From an uncultured Trueperaceae bacterium (GTDB lineage Bacteria > Deinococcota > Deinococci > Deinococcales > Trueperaceae): a DNA stretch of 64,000 bases. The stretch is from the NCBI GenBank assembly GCA_963799485.1, contig CAWCXJ010000001.1:64001-128000 (forward strand), given 5' to 3'. Made by a program: the position numbers and the translations under genes. The notes under the pieces are model-generated. The model did not search any database. It worked only from the letters and a program-made list of their open reading frames with translations, and was not told the DNA's origin. Positions within the stretch are counted from its first letter, which is position 1, and the number at the start of each line of letters is the position of its first letter. Positions 1 to 64,000 of this stretch are shown piece by piece.

Positions 1-2
1 CG

Positions 3-416
3 CCGGCGGTGGGACTAGTCGCGGGATTAGCAGTCGCCCTGGACATACTTTTAGCAGAAGGTTTAGAAAACGTCTGGCAGCGCCGTAAAACGCTCAATGA
101 GGCCGTCTTAGTGGGGGCCGCTGCCCTCGGCTGCAGACCTTACGCGGAGCGCCCGAGCGCAGCGACAGCAGCGCTCTACGCACCCGAAGGCATTGCCGCC
201 CCCGCTATTGTCAAAGGCTTCAGCGCCCGGGGCATGCGGATTGCGGGGGGTCAAGACGACGCCAAACCGGTTTTGTTTCGCCCCTCGGTGATGGGTTACG
301 CCGACCGTTACGACGCGCTGATCATCGTCGCTGCGTTGGAAGAGGTTTTACGGGAGCTGGGTCAGAAGGTGTCTCCGGGGCAGGGGCTCGCCGCGGCGCT
401 AACCGTGCTGGGGTAG
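3..416 (+). CDS. Class V PLP aminotransferase (serine-pyruvate/alanine-glyoxylate type), 3' part only; 5' end lies outside the window
   Basis: Frame open from window edge (PAVGLVAGL...); C-terminal IAGGQD...FRPSVMGY resembles the IAGGQ..L...FRIGHMG segment of this family. Confidence 0.75.
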   Translation, partial: PAVGLVAGLAVALDILLAEGLENVWQRRKTLNEAVLVGAAALGCRPYAERPSAATAALYAPEGIAAPAIVKGFSARGMRIAGGQDDAKPVLFRPSVMGYADRYDALIIVAALEEVLRELGQKVSPGQGLAAALTVLG

Positions 417-418
417 TT

Positions 419-820
419 TTGAGGCTCGAGCTAACCACCCCCGCCCTGCTATTCCCGGCGATTTCACTCCTGCTGCTGGCCTACACCAACCGCTTTTTGA
501 CCCTCGCCGGACTGATCCGCGAGCTTCACCGGCGTTATCTGGACGGGCACGAAGACACGGTACTCGGGCAAATCGTCAATTTACGGGCGCGGGTGCGGCT
601 TATCCGCGCGATGCAGGCGCTCGGCGTCGCCAGCTTCTTCGGCTGCGTGTTCTGTATGTTTCTGCTCTTTTTCGGGCTGATGTTGGCTGCACAAGGCATT
701 TTTACGCTGAGCTTGCTGCTGCTGATGGTGTCGCTCGGGCTTTCGGTGTGGGAAATCCAGATGTCGGTCGGGGCGCTCGACTTGCAGCTGAGTGACCTCG
801 AGGCTGCCCAAAAAAGATAA
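419..820 (+). CDS. DUF2721-like small membrane protein
   Basis: TTPALLFPAISLLLLAYTNRFL N-terminus and three hydrophobic segments. Confidence 0.75.
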   Translation: MRLELTTPALLFPAISLLLLAYTNRFLTLAGLIRELHRRYLDGHEDTVLGQIVNLRARVRLIRAMQALGVASFFGCVFCMFLLFFGLMLAAQGIFTLSLLLLMVSLGLSVWEIQMSVGALDLQLSDLEAAQKR

Positions 821-823
821 GGG

Positions 824-2128
824 TTAGTGCAAACCGTAGTTGCGTCCTGTTTCTTGTTGTTCTAGGTCGTCATAACCACGTTTTTTGTCGAGCTTGCCGA
901 TAGCGCTCGGTGCGCTGACGCCGTGAACAACCACCGAGAGCAGCACCACAAACCCCACCACAGCCCACAGCCCGTCGGCGTCACGAAAGTTGGCTTCATT
1001 GATGGCGTAGGCCAGATAATAAAACGACCCGACGCCGCGAATTCCGAAAAACGACAACGCGAACCGCTCACGCCACAGCAGTTTGGTACCTAAAAGCCCG
1101 AGCAGACCGAACAGCGGCCTCAGCAAAAAGATAACAGCGACCCCGGCCACGCCGCCGCCCCAGGTCAGGTCGCTCAAAAGCCCCCGGGCGACCGCGCCGC
1201 CGAAAATTACCAGCAGCGCGACCATCAGGAGCCGCTCACCCTGTTCGATAAAACTGTGAAGCTGGACGTGATAGCGGTGTTCGCGTTCAAAGTGCCGTAA
1301 AGCCAGCGCCGCAACGAACACGGCTAAAAACCCGTAGCCCTGTAACAACTCGGTCACGCCGTAAACGAGCAGCACGGCGGCGAGCGCGACAAAACCTTCA
1401 CCGGTCTCGGCGAGTTTGGTTTTGACCTCGGCCCGGAAGATAAGGTGCATCAAGATGCTGCCCAAAAGCCAGCCCACCGCCGCCCCGATGACGATTTTGT
1501 AGACCAGATAATAGAGCGTCCAGTCGTCCAGCCAGTTTTGCGGAGCCAGCCCGTAGGTTGCCGCTAGAATTGCCAGATAGGTAAACGGAAACGCCAGGCC
1601 GTCGTTTAAGCCCGCCTCTGAGGTGAGGCCGAAGCGCACCTCGTCCTCTTTGCCCTCACCGGGGCCACCAACCTGCACGTCCGCCGCCAACACCGGGTCG
1701 GTCGGCGCGAGCACCGCACCTAAAAGCAGCGCCGACGCCGGGGCCAAACCGATAACCCACCAGCCCAGCAGCGCAGTCGCCGCAATGGTTAGCGGCATCA
1801 CGACGGCTAAAAGCCGCCAGGTGACGCCCCAACTGCGAAAGTTGAGCGGGCGGTCTATCTTGAGACCTGCGCCCATCAGCGCGACGATCACCAGCAGTTC
1901 GGTAAAGTGTTCCGTAAAAGCGCGGTTGGCGAGCGGTTCCGGATTGGGCAGACCGAGCGGCAGGCTGAAGAGCACGATGCCCAGCCCGACGTAAACGATG
2001 GGAAACGAGAGTGCCCGACCTTGCAGCAGCCGCGGCAACCAGGCTGCGCCGATAAACGCGACGCCCAGGAGCGCCATGACGACTTCGTAGGTATCGGGCG
2101 AGCTGAGGTCTTTAAGAAGAGTGTCCAT
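824..2128 (-). CDS. CPA1 (NhaP-type) cation/proton antiporter
   Basis: LAPTDPV and SEAGLNDGLAFPF motifs, FFGIRGVGS, many TM helices. Confidence 0.9.
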   Translation of the reverse strand: MDTLLKDLSSPDTYEVVMALLGVAFIGAAWLPRLLQGRALSFPIVYVGLGIVLFSLPLGLPNPEPLANRAFTEHFTELLVIVALMGAGLKIDRPLNFRSWGVTWRLLAVVMPLTIAATALLGWWVIGLAPASALLLGAVLAPTDPVLAADVQVGGPGEGKEDEVRFGLTSEAGLNDGLAFPFTYLAILAATYGLAPQNWLDDWTLYYLVYKIVIGAAVGWLLGSILMHLIFRAEVKTKLAETGEGFVALAAVLLVYGVTELLQGYGFLAVFVAALALRHFEREHRYHVQLHSFIEQGERLLMVALLVIFGGAVARGLLSDLTWGGGVAGVAVIFLLRPLFGLLGLLGTKLLWRERFALSFFGIRGVGSFYYLAYAINEANFRDADGLWAVVGFVVLLSVVVHGVSAPSAIGKLDKKRGYDDLEQQETGRNYGLH

Positions 2129-2237
2129 AAGGTTCGCGTGTGCGCGAAAGGCCAGCTTAACGCGGCGTAAAAGAAAGCTTGCGTCAGCTACGGCACAGAT
2201 CGAGCTGTGATGTGGTTATGACGTGGTAGTGACGTGG

Positions 2238-2972
2238 TTACGATGCGGTGACGACGAGGTGCGGTGCGTCGGCGGAGAACCGGCTACGGCTGAAGTCGCC
2301 GTAAAACTGAACGTGGCTGAAACCGTTTTGGATGAGGGCGCGCGCGAGTTCAAACCTGTAAAAATAGCGCTGCGTCAGCGTGCTGCGCTGCCGCCGTAAA
2401 ATCCCGGTCTCGTCCGTCGTGTCTAAAAAATAGTGTGAGGTCAGGGTCTGGGTGTCGGGGTCGTGGGTTTGCAGTAAAAACAGCTCGCTCTGCTCACCGC
2501 CGACGTGCGTCCATTCGGGCTCGAGCCGTAAAACGTTGAGCTCATTGAAGTTCGGCGTGTAGAGGTCGAAAGCAAAGCGCCCGCCCGGTGCCAGGTGCGT
2601 TTTTACGGTCTGCAAGGTCGCGTCTTGATCAGAAAGCGTGTAGGCGTGCATCAGCGTATTAAACGGGGCGATGATAAGGGGAAACTGCCGTTCTAAACGT
2701 ACTTTTCTCATATCGCCTTGAACGTAAGTCACGCTGTTTAGACTTTCAGCTCCCAACCGTACTTGACCGCGCCGAGTCATTTCAGGGGAGGGCTCGAGCG
2801 CCACGACTTCATGACCGGCCCGTGCGAGGGCGGCGGAGACGCGGGCCGTGCCTGCACCGAGTTCTAGCACCGGGCCGCCGTAATCGTCGGCTAAACGGGT
2901 GTAAAAGGGCAGGTCGTCGCGGTAGTTTCGGTATTGCAGGTCGTAAAGCTCGGCGAGGGGGTCGTAGTTCAT
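2238..2972 (-). CDS. Class I SAM-dependent methyltransferase
   Basis: VLELGAGTAR motif I, VQGDM, LAPGGRFAFD; start overlaps the ABC gene stop (ATGA). Confidence 0.9.
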   Translation of the reverse strand: MNYDPLAELYDLQYRNYRDDLPFYTRLADDYGGPVLELGAGTARVSAALARAGHEVVALEPSPEMTRRGQVRLGAESLNSVTYVQGDMRKVRLERQFPLIIAPFNTLMHAYTLSDQDATLQTVKTHLAPGGRFAFDLYTPNFNELNVLRLEPEWTHVGGEQSELFLLQTHDPDTQTLTSHYFLDTTDETGILRRQRSTLTQRYFYRFELARALIQNGFSHVQFYGDFSRSRFSADAPHLVVTAS

Positions 2973-4609
2973 ACCGGCATATGGGCAAGTTCGGAGAGAT
3001 GACCGCGCCCCAACCGTAACACCCGCTCCGCCGCCAGTGCAAGCGCCGGACGGTGCGCCACGACGACCACAAGCCGCGTTTTGGCCTGTGTTTTTAGCAC
3101 CTCGACGAGTACCCGTTCACTTTCGTCGTCCAGACTCGCACTCGGTTCGTCTAGCAGCAGCACATCGGGGTTTCGCAAGAGGGCGCGGGCGACCGAAAGA
3201 CGCTGCCGCTGCCCCCCCGAAAGCCCCGCGCCGCTCTCGGCGAGTACGGCGTCCAGACCGCGCGCTCGTACCGTCTCCTCTAACCCAACCTCCCGTAAAA
3301 CAGCCCGGAGCGTTTCATCAGAGAAGGTCTCACCGAGCGTCAGGTTGTCGCGTAGTGAGGCGCGGAAGAGCAGCGTTTCTTGCGGGACGTAAGCCACGCG
3401 GCGCTGACGTTCTGCGTCCGGATAGCGTGACAAATCGGTGCCTGCGAGCGTTACGGTGCCTGAAGTCGGTGTCAGCAAGCCCAGCAGTAGCTTGAGCAGG
3501 GTCGTTTTGCCGCCGCCACTCGGCCCGGTCAGGGCGACGAGGCCGGGGCCGGTCAACGTAAGGGTAAGGTCGTCCAGAACGGTTTCGTGGTCGCGCCGAA
3601 ACGTTACGCCGGACAGCTGCATTCTTGGGAGGCGTGGAGGGGTGGGCTCGAGCCTAGTCTGCGCTACTTTGGGCTCCAAGTCACGCAATTCCAGAAGCCG
3701 CGCTGCGCCCGCCCGCGCACTCTGCAAATGAGCGTAGGCGCGAGGTAAAAGCTGGGCAGGCGTTGACAGCAGCGCCAAAAGCGTCACGAACGCGCCGACT
3801 TCACCCAGACTCATCGCGCCGTTTTGGACGCTTCTAGTCAGGTACAAGAGGAGTCCGGCGAGCGCCGCAAACCCGAGCGCCTGCGCGAGCGGGGTTTGCA
3901 GCGCGGCCCAGCGGGTACGGCTCGCCTGCGCCCGCGCCGCCCCCATATTCGCCCTTTCGAAACGTCCGAGTAAAAACGTCTCGAGCCCAAACGCCCGGAC
4001 GACCTCGAGCTGAGCCAGCCCTTCTTGCAGGTGCGAACTCGTCTCTTCTAACAGCCCTTGCGTCTGCAAACTCCGCCGCCGGATAAACCCGCCCGCCCAG
4101 ACGAGCGCCCCGGCGAGCGGCAACGACAGGCCGAGGAGTAAAAGTGTCGCACCGGGGTTGACGTAGAGCAGATACGCGAAACTCAAAAGAAGCGTCAGCG
4201 TTTCGGCGATAAAGGTGCCGAGACCGACCTGAACGAACGCCTCGACTTGGTTAAGGTCGGCTAAAACGCGCCCGGTCAGGCCGCCGCTGGTCTTTTCGGC
4301 GCTGGGCGCGGTCTGGCCCAGCAGCGTCCGGTAGAGACCCCGCCGCCACGCCGCCCCCACCCGCGCCGCGAGCGTGCCGAACACCGCGTCTTGCGCCCAG
4401 AGCGCGACCGCGCCCAATAGCAGCACCCCGCCACCGACCCACAAAACCCGCGTCAGCGCGTCGAAATTGCCCCGGACGAACACTTGATCTAGCAGTGGTT
4501 GTACCAAAAGCGGCGCGACGGCAACCCGCACGAGCGCGTTGACTGCCGCCGCCAGTGCGCCCCAGAGCGTCAGCGCGGTGCGGGGTAAAAGGAGGCTGGG
4601 CAGCGTCAT
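2969..4609 (-). CDS. ABC exporter, fused TMD-NBD, MsbA-like (probable lipid flippase)
   Basis: N-terminal TM domain; Walker A GPSGGGKT, signature LSGGQRQR, Walker B LLLDE; directly downstream of lpxB-like gene. Confidence 0.85.
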   Translation of the reverse strand: MTLPSLLLPRTALTLWGALAAAVNALVRVAVAPLLVQPLLDQVFVRGNFDALTRVLWVGGGVLLLGAVALWAQDAVFGTLAARVGAAWRRGLYRTLLGQTAPSAEKTSGGLTGRVLADLNQVEAFVQVGLGTFIAETLTLLLSFAYLLYVNPGATLLLLGLSLPLAGALVWAGGFIRRRSLQTQGLLEETSSHLQEGLAQLEVVRAFGLETFLLGRFERANMGAARAQASRTRWAALQTPLAQALGFAALAGLLLYLTRSVQNGAMSLGEVGAFVTLLALLSTPAQLLPRAYAHLQSARAGAARLLELRDLEPKVAQTRLEPTPPRLPRMQLSGVTFRRDHETVLDDLTLTLTGPGLVALTGPSGGGKTTLLKLLLGLLTPTSGTVTLAGTDLSRYPDAERQRRVAYVPQETLLFRASLRDNLTLGETFSDETLRAVLREVGLEETVRARGLDAVLAESGAGLSGGQRQRLSVARALLRNPDVLLLDEPSASLDDESERVLVEVLKTQAKTRLVVVVAHRPALALAAERVLRLGRGHLSELAHMPV

Positions 4610-5787
4610 CCTGCTAACAGCCGGGTGACGAGTTTGGTGGCGGCCCCCGGCCTCGGCATGGTCGCAAGTAGCCGTTCGCGCCGCCGGTTTCGTTCAGCTT
4701 CATCGTCCAATAACCTCAAAACTTCAGCCAGTACCCCGCCCAGCGTGAGCGTACCTTTAAGCTCCACCATCAACTTCTCCCCGCTCAGGTTGTTCGGCAA
4801 ACTCACCGGCAGGTGCGGCGCGGCTAAGAGCACCGCGCGGCGTTTTAGGCTGGGGCCGACCAGCGGCACGAGCGAAAGCCAGTGTCCGGGGCCCTCGAGC
4901 GGAATCACTTCGGGTTTATTGAGCGGCAACAAAACCACCGACGGCACCCCGGCGATGCCGAGTTCTAGGGTGTTCGTACCGGGGATGGTTACGGCGAGGT
5001 CGGCGGCGCGCATGTGGGCGTAGCGGGTGTTTTCGGGGACGAGCTCGAGCTTGGCCCCGCTCGGCGTCATGATAACGTCCCCCACACGTTTTCCGGAGAT
5101 CCCACCGAGGGTGTCTTGTTCGGCTCCGGCGGCCCCCTGCGCCAGCGTTTCTTCACTCAGCAACCGGCTGACCGGCCAGACAAAGCGGGCGTTCGGGTAG
5201 TGCGCGTAGAGCGCGTCGGTAAGTGCCAGCATGAAGGGAATAATGTGGACGGCAAAACCGTCACGGGAGCCGCACATCATCACGATATGCGGCGCGCCGC
5301 GCTCCGTCACGGGTTCACTCAGCTGGGCGGCGTCGGCGACGAGGTTGCCGACAACTTCCGTGCGTCCCCCCGGTGCACCTAAAAGCCGCGCCCTTTGCGC
5401 CGTGCGCGGTGAATCGACAAACAGCGTCCTAAGTTTTTTGTGCCAGTACGGGACGAAGGAATAGCGGTAGGCCGGGGCGCGTAACTTAGCCGCAAGCCGT
5501 AACGCAAGGTCGGCGCTGCCGCCGAGCCCGAGCACGGTTTCGGCCTGCGCCCCGAACACCGCGCGGTTTCCGGCTATAAGCCCCAGAAAATCTTTCGGAC
5601 TCGTGACCTTATCCGCGCCGAAAGTCTCGGCGATTTTCGTCTCACTGCCGCTGGCAAACTGGCACGGAATGAGGCTCACCGTAACGTGCCGTTCGGGGGC
5701 TTGCCGCCGCAGTTCGGCGAGTACCGGGCGCACCCAGGTATAGAGTTCGCCGGGGCCGTTGCTGAGCAGTATGATGTCACCAGCCAC
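4606..5787 (-). CDS. lpxB: Lipid-A-disaccharide synthase-related GT-B glycosyltransferase (SNGPGE type)
   Basis: N-terminal LSNGPGE..WVRPV, VVGNL, CGSR, TIPGTNTLELG..GVP, SLPN; follows lpxA. Confidence 0.7.
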   Translation of the reverse strand: MAGDIILLSNGPGELYTWVRPVLAELRRQAPERHVTVSLIPCQFASGSETKIAETFGADKVTSPKDFLGLIAGNRAVFGAQAETVLGLGGSADLALRLAAKLRAPAYRYSFVPYWHKKLRTLFVDSPRTAQRARLLGAPGGRTEVVGNLVADAAQLSEPVTERGAPHIVMMCGSRDGFAVHIIPFMLALTDALYAHYPNARFVWPVSRLLSEETLAQGAAGAEQDTLGGISGKRVGDVIMTPSGAKLELVPENTRYAHMRAADLAVTIPGTNTLELGIAGVPSVVLLPLNKPEVIPLEGPGHWLSLVPLVGPSLKRRAVLLAAPHLPVSLPNNLSGEKLMVELKGTLTLGGVLAEVLRLLDDEAERNRRRERLLATMPRPGAATKLVTRLLAG

Positions 5788-5796
5788 GATAAACCT

Positions 5797-6567
5797 CTAA
5801 ACGAACGCGGAAAGCCCGCGTTTGGCTGAGGCTTGAAACTCAACCATCAGGTGCACATCGTCACTAAGAAGTGCGAGTTCTTTCAGCAGTGCCCAGTCTC
5901 GGTGACGAAAAGCCCGCACAGCCTTTTCCAGATAACGGTAACGCTCCCCGCCCACACCGCGACGTGCTAAACCGACCCGGTTAAGGCGGTAGTGCCGCGC
6001 CGGATTGCCCCGCGCCATGCTAAAGGGCAGCACGTCCCGGTTCGACGCGCTCCCTGCGCCGAACATGGCGTGTGCTCCGATACGGCAGTGCTGATGTACC
6101 ATTGCCGCCGCGCCGAGTACCGCGTAATCGCCGACCTGCGTGTACCCGCCAAGCTGTACTTGCGTGGTGAGTACGCAGCCCCGCCCGACCCGCGCGTTGT
6201 GCGACACATGCGCCGACGCCATAACCAGCGTGTCCGCGCCGACCCTGGTTTCATTCCCTTCGCCGCTCGCCCGGTGAACGGTTACGAATTCGCGCAGCGT
6301 CACCTGTTGTTCTAACACCGTAAAACTTGGTTCGCCGCGAAACGCCGTGTCCATCGGTGCCCCGCCGACGACCGCGTAAGGCCCGACGCGACAACCCGCT
6401 CCGACGCGGCTCCCGGTATGCAGCACGCTGCCGGTTTGAATAACGGCGTTTTCACCAACCTTGACCCCCGCTTCGATGACGACAAACGGCCCGACGACGC
6501 AGCCCTCCCCGAGTTCGGCACTCCACGAAACGACCGCCGAAGGGTGAACCGTTGCCAACGTACTCAT
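5797..6567 (-). CDS. lpxA: UDP-GlcNAc O-acyltransferase
   Basis: Hexapeptide repeats, REFVTVHR, AHVSHN (catalytic His), VHQHCRIG, LNRVGL. Confidence 0.92.
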   Translation of the reverse strand: MSTLATVHPSAVVSWSAELGEGCVVGPFVVIEAGVKVGENAVIQTGSVLHTGSRVGAGCRVGPYAVVGGAPMDTAFRGEPSFTVLEQQVTLREFVTVHRASGEGNETRVGADTLVMASAHVSHNARVGRGCVLTTQVQLGGYTQVGDYAVLGAAAMVHQHCRIGAHAMFGAGSASNRDVLPFSMARGNPARHYRLNRVGLARRGVGGERYRYLEKAVRAFRHRDWALLKELALLSDDVHLMVEFQASAKRGLSAFV

Positions 6568-6575
6568 AAGGGTGG

Positions 6576-7025
6576 TTATGAAGCGAAAACGAACGACAAG
6601 GTGGCTTCGGCGGCAACTTCATCCCCGACCAGGGCTTTGGCTTCGACGCGGCAGAGGCGGCGGCGAAAGAGCGTGATGGTGCCGACGAGCCGCAACACGT
6701 CGCCGGGAACGACCTTGCGCTTGAATTTGGCCCCATCGACCCCGGCGAGGTAGCCAATTTGCGGTTCGGTATCCGGTCCCGTCCAGCCTTCACGCACCGC
6801 TAAACCGACAGCGGACGCCTGGGCGAGCGCTTCGATAATTAAAACCCCCGGCATCACGGGTTCAGTGGGAAAATGGCCTTGAAAATAGGGTTCGTTAAAC
6901 GAAACGTTTTTACGGCATTCGAAGGCGTCTCCGTCTTGTGAGACGAAGGCGTCGACGAGCAAAAAAGGGTAGCGGTGCGGTAGTAGCGCGCGCAGCTCGA
7001 GGGGGCTTTTCGGGTCGGTACTCAC
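6576..7025 (-). CDS. fabZ: 3-hydroxyacyl-ACP dehydratase
   Basis: LPHRYPFLLVD and NEPYFQGHFP..PVMPGVLIIEALAQ. Confidence 0.97.
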   Translation of the reverse strand: MSTDPKSPLELRALLPHRYPFLLVDAFVSQDGDAFECRKNVSFNEPYFQGHFPTEPVMPGVLIIEALAQASAVGLAVREGWTGPDTEPQIGYLAGVDGAKFKRKVVPGDVLRLVGTITLFRRRLCRVEAKALVGDEVAAEATLSFVFAS

Positions 7026-8008
7026 GTCAAGACCATCTGCCGGGTGAGGTCGTTTTGTGCGTGGAGGTCGGTCACGAGTTGCGTGGCGAGCTGCAGCGCG
7101 CGCAGGTCGTCGTCCAAGGTACCAATTGGTGGGGTGCGGCGGCGGATACGGGCGAGGAAGTGTTCTAACTCGCGCCGCAAAGGGTTGTCCTCGTGAACGA
7201 TCAGCCTGTCCATCTGAATCTCGGAGTGGCTGGTATGTCCGGCACCCTCGGCGACGGGCCGGTAAATCGACACCTCGGTGTGCGGCTCTTTGCCGAAGTC
7301 CACCCGGAGCGTCTGTTTCTTTTCGGCAATCACGAGCGTGCGTTCGGCGTCGGGAGCGACGCGTGAGGCCAAAAAGCGGGCGATACAGCCGTTGCTAAAG
7401 GTAATCTGGGCAGCGGCGATGTCTTCATGCCCGGTCTCGCTCAAGATGTGCCCGGAGACGTGCACGCTCCGAATCGGGTACGGAACGATGCCCAGCACGA
7501 TGTCGATATCGTGAATCATCAGGTCTAGAATAACGCCGACGTCTTGAATACGGGCGTTCGGAGTCAACCGCCGCGCTTCGATGAGGTAGGGCTCGCTGAT
7601 ACGTTCGCCTAACAGCTCGACGGCTTGATAAAAACGGGTGATGTGCCCAACTTGCAAGATCAAACCCTGGGTGCGGCTGAGCGCGGCCATCCGTTCGGCT
7701 TCAGGAACGCTGCCGGCGACCGGCTTTTCGACCATCACGTGAACCCCGGCCCCTAGTAGCTGTTCGGTCACGTGGCAATGGTCGCTCGTCGGCGCGGCGA
7801 CACTGGCGGCGTCGAGTGTTTCGGCCTCGAGCAGTGCGGTCACGTCCGAATAGGTGGCAACGGCAAAGCGCTGGGCAGCCTCGGCGCGGCGTTCTTCGCT
7901 CGGGTCGACGATAGCAGTGAGATCGGTATAGGGTAGCGCGGCGTAGACGCCCGCGTGGTTTTTACCCATCACGCCAAAACCGACGACGGCGACGTGGAGG
8001 CGTTTCAC
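7022..8008 (-). CDS. Gfo/Idh/MocA NAD-dependent oxidoreductase, GnnA-like
   Basis: VVGFGVMG, EKPVA, DVGVILDLMIHDIDI; embedded in the lpx operon. Confidence 0.85.
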   Translation of the reverse strand: MKRLHVAVVGFGVMGKNHAGVYAALPYTDLTAIVDPSEERRAEAAQRFAVATYSDVTALLEAETLDAASVAAPTSDHCHVTEQLLGAGVHVMVEKPVAGSVPEAERMAALSRTQGLILQVGHITRFYQAVELLGERISEPYLIEARRLTPNARIQDVGVILDLMIHDIDIVLGIVPYPIRSVHVSGHILSETGHEDIAAAQITFSNGCIARFLASRVAPDAERTLVIAEKKQTLRVDFGKEPHTEVSIYRPVAEGAGHTSHSEIQMDRLIVHEDNPLRRELEHFLARIRRRTPPIGTLDDDLRALQLATQLVTDLHAQNDLTRQMVLT

Positions 8009-8045
8009 CGCACACCTCTAGGTTGGAGCGAGTTGCTAGGTTTGG

Positions 8046-8855
8046 TCAAGGTAACTCCCCGGGGTCGCCCGCAGGCGAAGGCACGAGTGAGAGTAACATA
8101 GCTTCGCGCAAAAGTGCCCGTGCGAAGGCAACGTGTGCGCTGTGTGAGCCCCGCATGACCTCGAGCCGTCCCAACAGTGGCCTGCCGAGCAGATAAAAGT
8201 CGCCGAGCGCGTCGAGCGCCTTGTGCCGGACGGGTTCGTCGGGCACGCGCAGCTCGGTCATCGGCCCGGCGTCGCCGTAAACGATGGCGTTTTCCAGGTT
8301 GGCGGCGGTCGCAAGGCCGTTCTCGCGCAGTTTTTCCAGCTCGCTCAAAAAGCCGAACGTCCGGGCGTGGAGCAGCGTCTCGTACCCTTCCGGGCCGCCG
8401 CACCACCGCTGCCGACCGATTGCGGGGTGCGCGAAGTCGATCTCGGCGCAAAGTTCGGGGTTGCCGGGCAAGACGCGGCAGCGCGTTTCACCCTGCTCGA
8501 GCGCAAACGCGTGCCCGACGACAAACCCCGGCGGTGCGGGCGGCGGCGCGCCGAGGTCGTCCAAAAGCCCCAGCCAGGGTGCGGCGGAACCGTCTAGAAT
8601 CGGCACTTCGTCGGCGGACACTTCGATCACCAGATCCGACCACCAGCCGCGCACGGCGAGCGCTGCCAGCAGGTGTTCGACCGTCAAAACCTGATAGCCG
8701 TCCCTACCGAGGGTGGTGCTGCGGTTCGTTTCGGTGACGAACTCGAGCCGCGCCGGAATCTCCTGTTTGCCGCGCCGAAACCGCACCCCGCCTGTCTCCG
8801 GGTGCAGGTGTACCCACGACGGTGCGCCGGTATGGAGGCCGTAACCGCTAATCAT
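8046..8855 (-). CDS. lpxC: UDP-3-O-acyl-GlcNAc deacetylase
   Basis: [39 protein letters not shown]. Confidence 0.95.
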
Positions 8856-10002
8856 CGTTTTTTCTGTTTCCAGGGTCGTTTTTAAGGTGTTTCCAGAGCG
8901 CCTCGAGCTTGCTCAGCAAGTAGAGCTCACGAACCCAGCGGCGGTGGGGCCGCGCCGGATAGCCCGCCCAAACCTCACCCGCCGGGACACTTTTGAGGAC
9001 GCTCGAGCCCCCCGCAATCCGCACCCCGTCACCGAGCTGAACGTGGTCGGTGACACCGACTTGTCCTCCCAAAACGACCCCGCGCCCGAGTACGGTGCTG
9101 CCGCCAATCGCCGACGCCCCCGCAACGACACAATCCGAACCCATCACGACGTTGTGCCCGATTTGACAGAGATTGTCGATTTTGGTGCGAGCGCCGATAC
9201 GGGTTTCGTGAAGCGTCCCGCGGTCGATACAACTGTTTGCCCCGACCTCTACGTCGTCTTCTAAAACGACCGTACCAAGATGATGGATTTTAACCGCACC
9301 CTGCGGCCCGAAGGCGTAACCGAAACCGTCTGCGCCGACCACCACGCCGCTATGCAAGATGACCCGCGCGCCGAGTTGCACCCCCGGATAAAGCGTGACG
9401 TTGGCCAGTAGCCGCGTTCCTTCGCCCAAAACAGCCCCGTCACCCAATACGCACCCCGCCCCGATACGGCACCCTGCGCCAACGCTGACCCCCGCGCCGA
9501 CAACCGTCCCCGCGCCGACGCCGACCCCTTCGCCGAGCACCGCGTCCGGGTGAATAACTGCCGTCTCTGCAATGACCGCTTGCGGGACCGGGGGCGCAAA
9601 AATCGCGGTCAGTTGCGCGAACGCAAGCCGGGTGTCAGGGACGGTAATAACCGGACAAGAGAAGGTGTTAGAGCCGCCGGGCCCCAGGCTTCCATTTGGA
9701 ATAACGAGCGCGCCCAGCTGCGGTATGTCTGCGTGATTTCGAAACGCTGCTAACTGCGCCGCCGAAACAACGACCACACTCCCGTGCTGAGGCGTGTGGT
9801 CCAGGTCTTCGGGTGACAGGTTGGTAAGTGACAGGTTATCGGCTGACAGTAAAGTGGTGACGGGGCGGTTTTCACCGCTGAGTCGCCCGCCGAGCTTTTG
9901 CGCTAAAGTCTCCGCGTCGGTAGCGTTCGCTGTGCCCTTTACCTTGCTTGCCGCAGTACTTATCGTAGTACTCACGGCAGTACTTATCGTAGTGTCCGTC
10001 AC
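8848..10002 (-). CDS. lpxD: UDP-3-O-acylglucosamine N-acyltransferase (true start may lie a few codons downstream)
   Basis: [29 protein letters not shown], hexapeptide repeats. Confidence 0.95.
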
Positions 10003-11792
10003 GGCTGCTCCAGAAAACGAGTAAACCCCAGGTCGATGCTCGGCTCGAGCGGCGGGTTCTCCTCTAACGGGTCTTCGCGGGGGCCTGTTTCCGGCAGGGT
10101 TTCGGGTGTCTCGTCGGGTGGGTTGTCGGGCGCAGGTGCTGATTCAGGGGGCCGCGCTGCAGGCTGTTTTGGGCCACGCACCTTTAGGTCGACGTATTCG
10201 CTTCCCGAAATGAGGTACGGCAGACTGAGGCGCGTCAAAAGTCTCGCTTTACCCCCCACGGTCGCCTCGACGACGAGTTCGCTCGCCTGCACATTGTCTT
10301 CGATCGCGCCTAAGAGTTCGGCAAACGACAAGAGTGGACGCAGGTCGCCTTCGCCCTCGGCAGGGGTCGCGCCGCCGCGCACACTCAGCGTCACCGCGCC
10401 GCGCAGTTTGGGCGGGAGCCGCACCTTGACGCGCTCGACGACGGGCTCTGTGCGGTAGGGTTGCAGCCGCACGTTGAGAAACAACGTCGCGCCCGCCTCG
10501 AGGTTTGTACGTTCCGGAACGACTTCGACAAGCTCGGCGACGCGCTCCTGCTGCCTGACCTGAATACTCATCGAAACGCGCGTGACCTCGGCAGCCTGAA
10601 ACGGGTTTCCGGCAAAAAGGGCGAGCGGTTCGGCGGCGAGGCCGGCGGCGGCGAAAGCGAGGTCGTCCGGTGAAGCGGTCTGCTCGAGCGCCCGCACTCT
10701 CCGGCCCCCCGCGAGGGTGATGTCCCACGCCAGCTCCGCAGTACCGCCTCTACGCGCCGCTAGCAGTTCGTCGAAAGCTTGCAACGTCGCCGAGGCCAAG
10801 AGCGGCGCGTAAAGGCGTTCGTCGCCCGCGACCTCGAAGCGTTTCTCGAGCGCACCCGCGTCACCGCTAAAATGAAGCGTTACCGGGACGAACTCGGGAG
10901 CCTTGCCGACAACCCCGCTGATCGCGTAAGGTCGGTCTTGGGTCACGCTGCCAAGAATCCGCCGTCCGCTGTCGGCGAGCTTGAAAGGGGTGGTGCGGCT
11001 CGGGACGAGCGCAGTGATGTAGGCGGGCGCGAGCGCCAGCGATACCGGCCCGCGCCCTAAAAGCGGATGTCCGAACGCCCAGAACTCATCGTCCTCCAGC
11101 ATCGTCAGCGTCCCGACGGCGGCGACGGTCACGTCACCCCGGACGAGCTGCACACTGATCGCGCTCCCCGGTTGGAGCTTGAAGGCCTCGTCTTGCCGCG
11201 CGTAGGCGTTTTGGAGGCGTGTCCCTGCCACCGGGAGATTAAGGGGCTCGAGCGAGTCGGCCAACAGCGGCCCTAAAAATGCCCCCGCACGTTCCGACAA
11301 CCCTGAAATGAGCAGCGGTGTGCGGACGGGAACGATGCGGCTAAAGTCGATTTCCGGCCCGAACGCGGTGCGTTTGTCCGTTTTTGGCTCAGCACGCGGA
11401 TCGGCGCGGCGCATCGTCGCAATCGGCGTAACGAGCCCCAAGCCTCCGGTACTCTCCGGAAAGGTAAAGCTGACAGCCCCCAGGAGTGCGTCTTTGCCCC
11501 CGTAACGCAGGTAGACCGGGCTGCCGCTCATACCCGAGGCGATACCGCCGGCGTCTTCGATAACCTTCCCGCTCGCCCGAATCAGCACCAGCGGAAAGCC
11601 GGTGCCGGCGTCGTACTGGAGTGCTAAAACCTCGACGTCAAAACGTGCGATTCGGTTGCCGGCTACGGCAGTGAGGGCGTAACCGGTCTGACCGGGCTCG
11701 AGGGCAGCAAGGGGCATCGGGGTGGCGGCGCGTACGCTACCAAACATGCCCAAAAACACGGTGAGTGCGAAGAAACTTGCGCGAGTAATCAT
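9999..11792 (-). CDS. Secreted SpoIVB-like peptidase (family S55)
   Basis: Signal peptide; [13 protein letters not shown] and AFGHPL motifs; Pro/Glu-rich tail. Confidence 0.85.
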
Positions 11793-11835
11793 AGCCAGTA
11801 GCGGCTACAGAAACTTGTGTGCTTTGCAAGTCGGC

Positions 11836-12867
11836 TCAAGGCTGGCGCTCCGGAAAACGCTCGGAAACGAGGGCGTCCTCAGGTTCGGTCAGCGAGAGCG
11901 CCCTGCCGGTGCCGAGCACCACACAGTCGGCAGCGTTTTCCGCCACGACGACGGGCAGACCGGTCGCTTGCCCCAAGAGATCGGCGAGGTTACGCAGGCG
12001 CGCCCCACCGCCGGTTACGGCGATGCCCTTGTCGATAACGTCCGCAGCGAGTTCGGGGGGGGCAGCTTCCAAAACGCGCTGAACTGCCGCGACGAGCTTC
12101 TCGAGGGGATCGCGGAGCGCCTCTACCACATCGTCGGTGGTCACGACCACGTTTTTCGGCATACTGCTGGTGATGTCACGCCCGCGCACCTCGAAGCTGC
12201 CGACTTCGTCCGAACCTTTAAGTGCCGCTCCGACCCGAAGTTTGATCTCCTCGGCGGTGCGGTCGCCGATCAGCATATTTTCCTTGTGCCGGATAAAGCG
12301 CACGATGGCCTCGTCGAACTCACTCCCGGCAATTCGCAAAGATTCTGCGACGACCACGCCGCCCAAGCTGATGACGGCCACGTCGGTGGTGCCGCCGCCG
12401 ATATCGACAATCAGCTTGCCGGTCGGTTCGGTGACGTCTAGACCTGCGCCGATGGCGGCGGCGAGCGGCGCTTCGATCAGGCGTGCCTGCTTCGCGCCGA
12501 CCTCACGCACCGCCTGCAGCACCGCGCGTTTTTCGGCGTCGGTAACTCCGGGCGGAACACAGACCATAACGTTGTACCCCAAAAGACGGCCCGGCCCGCT
12601 CAGCACACGCCGAAGAAACGCTCCCAGCATCTTTTTGGTCAGCGCGTAGTCGGCAACCACGCCGTCTCGCAGCGGTCTTACCGTGACGACGCTGCCGGGG
12701 GTACGTCCGAGTAGCCGGTAGGCTTCTTCGCCGACGGCGCGCACCTCGCCGGTCTCTTTGGCAAGTGCGACGACCGAGGGTTCGCGGAGTACGACGCCCT
12801 TGCCCCTGACGTAGATTAGAACCGTTGCCGTGCCCAGATCGACGCCGATCTCCTGAGGTCTAAACAT
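11836..12867 (-). CDS. mreB: MreB/Mbl-family actin homolog, divergent
   Basis: GVDLGTA, EPSVVA, PLRDGVVAD, VDIGGGTTD, TGGGA; no mreC/mreD adjacent. Confidence 0.9.
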   Translation of the reverse strand: MFRPQEIGVDLGTATVLIYVRGKGVVLREPSVVALAKETGEVRAVGEEAYRLLGRTPGSVVTVRPLRDGVVADYALTKKMLGAFLRRVLSGPGRLLGYNVMVCVPPGVTDAEKRAVLQAVREVGAKQARLIEAPLAAAIGAGLDVTEPTGKLIVDIGGGTTDVAVISLGGVVVAESLRIAGSEFDEAIVRFIRHKENMLIGDRTAEEIKLRVGAALKGSDEVGSFEVRGRDITSSMPKNVVVTTDDVVEALRDPLEKLVAAVQRVLEAAPPELAADVIDKGIAVTGGGARLRNLADLLGQATGLPVVVAENAADCVVLGTGRALSLTEPEDALVSERFPERQP

Positions 12868-12998
12868 CGCGCACGGTCTCTGGCGGCGGGAGCATCATAG
12901 CGGTAAAAACAGCACCGGTAAAAACAGCGGTAACGACGAAGGTCACAGGGCAGTATACCCCGCTCGCTGAAGTCGGCCTGAAGAAATCGAAACGGATT

Positions 12999-13568
12999 CT
13001 AGAGATAGAGGGGCGTCACCCGGTTCGCGCCGCCCCCGGCGCGGCGCGCCAGATAACCCGCGTCCGGCGGGACAGCTTCGAAGTAGGGGAGACGTAGCGG
13101 CGACCCCGCCGGGAACCCCAGCGCCTGCGCCGCCGTCCGCTCGAGCTTCACCAGCTCCCCTTCTTGAACCAGTTCGCCCCTGCGCCACTGAAACACGCCC
13201 GCGTAAACGTTGCCGCGCCGCGCGTCCAAAGCAACGACGCCGCGCGGTTCATGGTCGCCTAAAACGCCCGCTGCCATTGCCGCCAGGGTGCTTTCGCCGC
13301 GTAACGAAATACCCAAACCCTGCGCGATACCCCGTGCGGCGGCGACCCCGACCCGGAGCCCCGTGTACGACCCCGGCCCGACGCCGACCCCGACCCCCCG
13401 GAGGTCTTTGGGCGTCAATCCTGCCTGAGTAAACAGTGCGTCTAGGGCGGTGGGCAGGCGTCTGGCGTGGTCGCGGCCTACAGTTTCGCTTATAGTGGCA
13501 AGCACCCCGCCCCGGTAGAGCGCGAGGGCGAGATACGGGCTCGAGCAGTCCACACCGAGGTAAGCCAC
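12999..13568 (-). CDS. tsaB: t6A biosynthesis protein TsaB
   Basis: GVGPGSYTGLRVG, LDARRGNVY, C-terminal PLYL. Confidence 0.93.
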   Translation of the reverse strand: MAYLGVDCSSPYLALALYRGGVLATISETVGRDHARRLPTALDALFTQAGLTPKDLRGVGVGVGPGSYTGLRVGVAAARGIAQGLGISLRGESTLAAMAAGVLGDHEPRGVVALDARRGNVYAGVFQWRRGELVQEGELVKLERTAAQALGFPAGSPLRLPYFEAVPPDAGYLARRAGGGANRVTPLYL

Positions 13569-13599
13569 AGCACCAGCATAACCTTAAACCGGCATAGCC

Positions 13600-14022
13600 T
13601 TAAAAAAGGGGTCGGTCGCCCTGCGTTACGGCGGCGCGGCGCACGTCATCCTCGAGTGAGAGCCGCACGACAAGAGCGTCCGGAAAGGTTTTTAAGAGAC
13701 CTTCTCCCCATTCGACAGCGGTCAGCCGCGCCCGCTCCAGGTAATCCTCGAGTCCTAACTCGAAAAGTGTCTCGGCGTCGCCCAGGCGGTAGGCGTCGAT
13801 GTGAACGAGTACGCCCTCAGGCGTCGGGTACTCGTGAATAAGCGTATACGTCGGGCTGCTGACCTGCGCGCCGCTACCGAGCGCCCGCCCGAGCGCCTGA
13901 ACCAACGCCGTTTTACCGCTACCGAGCGGCCCGACAAGCAGCAGCAGCGCACCCGGAGGTGCGCGCTGTACGAGGCTTTGGGCGAGATTTTGCGTGTCTG
14001 CGAGCGAGCCGAGCAGGGCCAT
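13600..14022 (-). CDS. tsaE: t6A biosynthesis ATPase TsaE
   Basis: GPLGSGKT, VSSPTYTLIHEY, HIDAYRL, VEW. Confidence 0.95.
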   Translation of the reverse strand: MALLGSLADTQNLAQSLVQRAPPGALLLLVGPLGSGKTALVQALGRALGSGAQVSSPTYTLIHEYPTPEGVLVHIDAYRLGDAETLFELGLEDYLERARLTAVEWGEGLLKTFPDALVVRLSLEDDVRRAAVTQGDRPLF

Positions 14023-14130
14023 AACGCCATTACAGCAGATTGTTAGCAGGTGTTATCTGGTCGGTAACACTTTCCATTTAAGGTTTACCGACTGGAACGC
14101 ACATTCTGACGATGACCTGCTTGTGCTCAC

Positions 14131-14216
14131 TAAGGGCATGTCCCCAAGGGTATAGCGGCGTCAACCTAGCGTAGCAATGCTAAATCCGGCAATCTACCTG
14201 CAACGCGAGCTGACCC
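14131..14216. repeat. Intergenic element copy 1 (shares ordered blocks with 17805-17929)
   Basis: ATGTCCCC 14138, AAGGGTATA 14146, ACCTGC 14196, GAGCTG 14207, ACCC 14213. Confidence 0.45.
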
Positions 14217-14313
14217 GGTAAAGCCAAGTTCGACTGCTCCCTGCTGGGTTCGTTTTACGCTTTTACTTCCAACTTCCGGTTTATGCAGCTGAGTCGGTAG
14301 ACCGACATACCTT

Positions 14314-16248
14314 CTAGCCGGGCGCGCCGACCGGTTCGAGGAGCGTGACGAGTTCGGGCAGGGCGTCGAGCGCAGCTTGCCGAACCGCGCCGCGCCAACT
14401 CGGGGCGCGGGTTATGAGAGCGAGGCTGCGGGCGCGGGTCAACCAGAAGATCACGAGCGTATAACCCTGGGTTTCGACGCTCAGCGTTGTAGCGTCCTCT
14501 TCTCCCAGCCCCTGCCCCAGGGTGTCGGCGCGCCGTTTGGTTAGGCGCACGGCGCGTTGCAGCGTTTTGACCGCCGTCGGCAGGTTGCCTGAAACGAGCG
14601 TATCGGCTTCGATAAAGAGTGCGAGTCCGGCGACACCTTCGTGCGCGGCTTGACGCTCGAGCCAAGCTTGCACCTCCGGGTGAGGCGTAGACGGTGAAGT
14701 TGCCGGGATAGCAGGTTTGGCGGCTGCTCGGGGCGGCCCGGCAAACAGCTCTAGACCACCCAGCATATCGTCTAGCGCGTCGTTTCCTGCCAACAGTTGG
14801 GCGGCGACGGCGCGGGTCGCCTCGGCCTCTTCTTGCAGCCCGGCAATCAGCGCTTCGGTCTCCCGCAAACTCGCCTCGAGTTCGGCTTGACGCTTGGGAG
14901 AAACGCGCTGTGACGCGCCCTGCTGCGCGCTTAGCGCCCCGAGCTGCCAGCGCAGCGTCAGCGCCGCGTCCGAGTTGAGCGTTTGAAGCGGCGTGGCGGC
15001 GTTTTGAGCGGCGGCGACCCGGCCCACGAAGCTCTGGGCGCTCCGCTGCTGCTCGGCTTTGGCCCTCTTCAAAAGCGTCCAACCCTCGTCTAAATTGGGG
15101 AGGAGGTGGGCCTTCTCGAGCCCTTCACGCGCCACGGTCAAAAAGCTCTCGAGTGCCCGACCTGAATCGCTCGCCACGACGCGGTAGCTCTCGGCGTCGG
15201 TCTCGAGGCGGTGAAAGTCGGCTAGGTGTTCCGGGTCGAGGTCGCCCGCGCGGAGCAGGTCACGAACGCGCTTGACGTCGGCAGCGGGTGGGAGCGCCGT
15301 TTCCAGCACCTTGAGCGAGAGCCTGAGCAGCTGCGCGAGTTCAGGATTTTCGACCCCGTACTTAAGCGTATGGAACTCTTCTGCCAAACTCTTGCGAAGG
15401 GTTTCTCTTTGCGCCTCGAGCTCGCTGCGAAAAGTTCGGAGCTTGTCGCCTAAAACGTTTCCGTCGGCAACTTGCTTTTGCAACCCGGCAAGTTTTTCGC
15501 CGAGGGCGGGCTCGAGGGCCAAAAGTGTACCGAAGGTTTCGGGTAAGGCGCGCAGCTCACGCGCCTCGTCACCTAAAATCCTGAGCTTTTCCGCGCGCAG
15601 GTCGCCTGCGAGTTGATGCGCCCGTTCAACCTCTGCCGGAACCCGCTGCTGCGCTTCCTGGGCTCCCCGAATCAGTTCTAGGAGTCCACTCAAACGCCGC
15701 ACTTTGGGGCTGCCCAGGCTGCTGTGTTCGCCCCAGGTGGCCTCCAAGAGCGCCAGTTCGCGCGCCTGCACCGAGAGCTGGTCGTTGAGTTTCTGTTGCA
15801 ACACGCCGAGTTGAACCTGAGCCGCCGCAATCAGCTCACTGGCGTTGCGGGTCGCGGCGTGTTCGGTTTCGATAAGCGAGAGTTGCGCGCGCAGTTTCTG
15901 GGTTTCACTCCACTCGAAATAGATGTTAAACGGCTTGAGCGAAGCTTGCAGCAGTCCTATTGCCCGCGCCTGCGCGCTCAGGCTTAGCGCTTTTTCCGCA
16001 CCGACCGCAACCTGAACAAGCTTTTCGGATATGGTTTGAACGGTCTCTTTCGCCTTTGCCTCACCGAGTGAAAGTGTCAGGCGCGGGAGCACCCGACCCC
16101 GCAAAATCACCTCGGCGTCTTGTGGCGCAAGCGTTTCAGGGGTTTTGCCGACGGTGATGAGCCCTTCGTGCAGCGCCTGCGACACGAGCCGGGGGGAGAG
16201 CACCGCCTCGAGTTCACGGACGGCTGCCTTATAGAGCGCGTTCGCCAT
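14314..16248 (-). CDS. Large coiled-coil hypothetical protein with possible C-terminal Roadblock/LC7-like domain
   Basis: Long Leu/Glu/Ala heptad-rich region; C-terminal GVAGLALFIEADTLVSGNLP...LSVET...LALIT pattern resembles Roadblock fold (inference). Confidence 0.6.
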   Translation of the reverse strand: MANALYKAAVRELEAVLSPRLVSQALHEGLITVGKTPETLAPQDAEVILRGRVLPRLTLSLGEAKAKETVQTISEKLVQVAVGAEKALSLSAQARAIGLLQASLKPFNIYFEWSETQKLRAQLSLIETEHAATRNASELIAAAQVQLGVLQQKLNDQLSVQARELALLEATWGEHSSLGSPKVRRLSGLLELIRGAQEAQQRVPAEVERAHQLAGDLRAEKLRILGDEARELRALPETFGTLLALEPALGEKLAGLQKQVADGNVLGDKLRTFRSELEAQRETLRKSLAEEFHTLKYGVENPELAQLLRLSLKVLETALPPAADVKRVRDLLRAGDLDPEHLADFHRLETDAESYRVVASDSGRALESFLTVAREGLEKAHLLPNLDEGWTLLKRAKAEQQRSAQSFVGRVAAAQNAATPLQTLNSDAALTLRWQLGALSAQQGASQRVSPKRQAELEASLRETEALIAGLQEEAEATRAVAAQLLAGNDALDDMLGGLELFAGPPRAAAKPAIPATSPSTPHPEVQAWLERQAAHEGVAGLALFIEADTLVSGNLPTAVKTLQRAVRLTKRRADTLGQGLGEEDATTLSVETQGYTLVIFWLTRARSLALITRAPSWRGAVRQAALDALPELVTLLEPVGAPG

Positions 16249-16250
16249 CT

Positions 16251-17795
16251 CTAGAAGTCTTCGTCCCAGTCGAGGGTACCTGTCGCAAGGGGGGCCGACC
16301 GGGGTGCGTAGCCCGGCGCTTGCCCTGCGGCGCTCCGGTCGCGCTCCGGCGGGGTCGTCTTATCCGCTTCGCTTTGGTGGTCGGTTATACGTTCGGCTGC
16401 ATGTCCTGCAGTGCGCCAGCCAATAGCAAGGCAGAGCACGGCGGCAACGGTCAGGGAAACCCAGACGAGCTGCATCACCGGATTTACAAAAAGTGAATAG
16501 CTGCCGGCCTGAGCGAGCTGCGGCTGATCGACAAGCGGTGCGAGGAGATCGGCAAGCGCGACGAAGCCTTGGGCGACGGCGGGTAAGAGCAAGAGAGCGA
16601 GCGCTGCGTCTTGCCACGGCGACGTGTTGGGGGCAAATAGCAGCCGGACAAGCCCTACGAGCGCGAGTAGCCCGGCGGCGATGAAAAGCAGGTCGCGCAC
16701 GTCCGGGGTCAAAAAGGGTAGCGCGGGAGCCACACCGGGCTCCGTAACGTCGGTTTGAACAGGTTCGGTCTGGCCCGAGCTGGTTGCGGGGTTTGGAAAG
16801 GTAGGCTGCGTGTTGCCGTCCGTTAGGGCGTCGTCAAGGGTCGTAACCGGGGGCACAAACGGGGCCGCGCCGGAACCGTTCTCTGAGGCGTCGCTCCCGG
16901 TCGTCTGGTTCGGGGCAGTTGCCGGGTCGGGTTGTGCCTGAGTCCGAGCTGCCGTTTCTCCGTTACCGTTTCCGGCACCGTCTCCAGCACCGTCTTTAGC
17001 ACTGTCCCCGGAGTTGTCCCCGGCTCCAGCACTGTCTGTTTGCGCTACTGCTTCCGCCTCGGCGCGTTCGGCTCTCCTGGCAAACCCGGTAAGTTGCGCC
17101 CTGAGCAGGCTTATCCCCTCGTCAATCGGACGTTCTGCGACGAGCGCCCGGATCGTGCCGATCACGGTATCTTGCGTTTTCGGCGGCAGACGCGGCGAGT
17201 CTTGCACGAGAAAAATGTAGCTGTAGAGCTGCGCGAGCGTCCGGTAGCGGTCTTCGAGGTTGCCGCCGAAGGTGCCGAGTTGTGCGAGACCGCGCGCCGC
17301 CAACCGCGCCTCGAACGCACCCTGCAACGCCGCTTGCGCCAAGCCGCTAAACTGCGCGTCCGCAAACCCCAAGTCCCGGCCTAGTACATTCAAGAAATTC
17401 CGGGCACTCTCCAGGTCACCGTTTGCCGCGTTCTGGAGGGCCTGCTGGTAAACGGCGCGGCCGAAGCCGCCCTGCAGTACGGCGGACTGCACCTGCAGGT
17501 CGGTCTCGCTCTGGTTGACGATAGCCTCTTCCGCGCGGCTGAAGGTCGCGTTCAGACCGCTGCGGAGGGTCGGCTTGAGCAACGCCCCGAGTGGCTCAAA
17601 GGCGATTTCGGCCTGCCTCAAGGCGTCCAGACTTTCAACCTGGTCGCTTGGAAAGGCGGCGATACTCGAGCGCAGCGCAGCAGTCGCGTCCTCGTAACTC
17701 GTCAGCAGGGGTTGCGCCAGACCAAAGCTGGCACTGAGGAGGCATGAAGTTAGCAGCAGTTTTGTTAGCAGTGGCATAAATATCGTTGGTTTCAT
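16251..17795 (-). CDS. Hypothetical exported/membrane-anchored protein
   Basis: Signal peptide ending ASFGLA, helical domain, low-complexity linker, about 3 C-terminal TM helices, acidic end LDWDEDF; RBS AAGGAG. Confidence 0.75.
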   Translation of the reverse strand: MKPTIFMPLLTKLLLTSCLLSASFGLAQPLLTSYEDATAALRSSIAAFPSDQVESLDALRQAEIAFEPLGALLKPTLRSGLNATFSRAEEAIVNQSETDLQVQSAVLQGGFGRAVYQQALQNAANGDLESARNFLNVLGRDLGFADAQFSGLAQAALQGAFEARLAARGLAQLGTFGGNLEDRYRTLAQLYSYIFLVQDSPRLPPKTQDTVIGTIRALVAERPIDEGISLLRAQLTGFARRAERAEAEAVAQTDSAGAGDNSGDSAKDGAGDGAGNGNGETAARTQAQPDPATAPNQTTGSDASENGSGAAPFVPPVTTLDDALTDGNTQPTFPNPATSSGQTEPVQTDVTEPGVAPALPFLTPDVRDLLFIAAGLLALVGLVRLLFAPNTSPWQDAALALLLLPAVAQGFVALADLLAPLVDQPQLAQAGSYSLFVNPVMQLVWVSLTVAAVLCLAIGWRTAGHAAERITDHQSEADKTTPPERDRSAAGQAPGYAPRSAPLATGTLDWDEDF

Positions 17796-17804
17796 CAGGT
17801 CTCC

Positions 17805-17929
17805 TTAGGCGTATGTCCCCTTCCTAAAGGGTATAAACCGGGCGCTTGCAGGGGTGTCGGCCCGGGTTTCTTTGTTTGACAACCTCTAGGGCGCACGCCC
17901 GGAACCTGCTGAGCTGCGACCCTTAAGGA
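17805..17929. repeat. Intergenic element copy 2; folds into a long imperfect hairpin
   Basis: ATGTCCCC 17813, AAGGGTATA 17827, ACCTGC 17904, GAGCTG 17911, GACCC 17918; stems 17822-17832/17919-17929 and 17838-17844/17896-17902. Confidence 0.45.
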
Positions 17930-18231
17930 CTTGTTTCAATGGCCCAGCATACTGCCGGGACAAACGTCCGGGTGTGAAATATCAGCTAGTACGCTTTTGT
18001 CCACCGATTTGTCCGCCAAAGGCTTCTCTGTGTACGTGTTTTCGTTAGCTCGTATGTTTTCGCTACGGGTTGTTCGGGTTGTCGCCCGGACGCGTCACTT
18101 CGTGTTACATTCTCCCATGTCGCCGTTTGTCGCTGTTTTGCCGTGTCTATCGCCCTATACCCCGCGCCGTTTACGGCTGAGGGAGCGCAACGTATGTTCT
18201 GCGCTTAATCTGGGTAATGCCCTGATGATGT

Positions 18232-18894
18232 ATGTTCTCTGACGTGAGCTTGGACGTAACCTCCGGAACCGCAGCTAAACGTCCGGGCCGGCCCGGGATT
18301 TTGTTCGTGATGACGGGCGCTTCAGGGGTCGGTAAAGACACCATCCGGCAGGCCGCGCTCCCGAACGTCGATCTGTACTTTTCAATCTCCGCGACGACGC
18401 GGGGCCGCCGCCCGGGTGAGGTTCACGGCAAACAGTACTTTTTTTACGAGAAAGCGGCGTTTGAAGCGCTGATTACCGAGGACGCGCTTTTGGAGTACGC
18501 CGAATACGTCGGTGACTTTTACGGTACCCCGGCAGAAGCGGTCCAGAACGCTTTGGCGGAGGGCCGAGACGTTTTGGTAGAACTCGAGTTAGTCGGTGCG
18601 CGGCAGGTCAAGGCAAAGATGCCGGGGGCGATCATGATTTTTATTGCGCCGCCGAGCTTAAGTGAACTCGAGCGCCGTCTGCGCGGACGCGGTACCGACT
18701 CCGAAAGCCGGATTCAAAAACGTCTGGCGCGCGCCCGCGAAGAGATTCGCGCCGTAAAAGAGTTCGACTATGTGGTTGTGAATGACACGCTGCCTACGGC
18801 GGTTCGTGATTTTTGCAGTATCATCTACGCTGAGCGCGCCCGCACCTCGCTTTTGAGTAAACGCGACATCGCCAACTTCTTGCGCGAACTCTAG
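18232..18894 (+). CDS. gmk: Guanylate kinase
   Basis: GASGVGKDT, SISATTR..RPGEVHG..YFF, YGTP, LRGRGTDS. Confidence 0.97.
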   Translation: MFSDVSLDVTSGTAAKRPGRPGILFVMTGASGVGKDTIRQAALPNVDLYFSISATTRGRRPGEVHGKQYFFYEKAAFEALITEDALLEYAEYVGDFYGTPAEAVQNALAEGRDVLVELELVGARQVKAKMPGAIMIFIAPPSLSELERRLRGRGTDSESRIQKRLARAREEIRAVKEFDYVVVNDTLPTAVRDFCSIIYAERARTSLLSKRDIANFLREL

Positions 18895-18939
18895 CGCCCA
18901 CCGGAGCGTGCCGAACGAATCAAGTTTTAAGGAGACACC

Positions 18940-19248
18940 ATGGCTCAAGAAGGTTTCGACACCCTGATGGAATTAACCGAGTCGCGTTACCGCCTCTCGA
19001 TGGTCACAGCGCGCCGCGCCGCACAGCTTAAACTCGGCATCCCCTCGGTGTTGCCCAAAGACGAAGTGCCGCACACCCGCAACACCGTGACCATAGCGAT
19101 GAAAGAACTCGAGGAGGGCGCAGGCATTCTCTGGGGCGACGACCTGCCGAGCACCGAACAGCTCCGGACACTTGTCGAACGTGAGCGCCGCGAAGAACCG
19201 AGCAGCTACAGCGTCTCACGCCGCCCGCGTGACGAGGACGACGAGTAA
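18940..19248 (+). CDS. rpoZ: RNA polymerase omega subunit
   Basis: SRYRLSMVTARRAAQL, VTIAMKEL; RBS AAGGAG; gmk-rpoZ-coaBC order. Confidence 0.95.
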   Translation: MAQEGFDTLMELTESRYRLSMVTARRAAQLKLGIPSVLPKDEVPHTRNTVTIAMKELEEGAGILWGDDLPSTEQLRTLVERERREEPSSYSVSRRPRDEDDE

Positions 19249-19364
19249 CGAGGGCGCAAGCTTTCGGTTTTTGTAAAACGAGGAAGCAAGTAGGAACAGC
19301 CCGCCTTTGCATCTGCTATGAGATTACCCCTGATTTACGGACAACCGCCTGTAGCCACTGGATT

Positions 19365-20591
19365 TTGCTCCCTGGTATTCCTGTGCGGCTGATTGTCGCC
19401 GCGTCGGGCGGCGTCGCGGCCCTTAAAACCCCGTCTCTCTTGCGCCGTCTGCGCGAAGCCGGTCATAAGGTGCGCGCCGCCGCAACGGACGACGCACTGC
19501 ACTTCGTAACCCCGCTTTCCCTCGCGGTCGCCGCCGGCAGCGAAGTCTTTGACCGCGCCGCCTGGTTTAGGCCGGATGGTGAAGCGCGCCACCTCGCGTG
19601 GGCGCGCTGGGCCGACGCGCTCGTCGTAGCACCCGCAACCGCCGACGCGCTCGCAAGTGCGGCGACCGGACGGGCCGACGACGTAATTTCAGCGCTCATC
19701 TTGGCGGGCGTTCCCCGCGTCGTTTGGGTTCCGGCGATGAACACCGCTATGTGGCAGCATCCGCTGGTCAAGCGCAACGTCGAAACGCTGAAAACGCTCG
19801 GTCATTACCTGATTGAACCTGCTGTCGGCGTGCTGGCTGCCAAAGGCGAAGGTGCCGGTGCTGGACGGATGCCCGAACCCGAGACGATTACGGCCCTTTT
19901 GCCCGGACTGCTCGGCCCGCGCGACCTGACAGGCCGCCGGGTACTCGTTTCGGCGGGGCCGACCCGTGAATACCTCGACCCGGTGCGTTACTTGTCGAAC
20001 CCGTCGTCCGGCAAGATGGGGTTTGCGGTGGCGGAGGCTGCCAGAGACCGTGGTGCAAACGTAACGCTCGTCAGCGGCCCGGTTTCGCTGGCTGCGCCGC
20101 AAGGCGTCAAGCTCATCCGGGTCGAAAGTGCTGAAGCGATGTTAGGCGCGCTTACTGACTACTTTGACGCGTGTGACCTGCTGGTGATGAGCGCCGCCGT
20201 CGCCGACTGGCGCGCCGCCGAGATCAAAACCGAAAAAGAACCCAAGGCCGGGGAAAAACAGCAGCTCGAGCTTGTTCGCACGCCCGATATCTTAAGCACC
20301 CTGGCCCCGCGTAAACGCCGTCAGGTGATGATCGGGTTTGCGATGGAAACGCATCAGGGAGTAGCAAGGGCGGCGGACAAGGCGCAGCGTAAAGGACTTA
20401 CGTTTATCTGCCTGAACTACCCCACGCGGGCGGGTTCGGCGTTTGGCGGCGACGACAATCAGGTCACGCTCGTCACGCCGCAAGGGGAAGCCGAAAAACT
20501 GCCCCGCATGTCCAAACGGGCGGTCGCAGAGCATATCTTAGACCGGGTGACGGGGTTACTCGCACCTGAAATTACGGCTAAAACGCAGTAG
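19365..20591 (+). CDS. coaBC: Phosphopantothenoylcysteine decarboxylase/synthetase
   Basis: APATAD, PAMNTAMW, SAGPTREYLDPVRYLSNPSSGKMG, AAVADW, GFAMET. Confidence 0.97.
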   Translation: MLPGIPVRLIVAASGGVAALKTPSLLRRLREAGHKVRAAATDDALHFVTPLSLAVAAGSEVFDRAAWFRPDGEARHLAWARWADALVVAPATADALASAATGRADDVISALILAGVPRVVWVPAMNTAMWQHPLVKRNVETLKTLGHYLIEPAVGVLAAKGEGAGAGRMPEPETITALLPGLLGPRDLTGRRVLVSAGPTREYLDPVRYLSNPSSGKMGFAVAEAARDRGANVTLVSGPVSLAAPQGVKLIRVESAEAMLGALTDYFDACDLLVMSAAVADWRAAEIKTEKEPKAGEKQQLELVRTPDILSTLAPRKRRQVMIGFAMETHQGVARAADKAQRKGLTFICLNYPTRAGSAFGGDDNQVTLVTPQGEAEKLPRMSKRAVAEHILDRVTGLLAPEITAKTQ

Positions 20592-20617
20592 CGCCGCCGC
20601 AACGTCCGGTAAATCCG

Positions 20618-20650
20618 AAACGACCGCTGGAGCCGCTCCAGCGGTCGTTT
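20618..20650. terminator. Bidirectional intrinsic terminator
   Basis: Perfect 15-bp inverted repeat AAACGACCGCTGGAG/CTCCAGCGGTCGTTT between convergent genes. Confidence 0.8.
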
Positions 20651-20704
20651 TAGTTGCTTGTGCGGCGAAAAGAAGTGTCGCTGGACAAGTTCTCGGTTCG
20701 GGTT

Positions 20705-22087
20705 TTAGTGCGCTCGAGCAGGCTTGATGTTCTGATTGACGTGAAAAAGGTTTTGCGGGTCGTACTTCGCCTTGATCTCGCTCAGCCGCGCGTAGTTCTC
20801 CCGGTAGGCCGCCCGGACGCGCTCCTGACCCTCGTCCATCCTCATATTGACGTAAGGCCGCCCGCCGAGTAAGGATGCACGGCTTCCCAGTAGTCCACGC
20901 ACCAGTCCTTGACCTGCGCTGCGTTATTCGGGTCGACGCCGACCTCGCCCCAGGTCGCGTCGCGGTAGCGCCGGGCAGTCTCGTCTTTGCCGACGCGGTG
21001 CGCCGCGCCGTTGATAGGGTAGAAGTGCATGGTGCACTGCATCGTCGGCATGGTTTTGGCGTGTTCCAGGTGCTTGGCGATCGCCTCGTCGGAGAGCTCG
21101 TTGACAAAATCCGCGCGCCAGTACCACTGGTGCCCCGGCGGGTAGAGGCCGTCGAAAGCGCTCTGCAAGGCGGGATAGGGCATATCGTGGACGCCGTGCA
21201 GCAGTGGCGGGCCGAACTCACGGATAGGCTTAAAGACCGCCTCGGCCTCCTCGGGTAGCCCGGTGTAACCCCAGACCACGCCGCACACCTTTTTGAGGTG
21301 GAGATGCTCGGGAAAAGGTGGCCCCGGTGAACGGTCATGAGGGCGAAAAAGCCGTTCAGGTCTGCGGGCGCGTTGACGATAAACTCGCGGTACCAGCGCA
21401 TTACTCCGGGCGTCTGCTCGAGTTCCCACAAGGTCGGCCCGCCGATGATGGTGCTGACCGGGTGGCCCTGAAACAAAAACGAGGTCACAACGCCGAAATT
21501 GCCGCCACCGCCGCGCACCGCCTAAAAGAGGTCGGGGTGTTCGTGGGCGTTCGCCGTGACCAAGCTGCCGTCGGCCAAGACCATATCGGCAGAAAGCAAG
21601 TTGCCGATGGTAAGACCGTATTTTCGGGTCAAGTGCCCCAGACCGCTGCCCAACGTGAGCCCGCCGACGCCCATTGTAGAGATGATACCGCTCGGCATTG
21701 CCAAACCGTAGGCGTGGGCCGCGTGGTCAACCTTGCCCCAGGTCGCACTGCCCTCGACCCGGACGCGGTTTTCGCGCCCGGGTCTACCCGGACGCCGTTC
21801 ATCGGTGAAAGGTCGATGACGAGCCTGTCGTCGCAGGTGCCTAAACCGCCGCCGTTATGCCCGCCGCCATGCACTGCTAGCGTCAGGGCATTGTCGCGCG
21901 CAAAATTCACGGCCTGCACGACGTCGGCTACGTCGGCGCAACGGGTGATGAGGGCGGGGCGTTTGTCGATCATGGCGTTGTAGACTTTGCGGCTTTCGTC
22001 GTAAAGCGCGTCGCCAGGTTGGATGAGGCTGCCGCGCAAGCTCGCCTGGAAGGTCGCGGTGGCGGCGTTCTTTGCTTGTGTCGTCAT
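20705..22087 (-). pseudogene. FAD-binding (berberine-bridge/VAO family) oxidoreductase pseudogene
   Basis: Fragments in changing frames: KRPALI, GGGHNGGG, GGLTLG.GLGHL, RGGGGNFGVVT, YVN, KAKYDPQNLFHVNQNI; frameshifts near 21765, 21325 and 20857, plus TAG at 21522-21524 where Trp is expected. Confidence 0.9.
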
Positions 22088-22169
22088 CTTGCTTCGCCTC
22101 TATTTCGCAAGCGGGTATAAAAGGCCGAGCCTTTCACACCGGATGGAGTTGCCGGTTCCTTGAACCGGT

Positions 22170-22430
22170 TGCCGGATCGACATGGGTGATTCCCCAAGAC
22201 CCATCACTTATGAACCTGAACTACCGTCTTCCATCGGCCCAAACGAAGTGGGGAAGCGGTGATGGCCTCCGGCTGACAGAGCGTTCAGAGTGTTCCCTGG
22301 CTACGGTCTGGACCCTCGCCAACGCCTATGACGTACCGGAAATAACCATAACGTTAGCTGTTACCGGGTGCAGATGAGCCGGAGATTCCCACCCGTCTGG
22401 AACCTTAAGGCGGAAGACGAAAGAATTTTC
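22170..22430 (-). pseudogene. Decayed cupin (DUF4437-like) gene remnant, absent from the ORF track
   Basis: Manual translation: FVFRLKVPDGWESPAHLHPVTANVMVISGT*...HFVWADG...WGITHVDPA with stops and frameshifts. Confidence 0.65.
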
Positions 22431-22838
22431 GCTGATATGAGAACTGATTCAGCTGCACAAGACCGGGGTACCGCATGGTTGTAGGTAGTAGCGCCTCTCT
22501 TTTCCTAACACTCGGTTCCTCCTGGTAGATTGTGGGCGATATGCACCTCCTGCCGACACGCTTAGCGCAGACATAGGCCGTTTCCCAACCGTGAACGCAC
22601 AAGGAACGCCCGCGTGAACCAAACGTTCACGCGGGCACCAAAGGATTTGCTACCGGCTCGAGGGGCTTGAGCCCTCTTGCCAAGCCCGGCATTTCCACAA
22701 GAAATTGCCGGACGCCGCGCTCGGTCGCCACATGAAAAAGAGGTCGGCTCGTATTTACCGGGCGTTACGGCGCGAAGTGGTCGCAGACCCGGCGGCGCGC
22801 ACGCATATCCCACCTCCGGCTGCGTGTTATAACCCGGC

Positions 22839-23252
22839 ATGAGCGAGGGCGCAACACCCCTTTACGTGGTCGCTGTCGCCGCCGTCATCCGGCGTGAGGG
22901 CAAACTGCTCGCCATGCGCCGCGCAAAGGCCAAAGACGCCGGGCCGGGACTCTGGGAAACGCTCTCGGGGCGCGTCGAGGTGGGGGAGACGCCGTTGGAC
23001 GCCGCCCGAAGAGAGATTCTAGAAGAGTGTGGGTTGGGGGTTGCGCTTTTATCCCGTCCCGTCACCTGCTACCCCGCGACACGTCTGGGCTTGCCGATGA
23101 TCGTCATCGTTTACGCCGCCGATTACCTATCCGGCGACGTTACGCTAAGTGACGAGCACGACCGCTATCTTTGGCTCTCCCCGGACGCGTTTGCCGTAAA
23201 AAGTACGCTTACGCCCCTCGCCCAGGCGGTACACTTGGCTTTTAAGCTGTAA
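22839..23252 (+). CDS. Nudix hydrolase (MutT-like)
   Basis: Nudix box [29 protein letters not shown]. Confidence 0.9.
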
Positions 23253-23268
23253 CCGTAAAGGAGAAACG

Positions 23269-23595
23269 ATGATCATTTCTACAACCTCTGTTTTAAGTGG
23301 CAGGGAAGTCACCGACTATCACGGCCTCGTCAGCGGTGAGGCCATTTTGGGTGCAAACATCTTCCGGGACTTTTTCGCGGGCATTCGAGATATTGTCGGC
23401 GGGCGAAGCGGCGCGTATGAACGGGCGCTGCGCGAGGCCAAAGAGATTGCGGTGCGCGAGATGGAAGAAGAGGCGAAGCGTTTGGGCGCGAACGCAGTTA
23501 TCGGCGTTGATCTGGACTACGAGAACATCACCACGGGTAATGGCGGCGGGATGCTGATGGTGTCGGCAAGCGGTACGGCGGTGACGGTTCGTTAG
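23269..23595 (+). CDS. YbjQ/UPF0145 family protein
   Basis: [44 protein letters not shown]. Confidence 0.93.
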
Positions 23596-23599
23596 GCGC

Positions 23600-24000
23600 G
23601 TGAGCTTCAAGCTGCGGGGTCGTCCGTGGGCTATGGTGCGGGCGCTTCACTTGCCGCCGAAGGACTGTGCCATTTTCGCAGCGCCCCGATGTTAGCACAC
23701 GGTCTCATCACCGAAATTGGCGATGTTGACATTGTGGCGATCCGCTCAGCGTGGCAATTTGCACAGAAGTTGGGGACGCCTGAGTTTGCACCCGGTGGCG
23801 ACCGGATTATTCAAGTGTCGTCCGGGTTGGCGATTTTTGATGGTTGGTTGAGCTTGGATGTTGAGGCTATTATCGAGCGCTCGAGCCTACAAGACGGTTT
23901 ACCCATCGCTCAGCTAAAAGACGTAGCCGCGTACAAACGCTTGCTGGGCCGTCTCAACAGAGTGCATTTGAGGTTGCTCGAGCCTTACCTTGCCCAGTAA
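23600..24000 (+). pseudogene. Frameshifted small nucleotidyltransferase-fold protein
   Basis: GTG at 23600 gives ...LPPKDCAIF; adding one G at 23678 joins it to (G)SAPMLAHGLITEIGDVDIV, a GS...DxD motif. Confidence 0.55.
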
Positions 24001-24009
24001 CGTAAAATA

Positions 24010-24564
24010 TTACTGATCGCAAAAACTCCTGAGCGACTGCACCGAATCCCTCGCAAAATGCGCCTGAACCCGCCGTAAAACCGGCGCACCGAGTTTGACA
24101 AGCGGCTGCCGGGGTCGTGACAGCGCCGTAAGCTCGTACCAGACCCGTCCCTGCTCGTCTAAAAAAACATGAAAGCGTTCACAGCCTGAAACGGCGTGTT
24201 GCGGCAGCGTCCCGAGGGTAAAACTGACCTGCTGCGAGGTGTTTTTTACGGCGATAATTCGCACGGCGCTCAGTGTCCAAACTGGCTTGATACCCGCGAC
24301 GAGCGCCACGACGACGCCTTCACGCAGCGGCGCACGGTGAGGGTAGAGCGTCAGCCACGAAGGGTAAACAGCCCACGCTGCCAATCCTGCAACGGCTTTA
24401 GCGAACACGTCCGGGCCATCCCCGAGCGGCCAGCGTTGACGGGTAAACCTAAAACCGGGGGTCGGTTGGGGCGGTCCGCTGTAAGTTACGGCCTGTGTGC
24501 CTTGTGACCTGACGAAGGGCTCGAGGTCGTCAATCCCCGGTTTTGTGAGGTTGAAAAAGCGCAA
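24010..24564 (-). CDS. DUF1990 family protein
   Basis: LGDG..VF..A...L..W, FTLGTLPQHAVSGCERF.V, VWYEL.ALSRP. Confidence 0.85.
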   Translation of the reverse strand: MRFFNLTKPGIDDLEPFVRSQGTQAVTYSGPPQPTPGFRFTRQRWPLGDGPDVFAKAVAGLAAWAVYPSWLTLYPHRAPLREGVVVALVAGIKPVWTLSAVRIIAVKNTSQQVSFTLGTLPQHAVSGCERFHVFLDEQGRVWYELTALSRPRQPLVKLGAPVLRRVQAHFARDSVQSLRSFCDQ

Positions 24565-24565
24565 G

Positions 24566-25663
24566 CTAGCGCACGGCTAAACGTACCCGCTGCACGTTGC
24601 CCCACTCGTACCCGGCGGGGTTCCAACCGGTTGTGGGCCCTAGTGGTTGCGCGTAGCCTGCGTCGTCAAAGGCGCGTAGCCACACCTCGGGTTCGCCCGC
24701 AGGTAGCTCCAACGTCAGCGACCATTCCGACCAGGCGTAAGGGCTTTCGGGTGTGTCTAGTTTGGCGTCGTGCCAGGTTTCACCGCTATCTTGCGAAACC
24801 GCGACCCGCGCGACGCGGCTCTGTCCGTCCGTCCAGGCGACGCCGCCGAGTTCGTTCGGGCCCGCGTGCAACGTATCGCCGATGAGAGGAGTCCAGAGGA
24901 GGCTCCGGAGTTTCATCCGCCAGCTCGGGGTGCTGTTCTGGGGTGTTCCGATAAAGGGTTGACCGGGCTCTAGAGGTTTTTTTGGCAGCCGGTACCTTTC
25001 CTGCTGATAGTGACTCGGGCTCTCTTCATCTTCTAAACTCAAATAGTTCAGCCATTTTACGTTGTTGACGCCGTAAAATCCCGGCAACACGAGCCGGAGC
25101 GGGCCACCGTGCAGCGCCGGGAGCGGTTCGCCGTTAAGGGTAGAGGCGAGCAGCGCGTTTTCCAGTACGTCATCAAGGGGTACGCTCCGTTCAAACGGGC
25201 CGTGATTGTCGTGTGCGGTTCCGGCACCACGGGCCAGCAGGTAACGCGCTTCGCCGTAAAATCCTAGATCGTCCAGCACAGTTTTGAGCCGGACACCGCC
25301 GAAAACGACGTTGGCGACCGCGCCGTCACTCCACTGTGCGCCGCTGACCGGGCTGCTGCCGCCGAAGTGTCCCCTCGAGTTTCCCGAACACTGCAACACC
25401 ATCTCGGTTTCGGTGACGGGATAACGCCGTAAATCTGGCAAGCTGAGCTGCACCGACGACGCTCCGTCCTGCACCGTAAAAGACCATTCAGTCGGAGCCT
25501 CAGCTAAGGTCATGTAGCCGTCTAAATCCTGATTGTTGCGGATATACAGGTGCGCCTTGTCGGTAACGCGCGAGCGCCGTAACAGAGCAAGGGGGGTTTC
25601 GCTCTGCAGCGGGTCGCTGACGTGCAGCGTCAGCCAGGGGGTTTTGCCTGCAATGTTGTGCAT
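24566..25663 (-). CDS. Sulfite oxidase-family molybdoenzyme with no Tat signal
   Basis: YIRNN, LQCSGNSR (Moco Cys), HGGPLRLVLPGFYGVNNVKWL; RBS AAGGAG. Confidence 0.9.
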   Translation of the reverse strand: MHNIAGKTPWLTLHVSDPLQSETPLALLRRSRVTDKAHLYIRNNQDLDGYMTLAEAPTEWSFTVQDGASSVQLSLPDLRRYPVTETEMVLQCSGNSRGHFGGSSPVSGAQWSDGAVANVVFGGVRLKTVLDDLGFYGEARYLLARGAGTAHDNHGPFERSVPLDDVLENALLASTLNGEPLPALHGGPLRLVLPGFYGVNNVKWLNYLSLEDEESPSHYQQERYRLPKKPLEPGQPFIGTPQNSTPSWRMKLRSLLWTPLIGDTLHAGPNELGGVAWTDGQSRVARVAVSQDSGETWHDAKLDTPESPYAWSEWSLTLELPAGEPEVWLRAFDDAGYAQPLGPTTGWNPAGYEWGNVQRVRLAVR

Positions 25664-25815
25664 GGGTGCTCCTTCAAAAGAGGCATGTTGAGTCAGGGTT
25701 GTCCTCGTAAAGAGTCAGCCTAGCGGCCGGGTTCCGTTACCGGTCGTGTTCATTCAGTCTACTTTAGCAGCGCAGCCCGGCACTCCCAAATGGGCCATCT
25801 GATAGGCTTAACGAA

Positions 25816-26259
25816 ATGATCTCGCTCACGCAAAAGGCTAAATACGCGCTGAAAGCGCTGGTTTTTTTAGCCAAGGAGTACGACAACGGCCCGGTGCTGA
25901 TTACGACCATCGCCGAGTCGGAACACATTTCACGCAAGTTTTTAGAGCTGATTTTGCTCGAGCTTAAAAATCACGGGGTGCTGCAGAGCAAAAAGGGGCG
26001 CGGCGGTGGTTACTGGCTGGCGCAGCCTCCCGAAGACATCTATCTGGGGCGCGTCATCCGCATCTTTGAAGGGGCACTTGCGCCCCTGCCGTGCGCGTCG
26101 AAACGCTATTACCGGCGTTGTGAGGAATGTAAGGACGAAGCGAGGTGTGAGGTGCGGGCGGTAATGCTCGAGGTCAAGGCGGCTACCTTGCGCGTCCTCG
26201 ACACGACTTCGCTACGTGACACCTTGAGCCTGGGACAGACGCCGGTGCTGGGTTTGTAG
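25816..26259 (+). CDS. Rrf2-family transcriptional regulator with Cys cluster
   Basis: KYALKAL, FLELILLELK, SKKGRGGGYWL, C-x8-C-x2-C-x5-C. Confidence 0.93.
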   Translation: MISLTQKAKYALKALVFLAKEYDNGPVLITTIAESEHISRKFLELILLELKNHGVLQSKKGRGGGYWLAQPPEDIYLGRVIRIFEGALAPLPCASKRYYRRCEECKDEARCEVRAVMLEVKAATLRVLDTTSLRDTLSLGQTPVLGL

Positions 26260-26338
26260 CTGTTCGCTGCCTGGACACGCCTCCAAGAAGGTGTAGACTC
26301 GGACGTAAGCGCACTTTACGCTTTTCTGGAGGATTGTT

Positions 26339-27442
26339 ATGCCCACCCCTGACTTTTTATGGTTTTGTCAGCTCTCGCGCGACGGCGAGTTCGTCGGCAC
26401 TAAAGAACTTTCACCGCGTAAACCGACCCTCGAGTACCTTTCCGGCATCATCGAAACGGCGGCCGAAGCGGGGTTTTCCTCGCTCCTCACCGCAACCAAT
26501 TATCACCACGAAAACGAGACCTGGACGGCGGGCGTTGCCGCGCTCGCCCGCACGCGCGGGGCCGGACTCCTGCTCGCGGTGCGTCCCGGTATGTATCACC
26601 CTTCGCAGTACGCCAAGATGGTCGCAACCGCCGCCAACTTTTTTCCGGGTCGCGTCCGCATCAACGTCGTGACGGGTTCGTCACCCGCTGAAAATGCCAT
26701 GTACGGCGACTTCGAGCCGCACGCACAGCGCTACACACGCACCCGCGAATTCATGCTGCTCTTACGTAAACTCTGGCGCGAAACGCCGGTCTCGTTCGAG
26801 GGCGAGGTCTACCGGATTGAAAACGCCGTTGTCGATCCCAAACCGCCTGAAAACATCCCGCTCTACTTCGGCGGTGCGAGCGACGCCGCGCAGCGCATCG
26901 CCGCCGAACTCGCCGACGTTTACCTGATGTGGGGCGAACCGCAAGAGATGATCAAAGAGCGTCTGGAAAAGATGCAGGGTTTGAGCGCCGAATACGGTCG
27001 CACGCTCCGTTACGGCCTCCGGATGCACGTGATTGTCCGAGAGACCGAAGCCGAGGCGTGGGCCGCTGCCGAGCGGATGATTTCGCGTATCGACCCCGAG
27101 GTCCGGCAAGCCTTTTTGGAGTCGTACAAACACGTCGATTCGGTCGGGCAGCGCCGTCAGATCGAGATGGGTCTGAAGGGCGACCTGATGGTCGAGCCGC
27201 ACCTGTGGGCCGGTATCGGCTTGGCGCGGAGCGGCGTCGGGGTAGCGCTTGTCGGCGACCCGCAACAGGTCGCGGATAAACTAAGGGGTTATCAAAAGAT
27301 GGGCATCGACACCTTTATCTTGTCGAGCTATCCGCACCTCGAGGAAGCGCGGCGCTTCGGTGAGCTGGTGATGCCGTACTTTCAGGGCGGCAACGCCGAG
27401 CAGCGGGCGATTCATACCGATACGGTGGCTCCGGCGTTCTGA
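26339..27442 (+). CDS. LLM-class flavin monooxygenase, SsuD/MsuD-like
   Basis: LLAVRPG, RVRINVVTG, PLYFGGAS, DVYLMWGEP, PHLWAG, ALVGDP, YPHLEEA. Confidence 0.85.
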   Translation: MPTPDFLWFCQLSRDGEFVGTKELSPRKPTLEYLSGIIETAAEAGFSSLLTATNYHHENETWTAGVAALARTRGAGLLLAVRPGMYHPSQYAKMVATAANFFPGRVRINVVTGSSPAENAMYGDFEPHAQRYTRTREFMLLLRKLWRETPVSFEGEVYRIENAVVDPKPPENIPLYFGGASDAAQRIAAELADVYLMWGEPQEMIKERLEKMQGLSAEYGRTLRYGLRMHVIVRETEAEAWAAAERMISRIDPEVRQAFLESYKHVDSVGQRRQIEMGLKGDLMVEPHLWAGIGLARSGVGVALVGDPQQVADKLRGYQKMGIDTFILSSYPHLEEARRFGELVMPYFQGGNAEQRAIHTDTVAPAF

Positions 27443-27460
27443 AGCTTAGAAAATTATGAA

Positions 27461-27483
27461 AGCCCTCGAGGCGCTCGAGGGCT
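27461..27483. terminator. Hairpin after the LLM monooxygenase gene
   Basis: AGCCCTCGAG-gcg-CTCGAGGGCT; weak U-tract. Confidence 0.5.
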
Positions 27484-27494
27484 CTATCCTGTAG

Positions 27495-28568
27495 GTGCGT
27501 TACGAGCTAAAGTCCATTGTGGAAGACCTAAACGACTTGCTAACCGAGGTTTTTCAGCAGTATGACGTTCCTTCACTGGCAGCGGCGGTTGTTTTTGGCG
27601 GGAAACTCTACGCGGCAGGCGCGGTAGGCGTCCGCAAACGTGGCGACAGCACACCCGTGACCGTAAACGACAGATATCATATCGGGTCGTGTACGAAGGC
27701 GATGACGGCGACGCTGGCGGGGATTCTAGTCAAGCGGGGTTTACTCGCTTGGAATACGACGTTGCGTAAAGTTTTTCCTGAAATGAAAATGCATCCGGCC
27801 TATCAATCCGTAACGCTCAAGCAGCTCTTGTCACATACGGCGGGAATGCCTGCTTTTACCGATTCAGAAGCCGAAGAAGCAGCTGACCCAATGCTAACAG
27901 AAACCGTTTTCGGGGTTGACGGCGTACCTATGAACGACCGGTTGGGGGTCGTCGTCCCCGAGCTTCTGCGCCGGGAACCTCGCACGCCACCGGGAAGCGC
28001 GTTCGAGTATTCCAATATGGGTTATGTGACGGCGGGCGCAGTGTTTGAAAAGCTGACGCAAACGCCTTTTGAGACACTTTTACCAACCGAAGTTTTTACG
28101 CCGCTCGGTCTGACTTCGGCAGGGTTTGGAGCGGCAGGTACAGCCGGGAAGATTGATGAACCCTGGGGTCACGCCCCTAAACCCGTCGAACCTGGGCCGG
28201 AGGCAGACAATCCGCCTGTCATTTCACCCGCAGGTTGTGTTCATATGTCCGTCGTAGATTTTGCCCGTCACGCGGTGTTTCATCTGACGGGTGAACCTAA
28301 ACGTGTGGGCCGAGAGACGCTCGAGGTTTTACACACACCCGTTTCTGAGAACTACGCTTTAGGTTGGGGTGTAGCTGAGCGCGAGTGGGCACCGGGAAAA
28401 CTGCTCACGCACGCGGGCTCGAACAACAGGTCGCTTGCCGTGAACTTGCTAGCTCCCGCGTTGGGCTTCTCTGTTGTCGCTGCGTGCAATTCGGGTATCG
28501 ATGAAGGGACTGAGGCGTTAGACGAAATTGTGCAAGCCGCCAAGCGCCGTTTCCTGAACGTAAAATAG
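27495..28568 (+). CDS. Serine hydrolase, beta-lactamase-like family
   Basis: SxxK (GSCTKA), LLSHTAG, YSN, HAGSN. Confidence 0.9.
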   Translation: MRYELKSIVEDLNDLLTEVFQQYDVPSLAAAVVFGGKLYAAGAVGVRKRGDSTPVTVNDRYHIGSCTKAMTATLAGILVKRGLLAWNTTLRKVFPEMKMHPAYQSVTLKQLLSHTAGMPAFTDSEAEEAADPMLTETVFGVDGVPMNDRLGVVVPELLRREPRTPPGSAFEYSNMGYVTAGAVFEKLTQTPFETLLPTEVFTPLGLTSAGFGAAGTAGKIDEPWGHAPKPVEPGPEADNPPVISPAGCVHMSVVDFARHAVFHLTGEPKRVGRETLEVLHTPVSENYALGWGVAEREWAPGKLLTHAGSNNRSLAVNLLAPALGFSVVAACNSGIDEGTEALDEIVQAAKRRFLNVK

Positions 28569-28617
28569 TCAGACCGAAAGCCTGACTACCTGTTTTTGAC
28601 CTGTCCTTGTGAACTGT

Positions 28618-29934
28618 TTACGCGCCGACGGCGACCGGCTCCAAAACGGCGCGGATTGCGCGCTCGAGCTTTTCCAACCCTTCACTCAGCTCCGCGTCCG
28701 ACATGCGAATCGGGGGTAACAGCCGAATGACGTTGCTGTAGGTGCCGGTCGTCAAGAGCAGCAGACCGTCCGCGCGGGCGTGTTCCAACACCGCCTGCGC
28801 CGCTTCGGGGTTGGGCGTTTTGTCCGGGCCGCTGACGAATTCAATCCCGACCATTGCGCCGAGGCCGCGCACATCGCCGATTTTAGGCAGGTCTTTTTGC
28901 AGCGACTTGAGTTTGTCGGTTGCTGCTGCGCCGATTTCTTGCGCGCGTTCCAGCAAGCCTTCTTCTTCGATGACCTCTAAAGTTGCCAAAGCCGCCGCAC
29001 ACGAAACCGGGTTGCCGCCGAAGGTACTACCGAGCTGTCCCGGCGCAATTTTGTCCATCACTTCGGCTTTCCCGATCACGGCTGAAAGCGGAAACCCCGA
29101 CGAGAGCGCCTTCGCCGAGCAGATGAGGTCGGGCTCGAGGCCGTAATGGTCAACCACCCACCACGCCCCGGTGCGCCCGATCCCGGCCTGCACCTCGTCG
29201 TCGATCCAGAGCGCGCCGATTTCCTTGGCGTAGGCCTGCAGACCTTCCAGAAACGCTTTGGGAGCCGGAATAAAGCCCCCTTCACCGGCGACGGGTTCGA
29301 TCATAAAGGCGGCGACTTCACCTTCGCCGATGACGTACTTAACCTGCTCTTTAAGCTCAGTAAGCGCTCTTTCAGCGACTTCGGCTTCAGTCGTTGCGCC
29401 CCACGGGTTGCGGTAGAGGTATGGATACTGCGCCCGGTAGACCTCGGCAGCCCTCGGCGCAAACCCGGCTTTGTAGGGATTGGCTTTCGCCGTAAGCGAC
29501 AGCGCCATGTGGGTACGCCCGTGAAACGCGTGCGTAAACGCGACGATGCCCTGTCGCCCGGTGGCGACTCGAGCGATCTTTACGGCGTTTTCGACGGCTT
29601 CCGCACCCGAATTGATTAAGAACGTGCGCTTTTCCGAGCTGCCCGGTGCAATTTCGTTGAGTTTTTCGGCAAGCTGAATATACGTCTCGTTCATCCCGAC
29701 GGCAAAACAGAGGTGCTGAAACGCCTCGGCTTGTTTCTTGACAGCTTCAACGACTTTCGGGTGCGAGTGACCGACGTTCATGACGGCAATCCCCACCGTC
29801 CAGTCGAGATACTTGTTACCGTCGGCGTCCCAGATATACGCACCCTCACCCTTGACCGGATAAACCGGGTGGGTCGAATACGCGGCGGGGGTAACAGCCC
29901 TACGGCGGCGCTCGGCTAAGCTCTGGTTGCTCAT
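28618..29934 (-). CDS. gabT: 4-aminobutyrate aminotransferase (class III)
   Basis: NSGAEAVENAVK, AFHGRT, EPVAGEGGF, DEVQAGIGRTG, AKAL, STFGGNPV. Confidence 0.85.
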   Translation of the reverse strand: MSNQSLAERRRRAVTPAAYSTHPVYPVKGEGAYIWDADGNKYLDWTVGIAVMNVGHSHPKVVEAVKKQAEAFQHLCFAVGMNETYIQLAEKLNEIAPGSSEKRTFLINSGAEAVENAVKIARVATGRQGIVAFTHAFHGRTHMALSLTAKANPYKAGFAPRAAEVYRAQYPYLYRNPWGATTEAEVAERALTELKEQVKYVIGEGEVAAFMIEPVAGEGGFIPAPKAFLEGLQAYAKEIGALWIDDEVQAGIGRTGAWWVVDHYGLEPDLICSAKALSSGFPLSAVIGKAEVMDKIAPGQLGSTFGGNPVSCAAALATLEVIEEEGLLERAQEIGAAATDKLKSLQKDLPKIGDVRGLGAMVGIEFVSGPDKTPNPEAAQAVLEHARADGLLLLTTGTYSNVIRLLPPIRMSDAELSEGLEKLERAIRAVLEPVAVGA

Positions 29935-30155
29935 CTAAACCTCCCGTATCAAAAAACCTGTGAATGTTAAACACTTGATGCGCTACGCTTACGATTTCTA
30001 GGCTATCGCGTAAAAATACACAGCATTCTGTAGCTGGCGTATAGTTGAATGGTAGCACCTTTTGAAGACGGTGTGAACCCCTGCCGGACATAGCTTGGGG
30101 GTATTTTCCGCAGTTGTCTAGCTGATTTTCTGTGCGGGGCGGTAGACTGCCCGTT

Positions 30156-30827
30156 ATGAACTTACGCGCGCTTATCTTCGATATGGACGGTACCCTCATC
30201 GACACGGACAATCAGCACTTCGACGCCTACGTCAAGGTGCTAGATGATATCGGTATGCCTTTAGACCGCGAGGAGTACAATACCAGAATGGCGGGGCGGC
30301 CTAATATGGAAATCCTGCGCGACTATTTTCCGGACGCGGATGACGCGTATCGGCGCGACCTTATGAACCGTAAAGAGCGTGCCTTTAGAAATACCGCAGC
30401 GACCTGGGAACCTCTTTCCGGCCTTTCTGAGCTGATGGCGTGGGCCCACGAACAGGACTTGGCGCAGGCGCTGGTGACGAGCGCCCCACGTGAAAACGCG
30501 GCGTATCTCCTCGACGCCGTAAAGCTGACCGGCGCGTTCGAGCCTGAGGTTTACGCCGACGAATTGCCGCGCGGCAAACCCGACCCGCTCCCTTATACGA
30601 CGGCGTTAGAGCTTTTAGGCGTCTTACCCGAACAAGCTCTCGTCTTTGAAGACTCGGCGAGCGGGGTGAAGTCGGGGGCCGGCGCGGGTATTTTGACGGT
30701 CGGCTTGGCGACGACGCAGCGCCCGGAAGTGCTGAAGGCGGCGGGGGCGACGCTGGTTATTTACGACTTCACCGACCCGGCGCTTTGGGATTTATTGGGG
30801 GAGCTGCTCCCGGTCGCTGCGCGGTAG
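30156..30827 (+). CDS. HAD-family phosphatase
   Basis: FDMDGTL, VTS, KPDP, VFEDS; ATG 7 nt after TAGACT. Confidence 0.92.
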   Translation: MNLRALIFDMDGTLIDTDNQHFDAYVKVLDDIGMPLDREEYNTRMAGRPNMEILRDYFPDADDAYRRDLMNRKERAFRNTAATWEPLSGLSELMAWAHEQDLAQALVTSAPRENAAYLLDAVKLTGAFEPEVYADELPRGKPDPLPYTTALELLGVLPEQALVFEDSASGVKSGAGAGILTVGLATTQRPEVLKAAGATLVIYDFTDPALWDLLGELLPVAAR

Positions 30828-30836
30828 GCGTAAAGC

Positions 30837-31580
30837 GTGCGTGTGGCGGTCTCCTGGGACGATGAGGTGAAAGCTGAAGCTCAGGCACTCGCCAAACGGC
30901 TCGAGCTACCGCTCGCAGGCGAAATACAGGCGGACGCCCTTCTTTGTCTGACGCGTGAGCGGCTCGAGCTTCGCACTACCGGCCCGCACGCGCCGGGGCC
31001 GGTCTACGCCGATTTTACCGGGGGCCGCGCCGAGTATCGCCGTAAACACGGGGGTGGACGCGGGCAACTTCTGGCGCGGGCTGTTTTAGCTAAAGGCATT
31101 TCACCGACGGTCATCGACGCGACGGCGGGGCTTGGGCGCGACGCCTTCGTGCTGGCGTCACTCGGGGCGCGGGTAACGCTGCTCGAGCGCTCGCCTGTCG
31201 TCGGCGTTCTTTTAGAAGACGCCCTGCGCCGCGCGCGAACCTCTGAAGTTGCCGACATCGCCGCCCGGATGAAGCTTTATGTCGGCGACGCCGTAAACTA
31301 CTTGGCAGCGTTAAAGGAAACGGAACGCCCCGAGGTCATCTACCTCGACCCAATGTATCCACATACGAGTAAACGCGCCTTGCAAAAAAAAGAGATGCAG
31401 CTCTTTCGGCAACTCGTGGGCGCAGACGACGCCGCTGAACTACTAAACATCGCGCGGTGCACGGCTCTTAAACGTGTGGTAGTCAAACGTCCGGCTGGCG
31501 CACCGTTTTTAGGGGACATGCAACCTGATGGGCGGCTCGAGAGCAAAAACACCCGTTTCGATTTCTATCTCAGCCGCTGA
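30837..31580 (+). CDS. rsmJ: RsmJ-like SAM methyltransferase (16S m2G1516 type)
   Basis: DATAGLGRDAFVLASLG, YLDPMYP, KKEM, RVVVKRP, RFDFY. Confidence 0.85.
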   Translation: MRVAVSWDDEVKAEAQALAKRLELPLAGEIQADALLCLTRERLELRTTGPHAPGPVYADFTGGRAEYRRKHGGGRGQLLARAVLAKGISPTVIDATAGLGRDAFVLASLGARVTLLERSPVVGVLLEDALRRARTSEVADIAARMKLYVGDAVNYLAALKETERPEVIYLDPMYPHTSKRALQKKEMQLFRQLVGADDAAELLNIARCTALKRVVVKRPAGAPFLGDMQPDGRLESKNTRFDFYLSR

Positions 31581-31589
31581 CGAAAAGCT

Positions 31590-31619
31590 GTCAACTACCC
31601 ATGACTAACGTCACGAGTG
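31590..31619 (+). mobile_element. Degenerate IS200/IS605 (IscB/HEARO-type) end remnant, no transposase
   Basis: GTCAACTACCC followed by hairpin TGAC-TAAC-GTCA. Confidence 0.4.
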
Positions 31620-31641
31620 AAGGAGCCTAGCCCCACGAAAA

Positions 31642-31664
31642 AACCCGGATGAACTATCCGGGTT
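31642..31664. terminator. Intrinsic terminator between convergent genes
   Basis: AACCCGGAT/ATCCGGGTT with a flanking A-run (U-tract on minus strand). Confidence 0.7.
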
Positions 31665-31725
31665 CGGTTTTCAGTACCTGTCTAAAACGTACTGTCTAAA
31701 ACATACTCAGGTCGTGTACGTGCTG

Positions 31726-31971
31726 CTATCTGCGAACAGCTTTGACGATGGCCAACAGAATCACTGCCCCGATTACGGCGGTAATCAAACTGACAATCAA
31801 GTTGGCGTTCGGGTTGACGCCGAAAAGACCTACAACCCAACCGCCGATAAATGCGCCGATGATCCCTACAACGATGTCGATTAGAAGACCTTGCTCTGCG
31901 TTGGTCTTCATGATCATGCTGGCAATCCAGCCTGCCAGCGCGCCAATAATAAGCCATAAAATGAAACCCAT
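31726..31971 (-). CDS. GlsB/YeaQ/YmgE family (transglycosylase-associated) membrane protein
   Basis: WLIIGALAGWIAS, IVVGIIGAFIGG, AVIGAVILL. Confidence 0.93.
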   Translation of the reverse strand: MGFILWLIIGALAGWIASMIMKTNAEQGLLIDIVVGIIGAFIGGWVVGLFGVNPNANLIVSLITAVIGAVILLAIVKAVRR

Positions 31972-32064
31972 ACGTTCATTCCCCTTTCAAGACTCCTGTT
32001 GCTTACCTACGGTAAAATGAAACCGTTGATTCTATTGCGACAATGCACACAATCTCCCTGAACA

Positions 32065-32784
32065 TTAAGGTTTGGTGAGTTTGAACAGCGCTAGTGCGAC
32101 CGGCCCCCGGTACTCGGCACGCTCGAGCCCGAATCCCACCTTTTGCGCCCCCTGCTCGAGTTTTTCCGGGTCGATAAAACGGAGCCCCGACAGCTTGAGC
32201 ACGCCTTGTCCCAGCCTGCCGGGCAAGCTCTGCGCGTTTGTCAAGTACATCTGCCACATCCGCCCGCCCGGTTTGAGTACCCGCGCAAACTCCGAGAGCG
32301 TCCGGGATAAATCGGTAAACTCGTTGAGCGAGCCGCCGCAAACGAGCGCGTCGAACACGGCGTTGCGGTAGGGGAGACTTCGCACATCGGCCTGAACCAA
32401 TACGGGCGAAACGCCGTCACGTTCAGCGTACGCTTGAGCTTTTTTGAGAAACGCTTCGCTAAAGTCGAGCGCGTGAACCTCGAGCCCCGGTTGATGTTGC
32501 AAAAGCGTCCGGGCGTAAAGTCCGGCTGAGGTGGCCGCGTCCAAAATACGTTCACCCGGCCTCGGTTTAAGCTGTGCGAGCATCAGTTCCAACTCGCGCT
32601 TGGTACTAAAACTGCCCCGCGTCAAGAGCGACAACGACCGTTTTCGCCAGAGCGGTTCGTACATGGCGGCGGTCAGGGGCCAAAAGTTGCTGCTCTGCGC
32701 CAGCGGCACCCGCGGGCGTTTTTCTAAAGCCCGGTAGATGCCGCCCTTTTGCTCGAGCGGCCTTAGAAAGAGGGTGTCGGACAC
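32065..32784 (-). CDS. Class I SAM-dependent methyltransferase (UbiE-like)
   Basis: ILDAATSAG, ALDFS, QADVRSLPY, RVLKPGG. Confidence 0.85.
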   Translation of the reverse strand: MSDTLFLRPLEQKGGIYRALEKRPRVPLAQSSNFWPLTAAMYEPLWRKRSLSLLTRGSFSTKRELELMLAQLKPRPGERILDAATSAGLYARTLLQHQPGLEVHALDFSEAFLKKAQAYAERDGVSPVLVQADVRSLPYRNAVFDALVCGGSLNEFTDLSRTLSEFARVLKPGGRMWQMYLTNAQSLPGRLGQGVLKLSGLRFIDPEKLEQGAQKVGFGLERAEYRGPVALALFKLTKP

Positions 32785-32811
32785 GAGTTCAGTGTGGCAC
32801 GTTTACGGCGA

Positions 32812-33999
32812 CTAAAAAACGTCCTGCACCCAGCTGAGCTCACGTTCAATCGACGCGGTGAGGCCCAGTTTGAGCGCGTCGGGCAAGATGCTCCAGGTAT
32901 ACGTTTCGACTTCAAAGTGTTCAGTCAAGGGTTTTTGACGGTGTAGCTCGAGCGTCCTTAAAATCATCTTTTGCGTCGTGTTGAAAGCTGTCGTCTGCGC
33001 CAAAAAAACCGGCACGTGAAAGTGCACCCGCCAGCGCTCGGCGTCCGGCTGGGGCAACGCAGCAAGCGCGCCGGGCAGGTCGGGAAAACGGGTCAGGGTG
33101 CCGCCCTTGTTTTTTTGAATAACCTGATGGAGATAAACGGGTTCGTTAAACGGTTCCAGTGCCCGCTTTGTCACCTCGGCGTTGTGGGGGGACAGCTCGA
33201 GCGCCGAACTCAGCTGCACCTTGCCGATGAGGATGCCCAGCGCCGTAAAATCGCTTAAGATTTCCGCCGGGTCTTCATAAGCGAGCGCAACGTGACAGGT
33301 ATCGAAACAGACCTGAATGTGCCGTAAAAGCGTTTCTTTCGCCTTTTTTACGGTAATGTTCAACCGCTCTGCCAGCCTTTCAGCCCCATAAGTCAGCAAC
33401 CAAGTCTCAAAAAACCGGGTGAGTTCAGCCATGTTCTCTAACAGGCCGCCCTGTTCGGGCTCGAGGTCTAGGTGAATCATGACCCCCCGCTCGGCGTACA
33501 ATTTAGCTAGATATTCCGCGACGCGCACGACGTTTTCAGTCAGCTGCCGCCAGGTCGCCGCGTCGCTTTCGTCAATCCACGCTTTATATGACAGTGGGCT
33601 CGTCGAAATCCCACCGGTGACGCCTTCGGGTAACAGCACGGCTAAACTCTGCGCCAACCGGAGCGTGTAATTCACCCGCTCATCAGAACGCCAGTCGGGG
33701 GCGTGAACCTGCGCTTTGACCGGCTGGTTGTGAAACGGCCCGTGCGGAAAACCGTTCATCGTAAAGACGTAAAGGCCGTTTTCATCCAGCCAGCGTTTGA
33801 ACCCCGTAAGGGTGTCGCCCGCTAAAAGTTCACGGCTCTCGTCGCCTGAAAGCCGCAGCCCGATACCGAAAGGTGCATTCGGGGAGAGGGACGCTTTGAG
33901 GGGTAGTGCGTGTTGTTTTAGGCTCTCCCAGACTTCGGGGAAGCCCCTGGCCGGATGGATGTTGGTGCAGTAGGTGAGGTGGCTACGTCCTAGTTTCAT
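32812..33999 (-). CDS. eboE: EboE-family TIM-barrel protein
   Basis: HLTYCTNIHP, FGIGLRLS, TMNGFPHGPFH, ISTSPLSYK, LEPE, CFDTCH, GKVQLSSAL, WRVHFHVP, EVETYTW. Confidence 0.85.
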   Translation of the reverse strand: MKLGRSHLTYCTNIHPARGFPEVWESLKQHALPLKASLSPNAPFGIGLRLSGDESRELLAGDTLTGFKRWLDENGLYVFTMNGFPHGPFHNQPVKAQVHAPDWRSDERVNYTLRLAQSLAVLLPEGVTGGISTSPLSYKAWIDESDAATWRQLTENVVRVAEYLAKLYAERGVMIHLDLEPEQGGLLENMAELTRFFETWLLTYGAERLAERLNITVKKAKETLLRHIQVCFDTCHVALAYEDPAEILSDFTALGILIGKVQLSSALELSPHNAEVTKRALEPFNEPVYLHQVIQKNKGGTLTRFPDLPGALAALPQPDAERWRVHFHVPVFLAQTTAFNTTQKMILRTLELHRQKPLTEHFEVETYTWSILPDALKLGLTASIERELSWVQDVF

Positions 34000-34002
34000 A
34001 AA

Positions 34003-34221
34003 CTAGAGCGTAAACCCTAAAGCGGTACACCAGGCTATAAAAGCGAGATAAACCCAGACCAATCTCGGTATTTTCTGGTAGTTTGTACCGTTCATTTGAC
34101 GCATCTTTTGAACCGCCGAACTTGGATTTTTAACGACGCCCTTCGCTTCAGCTATCAGCAGGTTGACTAACAGATGAAAGAAAACCAAAGTCAGTGCCCA
34201 AAGAAATGTCTGCACCGTCAT
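34003..34221 (-). CDS. Small lower-GC hypothetical membrane protein (2 TM)
   Basis: 72-aa ORF, ATGA-coupled to the DUF433 gene, two hydrophobic segments. Confidence 0.5.
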   Translation of the reverse strand: MTVQTFLWALTLVFFHLLVNLLIAEAKGVVKNPSSAVQKMRQMNGTNYQKIPRLVWVYLAFIAWCTALGFTL

Positions 34222-34421
34222 AGCCCCCGTGCTGCAAAGTAAAGCGCTGCTCTGGTATCCTCGGTTTCCAAACCGGGCAGTTCTTCAGGTACCTGTTCCG
34301 GGCTGAGACCGGCAGCTAAAAGCCCCAACACATCCGATATGCGAATCCGCATCCCCCGAATGCGGGGACGCCCGCCGCACTGTTCCGGATTGATGGTGAT
34401 GCGAGTAAGCGCGTGAGCCAT
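34218..34421 (-). CDS. DUF433 family protein, possibly degenerate
   Basis: RITINPEQCGGRPRIRGMRIRISDVL.LLAAG...AAL.FAA. Confidence 0.8.
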   Translation of the reverse strand: MAHALTRITINPEQCGGRPRIRGMRIRISDVLGLLAAGLSPEQVPEELPGLETEDTRAALYFAARGL

Positions 34422-34429
34422 AGCCCGGT

Positions 34430-35297
34430 TTAGCGTCCGGCGGCGTGGCTCGAGAGCGGTTCGCCCGTTTGCGGTGTGAACTCCAGTTTCGGCACTGAAA
34501 GCTTAAACTTCGGCGACTGCCCCAAAAACTCTGCTGGGTTATGCAGGATAATCTTTTCAATAAGTTTTTCGCTGTGCCCCCGGCGGCGCATCTCCAAGAC
34601 GAACTCGGGCACCGCGACCGGGTCGGACTCGCCCCAATCGCACGCCGACGCGACGACGATGCGCTCACTGCCGTACATCTCGAGCATGTCAATCGCCCGG
34701 TTCGGTGACGCTTTGGTTTTCGGATAGAGGGTCATACCTGTCCAAAAGCCATTATCTAGAATCATTCCGACGGTGTGCTCTTCGGCGTGGTCAACCATCA
34801 CCCGTTCGGGACGGACGCGTGGGTCGGCGGCGAGCGTTTCGACAATCGTTTTGGTGCCTTTGTACTTATCCTCGAGGTGCGGCGTATGAATGTGAATCAG
34901 CTGGTTATGCTCCAGACGCCAGTTCCACGTGGTCTCTAAACGTCGCCAACTCGTTGCGCGTCACCCGGTTGAGCCCGATTTCACCGATACCTAAAACCGT
35001 CTCGCGACCTAAAAACTCGGGGATGATTTTCAAGACTTCTCTGGTGAGTTCCCGGTCTTCGCCCTCTTTGGGGTTCAAGCAGAGCCAACAGTAGTGCTTG
35101 ATACCGTACTCGGCGGCCCGTGCGGGTTCAAAGGTCGTCAAGTGCTCGAAATAGTCGGCGAACACGTCGGCGCTGCGGCGGTCGTAACCGGCCCAAAACG
35201 CGGGTTCGGTGACAGCCAGGCAACCCGTCAGGGCCATCTGCCGGTAGTCGTCGGTGGTGCGCGAAACCATGTGCGCGTGCATGTCGATGTAGGTCAC
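34430..35297 (-). pseudogene. TatD-family hydrolase (EboB-like) with a single +1 frameshift at about 34916
   Basis: [30 protein letters not shown]; removing one base restores [17 protein letters not shown]...MVDH...ACDWGESDP in one frame. Confidence 0.85.
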
Positions 35298-35608
35298 CCT
35301 TCGCCCCCTTGCCGGATAGGCGCGCCGTAAGCCCCTTGCTGGTCGCGTTCTTCTAACAGTGAGGTGTCTAAGTCGCTGAGGAGCAGTTGCACGCGTTCGG
35401 CGCGACCAAAATCGCCCGTGGAGAGTTCGCGCAGAGCTTTTTTAAGCCCGACGAAGCGAAACTCGTCTTCGGCGTTTTTGTCGGCTGACCTGTCCATCCG
35501 GTCTAAAAAGGCGGCAATCGCCAGAACCTGATTGCGGTGTTCCATAAAGTAGCGGTCGATCAGTTCTTTTTGCCCTAACGGGCAGCTGCTGCGAACGTCG
35601 GTGTCCAC
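35294..35608 (-). CDS. Small helical hypothetical protein within the ebo-like cluster
   Basis: 104-aa ORF with RBS AGGAG, overlapping both neighbours; [29 protein letters not shown]. Confidence 0.7.
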
Positions 35609-36792
35609 GGTTCCTCCTTTTGCTGTACTCGTTGTGACAGATAGTTTACGGCGTGCCGGACGAGCGTTTCATCGAGTTCGTGAACCTCCACGCCGCGCCC
35701 GACGCCTGCTAAAAGCATGATGGTGAGCTGCCCGCCTAAATGTTCGCGGAACTCACGGACGCCGTGAACGACTTCGGGGTTGGTAAGTTCCGGGACGAAG
35801 GTCTTAAGACCCAGCGTTGCAAAGACGTTTAAGATACGCTTCAGGTCGGTTTCTGAAAGCAAGCCCGACAGGTGCGCGTAGGTGCTGTCTAGCGCGATAC
35901 CGACGGCGACCGCTTCACCGTGCCGGAGTTGGTAAGCGGTGAGCGCCTCGAGCTTGTGCGCCGCCCAATGTCCAAAATCCAGGGGCCGCGACGAACCGAA
36001 CTCGAAGGGGTCGCCGCTCGTCGCAATATGCTCTAGGTGCAGCTCGGCGCAGCGGATGACGGCGTGCGCCATCGCCTCCCGGTCACGGTTTCGCAGATTT
36101 ACGGCGTTGGTCTCTAAAAAGCTGAAGAACGCGGCGTCTTTTAAGAGCGCGACTTTAATAGCTTCGGACAAACCGCCGACCCAGTCGCGCTGCGCCAGAG
36201 AGTCTAGAAAATTAAGGTCGTTGAGAACCGCAAAGGGCGGCGCAAACGTGCCTAAAAAGTTCTTTTTGCCAAAGGCGTTGACGCCGTTTTTAACCCCGAC
36301 TGCCGAGTCGTTTTGCGACAAGACGGTTGTGGGAACCCGCACGAGCCGCACGCCCCGGTGCGAGGTCGCGGCGGCGTATCCGACCATATCGAGGAGTGCG
36401 CCGCCGCCGACGGCGATAATAAACGAATGCCGGTCGATACCGTAGCGCTCGACCGCCTGTTGAATCAAGGTGACGTTTTCAGGCGTGTTCTTCGTCTCTT
36501 CGCCGCCTGCTATGACGAGGGGAGCGGTGACAAGCTCGAGCCCTTTATACCCGTCAAAATACGCGGAAATCCGCTCGAGTAGACCCGGCTGGTGTCGCGC
36601 GAAACCCTCATCTATTACGACCAGAAGCCGTTTGGGGCCAGCGCCGGGTTGAGCGTCTGCCAGGAGTGTTTCGGCGAGTAAAGGCTGCTCTGCGGTCAAA
36701 AGGTTGCGGGTAAAATGAACGGGAAACGCGTAATTCACCACGACCCGCTGACGAATCGTATGCATGGTGTATGGTACCGAGTGCGTAAGCAC
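35575..36792 (-). CDS. eboD: 3-dehydroquinate synthase-like sugar-phosphate cyclase (EboD-like)
   Basis: [71 protein letters not shown]. Confidence 0.8.
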
Positions 36793-36858
36793 TACACCTT
36801 AGCCCGTATCACATGAACCGGACTGTGAAGATCTGCCGTAAAAGCTCGACGCGAAAAC

Positions 36859-38112
36859 TTAACGAAGTGCGCGCAAGAGGTGAACGCCGTTGTGCCCGAA
36901 CGACGCACGCATGAGCGGGAGCCGGACACTGTTGGGCGCATACTGGAACATCGCGGTCATCGTCCGGGCGACGCCGCCCGCACGGTGTGTACCGGACAGA
37001 TAGCCCTGCCAGAGTTCGGGTGAGAGCTTGAAAAATGCGCTGAAAAAACCCTGAAGCTGGGTGCTGTCGAGTGTTAAGAGAGCCTCGAGCCCGAAGAGAT
37101 AAAGCTCCCTTGCCTGTACCCGCCCTCTGGGCCAGAGTGTTTCCCACGCCGCTGCTGCTGCTTGTTCCGGTGAAGTGTTGGGTTGTCCCAAAGAGCTTGA
37201 AATCGCTCTAGCCAGTTCCGGTGCGCGCCGTAAAGTCGTCGCCATCAGGTAGCCCGACGCCGGATGCACCAGGCTCGCTGCCCCGCCGAAACCGACCGTG
37301 CGCTGGGTGAGGTCGGGTAGCGGCACATTCACCGGAAAGCGGCAGTTCTCTCGCTCCAAAACCTCAGTTGTTTGAATGCCCATATGCGCCAGGCGGCGCT
37401 CGAGCCTGCCCTTCAAAATGTCCACACTCAGACCGGGGCGATGTGCCAGTGAGGTTTCTTCAACAAAAAACAGCCCGTTCTCCATATCCATCGCATAGAG
37501 AAAAGTCGGGGTTACGCGTTCTTCGGGCCGTAAAAAGTCGTCTTGAAAATCCATCAGAAGCACCTGTCCCGGCTTTACGGGTGGCGCGGAAAATCGTCCC
37601 AAAACGCCGTAAGCGGTTTGAAAGGCTGGGTTGCCAGAAGGCCGTGAAACGAGTTTGGGAAAGTGACCGCTGCTGTCGATGACGAGGCGTGCGGAGTAGG
37701 TGTGAGCGCCTGTTTGGTTACTTATAACCGTGAGGCTCGAGCCCTCCTTGCCAGCTTCCACTTTTGCCGCAAAGCCTTGATGCCAGACGACGCCGGCTTT
37801 TTCGCCCCTTGCTAGAAAATACTCCCGCAACGCAGGGTTATTGAAGCGTCCGTAAGAACGGTTTAAGGCGACCTCTCCGCGACCGAAATTGCCTACGACG
37901 TCGTGCCAGACGTGCGCTAAAAAAGGCGCGTAGCCGAGCGGCGCGACTTCATCAACCCAGACGCCGTAAGTGTTGGGCCAGCCGGTGCTCGAGTCCATCA
38001 CGGCGTCAGGGGAGACGCCGACGACGCGGAGGCCGGTTTCACCCAGGTGCGCCGCTGCTGCTAAACCGGCTGGCCCTGAACCCACGATGAGTACATCGGC
38101 GTCGGGAGTCAA
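36859..38112 (-). CDS. crtL: Lycopene cyclase, CrtL type
   Basis: VGSGPAG, WPNTYGVWVDE, QTAYG, PTFLYAM, FVEETSL, GGAASLVHPASGY. Confidence 0.88.
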   Translation of the reverse strand: MTPDADVLIVGSGPAGLAAAAHLGETGLRVVGVSPDAVMDSSTGWPNTYGVWVDEVAPLGYAPFLAHVWHDVVGNFGRGEVALNRSYGRFNNPALREYFLARGEKAGVVWHQGFAAKVEAGKEGSSLTVISNQTGAHTYSARLVIDSSGHFPKLVSRPSGNPAFQTAYGVLGRFSAPPVKPGQVLLMDFQDDFLRPEERVTPTFLYAMDMENGLFFVEETSLAHRPGLSVDILKGRLERRLAHMGIQTTEVLERENCRFPVNVPLPDLTQRTVGFGGAASLVHPASGYLMATTLRRAPELARAISSSLGQPNTSPEQAAAAAWETLWPRGRVQARELYLFGLEALLTLDSTQLQGFFSAFFKLSPELWQGYLSGTHRAGGVARTMTAMFQYAPNSVRLPLMRASFGHNGVHLLRALR

Positions 38113-38870
38113 TGACGTACCACCCTGGTGCCGCGCGTTCCTGCCAGCGTCGCCCGCAGGTCTTGCGGTTTACGTCCGTCGGCAATGACGGCAAACGGTG
38201 CGCCCGCAGCCAACGCGTCTAGCGCCGCCTCGACTTTGGGAATCATCCCGCCGGAGATGCGCCCATCACGAATTCGCGCTTGAATCTCGCCTTCGCTCAA
38301 GGTCGTCATGAGGCTGTCCGGGTCGCCCGGGTCGCTCAGCACGCCGGGAATGTTGCTCAAAAACACAACCGGCGCGCCCAGTGCCCCGGCAACCGCGCTC
38401 GCGGCGTCGTCCGCGTTGACGTTGAGCGCGCCGCCGTAAACGTCTACGCCCAAACAAGCGACGACCGGAATCAGCTCTAAACCCAAAAGCCCGGTCAGCA
38501 ACTCACAGTTGACCGTCGTCACCTTACCGACCAGACCGAGCGCCGCGCTGAAAGGTGCTGCAATCAAGAGCCCTGCGTCCCGCCCGGTCAGGCCGACACC
38601 CTGCCCGAGTTCTTGCGCTAGTACCTTGCCGAGCTGCGTCAGGGTGCGCTCGATAATGGGTAAACTCGCCTCGTCGGTGACCCGCAAACCCCGCACAAAA
38701 CGGCTCTCGAGCCCGGCTTCTTTAAGCGCCGCGGCAATAAAGGGGCCGCCGCCGTGAACGACGACCGCGCCCGGCAGCCGGGCAATTTCACGGGCCACCC
38801 TTGCGCGCAGCGCCGGTTCGGTCATCGCGTTGCCGCCGTACTTGATAACGACCGGGACAGGTGCAGACAT
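38109..38870 (-). CDS. argB: Acetylglutamate kinase
   Basis: VIKYGGNAM, VHGGGP, GLRVTD, NVNAD, GGMIPKV. Confidence 0.93.
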   Translation of the reverse strand: MSAPVPVVIKYGGNAMTEPALRARVAREIARLPGAVVVHGGGPFIAAALKEAGLESRFVRGLRVTDEASLPIIERTLTQLGKVLAQELGQGVGLTGRDAGLLIAAPFSAALGLVGKVTTVNCELLTGLLGLELIPVVACLGVDVYGGALNVNADDAASAVAGALGAPVVFLSNIPGVLSDPGDPDSLMTTLSEGEIQARIRDGRISGGMIPKVEAALDALAAGAPFAVIADGRKPQDLRATLAGTRGTRVVRH

Positions 38871-39006
38871 CCTCTCACCATGACACGCGCCGTTCGGCTG
38901 GACAAGAGGTTGTCAGGCACGACTTTTTACGGTCAGCTTGGTATGCTCCTGAAACCTGACCGCACCGCGCGGCATTTTTTAGAACGGCTCGAGAGGACAC
39001 AACAGC

Positions 39007-40437
39007 GTGGACACACTTGTTTTCGGTACCGACGGCTGGCGCGACATCATCGGCGAACGTTTTACCTTTGCAAACGTCTCGAGGGTCGCGCAGGCTTACG
39101 CGGCGTATCTGCACGACGCGGGCACGCCGAGCGTCGCCGTCGGTTACGACACCCGCTTTAACGGGGCACTTTTCGCGCGGCGGGTCGCCGAGGTATTCGC
39201 CGCCAACGGCGTCCGGGTATTCCTGACTGAAAATTACCTGCCGACGCCTGCGCTCTCGTTCGCCGTAAACCACTTGACACTCGGCGGCGGCGTGATGCTC
39301 ACGGCGTCGCACAACCCGCCGCCGTACAGCGGCTTCAAGCTCAAGGGGCCGTATGGCGGCACGGCGACCGAAGCCATCTATAAAGATGTGAGCGCCCGCG
39401 TCGCCGAAACCGACCCGGACGACGTGCTTGGCTTTGACGAGAAAAAACACGTGCTGGAAACGCTCGACATCCGCGCCGCCTACTACGACGCGCTGAGCCA
39501 GCTTGTTGACCTTGACTTGCTCCGCACCTTTACCGGCACGCTTGCTCACGACGCGATGGGCGGCGCGGGCTCAGGCTGGCTAAAAGGCTTTGCCGAATAC
39601 GCCGGGCTGCCCTTGACCGTGCAGGAGCTGCGCGGCGACCCGACCCCGATGTTTTACGGCGTCAACCCCGAACCGCTGCCGCAAAACCTCGCCTCGACGA
39701 TGGACTTTATGAAGCGTTCGGACGCTGTATTTGCCGCTGCTACCGACGGCGACGCCGACCGGCTCGGGTTGGCGCTGCCGGGTGGGACGTTTTTCAACTC
39801 GCACCAGATTTTAGCGGTGCTGCTCAGTTCGCTTTACGACAAAGGGGGTCGTGGGCGGGTCGTCAAAACCTTTACGACCTCGAGGGTTGTCGAACGGCTC
39901 GCCGAAAAACGCGGTCTGGAGGTGCTCGAGACCCCCGTCGGTTTCAAATACATCGTCGACGCGATGCTCGCGGGTGACGTGCTGATCGGCGGGGAAGAGT
40001 CGGGCGGGATTGGCGTACAAGGCCACATCCCCGAACGCGACGGGCTCGCGAATACGCTTTTGATGCTCGAGGCCACTTTGCGCTCCGGTAAAAGCGTCGC
40101 CGAACTGTTCGCGGCGCTGGAACAAGAAGCCGACTGGCAGCACGCCTACGACCGAGTAGATTTGCAGCTCTCCGGTAACGCGCTTAAAGACGCCGTACTG
40201 AACGCGCTCAAAAATCCCCCTGAAGCGTTCGCGGGCCGCAGAGTCGAATCGGTCGAAACTTTAGACGGCGTAAAGTTCAATCTTTCCGGCAAAGCGTGGC
40301 TGCTCTTCCGCGCGTCGGGCACCGAGCCGGTGCTGCGTATCTACTGCGAGGCGCAGTCGGAAGCCGACGTCGCAGACATTTTGAAGGCGGGGCAGGCGTT
40401 TGTCGCCGAGATAGAAGCAATGAGAAGAAAGCAATGA
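39007..40437 (+). CDS. Phosphoglucomutase/phosphomannomutase family protein
   Basis: FGTDGWR, TASHNP, DGDADR, GEESGG, RASGTEP. Confidence 0.95.
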   Translation: MDTLVFGTDGWRDIIGERFTFANVSRVAQAYAAYLHDAGTPSVAVGYDTRFNGALFARRVAEVFAANGVRVFLTENYLPTPALSFAVNHLTLGGGVMLTASHNPPPYSGFKLKGPYGGTATEAIYKDVSARVAETDPDDVLGFDEKKHVLETLDIRAAYYDALSQLVDLDLLRTFTGTLAHDAMGGAGSGWLKGFAEYAGLPLTVQELRGDPTPMFYGVNPEPLPQNLASTMDFMKRSDAVFAAATDGDADRLGLALPGGTFFNSHQILAVLLSSLYDKGGRGRVVKTFTTSRVVERLAEKRGLEVLETPVGFKYIVDAMLAGDVLIGGEESGGIGVQGHIPERDGLANTLLMLEATLRSGKSVAELFAALEQEADWQHAYDRVDLQLSGNALKDAVLNALKNPPEAFAGRRVESVETLDGVKFNLSGKAWLLFRASGTEPVLRIYCEAQSEADVADILKAGQAFVAEIEAMRRKQ

Positions 40438-40475
40438 GCAACGAGTTACGACCTAAGCTCTCGGTGCTCATTGCT
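40430..40475. terminator. Inverted repeat between convergent genes
   Basis: AGCAATGAGCAACGAG / CTCGGTGCTCATTGCT (one mismatch). Confidence 0.55.
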
Positions 40476-40489
40476 CGGTACTCATCCCT

Positions 40490-41560
40490 CTAAAGTGTTA
40501 TCAGCTCTTTCGGACTGTGCGACAGCAGTTCAAACCCCGTTTCCGTCACCATCGCCAAGTCTTCAATCCGGACGCCCGCGTCACCGGGAATGTACGCGCC
40601 CGGTTCGATGGTCACGCTCATACCGGGTTTGAGCACCCCGCCGGAAAGCTTGCTCAGGCGCGGGCCTTCGTGGACTTCCAAACCGACGCCGTGCCCGAGG
40701 CTATGGGAAAAATACTCGCCCAGACCGGCTTCGGTGAGAGAGTCCCGCGCTACCGCGTCCATCTCCTTGCCTGTTTTACCGGGAGCCAGCGCCTGCACTG
40801 CCGCCTCTTGAGCGCGCAGCACGGATTCGTAAAGCTCTGAGTGTGCGTCCGTCAGCTTGCCAACCGCAACCGTGCGGGTCATATCGGCGTGGTAGCCGTC
40901 TACTTTTGCGCCGAAGTCGAGCGTCACCAATTCGCCGGCTTCGATGCGTTTGCTCGAGGCCGTCCCGTGCGGCATCGCGCTCCGGTGACCCGACGCGACG
41001 ATAATCTCAAACGCAGCACCTTCGGCCCCGGCAGCGCGCATGAAACGCCCTAGTTCCAAAGCCACCTCGACCTCGCTAAGCCCCGCCCGGATAAACCCCA
41101 GGATATGCGTAAACGCGTCGTCGGTCAGCTTCGCGGCCTGCCGTAAAAGCTCGATTTCGCCCGGTGTTTTGACGAGCCGCAGTTCGGCAACTAAACCTTC
41201 GGTCGGGCGCAGGGCTCCTGTCAGCTTCTCCTGCAGGGTTTCAAAAAGCGCGTAGGTGACGTTTTCGGCTTCAAAGGCGACGCTCCGCCCGCCAAGTTTA
41301 GCCGCTAGATGCTCCGTCCACGAGTCCCCAAAAATCTCGACGGGCAGCTGCGACTCTTCACCGGCCTGCGCAATGTAGCGCCCATCGGTAATCAGCGTAG
41401 CGCCCTCATACGTGACGAGAACGCGCCCGTCTTCGGGTGCGCGAAAGCCGGACAGGTAGCGCACGTTGGCGGGCTGCGTGACGAGCAGCGCCTCGGCTCC
41501 GGTGTCGGCAAACGCTTCGCGGATATGCGCCAGCCTCGTCTCTAGAACAGCTTTCAGCAC
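40490..41560 (-). CDS. Xaa-Pro peptidase (M24 family)
   Basis: NVRYLSGF, TDGRY, LDFGA, DMTRT, HSLGHGVGLEVHE, TIEPG, VRIED; GTG start overlapping the tpiA stop. Confidence 0.92.
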   Translation of the reverse strand: MLKAVLETRLAHIREAFADTGAEALLVTQPANVRYLSGFRAPEDGRVLVTYEGATLITDGRYIAQAGEESQLPVEIFGDSWTEHLAAKLGGRSVAFEAENVTYALFETLQEKLTGALRPTEGLVAELRLVKTPGEIELLRQAAKLTDDAFTHILGFIRAGLSEVEVALELGRFMRAAGAEGAAFEIIVASGHRSAMPHGTASSKRIEAGELVTLDFGAKVDGYHADMTRTVAVGKLTDAHSELYESVLRAQEAAVQALAPGKTGKEMDAVARDSLTEAGLGEYFSHSLGHGVGLEVHEGPRLSKLSGGVLKPGMSVTIEPGAYIPGDAGVRIEDLAMVTETGFELLSHSPKELITL

Positions 41561-42306
41561 GCGGCGGCAATCTTGGCGAGTGAGGCGGGCTCGAGGCTGG
41601 CGCTGCCGATCAAGCCGCCGTTGATGTCGGGTTGGGCGAGCAACCCGGCGGCGTTGTCGCCTTTCATCGAGCCGCCGTAAAGGATACGCACGTTGTCCGC
41701 CAAGTCCGGCATGAGGCGGCGTAACTCGCCGCGAATCGCGCCGCTCATCTCCTGCGCGTCTTCGTCGGTCGCGGTTTTGCCTGTTCCGATGGCCCATACG
41801 GGTTCGTAGGCAATGACGAGCTGTTCGGCGCTGCCTGGCGAGAGTCCCTCGAGCGCTGCTTTTAACTGGCCCAGGGTAACGTCTTCAGCCCTTCCCGCAC
41901 CGCGCGCCGCGAGCTTTTCACCGATACACAAGATAGGGGTGAGTCCCGCGGCTTGCACCGCTTTCAGTTTGGCCCGCACCAGCGCGTCGTCTTCGCCGTG
42001 ATACTCGCGCCGCTCGGAGTGCCCGACGATAACGTAGTGAACACCGACGTCTTTAAGCATCGCCGCGGCGACCTCGCCGGTATACGCGCCCTGGTCGTGC
42101 GCGCTCACGTCTTGCGCGCCGAGCTTGACGTCACCGCCTGCAAGGGCCGCTTCGAGCGCCGGAAGATGCGTGTAGGGCGCGCAGAGAGCCAGCTCGAGCC
42201 CCCTCGTCTCGACGTCCTCCAACGCAGTATGAAGGTCTGCGACCCAGGCGTTCATTTCACTCGGGAGTTTGTGGAGTTTCCAGTTAGCCGCAATGAGAGG
42301 TTTCAT
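41554..42306 (-). CDS. tpiA: Triosephosphate isomerase
   Basis: AANWK, GHSERR, AYEPVWAIGTG, LYGGS, LIGSASL; start revised to MKPLIAANWK. Confidence 0.97.
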   Translation of the reverse strand: MKPLIAANWKLHKLPSEMNAWVADLHTALEDVETRGLELALCAPYTHLPALEAALAGGDVKLGAQDVSAHDQGAYTGEVAAAMLKDVGVHYVIVGHSERREYHGEDDALVRAKLKAVQAAGLTPILCIGEKLAARGAGRAEDVTLGQLKAALEGLSPGSAEQLVIAYEPVWAIGTGKTATDEDAQEMSGAIRGELRRLMPDLADNVRILYGGSMKGDNAAGLLAQPDINGGLIGSASLEPASLAKIAAAC

Positions 42307-42697
42307 ACCTGCAAGGATACCGCACCTGCCGTAAACGTAAAGAAGCCGGCGGCGTAACGGCGGATGCTGTGGTGCTGGAAGGTGCCGGAAGCGGACATTT
42401 TTGTTGGGAGAGGCCGGTCGTGGCTCACCGCCAAATGACCGCCAAATGACAATAATTACGCTACCCATCTTCAGGGGGCCGCAACCCCTCGCTCAAAGCT
42501 CTACCGCAGTTTAGAGCGCTATAAAGCCGCGAGTAAACACTGCCCGTTTTAGACGTAGCTGTGCGACCTTAAAGCCGATTTCGCCGAAATGTCGTGCGCG
42601 CCGACCCTGCTGCTCTCTGTGGTCTGTATCTTCGTGGTCTGTATCCGTGAGCCCACAGTCGGCCCCGCAACCCTCAGCAGAAGCCGGTCACCAAGCG

Positions 42698-42973
42698 CTA
42701 GGCTTCAGCGACACCCGGCTCGAGCATCAGCGTCCGGTTGCCCATGACAAACCCACCTTTTACGGCGTTGCCGGCCTCGCTGTCAACCATACGCCCTTGC
42801 CAAAAGGTGCCGCCGCTATGGGTCGCAACTTTATACGCAACGAAACGGTCGCGGAAGATCAGCAGCTTGGTCGGGCCGTTGTCAATCTGTGTAGCGAGCT
42901 CGACCTGTTCAGCCGAGAGTTTAAGCGCCTGCGCCGGGTTGACTTCTACAATGTAGCGAGTTGACAGCATCAC
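42698..42973 (-). CDS. Small hypothetical protein
   Basis: 91-aa ORF with AGGGGG RBS-like sequence; no recognisable family. Confidence 0.5.
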   Translation of the reverse strand: MMLSTRYIVEVNPAQALKLSAEQVELATQIDNGPTKLLIFRDRFVAYKVATHSGGTFWQGRMVDSEAGNAVKGGFVMGNRTLMLEPGVAEA

Positions 42974-43154
42974 GACCCCCTAAAAAGTAACTGAGTTTAA
43001 GTGTAAACAACTTACAGCTGTACCAGAAGCGTGTATACAGAAAATTAGTACACAACCTCATGTGTAAGCCTATTCACTGCTTGCTGTTTCGACCGGTAAA
43101 ATACTTAAAACCACCGCCAGAAGTTGCATAAACTTTCTTTGGTAAGTGCGAAGC

Positions 43155-46716
<3,562 letters not shown>

Positions 46717-46720
<4 letters not shown>

Positions 46721-47280
46721 CCCCTTTTGCCCCCATCGACATTCTCCTTCCGCTGCTCTGGCTGTTTATCGTCGTGGTGTCGGCGCAGCGGGGCTTGGTC
46801 GGGCTGATTGCCGGGCTTGCCGGGGCCGTGTTTCTCAAACCGCTGCTGCTGGTTGCAAACTACAGTGCGCCGCTCGCGCTCGTGGTGGCGCTTTTGCTCG
46901 GCTTTCTAGTGACGATGTTGGTGCGGCCTTTTCCCAACCTGAGTTACCGCCAACCGCGCTGGGGCTACTTGTTAGGGACGCTCGGCGGCGCGGTTTTGGG
47001 AACCGCGCTCGTGTTAACGCTGCTCGTTTCTTTGCCCATGGGCCGTGACTTAAGCGGGGCGGTGCGTTATCCCGACAAAGAGATGCCCTTTGCAGCGTTG
47101 TTCGAGCGCTCACGCCTGGTTTCGTTCGGACGTGCTATTTTGCTGTATCCGCTGCTCGAGCAGAGCGGTGAGATTGCCCCCGCGAACCGGGGCGTCTTAA
47201 ACGCGCTGCACACGATGTTCGTTGTCGGGCAGCCGTGGGAGGAGGGCGAGGGAAGACTCTCGGGAAAGCGCAAGCCCTGA
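46717..47280 (+). CDS. Membrane protein, CvpA-like
   Basis: IDILL...QRGLV N-terminus, about 4 TM helices, LG.LGGA.LG. Confidence 0.5.
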
Positions 47281-47376
47281 TTTGCGGCAGGTTTTAGCTT
47301 ATCTAGTGAGCCGGTTATAAGCGCTACACCTCTAGAGGTTATGCGTTCCAAGCCGGTTTTATAAGCCGATACCGTT

Positions 47377-47646
47377 AGCGCCACGAGTGCTGGCTGCAAG
47401 TCAGGTGACGAGGTGGAGGGCTTTTACCCCCGGACACGCATATATATTGCGTTCGGGTGGTAAAAGATAAGGTAACGGTTGACGGCGCTATCATCCCGAA
47501 CCGTACCGAAAATGCGAAGCTGTCTGCGGGCCCCTCCCGTCTTTTGATGCTCGAGTCCTGCCGGAATCCCAACCGGCGCAAAAAGTCGTTACGAAAACCG
47601 GTAGAAAAACCTGAAGGCGTGCCTGTGAGGTCAGCGGCCTGTAGGT
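47377..47646 (+). ncRNA. glmS ribozyme, structural variant with large core insertion
   Basis: AGCGCC 47377, stem CTGGCT/AGTCAG, GACGAGG 47407, P2 GGAGGG 47415/CCCTCC 47532, P3-like CGTCTTTTG/CAAAAAGTCG, P4-like hairpin; located in the glmS 5' UTR. Confidence 0.75.
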
Positions 47647-47715
47647 ATTGTGTGGCTGCGTCTAAACACGCGCAGACCTTGTTGTTGATAGCAGATGTTG
47701 ATATAGGAGACTTTT

Positions 47716-49536
47716 ATGTGTGGCATCGTGGGTTATGTAGGACACCGCCAGGCGGCGGAGGTAATTCTAGACGGGCTCAAAAGGCTCGAGTACCGGGGCT
47801 ACGACTCCGCCGGGGTCGTGATTTCAGGCAAAAACGAAGACGCGCTTCAGGTGACCAAAAGGGCCGGAAAGCTCAAGGTTCTAGCCGCCGCGCTGCAAAC
47901 CAAACCGCTCGCCGGCACGCTCGGCCTCGGTCATACACGCTGGGCGACGCACGGCAAACCCAACGACGTCAACGCGCATCCGCATCTGTCCGAAGACGGC
48001 AAGCTCGCGGTGATTCATAACGGCATCATCGAAAACTACCTGCCGCTCAAGTCGCGGTTGCAAACAGCAGGTCACGTCTTCGCTTCCGAGACCGACACCG
48101 AGGTCATAGTTCACCTCATCGAAGCGCACTATCAGGGCGATCTGGTCGCGGCGGTGCGGAGCGCCCTGCGCGAGGTAACGGGCGCGTACGCGCTCGTGGT
48201 GTCGCACAAAGACCACGACCTGATTGTCGCCGCCAGAGCCACCAGCCCGATGGTTCTGGGTCTCGGCGACGGCGAGACCTTCGTCGCCAGCGACGTACCG
48301 GCGCTCTTGCCGTATACCCGCGAGGTCGTGTTCCTGCACGACGGTGATATGGCGCTGTTGACCCGGGACGGCGTGACGATTACCGACTTCGGCGGCAACG
48401 TGTTGGCGCGCAGCAGCACTACCATCGATTGGGACGCGGAAGCGGCGGAAAAGGCCGGCTTCGAGCACTTTATGCTCAAGGAAATCTACGAGCAGCCCAC
48501 GGTGTTGCAAAACACGCTCGGCGGGCGCTTTGCTGCTAACGGGGCGGACGTGCAGCTGGGGCTGAAGCTCGATCCGAACGACATCGACCGGGTGGTCGTG
48601 AGCGCGTGCGGCACCGCCTACTACTCGGGCATGGTCGGCGAGTATCTGATCGAAAAGCTCGCGCGTATCCCCGTAGACGTCGAGATTGCCAGCGAGTTTC
48701 GTTACCGCGAGCCGGTCTTGAATGACCGCACGCTCTGCGTGGTGGTGTCGCAGTCGGGCGAGACGATCGATACGCTCGAGGCCCTCCGCGAAGCCAAAAC
48801 CCAGGGCGCAAAAACACTCGCCATCCTGAACTCGAAAGGCTCATCCATCAGCCGCGAGGCCGACGACGTTCTTTACATCCACGCCGGCCCGGAAATCGGC
48901 GTCGCCAGCACCAAAGCCTATACCGCGATGGTCGCGGCGTTTGAACTGTTGGCCATCTTTTTAGGCCGCGCCAAGGGTGCGCTCAGCGGTGAACGCGCCG
49001 CCGAACTCATCAGCGCCTTGCGGCAGCTGCCGGTTTTGGTCGAAGAGACGCTGCAAACCCGCGCCGAAGTCGCCCGGATTGCCGAGACCTACAAAGACAA
49101 GCGTGACTACCTCTTTCTGGGCCGGGGTGCGAACTATCCAACGGCTTTGGAGGGTGCGCTCAAACTCAAAGAAATCTCGTACATCCACGCCGAAGCCTAC
49201 GCCACCGGCGAGATGAAACACGGCCCGATTGCGCTCATCGATTCGGACATGCCGGTCGTAGCGGTCGCTACCGCCTCGGCCTTGTATGACAAAACCATCT
49301 CGAACTTGCAAGAGGTGCGGGCCAGGGACGGCATCGTGATTGCTCTGGCCAGCGAAGGCGACACCCGCATCGCCGCGCACGCCGACGCTGTGATCTATGT
49401 CCCGGCAACCCTCGAGCTCGTCTCACCGATTGTCAACGTGGTGGCGCTCCAGCTTTTGGCTTACGAAACCGCTGCGCGGCTCGGGCGCGATGTTGACCAG
49501 CCGCGTAATCTGGCCAAGAGCGTCACGGTCGAGTAA
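47716..49536 (+). CDS. glmS: Glutamine-fructose-6-phosphate transaminase
   Basis: MCGIVG, LEYRGYDSAG, HTRWATHG, SQSGET, PRNLAKSVTVE. Confidence 0.99.
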   Translation: MCGIVGYVGHRQAAEVILDGLKRLEYRGYDSAGVVISGKNEDALQVTKRAGKLKVLAAALQTKPLAGTLGLGHTRWATHGKPNDVNAHPHLSEDGKLAVIHNGIIENYLPLKSRLQTAGHVFASETDTEVIVHLIEAHYQGDLVAAVRSALREVTGAYALVVSHKDHDLIVAARATSPMVLGLGDGETFVASDVPALLPYTREVVFLHDGDMALLTRDGVTITDFGGNVLARSSTTIDWDAEAAEKAGFEHFMLKEIYEQPTVLQNTLGGRFAANGADVQLGLKLDPNDIDRVVVSACGTAYYSGMVGEYLIEKLARIPVDVEIASEFRYREPVLNDRTLCVVVSQSGETIDTLEALREAKTQGAKTLAILNSKGSSISREADDVLYIHAGPEIGVASTKAYTAMVAAFELLAIFLGRAKGALSGERAAELISALRQLPVLVEETLQTRAEVARIAETYKDKRDYLFLGRGANYPTALEGALKLKEISYIHAEAYATGEMKHGPIALIDSDMPVVAVATASALYDKTISNLQEVRARDGIVIALASEGDTRIAAHADAVIYVPATLELVSPIVNVVALQLLAYETAARLGRDVDQPRNLAKSVTVE

Positions 49537-49546
49537 ACAGCACGCT

Positions 49547-49587
49547 ATATGAAAAGAGGTCGGTGTGAAACCGACCTCTTTTCATAT
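49547..49587. terminator. Bidirectional intrinsic terminator
   Basis: Perfect 18-bp inverted repeat ATATGAAAAGAGGTCGGT/ACCGACCTCTTTTCATAT. Confidence 0.85.
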
Positions 49588-49608
49588 TCTTTTTAGGCGC
49601 ATGACCGT

Positions 49609-50610
49609 TTACCAGGCGTAAGCTTCAGGAACCGGGCCGGGGCCGAGTTTACGGCCCCTGTTGATGCTGAATATCTCGTCAAGGCGGGTCATGACGCCCG
49701 GCTCGAGCCTCAACCCTGCAGCCTCCTCTAAACCGTCTAACTGCTCGACTTTCCGCACACCGACGATTGCTGAAGCTACCGCCGGATTCTGCAAAACCCA
49801 GGCCGTCGCTACCACGTGTTCACGCACGCCCAAACCCTTGCACAGCGCAGAAAACTGCGTAAACTGGTCATTGCCTTCGCCCAATTTGATGTCGTACTCT
49901 TCCTCTAACTGCTTGGTGCGTGAGCCTTCAGCCGCGCTCACCTTACCGGTTAAGAGTCCGCCCGCGAGCGGCATATAGGCGATGACGCCGATGCCGAAGT
50001 CTTGTGCGGCGGGCAATACCTCCAGCTCGGGAATCCGGTTGAGCAGATTGTACTGCGTCTGCTCGGAGACGAAGCCGAGAGAGCCGCGTTGCCACGCCTG
50101 CGACTGCATTTTGGCGAGTCCCCAACCGGGAAAGTTGCTCGAGCCCGCGTAGAGCACGTCCCCGTCTGCAATCATCTTTTCATACGTGCCCCAAAACTCC
50201 TCAGAAGAGACGCGGCGGTCGATGTGGTGAACCTGATAGAGGTCGATGCGGTCGGTTTGGAGCCGCCCCAACGACTCCGCGACCTGCTTTCGCGCCTTGT
50301 ACGCCGAAAATCCGGCCTCGTCGTTAGGGACATGGCCTTTTTGCATCGGATTATAGAGCTTGGTTGCTAAAACAACCTGGTCGCGGACTTCGGGCCGACG
50401 CGCAAACCAGCTGCCGATAATCTTTTCCGAGCGGCCTTTGTCGTCACCGCCGTAAACGTTCGCCGTGTCGATAAAGTTGATGTCCATTTCCAACGTCCGG
50501 TCGAGTATTTTATGCGACTCCTCTTCGGACGCATACGGCCCGAAGTGCATGGTGCCTAGGCAAATCTTGCTGACCGTCAGGTTCGAGCGGCCCAGTTTGG
50601 TGTATTCCAT
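49609..50610 (-). CDS. Aldo/keto reductase
   Basis: LGTM, FIDTANVYG, LATK, IDLYQVH, YNLL, YMPLAGGLLTGK. Confidence 0.93.
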   Translation of the reverse strand: MEYTKLGRSNLTVSKICLGTMHFGPYASEEESHKILDRTLEMDINFIDTANVYGGDDKGRSEKIIGSWFARRPEVRDQVVLATKLYNPMQKGHVPNDEAGFSAYKARKQVAESLGRLQTDRIDLYQVHHIDRRVSSEEFWGTYEKMIADGDVLYAGSSNFPGWGLAKMQSQAWQRGSLGFVSEQTQYNLLNRIPELEVLPAAQDFGIGVIAYMPLAGGLLTGKVSAAEGSRTKQLEEEYDIKLGEGNDQFTQFSALCKGLGVREHVVATAWVLQNPAVASAIVGVRKVEQLDGLEEAAGLRLEPGVMTRLDEIFSINRGRKLGPGPVPEAYAW

Positions 50611-50714
50611 CCGTTCTCCTCTAGTAAGTACGTCTTTCGTTACGGATTGAGTATATGAGTCAGAGCAAACTCTAAGTCAAATTTTGCGCCTTTTCTCGAA
50701 CTTGTCTTCCTCGC

Positions 50715-51587
50715 TTAACAACTCGCTAAAAAGTGTCTCGAGGCCAGCAGACCGGCTTTTTCCGTGTCCTCTTCACCGTTGAAAAAATGGTCCTCCAACT
50801 CGACACAGACGCAGCCCCCGTAACCAGCCTCAGCCAGCATTTCAAATGCCCGCTGCCAGCGCATGACGCCGTGACCGGGAATCGTATAGCGCCAGAACGA
50901 CCCACTAAAACGCGGAGGTTTGGCAAAGAGCGGTTTCTGCTCCGTCCCGTATTCGTACTGCAACTCACTAAAGATTTCGGTGTCTTTGGCGTGAACGTGA
51001 TAGACGCGCCCGACAAACTCGCCCAAAAACCGCAGCGGGTCGATGCCCATACGCAGCAGGTGCGACGGGTCGTAATTGACGCCCATTGCCGGAGACGGAC
51101 ACGCTTTAAAAAAGGCGCGGTACGATTCAGGCGTGCAGCAGAGGGCTCCGGGGCCGGGCCAGCCTTCGATGACCACTTTGGCGTTGTGCGTCTCGAGCGT
51201 CGGTGCCAGCGCACCGTAACTTTCGACCATCGCCGTAAAAACCTCTTGCGGCGGGTTGTTCGGGTTTTCCGGGAGCATCACGACAAAGTGGTTGAGCGGC
51301 CCTGCGGCGGCGCATTCCTCAACGTAGGTTTGGTTACGCGCTACCGCGTTGCGGCGTTTTTCTGGGTCGGGCGAGAGCATCCCCGACCACTCGAGCAGGT
51401 CAACTGAACCCGATCTCAGACCGGCAGCGGTCACAGCAGCGACGTTTTCAGGACTTTTGCCGGTGTCTAAAGCACTAAAATCGTTTTCTTGCGCCCAGGT
51501 GATGAGTCCCTGAACATCTTGACTCCACGCCGACAGCGGCGCGTAGCGAAATCCTACCGGAAAGTTTCCGGTGGCCGTTTGACTCAT
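50715..51587 (-). CDS. Sugar phosphate isomerase/epimerase (TIM barrel, IolE/XylA-like)
   Basis: VIEGWP, NYDPSHL, HVHAKD, PGHG, CVELED; RBS AAGGAG before ATG 51587. Confidence 0.88.
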   Translation of the reverse strand: MSQTATGNFPVGFRYAPLSAWSQDVQGLITWAQENDFSALDTGKSPENVAAVTAAGLRSGSVDLLEWSGMLSPDPEKRRNAVARNQTYVEECAAAGPLNHFVVMLPENPNNPPQEVFTAMVESYGALAPTLETHNAKVVIEGWPGPGALCCTPESYRAFFKACPSPAMGVNYDPSHLLRMGIDPLRFLGEFVGRVYHVHAKDTEIFSELQYEYGTEQKPLFAKPPRFSGSFWRYTIPGHGVMRWQRAFEMLAEAGYGGCVCVELEDHFFNGEEDTEKAGLLASRHFLASC

Positions 51588-51597
51588 ACTGTCTCCT

Positions 51598-52626
51598 TCA
51601 CAGAACACTTTGTAAGGGCGCAGTCTGCTGCCAGCCTTCGGCGCTTTGGGTCGCTTTGAGGATGAGCTCGAGCACGGCCCGCCCATCCTCCGCGCCGTGA
51701 AGCGGCTGCGTGCCGTCCCGCAAACAGTCAACAAAGTAACCAATTTCTTCGGTAAAGGTGCTCTCGATATTAGGTAAGACACGCTCCGCAGGTGTAGCAA
51801 ACCCGGTCGGGCGGTAGTAAAGGATGTTGCTCGAGCCGAACAACTCTCCTTTATCCCCCACCAGATGCAGTTTGTGCGTTCCGTAGGGCAGCGGCATCGC
51901 CCACGAGGTAAAAATCTCGCCGAGGACGCCGTTTTGAAAGCGAACCTGCACGCTCGCGGTGTCTTCTCCCTCGATTCTCATATGAAAGCGGCTCATGCTG
52001 CCGCGAACCGCCGCGAGCGGTGCGCCTGCCAGATAGAGCAGCAGGTACGCCGGATGATAGCCGGTATCGATGAGTTCGCCGCCGCCCTGTGAGGCGACGC
52101 TGCCACGCCAGGTACCGTGCATTGCGGTTGCGGGCGGAACGTAAAAGTCCTGTGTCCGGAGCCAGCGGAGTTGCCCAATTAGACCTTCATCCAGTAACCG
52201 TTTGGCCTCCCGCACGACCGGGGTGAAGAGCTGATTGTGGGCCGACATGTAGGTGACGCCCGAACGCGCGACCGCTGCTACGATCGTGTCCGCTTCGGCA
52301 AGCGTCGTACACATCGGTTTTTCGCAGAGGATGTGTTTTCCCGCTGCCGCTGCCGCCAGAATTGCCGGGGCGTGCAGCCGGTGCGGCAGTGCGATGATTA
52401 CGGCGTCCAAACCTTGCTGTTCAGCGAGCAGCGTGTTCCAATCGTGATAGAGCGCCGGACTAGTGCCGAGCTGCGCGGCGCGGAGAGAAAGCGCCGCATC
52501 CGATACGTCGCAGAGGGCGACGCACTCGAGTTTATCCGCATGTGCCAGCATTCCGGCAACATGAACCCGCGCGATACTGCCCGCACCGAGCAGGGCGACT
52601 TTGAGTTTTCTTACGTCACTTGTCAT
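51598..52626 (-). CDS. Gfo/Idh/MocA oxidoreductase
   Basis: LGAGSIA, HILCEKPM, GGGELIDTGYH; start revised to MTSDVRK. Confidence 0.9.
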   Translation of the reverse strand: MTSDVRKLKVALLGAGSIARVHVAGMLAHADKLECVALCDVSDAALSLRAAQLGTSPALYHDWNTLLAEQQGLDAVIIALPHRLHAPAILAAAAAGKHILCEKPMCTTLAEADTIVAAVARSGVTYMSAHNQLFTPVVREAKRLLDEGLIGQLRWLRTQDFYVPPATAMHGTWRGSVASQGGGELIDTGYHPAYLLLYLAGAPLAAVRGSMSRFHMRIEGEDTASVQVRFQNGVLGEIFTSWAMPLPYGTHKLHLVGDKGELFGSSNILYYRPTGFATPAERVLPNIESTFTEEIGYFVDCLRDGTQPLHGAEDGRAVLELILKATQSAEGWQQTAPLQSVL

Positions 52627-52627
52627 C

Positions 52628-55600
52628 TTAGTCCTGTGCCGGGGTGAGTTTGAGGGTAACGATTTCAAAAGGTTTGAGGTCGAAAGTGACGGAATTGCCC
52701 TGAACCTCGAGGGTCTCGCGGCCCTGCTCGAGCAGATTCGTCCGTTCGGCTGTTGCCAGAGTAAAGCCGACTGTCAGCGTGACCGGCCCGCGCTGCCGCT
52801 GCGACTCGTAAAGCCGCACGACAATCCCCGAACCGTCTTCAGCGTGTTTTACGGTTTCGATGACGGCGTTGGGTCGGTTTACGGCTAAAAAGCTCGTCGG
52901 CGCAGCCGCTTCGCCGCTCGCTTTAACAGCTAAAAGCGGGTCGTTGAGTGCGTAGGCGGCTTTGATAGTCGTTTCACCCACCGCGCCTGCGTGCGGCAGC
53001 AAGCTGTAGGTGAAGATGTGCCGGCCCTGGTCGGCTTCGGGGTCGGGTGCGGTCGGACTCCGTAACAGAGAGAGCCGCACCGTGCCGCCCTGCACGTCGT
53101 TGCCGTATTTACAGTCGTTTAAGAGGCTGACGCCGTAATCGGACTCGGACACGTCTACCCACTTTTGTGCGCAGGTTTCAAAGCGTGCCCAGTCCCACGA
53201 AGTGTTGCGGTGCGTCGGGCGCTGCACACTGCCCCACTGGATTTCGTGCGTGGCAACCGGCGACAAGATAGGCGTCGGAAAGGCGACTTTGAGCAGGGTA
53301 TGCCGCTCTCGCCAGTCTATTTCAGTCGTAATATCCAACTGAGGGCTGTTATAGCTGAGGGACAAACGCTGGGTGTAGGGGCTGTGCAAAATCCGCCGTT
53401 TAATCTCTACCGTCGCGCGTAACGGCCCTTGTTCAATTACCCTCACCGCTGAGGCCGGTTCAGCGTAGTAGACCTTATCGTCGTAAAAGATATCTACGTC
53501 CCACGCGTCCCAGGCGTTGGGTCGGTCTTCAAACGCTAGAAACTCGTTGCCTTTGGCACCTTCAGCCAAGACTTCACGGTTGGTGGTTTTGTCGAAGACC
53601 CTGGTCAAATCCCCTTCGGCGCTCAGTTCAACCCGGATGAAGGTGTTTTCAAGCTGGGTTTCACTTACGCTCAGCTCGGGTACAGGCGTATCGGTCTCAT
53701 CCCCGCTTCTCAGGGGTGTGGCGCTGTAGGGCTCGAGCCTGCCTGCCGCCAGCAGCGTTCCGCCCTCGACCGCTTGCGTCAACACCGGCAAGCCGTCGGC
53801 GCGCCGTAAAGCCCCCACCGTCTCGGCAACCAAGACCAAATCGTCGCGCACAAACGAAGTCGGGTTGACGACCACGACTTCACCGCCCATGTTTTGCGCG
53901 ATAACCGTTAGGGCAGAGTCCCTGGCCCCCTCGCCTAAAGCCTTGACTTCTTCGTACTGTTCCAGAGATTCGGTATAGACCTCGCCGATGCTGCTGCCGG
54001 GGATGATGTCGTGAAACTGGTTCAGGCACACCAGCTCCCACGCTCTGCCGAGGTCGGTTTTGGGGTAGCTGTAACTTTTGTCCAATGTGCTTGCCAAAGA
54101 AGCCAAAAACTCGGCGTCGTGGAGCAAAAACTCGCTTTTACGGTTCGCACGTTTGTTACGGCTCTGCGTGGTGTAGGTGCCCCGGTGCAGCTCGAGGTAC
54201 AGCTCGCCGTTCCAGGTTGGCAGGTGCTCGCCGGAGGTCTTCATAAGCCCCTCGAAAAAACTTTTTGCGGTGCTAAAGCGCATCTGCGGTTGCGCCGGAA
54301 AGTCTTGCATCAAGGTAATGTTTTCTAACATTTCGCGCGTCGGGCCGCCGCCGCCGTCACCGTAACCATAGGCCATAAAGAGGTCTTGCGCGGCGTCTTT
54401 TTGCTGGAAATTGCGCCAGGTACCGAGGTTTTGCGCGGGCGTTGCCGCCGCGTTGTAGGTACTCGCGTGTGGGCCGGTGGGGTCGGGGGTCGTTGAAAAG
54501 TGCGTCAAGACTTTGGTGCCGTCCAACCCTTGCCAGTAAAACGAATCGTAGGGGAGACGGTTGTACTGGCTCCAGCCGATTTTGATGGTGAAGAAATACT
54601 CCAAACCCGCTTCCTTGATGAGCTGCGGCAGGTTCCAGGCGTAGCCGAACACGTCGGGGAGCCACAAGATAGGCGAATCGACCTCACCAAAGTGTTCCTT
54701 ATAAAACGCTCGCCCCAGCACGAACTGCCGCGCCAGCGACTCGGAACCCGACAAGTTGCAGTCGGCTTCAATCCACATCCCGCCCAGGGTTTCCCAGCGG
54801 CCTTCGGCGACCCGTTTTTTGATGTCCTCGAACAGCTCGGGGTAATCTTGCCGCACGTAGTCGTAAAGCTGCGGCTGACTCTGCGAAAAGGTGTAGTCGG
54901 GAAACTCTTCCATGAGCCGCGTCACGGTGTGAAAGGTGCGCCCGGCTTTACGGCGCGTCTGCGAGAGCGTCCAGAGCCACGCCACGTCGATGTGGGCGTG
55001 TCCGGCGGCGGCGACCGTCACCGCTTCGGCGGGGCCGGCTTGGGCAATTCCGGCTTTGAGCGTGTCTAAAGCGCCGGGGACGCTGCCGTAAAAGGCGTCG
55101 TGGTCGGGCTCGTTTTGGTCTATTGCGCGGGTCTCGAGTCTCTTGAACGCCTCATCGAGCGCGTTAAGCAGGTGTCCTTTCGCCGGGTCGTTGTCGTCCA
55201 GATGATTGGCTGTCGCGAGCGCAACCCGTGCCAAATTGACGAACTCGCGGGTGGTGGGCCCCAACTGCACGACGCTGCATTCGCGCAGATATAAGCGCCG
55301 GTCTTCGGCGTAGTTGATACCCGTCCAACCGTGCAGCGCCAGCTCATGCGTGCCCCTTACGCCGTCCGGCAACCGCACCTCCTGGTGATGGCGGTCGGCG
55401 GCGGCGTAAGGCGTGGCGTCCAGGTAGACGAGCGTTTCCGGGTGGCTGAAGTCGCCCGCTTCACCGAGCGGCAAGTAGAGCGCGACGGGTAAGCTGCTGT
55501 CCCAGCTTTCCGGCACCGTAAACGAACTGCGAATCATAAACTCGGTGCGGGGTGCGCCCCAGTACGAGCCGAACGGCATCGTTTCCCAGTCCGAGGTAGT

Positions 55601-55759
55601 GGTGTTGAGGAGGGGGGGCTCGAGCGGAGAGTCCAGCTTTTTATACTTGAACGTTTTCAGGGGGGCGTGGCGGCGGTAGACGAGCGGGACGATGAATTTA
55701 AGGCGTTTCTCGAGCTTTTCGGCGGTATGACGAACGCTGTGATGGGCACTGTGACGCAA
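52628..55759 (-). CDS. Alpha-mannosidase, GH38
   Basis: GHAHIDVAWLW, WLPDVFGY, YGYGDGGGGPT, GELYLELHRGTYT, NQFHDIIPGSSI, LSLLRSP. Confidence 0.95.
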   Translation of the reverse strand: MRHSAHHSVRHTAEKLEKRLKFIVPLVYRRHAPLKTFKYKKLDSPLEPPLLNTTTSDWETMPFGSYWGAPRTEFMIRSSFTVPESWDSSLPVALYLPLGEAGDFSHPETLVYLDATPYAAADRHHQEVRLPDGVRGTHELALHGWTGINYAEDRRLYLRECSVVQLGPTTREFVNLARVALATANHLDDNDPAKGHLLNALDEAFKRLETRAIDQNEPDHDAFYGSVPGALDTLKAGIAQAGPAEAVTVAAAGHAHIDVAWLWTLSQTRRKAGRTFHTVTRLMEEFPDYTFSQSQPQLYDYVRQDYPELFEDIKKRVAEGRWETLGGMWIEADCNLSGSESLARQFVLGRAFYKEHFGEVDSPILWLPDVFGYAWNLPQLIKEAGLEYFFTIKIGWSQYNRLPYDSFYWQGLDGTKVLTHFSTTPDPTGPHASTYNAAATPAQNLGTWRNFQQKDAAQDLFMAYGYGDGGGGPTREMLENITLMQDFPAQPQMRFSTAKSFFEGLMKTSGEHLPTWNGELYLELHRGTYTTQSRNKRANRKSEFLLHDAEFLASLASTLDKSYSYPKTDLGRAWELVCLNQFHDIIPGSSIGEVYTESLEQYEEVKALGEGARDSALTVIAQNMGGEVVVVNPTSFVRDDLVLVAETVGALRRADGLPVLTQAVEGGTLLAAGRLEPYSATPLRSGDETDTPVPELSVSETQLENTFIRVELSAEGDLTRVFDKTTNREVLAEGAKGNEFLAFEDRPNAWDAWDVDIFYDDKVYYAEPASAVRVIEQGPLRATVEIKRRILHSPYTQRLSLSYNSPQLDITTEIDWRERHTLLKVAFPTPILSPVATHEIQWGSVQRPTHRNTSWDWARFETCAQKWVDVSESDYGVSLLNDCKYGNDVQGGTVRLSLLRSPTAPDPEADQGRHIFTYSLLPHAGAVGETTIKAAYALNDPLLAVKASGEAAAPTSFLAVNRPNAVIETVKHAEDGSGIVVRLYESQRQRGPVTLTVGFTLATAERTNLLEQGRETLEVQGNSVTFDLKPFEIVTLKLTPAQD

Positions 55760-55817
55760 CGGTTTCTCCTAAATCGGGTGGTGATATTTCTGAACGGGCG
55801 GTAGACTGTCCCCGGCG

Positions 55818-56408
55818 ATGCGACTTTTAGACAACCAATTTTACTGGTGGCTCAACCGCCTCAGCAGTTACCTGCTCCTAAGCGGTTTGTGGCTCCTCTC
55901 TTCTTCACTGGTCATCACCCTCTTTCCGGCGACGGTCGCCATGTTTGCGGTGTTTCGCGCCTGGCAGGATAACCCCGACGACGCCTTTTATATACACTTC
56001 TTCGCCCGGTTTCGCACCTCTTTCGGGCAGGATTTTCTGCTCGGTCTTTTGTGGCTGCTCGTGGCGGCGCTGCTCGTTCTCAACGCGCTGCTGGTGCCGC
56101 AAGTCGCCGCCCCCTTGCGTCCGCTGGTTTTTGCGCTGATCGCGCTGGGGGCTGTTTTGTACTTTGCCGCGAGCGTATTTATCTTTCCCCTCCGGGTCGG
56201 TACGACACTGGGTTTGTGGGCGAGTGTCAGGGCCGCCGTTATTCTAGGCATGACGCAACTCGGGACGACGGCGCTTTGCCTCGGCGTGCTGGTACTCGCA
56301 GGGGTCGCCTTCTGGTTTTTCCCAGCCAGCTTGCTGCTGAGTGGGACGGTCGCCGCGCATCTCGTCTACCGACTCTGCTACCGCCGTATCGCCCAGATTT
56401 TTACGTGA
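55818..56408 (+). CDS. YesL/DUF624-family membrane protein
   Basis: LWLL.S.LVITLFPATVAMFAV, FF..FR..F, several TM helices; sugar-ABC context. Confidence 0.85.
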   Translation: MRLLDNQFYWWLNRLSSYLLLSGLWLLSSSLVITLFPATVAMFAVFRAWQDNPDDAFYIHFFARFRTSFGQDFLLGLLWLLVAALLVLNALLVPQVAAPLRPLVFALIALGAVLYFAASVFIFPLRVGTTLGLWASVRAAVILGMTQLGTTALCLGVLVLAGVAFWFFPASLLLSGTVAAHLVYRLCYRRIAQIFT

Positions 56409-56412
56409 CCCG

Positions 56413-57288
56413 TCACTTGACACTGCCCAACGTAATCCCTTCTAAAAACGCCCGCTGAAAGAGTAAAAAGATGATGACGACCGGCAACACGATTAAAGTA
56501 GAAGCCGCCATCAGCAGATTGAACTGCACGTCGTACTGTGAGCGGAAAAACGTCAGGCCGATAGCGAGCGTGTATTTGCTCTCGTCCTGAAGGTAAATCA
56601 GCGGCCCGATAAAGTCGTTCCAGGCGTAGAGCGCCGCAAAAATCCCGATGACGCCGACAGCGGGCAGCGTCAACGGCAGAACGACCCTGCTAAAGACCTG
56701 AAACTCGTTCGCGCCGTCGATACGGGCGGCGTCGGAGACCTCCATCGGAATCTGCATGAGAAACTGCCGCATCAGAAAAATCCAGAAGGCTTGACCGAAA
56801 AACATCGGCACCACCAGCGGCAAAAAGGTGTTGATCCAGCCCAGCCGCGCGAAGATGTCGAAGAGTGCGATAATCACCACCGGAAAGGGGATAAACACGG
56901 TGGCCATGACCAGCAAGAACACCCGGTTGCGGCCCGGCCACTCGAGCCGCGAAAAGCCGTAGGCGATGAGCGGGTTTGAGATGACCGAACCGACGACCGT
57001 TAAAACCGTCACGGTTAAGGTGTTGCTCAAAAATCTGAAAAAAGGGATGTAATTCACCGCCTCGGTGAAGTTGCGCCACTGCGGATTTTGCGGAAACAGC
57101 GTCGGCGGAAAAACCGCGAGTTCCTGATCGGTTTTGAGGGCGGTGGCGATCATCCAGTAGAGCGGCAACAGCAGCGCGATACTAAAGAGGATGAGGAGAA
57201 ACCTCGAGACCCACTTTTGCGTCTCTTTACGAGTGCGGGTTTTGGGGCCGGTTGCCGGTTGACTGAGGGTTCTCGGCGTCGTCGCCAT
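56413..57288 (-). CDS. Carbohydrate ABC transporter permease (MalG-like)
   Basis: AYGFSRL, FLMRQF..IP.E..DAARIDGA, WNDF..PLIYL; start revised to MATTPRT. Confidence 0.93.
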   Translation of the reverse strand: MATTPRTLSQPATGPKTRTRKETQKWVSRFLLILFSIALLLPLYWMIATALKTDQELAVFPPTLFPQNPQWRNFTEAVNYIPFFRFLSNTLTVTVLTVVGSVISNPLIAYGFSRLEWPGRNRVFLLVMATVFIPFPVVIIALFDIFARLGWINTFLPLVVPMFFGQAFWIFLMRQFLMQIPMEVSDAARIDGANEFQVFSRVVLPLTLPAVGVIGIFAALYAWNDFIGPLIYLQDESKYTLAIGLTFFRSQYDVQFNLLMAASTLIVLPVVIIFLLFQRAFLEGITLGSVK

Positions 57289-58187
57289 CAGGCCACCGTC
57301 TCGTAGTTGACCCAGCGCCGCGAGGTGCGAAAAATCAGCAGCGCCAGAAAAAGCGTGATAATAAAGAGCACCCACGCCATCGCCGAGGCCGCGCCCATAT
57401 TGCTGTAGCGAAACGCTTGATTGTAGAGGTAGTACACGTAAAAGTTCGTGGCATTCGCCGGGCCGCCGGAGGTAATGATATAGGCTTGCGCGAAGACCTG
57501 AAGTCCCAAGCTGAGACCCAGAATCAGCGAGTAGAGGATGACGGGCGTCATGAGCGGCAGCGTGACGCTCCAAAAGCGGCGCAGCGGCCCCGCGCCATCT
57601 AGGACTGCGGCCTCATACAGCGTTTTGGGGATAGCTTTAAGTCCGGCTAAAAAAACCAGCGCGGTATTCCCCGCGCCGAACTGCGCCAACAAGACCAGCC
57701 CCAGCTTGGCGTAACGCGGGTCGCCGAACCAGTTGATGTTGGGTAGCCCCAGGGCCACCATCAGCTGATTGAAGATGCCGCGGTTGGGGTCAAGCAGCGC
57801 GATAAAGATGAACGACACCGCGAACAGGGGCAGCACCGAAGGCAAGTACAGTGCGGCGCGGTAGAGAGACACCTCACGTAAGGGCTGGTTCATGGCAATC
57901 GCCATCGCCATCGCCATCGCCACGACGATACCGATGGGCACGGCGAGCGCCGTGTAGTAGAGCGTATTCCAGAGCGAATCCCAAAAAACGGTATCCGTCC
58001 AGAGTGCCTTGTAGTTGGCGAAACCGACCCACAGCGGGGTACCGAAGCCGGTATAACGGGTAAAACTAATACGCAAGGTGTAAAAAACCGGGTAGACCGT
58101 AAACGCCAGAAAGCCTAAAATCCACGGCGAGATAAACATCAGGCCGAGGAGTAGTTTACGGCGCTCGAGTGGAGAAAGCCGGCGCAT
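57288..58187 (-). CDS. Carbohydrate ABC transporter permease (MalF-like)
   Basis: FISPWILGF, NTLYY, LAGLKAIP..LYEAA.LDGA, MGAASAMAW. Confidence 0.93.
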   Translation of the reverse strand: MRRLSPLERRKLLLGLMFISPWILGFLAFTVYPVFYTLRISFTRYTGFGTPLWVGFANYKALWTDTVFWDSLWNTLYYTALAVPIGIVVAMAMAMAIAMNQPLREVSLYRAALYLPSVLPLFAVSFIFIALLDPNRGIFNQLMVALGLPNINWFGDPRYAKLGLVLLAQFGAGNTALVFLAGLKAIPKTLYEAAVLDGAGPLRRFWSVTLPLMTPVILYSLILGLSLGLQVFAQAYIITSGGPANATNFYVYYLYNQAFRYSNMGAASAMAWVLFIITLFLALLIFRTSRRWVNYETVA

Positions 58188-58203
58188 CAGAAACCTCCAA
58201 ACA

Positions 58204-58230
58204 AGGTGCCGGAGGTTTACTCCGGCACCT
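58204..58230. promoter_or_regulatory. Intercistronic stem-loop after the substrate-binding protein gene
   Basis: AGGTGCCGGAG-gttta-CTCCGGCACCT. Confidence 0.55.
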
Positions 58231-58252
58231 GAAAGCTAGAGCGAGCGGTGGG

Positions 58253-59170
58253 CTAGTTCGCCGCCGCTTGGAGTTGGGCGCAAAACGGTTGCAGCTGCGG
58301 CTGCACACGCGCCGCAACTTGCTCCAAAGCGGGTAGCGGCTCTTGCTGATTGAGGTAAACCTTTTCCCAGGCGCTTGTCAGCTCGTCCCAGTAGAGCGCG
58401 CCGACAGGGAGCGGTGGGCGGTTCTGAGCGGTCGGGAGTAGGTCTCTAAAAAACCGGTACCTACCTTTGAAGAGCGACTGATCCTCGAGCAGCGCCGTCA
58501 ACGTCGGCAAGCGTTGCCTCTCGGTGGTGTAAACGCGCTGCCCCGGCTCACCGGCAAAGTACTTCATAAATTCAAAGGCGGCTTCAGGTTCTTTGGCGCC
58601 CTGCGGCATCACTACCGACCAGCCTCCGGCCCACGTCACCGACTCGCCGCCTTCGGTTGCTGCGGGAATATAGGTTACGCCGTAGTTGAGGTCGGGCGCA
58701 TAGCGCTCCAGGTTGCTGAGCATCCAGTCGCCGGTAATGACCATCGCCAGCTGCTGCGCGATAAAGGGGTTTTGCTGCGGGGGCAAGTCGGGCCGGGTAA
58801 AGGCTTGCCGAAACGCCTGCACCTGCTGTGGGCCTTTTTCGGCGGCGTAGTCGTAGGCGTACCGAAACGCCGCGACGACCCCTTCGTTTGTCGGCGTCAC
58901 CTGACACGCAGCTTCGTCGTAAAAGCTGCCGCCGAAATCGAAGCCGTAGGTGTAGTGCCAGCCCTGCTCGAACCAGGGGATAAAGCCCATCTTGTCATAG
59001 TTGCCCTCGGCGTTTTTCTGATCAACTTGAGCGGCGAGTTCCCCGACGCGGGCCAGCGTCACCGGGCCGTTGGCGGGCTCGAGTTCGCTGACGTCGACCC
59101 CGGCGGCCTCCAACATGTCGATGTTGTAGTAGAGCGCGCGGGCATCGGTATCGAAAGGCAGTGCGTAGGG
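58253..59170 (-). pseudogene. Sugar ABC substrate-binding protein lacking its 5' part
   Basis: Begins mid-protein at YALPFDTDARALYYN; no signal peptide or RBS; AMVITGDW, WAGGWS. Confidence 0.8.
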
Positions 59171-59377
59171 GTACCGCAAGAGTTGGCGGTAGTCGGTTTC
59201 GACGACGTTCCCTTAGCGGAAGCGCGCGCGCTCACGACGGTTGCGCAACCGAGCCGAGAGATCGGTTTGCAGGCGGCGCGGCAACTGCTCAGCCGTATCG
59301 GGGGTGACACCTCCCCGGCGAAGCGGCTGCTGCTCCCGACGCGGCTGGTGGTGCGCGGGTCGTGCGGGGCACGCTAA
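59168..59377 (+). pseudogene. C-terminal fragment of a LacI-family regulator
   Basis: GVPQELAVVGFDD, LTTVAQP..EIG..AA..LL, LPTRLVVRGS; HTH domain and start absent. Confidence 0.85.
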
Positions 59378-59486
59378 GCCCCGGTTTTGCAAGCACCGTA
59401 AAACGTCGCGGCAACCCGTTAGGTGCCGCTGGCTGGGCTTTTATTTGGGTGTGGGGCTGAAGTCAGGACTGCTGCTTGACTCGAGC

Positions 59487-60098
59487 CTACGGCGTAAAGC
59501 CAAACGTCGTTTCGACAACGCCCGGTAAAACGCGGTAGATAGAGCGCCCTATAGCCGCCTCCATCTCCGCTTGAACACCGAACAAAGCCCGCCATTTCGA
59601 GACGGTCAGCGTGTCTACGCCGTAGCGTAGCGCCACGTCCAGACACCGTTTTTCGATCAAGCAGACCCCTTCGGGAAGTGCAAGTGCGTCGCAAAGTTGA
59701 ATGAGTCTGTCGTAAGGGGTATAGGTTAAACTCATGAGATAGGTTTCAGCCATACTCAGTTCGGTTTCGGTGCAGTCCCAGCTGCCGAAAACAGCGTAGA
59801 TATCTTGTAGCGGGTGGGAATGGGTCAAACAGATACGCGCCGCATCTTCGTAACCCAAATTGTGCAAGAACGTATACCCGTCGAGCGTGTGCCGCATGTT
59901 TGTAACGCCCTCTTGTCTACCGATGTCATGGAGCAAACCCAGGATATAGGCGCTTCCGGGCTCTAGCTGTGGATGCACTTCAGCAAGGTGACGGGCAGCC
60001 AGCGCTACGTTGCGAGAATGCGCTACCCAAGGGCCGGGATTTCTCGCTTCGGCCTCGTCTAAAAGCTTCTCTGCTTCGGCTAATGTAGGAATATTCAT
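59487..60098 (-). CDS. HD-domain protein
   Basis: WVAHS, GLLHDIG, ICLTHS, LIQLCDAL. Confidence 0.88.
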   Translation of the reverse strand: MNIPTLAEAEKLLDEAEARNPGPWVAHSRNVALAARHLAEVHPQLEPGSAYILGLLHDIGRQEGVTNMRHTLDGYTFLHNLGYEDAARICLTHSHPLQDIYAVFGSWDCTETELSMAETYLMSLTYTPYDRLIQLCDALALPEGVCLIEKRCLDVALRYGVDTLTVSKWRALFGVQAEMEAAIGRSIYRVLPGVVETTFGFTP

Positions 60099-60115
60099 CA
60101 GCCTAGTTTAGCCCG

Positions 60116-60145
60116 AAAAAAATGCCCCCTCGAGCCTCGAGGGGG
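60116..60145 (-). terminator. Intrinsic terminator of the BMP gene
   Basis: CCCCCTCGAG/CTCGAGGGGG inverted repeat with a 7-A run (U-tract on minus strand). Confidence 0.75.
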
Positions 60146-60169
60146 GTTAAACTCTCTCGTTCTAAAGGT

Positions 60170-61312
60170 TTACGGCTCGTCGGGCCACGGCCCCTCGACA
60201 CCTTCCACAGCCCACTGCATACTCGTCAAATCACCGACGCTCATCACTGCGCCGTCAGCGACGACCTCGTTACCCTTACGGTCGGTCAGCGGCCCGCTAA
60301 AGGGTTCAAAGGCGGGCGGGTCTTGCGACATCTGCCCCAAGCGTTTCATCACCAGGTCGTAAACCGAAATCTCGCCGAGTTCGCTGTCTTCCACAGATTT
60401 AGCCTTGAGCGCGTCCGTAAACACCGGATTGATGACCGTACCGACGTCCGCGCCGGTTTCGACTGCGCCGCTCGCCAAGAGCGACCAGTAGTCCACGGCT
60501 TCCATGTTTTGCGGCGTATAGGTGCCGTCGCGAATTTTGGTCAGGATGTCGCGGTAGATTTTGTCCCAGTGGACGATCTGCCCGGAAACCACATAATCGG
60601 GGGCAAACGCAAGCATCGGCGAGTAGTGCCCGAAGCTCGGCAATTTGTTCCGCGCGGCGACCTGCACGACGGTAGCGGTATCTTCGGTAAAGGCGAACAC
60701 GTCTACCCCGTCGGCGACAAGCGCCTGCGTCGCCTCGGTCGCGGCGACGGGGTTATAAAAAGCGTTAAGCCAGCGGACGCTGACGGTCGCGTCCGGGTTG
60801 ACCGCGCGCGCACCCATGGTAAAGGCGTTGATGTGCCGTTTGATCTCGGGGATAGGAACGGAACCGACGTAACCAAGTTTGCCACTCTCGGACAGCGCAC
60901 CCGCCATGAGGCCGTTTAGGTAGTAGATTTGGTAAAACTCGGCGGTGTAGGTCGCCACGTTCGGCGCACGCATAAAGCCGGTAGCGTTGGCAAAAATTAC
61001 CTCCGGATAGCGGGCGGCGGCGGCTAGGGTCGCGTCCATAAAACCAAAACTCGTCGTGAAGATGACGTTCGCGCCCTGATTTACGAGCTGGTCGATAAAA
61101 ACTTCCGCGTCGGCTTCGGGCACCGATTCAACCGCGATGGTGTCCAACCAATCAAATTCGTCGTCGAGCATTTGCCGCGCCTGGTCGTGCGCCTCTGTCC
61201 AGCCGTTGTCGTCGGTCGGGCCGACGTAGATAAAGCCGGCGGTGATCTTGTCTTGCTGGGCCAGCGCAAAAGTAAAAATTGCGAGAAAAATCAGAACCGA
61301 AAAACGCCGCAC
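60170..61312 (-). CDS. BMP-family ABC substrate-binding protein (purine/nucleoside type)
   Basis: Signal peptide; GFIYVGP..D.GW..AH, IFTTSFGF, YLNG..AG, INAF.MGA; RBS GGAGG before GTG 61312. Confidence 0.9.
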   Translation of the reverse strand: MRRFSVLIFLAIFTFALAQQDKITAGFIYVGPTDDNGWTEAHDQARQMLDDEFDWLDTIAVESVPEADAEVFIDQLVNQGANVIFTTSFGFMDATLAAAARYPEVIFANATGFMRAPNVATYTAEFYQIYYLNGLMAGALSESGKLGYVGSVPIPEIKRHINAFTMGARAVNPDATVSVRWLNAFYNPVAATEATQALVADGVDVFAFTEDTATVVQVAARNKLPSFGHYSPMLAFAPDYVVSGQIVHWDKIYRDILTKIRDGTYTPQNMEAVDYWSLLASGAVETGADVGTVINPVFTDALKAKSVEDSELGEISVYDLVMKRLGQMSQDPPAFEPFSGPLTDRKGNEVVADGAVMSVGDLTSMQWAVEGVEGPWPDEP

Positions 61313-61470
61313 GTAGACCTCCTGGGGAGACTCGAGGAAAAGACTCGAGTCCACTTTGGTCAGTATATGAAGTTATCGGGCATGACTGCAATCGTCTGTG
61401 CGAACATAAAGCTATTTTGCTCCTGACACTTTGCTGCGTTCTGGTACGTTATACCGTAAAAAATCCCTGA

Positions 61471-61499
61471 TTGACGCTTTGATGTGCTTTTGCTACCGT
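61471..61499 (+). promoter_or_regulatory. Sigma70-type promoter of the Rieske gene (leaderless geometry)
   Basis: TTGACG-17-TACCGT with extended TG; ATG 5 nt downstream. Confidence 0.6.
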
Positions 61500-61504
61500 A
61501 CAGT

Positions 61505-62539
61505 ATGTCTTTGACCGATGTTGAAATTACGGGTGCTCGAGCCGAGTCCGAGCGTCTCAAACCCGGCGCTGGCGACCCGGTGCTAGCGCGGCAGTGGATG
61601 GCCTTGGCCCGCAGCGAAGACGTTACCGATGAACCTTTACGCGCTGAACTTTTAGGTGAAGCAGTCGTCCTGTGGCGAAGTGAAACGGGTTTGAGAGCGT
61701 TTCGTGACCTCTGCATCCACCGGGGGGCAGCCCTGTCGCTCGGGCGGGTCGAGGGCGGCGAGCTGGTCTGTCCGTATCACGGCTGGCGTTACGGCGAAGA
61801 CGGCGCGTGTACGAAGATTCCGGCGCAACCTGCCGGGGCGAAGGTGCCGACGAAAGCGTGGGCGCTCACCTACGCGTGTGAAGAGCGTTACGGGCTCGTT
61901 TGGGTGGCGTTGGGGGCCCCTGAAACCGAAGTTCCTGTTTACGCCGAGGCCACTGAACCCGGTTTCTATACCCTCAGCGTCGGCCCCTATACGTTAAATG
62001 CCGAACCGCCCCGCGTCATCGAAAACTTTCTAGACGTGTCGCACCTCATGTGGGTCCACGAAGGCTTGTTGGGCGTCCCCGACTACGCCGAAATCCCCGA
62101 CCACCACGTCTACCGCGTCGGCAACACGCTCCGCAGCGACCCCATCGACATCTTTCAACCCGACCCCGACGGACGCGGCAAGGCGCTCACCAACCGTTAC
62201 GTCTACGAGGTTTTAGCCCCAACCACCGCCCGCTTCCGCAAAACCGACCCGGACACCGGCGAGGTCTTTTCGATGCTCCTGCACGCGACGCCGACCGCCG
62301 CAGGGGAGACGCTTGCCTACGCGCTCTTGTCGCGCAACTACGATTTGGACGCTTCTGATGAGACGTATATCGACTTTCAGAACACGCTGATGGCACAGGA
62401 CAAACGCATTATCGAGTCCCAGCGCCCGGAAAATCTGCCTTTGGATTTGCAGGCCGAGTTGCACCTCAAGTCGGACAGGTTGGCGATTGCGTATCGTAAG
62501 TATCTGAACGAGTTGGGAGTAGAAAGAGGAACCGCGTAG
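61505..62539 (+). CDS. Rieske non-heme iron oxygenase, VanA/NdmA-like demethylase type
   Basis: Rieske CIHRG...CPYHGW; iron site ENFLDVSH..WVH, QDKRIIESQ. Confidence 0.9.
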   Translation: MSLTDVEITGARAESERLKPGAGDPVLARQWMALARSEDVTDEPLRAELLGEAVVLWRSETGLRAFRDLCIHRGAALSLGRVEGGELVCPYHGWRYGEDGACTKIPAQPAGAKVPTKAWALTYACEERYGLVWVALGAPETEVPVYAEATEPGFYTLSVGPYTLNAEPPRVIENFLDVSHLMWVHEGLLGVPDYAEIPDHHVYRVGNTLRSDPIDIFQPDPDGRGKALTNRYVYEVLAPTTARFRKTDPDTGEVFSMLLHATPTAAGETLAYALLSRNYDLDASDETYIDFQNTLMAQDKRIIESQRPENLPLDLQAELHLKSDRLAIAYRKYLNELGVERGTA

Positions 62540-62573
62540 CTACAACCCGTTTCAGGTCGGGTAATATTTTGAA

Positions 62574-63179
62574 ATGGACATACTGGGTTTGCTAGAAGAG
62601 ATACAGACGGTTGCTCGTAATGGTCTCAATTACACGCAGAACATTTACGACCGTGAACGCTACGAACATCTGCTGAGCCTCAGTGTCCAACATTACGCCG
62701 AGCTGCTAGATAGCCCCACATCCGAGGTCAGAGAAAAGCTTAGCCAAGAGCTTGGTCATATCACTCCCAAACTTGGGGGTGACGCTGCTATTTTTGATGA
62801 CCAAGGACGTATTCTGCTCATGGACAGGGTAGATGGTAGCGGTTGGTGTCTGCCCTGTGGTTGGGTTGAACCCAATGAGCGCCCTGCTGATACGGCGGTT
62901 AGGGAAACGAAAGAAGAGACGGGACTCGAGGTCGAAGTACGCCGTCTAGTAGGTGTCTTCTCACGTCTTGCAAGCCAAACGACGGGTCTTCACAGCATGA
63001 GCGCGGTAGTTCATCTCTGTGATGTTACGGGCGGTGAACTTACGCTGTCCCATGAAGGTTTAGGGCTACGCTATTGGCATCTTGACGAAGTACCTCTCTG
63101 GTCTCCTGAGCATGACAAGAAGGCCCGAGCAGCGCACGCAATGTGGATTTCTGAAGACATGGACGCTGTTTCCGACTAG
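62574..63179 (+). CDS. Nudix hydrolase with N-terminal helical domain
   Basis: ARNGL.Y..N.YDRERY, TPK, GWVEPNE...AVRETKEETGL. Confidence 0.9.
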   Translation: MDILGLLEEIQTVARNGLNYTQNIYDRERYEHLLSLSVQHYAELLDSPTSEVREKLSQELGHITPKLGGDAAIFDDQGRILLMDRVDGSGWCLPCGWVEPNERPADTAVRETKEETGLEVEVRRLVGVFSRLASQTTGLHSMSAVVHLCDVTGGELTLSHEGLGLRYWHLDEVPLWSPEHDKKARAAHAMWISEDMDAVSD

Positions 63180-63214
63180 CTTCATATCTTCTACCCATAG
63201 CCAAGAAAAATACT

Positions 63215-64000
63215 CTACCGTTCCCCCCGTGTATACGGCTCTCCAAGCGCCGCCGGTGCCCCCGCCTGCCTGCCCCCGCGCCCAAGCGCAATCAGCGTTA
63301 GCGACAAGATAGTCACAAGGTACGGCAACATCTGCAAAAACTCGGCAGGAAACACGTTTTGTAACCGAAACGCCAGGTGAAAACACGCGCCGAAGATAAA
63401 CGCCGCAAAAATCGCCCGCACGGGTCGCCACGCCGCAAAAATCACGATAGCGAGCGCAATCCAGCCCATTCCGGCAGTCATCCCGTCCGTCCAGGTCGGG
63501 CGGTACGCCAAAGACAGATACGCCCCGGCAATCCCTGCCATTACGCCGCCGAACACCACGCAGAGGTAGCGCACCAAAAAGACGTTGATACCGAGCGCGT
63601 CGGTTGCTGCCGGGGACTCACCCGCCGAGCGGACGATGACGCCGATTTTGGTCGTAAACAGAACGACGCCGAGCAAAATAGCGACGATGAGCCCCGCATA
63701 GGTCAGCAGGTATTGACCCGTAAAAAGCGCAGGGCCGAGAATGGGCACAGCTGAGAGGCCCGGTACGTTTACGGTCTGCATCGGGTCGGTGAGCGGAATC
63801 CCGACGTAGTTGCGCCCCACAAGCCCCGCCAGCCCGAGGCCGAAGATGGTCAGCGCCAGCCCGGAAACGTACTGATTTGCCCGTAAAGTCACCGAAAAAA
63901 AGGCGTGAACGAGTCCGGCCAGTCCGCCGACGGCTGCGGCTGCGGCAAGTCCCAGCAGGGGAGAGCCGGTCGTCTGCGCGGCGATAAAGCCCGAAATCGC
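63215..64000 (-). CDS. Nucleoside-type ABC permease; 5' end lies outside the window
   Basis: ANQYVSGLAL, RSAGESP, GMGWIALAIVIFA.W.P, MLPYLVTI, APAALG.PY; frame open to window edge. Confidence 0.9.
   Translation of the reverse strand, partial: AISGFIAAQTTGSPLLGLAAAAAVGGLAGLVHAFFSVTLRANQYVSGLALTIFGLGLAGLVGRNYVGIPLTDPMQTVNVPGLSAVPILGPALFTGQYLLTYAGLIVAILLGVVLFTTKIGVIVRSAGESPAATDALGINVFLVRYLCVVFGGVMAGIAGAYLSLAYRPTWTDGMTAGMGWIALAIVIFAAWRPVRAIFAAFIFGACFHLAFRLQNVFPAEFLQMLPYLVTILSLTLIALGRGGRQAGAPAALGEPYTRGER

Follow-up and report, generated by a model that had tools for sequence, protein, structure and literature searches.

A P4-less structural subtype of the glmS ribozyme, with predicted catalysis, in the glmS leader of Trueperaceae

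Background

The glmS ribozyme is the textbook example of a ribozyme that uses a metabolite as its cofactor, and its P4 domain is regarded as holding the core in shape. Work on Bacillus subtilis has made it known that the cleaved glmS message decays. Canonical members of the class (Rfam RF00234), represented by those of B. subtilis, B. anthracis and Thermoanaerobacter tengcongensis, lie in the leader of glmS, as does the RNA described here. In the glmS ribozymes discussed in PMC11602151, both P4/P4.1 and the P3.1 pseudoknot stabilise the core.

We analysed a 64-kb stretch of DNA from an uncultured Trueperaceae bacterium, referred to below as the window; coordinates are those of this stretch and all features lie on its plus strand. 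A preliminary description had proposed a variant glmS ribozyme upstream of glmS, and this was borne out by the gene that follows the RNA, a putatively regulated glmS encoding glutamine--fructose-6-phosphate transaminase at 47716..49536 (TIGR01135, E 1.4e-253), as well as by a 92-bit match to a covariance model. We estimate a probability of roughly 80% that positions 47258-47577 are a homologue of the GlcN6P-dependent glmS ribozyme, built on a plan common to most members of the window's own family (f1). We regard the leader RNA as a real copy of the glmS ribozyme whose periphery has been heavily rebuilt and for which catalysis is predicted. It constitutes a structural subtype that scores below the Rfam threshold and has neither P4 nor P3.1.

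Identification and distribution of the RNA

Searches with RF00234 returned no match in positions 45000-50000 (E ≤ 1), in positions 47330-47720 (E ≤ 10) or in the whole genome (E ≤ 10), and the RNA thus falls short of the Rfam gathering threshold of 37 bits. The difficulty for a standard model search that had been anticipated is therefore real. Among 41 related genomes, RF00234 matched at E ≤ 1 in 14 and reached at least 37 bits in 4. In each of the sister families f2 and f5, which belong to the same order, four of four genomes gave a match (31.7-49.4 bits), and f1 gave weak matches only, in 6 of 24 genomes and at no more than 25.6 bits.

BLAST of the leader against 101 f1 genomes revealed short conserved blocks in 28 of them, centred on GACGAGG-GGAGGGC and on GAAAAYGCGA...GUCUGCGGGCCCCUCC. 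A 421-nt BLAST query was found only in two full copies, both in the genome of the window, so the interior of P1 is not a dispersed repeat. A second exact copy of the window ribozyme is present on another contig of this genome. Scanning genome contigs with a 16-base pattern yielded at least 119 stretches, most of which matched by chance and came from unrelated phyla, the pattern being too short. Parsing the regions 5' of glmS by anchors gave 44 loci and 38 distinct relatives, one of which (locus L023) comes from an unpublished genome, G053, that is also counted in the BLAST tally and in the family-wide distribution tally below; no conclusion hinges on it. The 3' end of the ribozyme lies ~140-160 nt upstream of glmS on the same strand, and a GlmS-type start was found 100-412 nt downstream of the RNA in 37 of the 38 relatives, the remaining locus running off its contig. 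A scan of 46600-47800 for sigma-70-like promoters returned 0 sites.

A covariance model, R1, was built from 18 of the 38 distinct sequences (alignment A3), picked for their short hairpins; the window was left out of the training set, and two loci from its genus (L012 and L014) were in it. R1 matched the window at 47258-47561 over model positions 1-168 of 168, with 92 bits and an E-value of 1e-22. This full-length match includes the peripheral helix P0 and two inserted hairpins, hpA and hpB, and places the cleavage site at 47267 by allowing a 117-nt insertion in P1. The next-best matches in the 64-kb window scored 10 and 8.3 bits. Across 55 sources R1 gave 53 matches, with f1 members at 60.9-141 bits. 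It also recovered the eight sister-family ribozymes that Rfam detects, every one at the position of its Rfam match (24.7-40.1 bits), which connects the design with accepted glmS ribozymes.

The design was detected by R1 in 93 of 128 f1 genomes, in 62 of the 79 good-quality ones and in 30 of 36 genera. Genome titles among the matches listed read Trueperaceae, Deinococcales or Deinococcaceae bacterium, and the named metagenome genomes with the design are labelled Trueperaceae. In a sample of the order, f1 accounted for all of the strong matches (20 of 26 genomes); matches at 27-60 bits occurred in f2 (5 of 26) and f5 (6 of 19), and R1 found none in f3 (0 of 23) or f4 (0 of 26). Genome annotation counts too few glmS ribozymes in f1, because this design escapes the standard model.

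Shared plan and covariation

The f1 plan reads CGAG-RW-A/GCGCAAG-C-(P1)-U-GACGAGG-Y-GGAGGG-(hpA)-AUA-(hpB)-GAAARY-GCGA-(optional hpC)-GUCUGCGG-GC-CCCUCC-(P3)-CUCGNN-..., where the slash marks the predicted scissile bond. Its hallmarks are the P0 clamp, the two hairpins between P2 and P2.1, and the missing P4/P4.1. A MAFFT alignment of 26 members contains 49 invariant columns, including AGCGCAAG, ACGAGG, GGAGGGC, GCGA and GCGGGCCCCUCC.

Covariation among relatives had been proposed earlier as a check on the RNA, and it reveals that the two insert hairpins covary together with P1, P2, P3 and P0. In an alignment fitted to the model, and hence leaning towards it (A4, 48 distinct rows), 95.2% of cells in nested helices are paired compared with 72.9% in shuffles; none of 500 shuffles reached the observed value, and sliding the partners by 1-3 columns lowered pairing to 37-52%. 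The unfitted MAFFT alignment gives a like pattern. Changes on both sides were found in 31 of the 33 nested-helix pairs of A4, although such counts are not independent events because the sequences are relatives. Pairing was complete in P2 (100% of cells; 6 of 6 pairs changed on both sides, sister families included) and nearly so in P1 (99.2%; 5 of 5), P3 (98.9%; 4 of 4) and hpA (96.8%; 7 of 7), followed by hpB (89.9%; 5 of 5) and P0 (86.4%; 4 of 6). A free-energy fold of the window alone recovers P0, P1, P2, hpA and hpB. Homology, helices and conservation are in this way demonstrated directly by the comparison of relatives.

P0 is formed by leader bases -9 to -4 (CUCGGG, 47259..47264) and the six bases directly after P3 (CUCGAG, 47550..47555). 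The number of contiguous P0 pairs among the 38 relatives is six in 24, five in 5, four in 8 and two in 1. The fifth pair covaries (UA 12, GC 10, AU 4, CG 3), and in one member the inner pairs are changed on both sides (UUUGGG with CCCAAG). When P0 strands were re-paired among sequences, the observed mean was reached in 0 of 2000 trials. In the window, pair probabilities of P0 are 0.76-0.89.

Between the 3' strands of P2 and P0 stands a miniature P3 (CGUC-UUUU-GAUG, 47538..47549) that covaries among relatives. In 32 of 37 parsed relatives (L063 lies outside the parsed set) the P3 loop pairs 5-8 bases with a stretch 5-10 nt past P0 to form P3.1, with strands as varied as GAACCC/GGGUUC, GGAUCC/GGAUCC, CGACCC/GGGUCG and UACCA/UGGUA; this pairing beats 95% of shuffles in 22 of the 37. 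The pseudoknot cannot form in the window because the UUUU loop of P3 is too short, and no P3.1 partner beyond chance was found in the window or in three loci of its genus (L012, L013 and L014; shuffle fractions 0.56-0.88). The loss is recent, since G002, a genome of the same genus, keeps P3.1.

Only 11-16 nt separate P3 from the 3' strand of P3.1 in 33 relatives, which leaves no room for P4/P4.1. In the window, P3 is followed by the P0 3' strand and a plain hairpin, again with no P4/P4.1. This GC-rich hairpin (GCCGG-AAUCCCAA-CCGGC, 47560..47577) is conserved in four close relatives, with CAAAAAG after it at 47579-47585. We count it only as a candidate part of the ribozyme: a simple hairpin finder places a 3' hairpin in 30 of the 38 relatives, and these hairpins are not clearly homologous.

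Cleavage site and catalytic core

The cleavage-site motif AGCGCAAG lies at 47267..47274. It is invariant in 26 of 26 aligned members, serves as the anchor in the 38 distinct relatives and is where R1 aligns the site. The predicted scissile bond falls between A47267 and G47268. The preliminary description had placed cleavage at an AGCGCC string in 47376-47382, which is ~110 bases too far downstream. The strings on which it relied are all present where it located them, but AGCGCC is not the conserved cleavage motif of f1.

One base after P1 comes the catalytic core GACGAGG (47407..47413), of which ACGAGG is invariant in 26 of 26. Its last base, G47413, corresponds to the active-site guanine mapped to G42 of B. 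subtilis and G40 of T. tengcongensis (PMC11602151). P2.1 (CG/CG) can form from C47409-G47516 and G47410-C47515, as it can in 44 of 44 rows. Its 3' strand lies in GCGA, preceded by the joint GAAAAU (together 47508..47517); AAA and GCGA are invariant and equivalent to AuCGA of the Rfam consensus.

P2.2 pairs C47269-A47272 with U47525-G47528 (CGCA/UGCG), the 3' strand being part of GUCUGCGG, followed by GC (47522..47531), as placed by the alignment, the Rfam comparison and pair counts. Over 47 fitted rows these pairs are CG 47, GC 47, CG 47 and AU 45. Covariation is silent on P2.1 and P2.2 because neither varies within the set. In the fourth pair of P2.2 both bases differ from those of the canonical ribozyme, since the Rfam consensus has AGCGCC with CGgCGG. 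TGCG in place of GGCG had been noted as a departure from the usual partner; the string is indeed at 47525-47528, but it is no defect, being the normal partner of GCGCA. This pairing is order-wide and includes the Rfam-positive sister families. Finally, GCC at 47530-47532 occupies the place of aUG in the Rfam consensus, and with its last C the 3' strand of P2 begins. In B. subtilis, an A68U mutation lowers the rate (PMC11602151). Judged from its sequence, the window core is intact, with A/GCGCA, P1, GACGAGG, P2, the potential P2.1 pairs (CG/CG) and P2.2 all in place.

An intact-looking core could still belong to a derivative that has given up self-cleavage, acting as a ligand-sensing or protein-binding leader or, in the window's subclade, as a copy decaying after the loss of P3.1. 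Such a derivative would fit the missing P4/P4.1 of f1, the missing P3.1 of the subclade and the GCC that stands instead of aUG beside the active site. However, no variation is seen in the scissile A/G, the active-site guanine or either pseudoknot strand over at least 15 genera, an invariance that a non-catalytic role would not require, and the subclade (the window with L012, L013 and L014) keeps all core columns along with covarying P0, hpA and hpB. We therefore consider a non-cleaving derivative improbable, though the most serious of the alternatives, and favour a cleaving ribozyme.

The long P1 and the inserted hairpins

P1 of the window spans 130 nt (47276..47405), with a 13-bp closing helix (47276-47288/47393-47405) around 104 nt that are predicted to fold as a three-way junction. 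In all 38 relatives P1 keeps a single register, from two bases after the site motif to one before GACGAGG, and its pairs vary freely among them. Stretch 47275-47405 (131 nt) has a folding energy of -57.1 kcal/mol (z -6.26), a stability that 0 of 200 shuffles reached. When 47255-47590 was folded without constraints, the closing pairs came out at probabilities of 0.97-1.0. A homologous, alignable P1 insert was found in one other genome only, G001.

The start of P1 overlaps an upstream ORF of 187 aa (46717..47280, from the ORF list) without a match in NCBIfam or Pfam. Its last four codons (K-R-K-P) and stop coincide with the cleavage motif and the beginning of P1; in most other genera, the homologous ORF stops 5' of the ribozyme. 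The gene pheT also lies upstream of the ribozyme.

The arms of P2, GGAGGG (47415..47420) and CCCUCC (47532..47537), are 111 nt apart (47421-47531), exactly as reported at the outset. Directly after the 5' arm comes hpA, CUUUUACC...GGUAAAAG (47421..47466), whose arms are CTTTTACC at 47421 and GGTAAAAG at 47459. A purine-rich joint, AUAA (47467..47470; consensus GAUA(A)G), is conserved in relatives and leads into hpB (47471..47507), whose arms are GGTAACGGTT at 47471 and AACCGTACC at 47499 and whose variable tip carries GGCGCUA at 47484-47490. The optional third hairpin, hpC, is missing in the window, where 4 nt take its place. Both hairpins had been reported as an insert, and compensatory changes in relatives confirm that they are real, but other genomes have them too. 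Only f1 carries the insert, given that eight of eight sister-family rows are gapped at hpA.

GGCGCTA at 47484-47490 is exactly complementary to TAGCGCC at 47376..47382, and a rewired pseudoknot or a built-in inhibitory switch had been inferred from this match. According to this reading the RNA would be cut at A47377/G47378 (the AGCGCC at 47377-47382), with a short P1 (CUGGC/GUCAG) and with GGCGCUA of hpB as the new pseudoknot strand or switch. AGCGCC is closer to the Rfam consensus site than AGCGCA, a 5-bp hairpin is possible after it, and the complement is exact, the specific 7-mer GGCGCTA occurring in just 1.4% of shuffled inserts. In a whole-genome R1 scan with stricter filters, moreover, the alignment in the window's genome starts at 47381 and scores 68.2 bits. 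The alignment at the distal site (47267) is nonetheless 24 bits better.

Comparison with relatives further weighs against a cut at AGCGCC. G001, the sole relative sharing the long P1 insert, reads TTGTAC where the window has AGCGCC, and three genomes of the window's genus (G005, G004 and G002) have P1 stems of 21-28 nt or similarly short ones without an AGCGCC-like motif. The hpB tips of L012, L013 and L014 lack GGCGCTA, and relatives in the genus have retained neither this string nor TAGCGCC. The look-alike lies inside P1, where its predicted partner is the nearby 47387-47392; it has no P0 partner 5' of the site, and its fifth base, C, would stand opposite U47525.

The match itself is within chance. 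Of 1000 dinucleotide shuffles, 52.5% contained a perfect 7-nt complement linking the insert with the interior of P1, AGCGCC arose in 14% of shuffled P1 sequences, and the 343-nt region contains 12 7-mer pairs of this kind, 2 of them from conserved helices. No excess of P1/insert complementarity was found in any of eight long-P1 members (shuffle fractions 0.26-1.0), and the best P1/insert match of G001 lies elsewhere than that of the window. The TAGCGCC/GGCGCTA pairing has probability 0 in the nested fold, although as a pseudoknot relative to P1 and P2 it is beyond what such a fold can represent. We concluded that the match is a coincidence involving a look-alike of the canonical site. Because the complement is a chance match with something that is not the site, and the AGCGCC site is not conserved, neither a rewired pseudoknot nor an inhibitory switch is supported, and cleavage at AGCGCC appears highly unlikely.

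That chance motifs gathered in a long intergenic leader, with no functional RNA at all, would agree with the failure of Rfam to match, but is already refuted by the 92-bit match to a model from other genomes, the covariation of six helices and the occurrence of the design upstream of glmS in 93 of 128 f1 genomes, and retains almost no probability.

Proposed mechanism and implications

The glmS ribozyme homologue that we favour would work much as the studied ribozymes do. The ligand, cleavage and regulation of the window RNA are inferred by analogy with them, GlcN6P-triggered cleavage in particular because the window keeps every core element. GlcN6P would bind a preformed core and serve as cofactor for the cut between A47267 and G47268. 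The cut would detach the upstream RNA from the glmS message and mark that message for decay, such that plentiful GlcN6P would lower glmS expression. The stabilising job of P4 may be taken over by P0, hpA and hpB, together with the purine-rich joints (GAUA and GAAAA) beside P2.1.

More tentatively, we hypothesize that the P4/P4.1 buttress has been replaced in f1 by hpA and hpB near P2.1 and by a P0 clamp on the 5' leader, which is also the 5' cleavage product, with P3.1 gone as well in the window's subclade and the cut falling four codons short of the upstream ORF's stop. This combination, possible rather than probable as a whole, may be undescribed in print. If it is correct, it would represent a natural swap of periphery in a textbook ribozyme. 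Should the two genes also be co-transcribed, GlcN6P-triggered cleavage would free the glmS message, and the upstream message would lose its stop codon.

By keeping the core, dropping P4 and adding a clamp and hairpins, f1 offers a natural test of the exchange of peripheral RNA. For the window itself, the result is a corrected cleavage site and an illustration that a canonical-looking motif with a perfect complement can be coincidence.

Comparison with known glmS ribozymes

A full-text literature search returned no P4-less, Truepera or Deinococcus-Thermus variant of the glmS ribozyme, which does not in itself show that none has been described. Features confined to the window and its nearest relatives are the 130-nt P1 (shared with G001 only), the lost P3.1 and a cleavage site within the last codons of the upstream ORF.

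The closest accepted ribozymes are those of the sister families (L001-L008, RF00234 31.7-49.4 bits). They share AGCGCAAG with CUGCGG, but keep the canonical P4/P4.1 and the aUG joint and have neither hpA nor hpB. GGG at -5 to -3 and CCCG after P3, invariant in eight of eight, could form a short P0-like contact in these families.

The canonical ribozyme and the window have in common the A/GCGC site, P1, GACGAGG, P2, a P2.2 of 4 bp and a P3 hairpin that follows P2 immediately; the CG/CG pairs of the canonical P2.1 can form in the window as well. Along the 3' side of the core, the order and spacing of the elements do not differ (UGCGGGCCCCUCC versus gGCGGaUGcCuCc). The fifth base of the site and its partner are A-U in the window and C-G in the canonical form. 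Unlike the canonical ribozyme, the window has a P1 of 130 nt, its subclade is without P3.1, and its design is without P4/P4.1 with their GNRA loop and A-rich internal loop. Where the canonical RNA crosses from P2 to P2.1 in the four bases uUuA, the window has two hairpins, 87 nt in all, and the P0 helix, between the leader and the bases that follow P3, is new in its design.

Upstream ORF, P1 and leader

The predicted ribozyme cut (A47267|G47268) falls four codons ahead of the stop codon of the upstream ORF (ORF187, 46717-47280, plus strand), whose end reads K-R-K-P-stop (47266-47280). Because the homologous ORF in most other genera ends with PWEGG-stop and stops short of the ribozyme by about 25 nt, the overlap of ORF and ribozyme in this genome (G000) and its relatives G001 and G005 looks like a read-through extension. 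If ORF187 and glmS (47716-49536) are co-transcribed, predicted cleavage would yield a message without a stop codon.

Within helix P1 (47276-47405), a 104-nt interior (47289-47392) is shared only with the G001 ribozyme locus, where it can be aligned and retains conserved blocks, GUUCCAA and UUUAUAAG. This interior is not repeated elsewhere in G000. The cleavage-site CGCAA (47269-47273) is complementary to UUGCG (47283-47287) in the 5' strand of P1, and a local hairpin between them could compete with both P1 and P2.2, the pseudoknot of the site with UGCG. The UUGCG partner is not kept in G001, which carries CUGUAG in its place, so the complementarity is probably incidental.

Between the ribozyme and the ribosome site of glmS there is a terminator-like hairpin (47656-47675), CTGCGTCTAAACACGCGCAG with a T-rich tail after it; this element is partially conserved in G001.

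Second copy of the ribozyme-glmS unit

The segment 47147-49535, comprising the final 134 nt of ORF187, the entire ribozyme and glmS, recurs at 100% identity over 2389 nt on another G000 contig (C9, 140067-142455). The upstream context of that copy is unlike that in the window, with a divergent ORF on its 5' side and no intact ORF187. Either the regulated unit was duplicated very recently or the copy is an artefact of assembly; contamination of G000 is estimated at 4.63%.

Relation to ribozymes of sister families

All eight Rfam-positive (RF00234) glmS ribozymes from sister families f2 and f5 carry GGG at -5 to -3 and CCCG immediately after P3, without variation. A short leader clamp may therefore be older than the Trueperaceae-type (f1) design. 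In an order-level scan, the covariance model built from 18 f1 relatives yielded matches of ~143-188 nt and 50-60 bits in f5 genera g45 and g47. These lie between the f1 design and the canonical-like sister ribozymes, and may represent an intermediate form.
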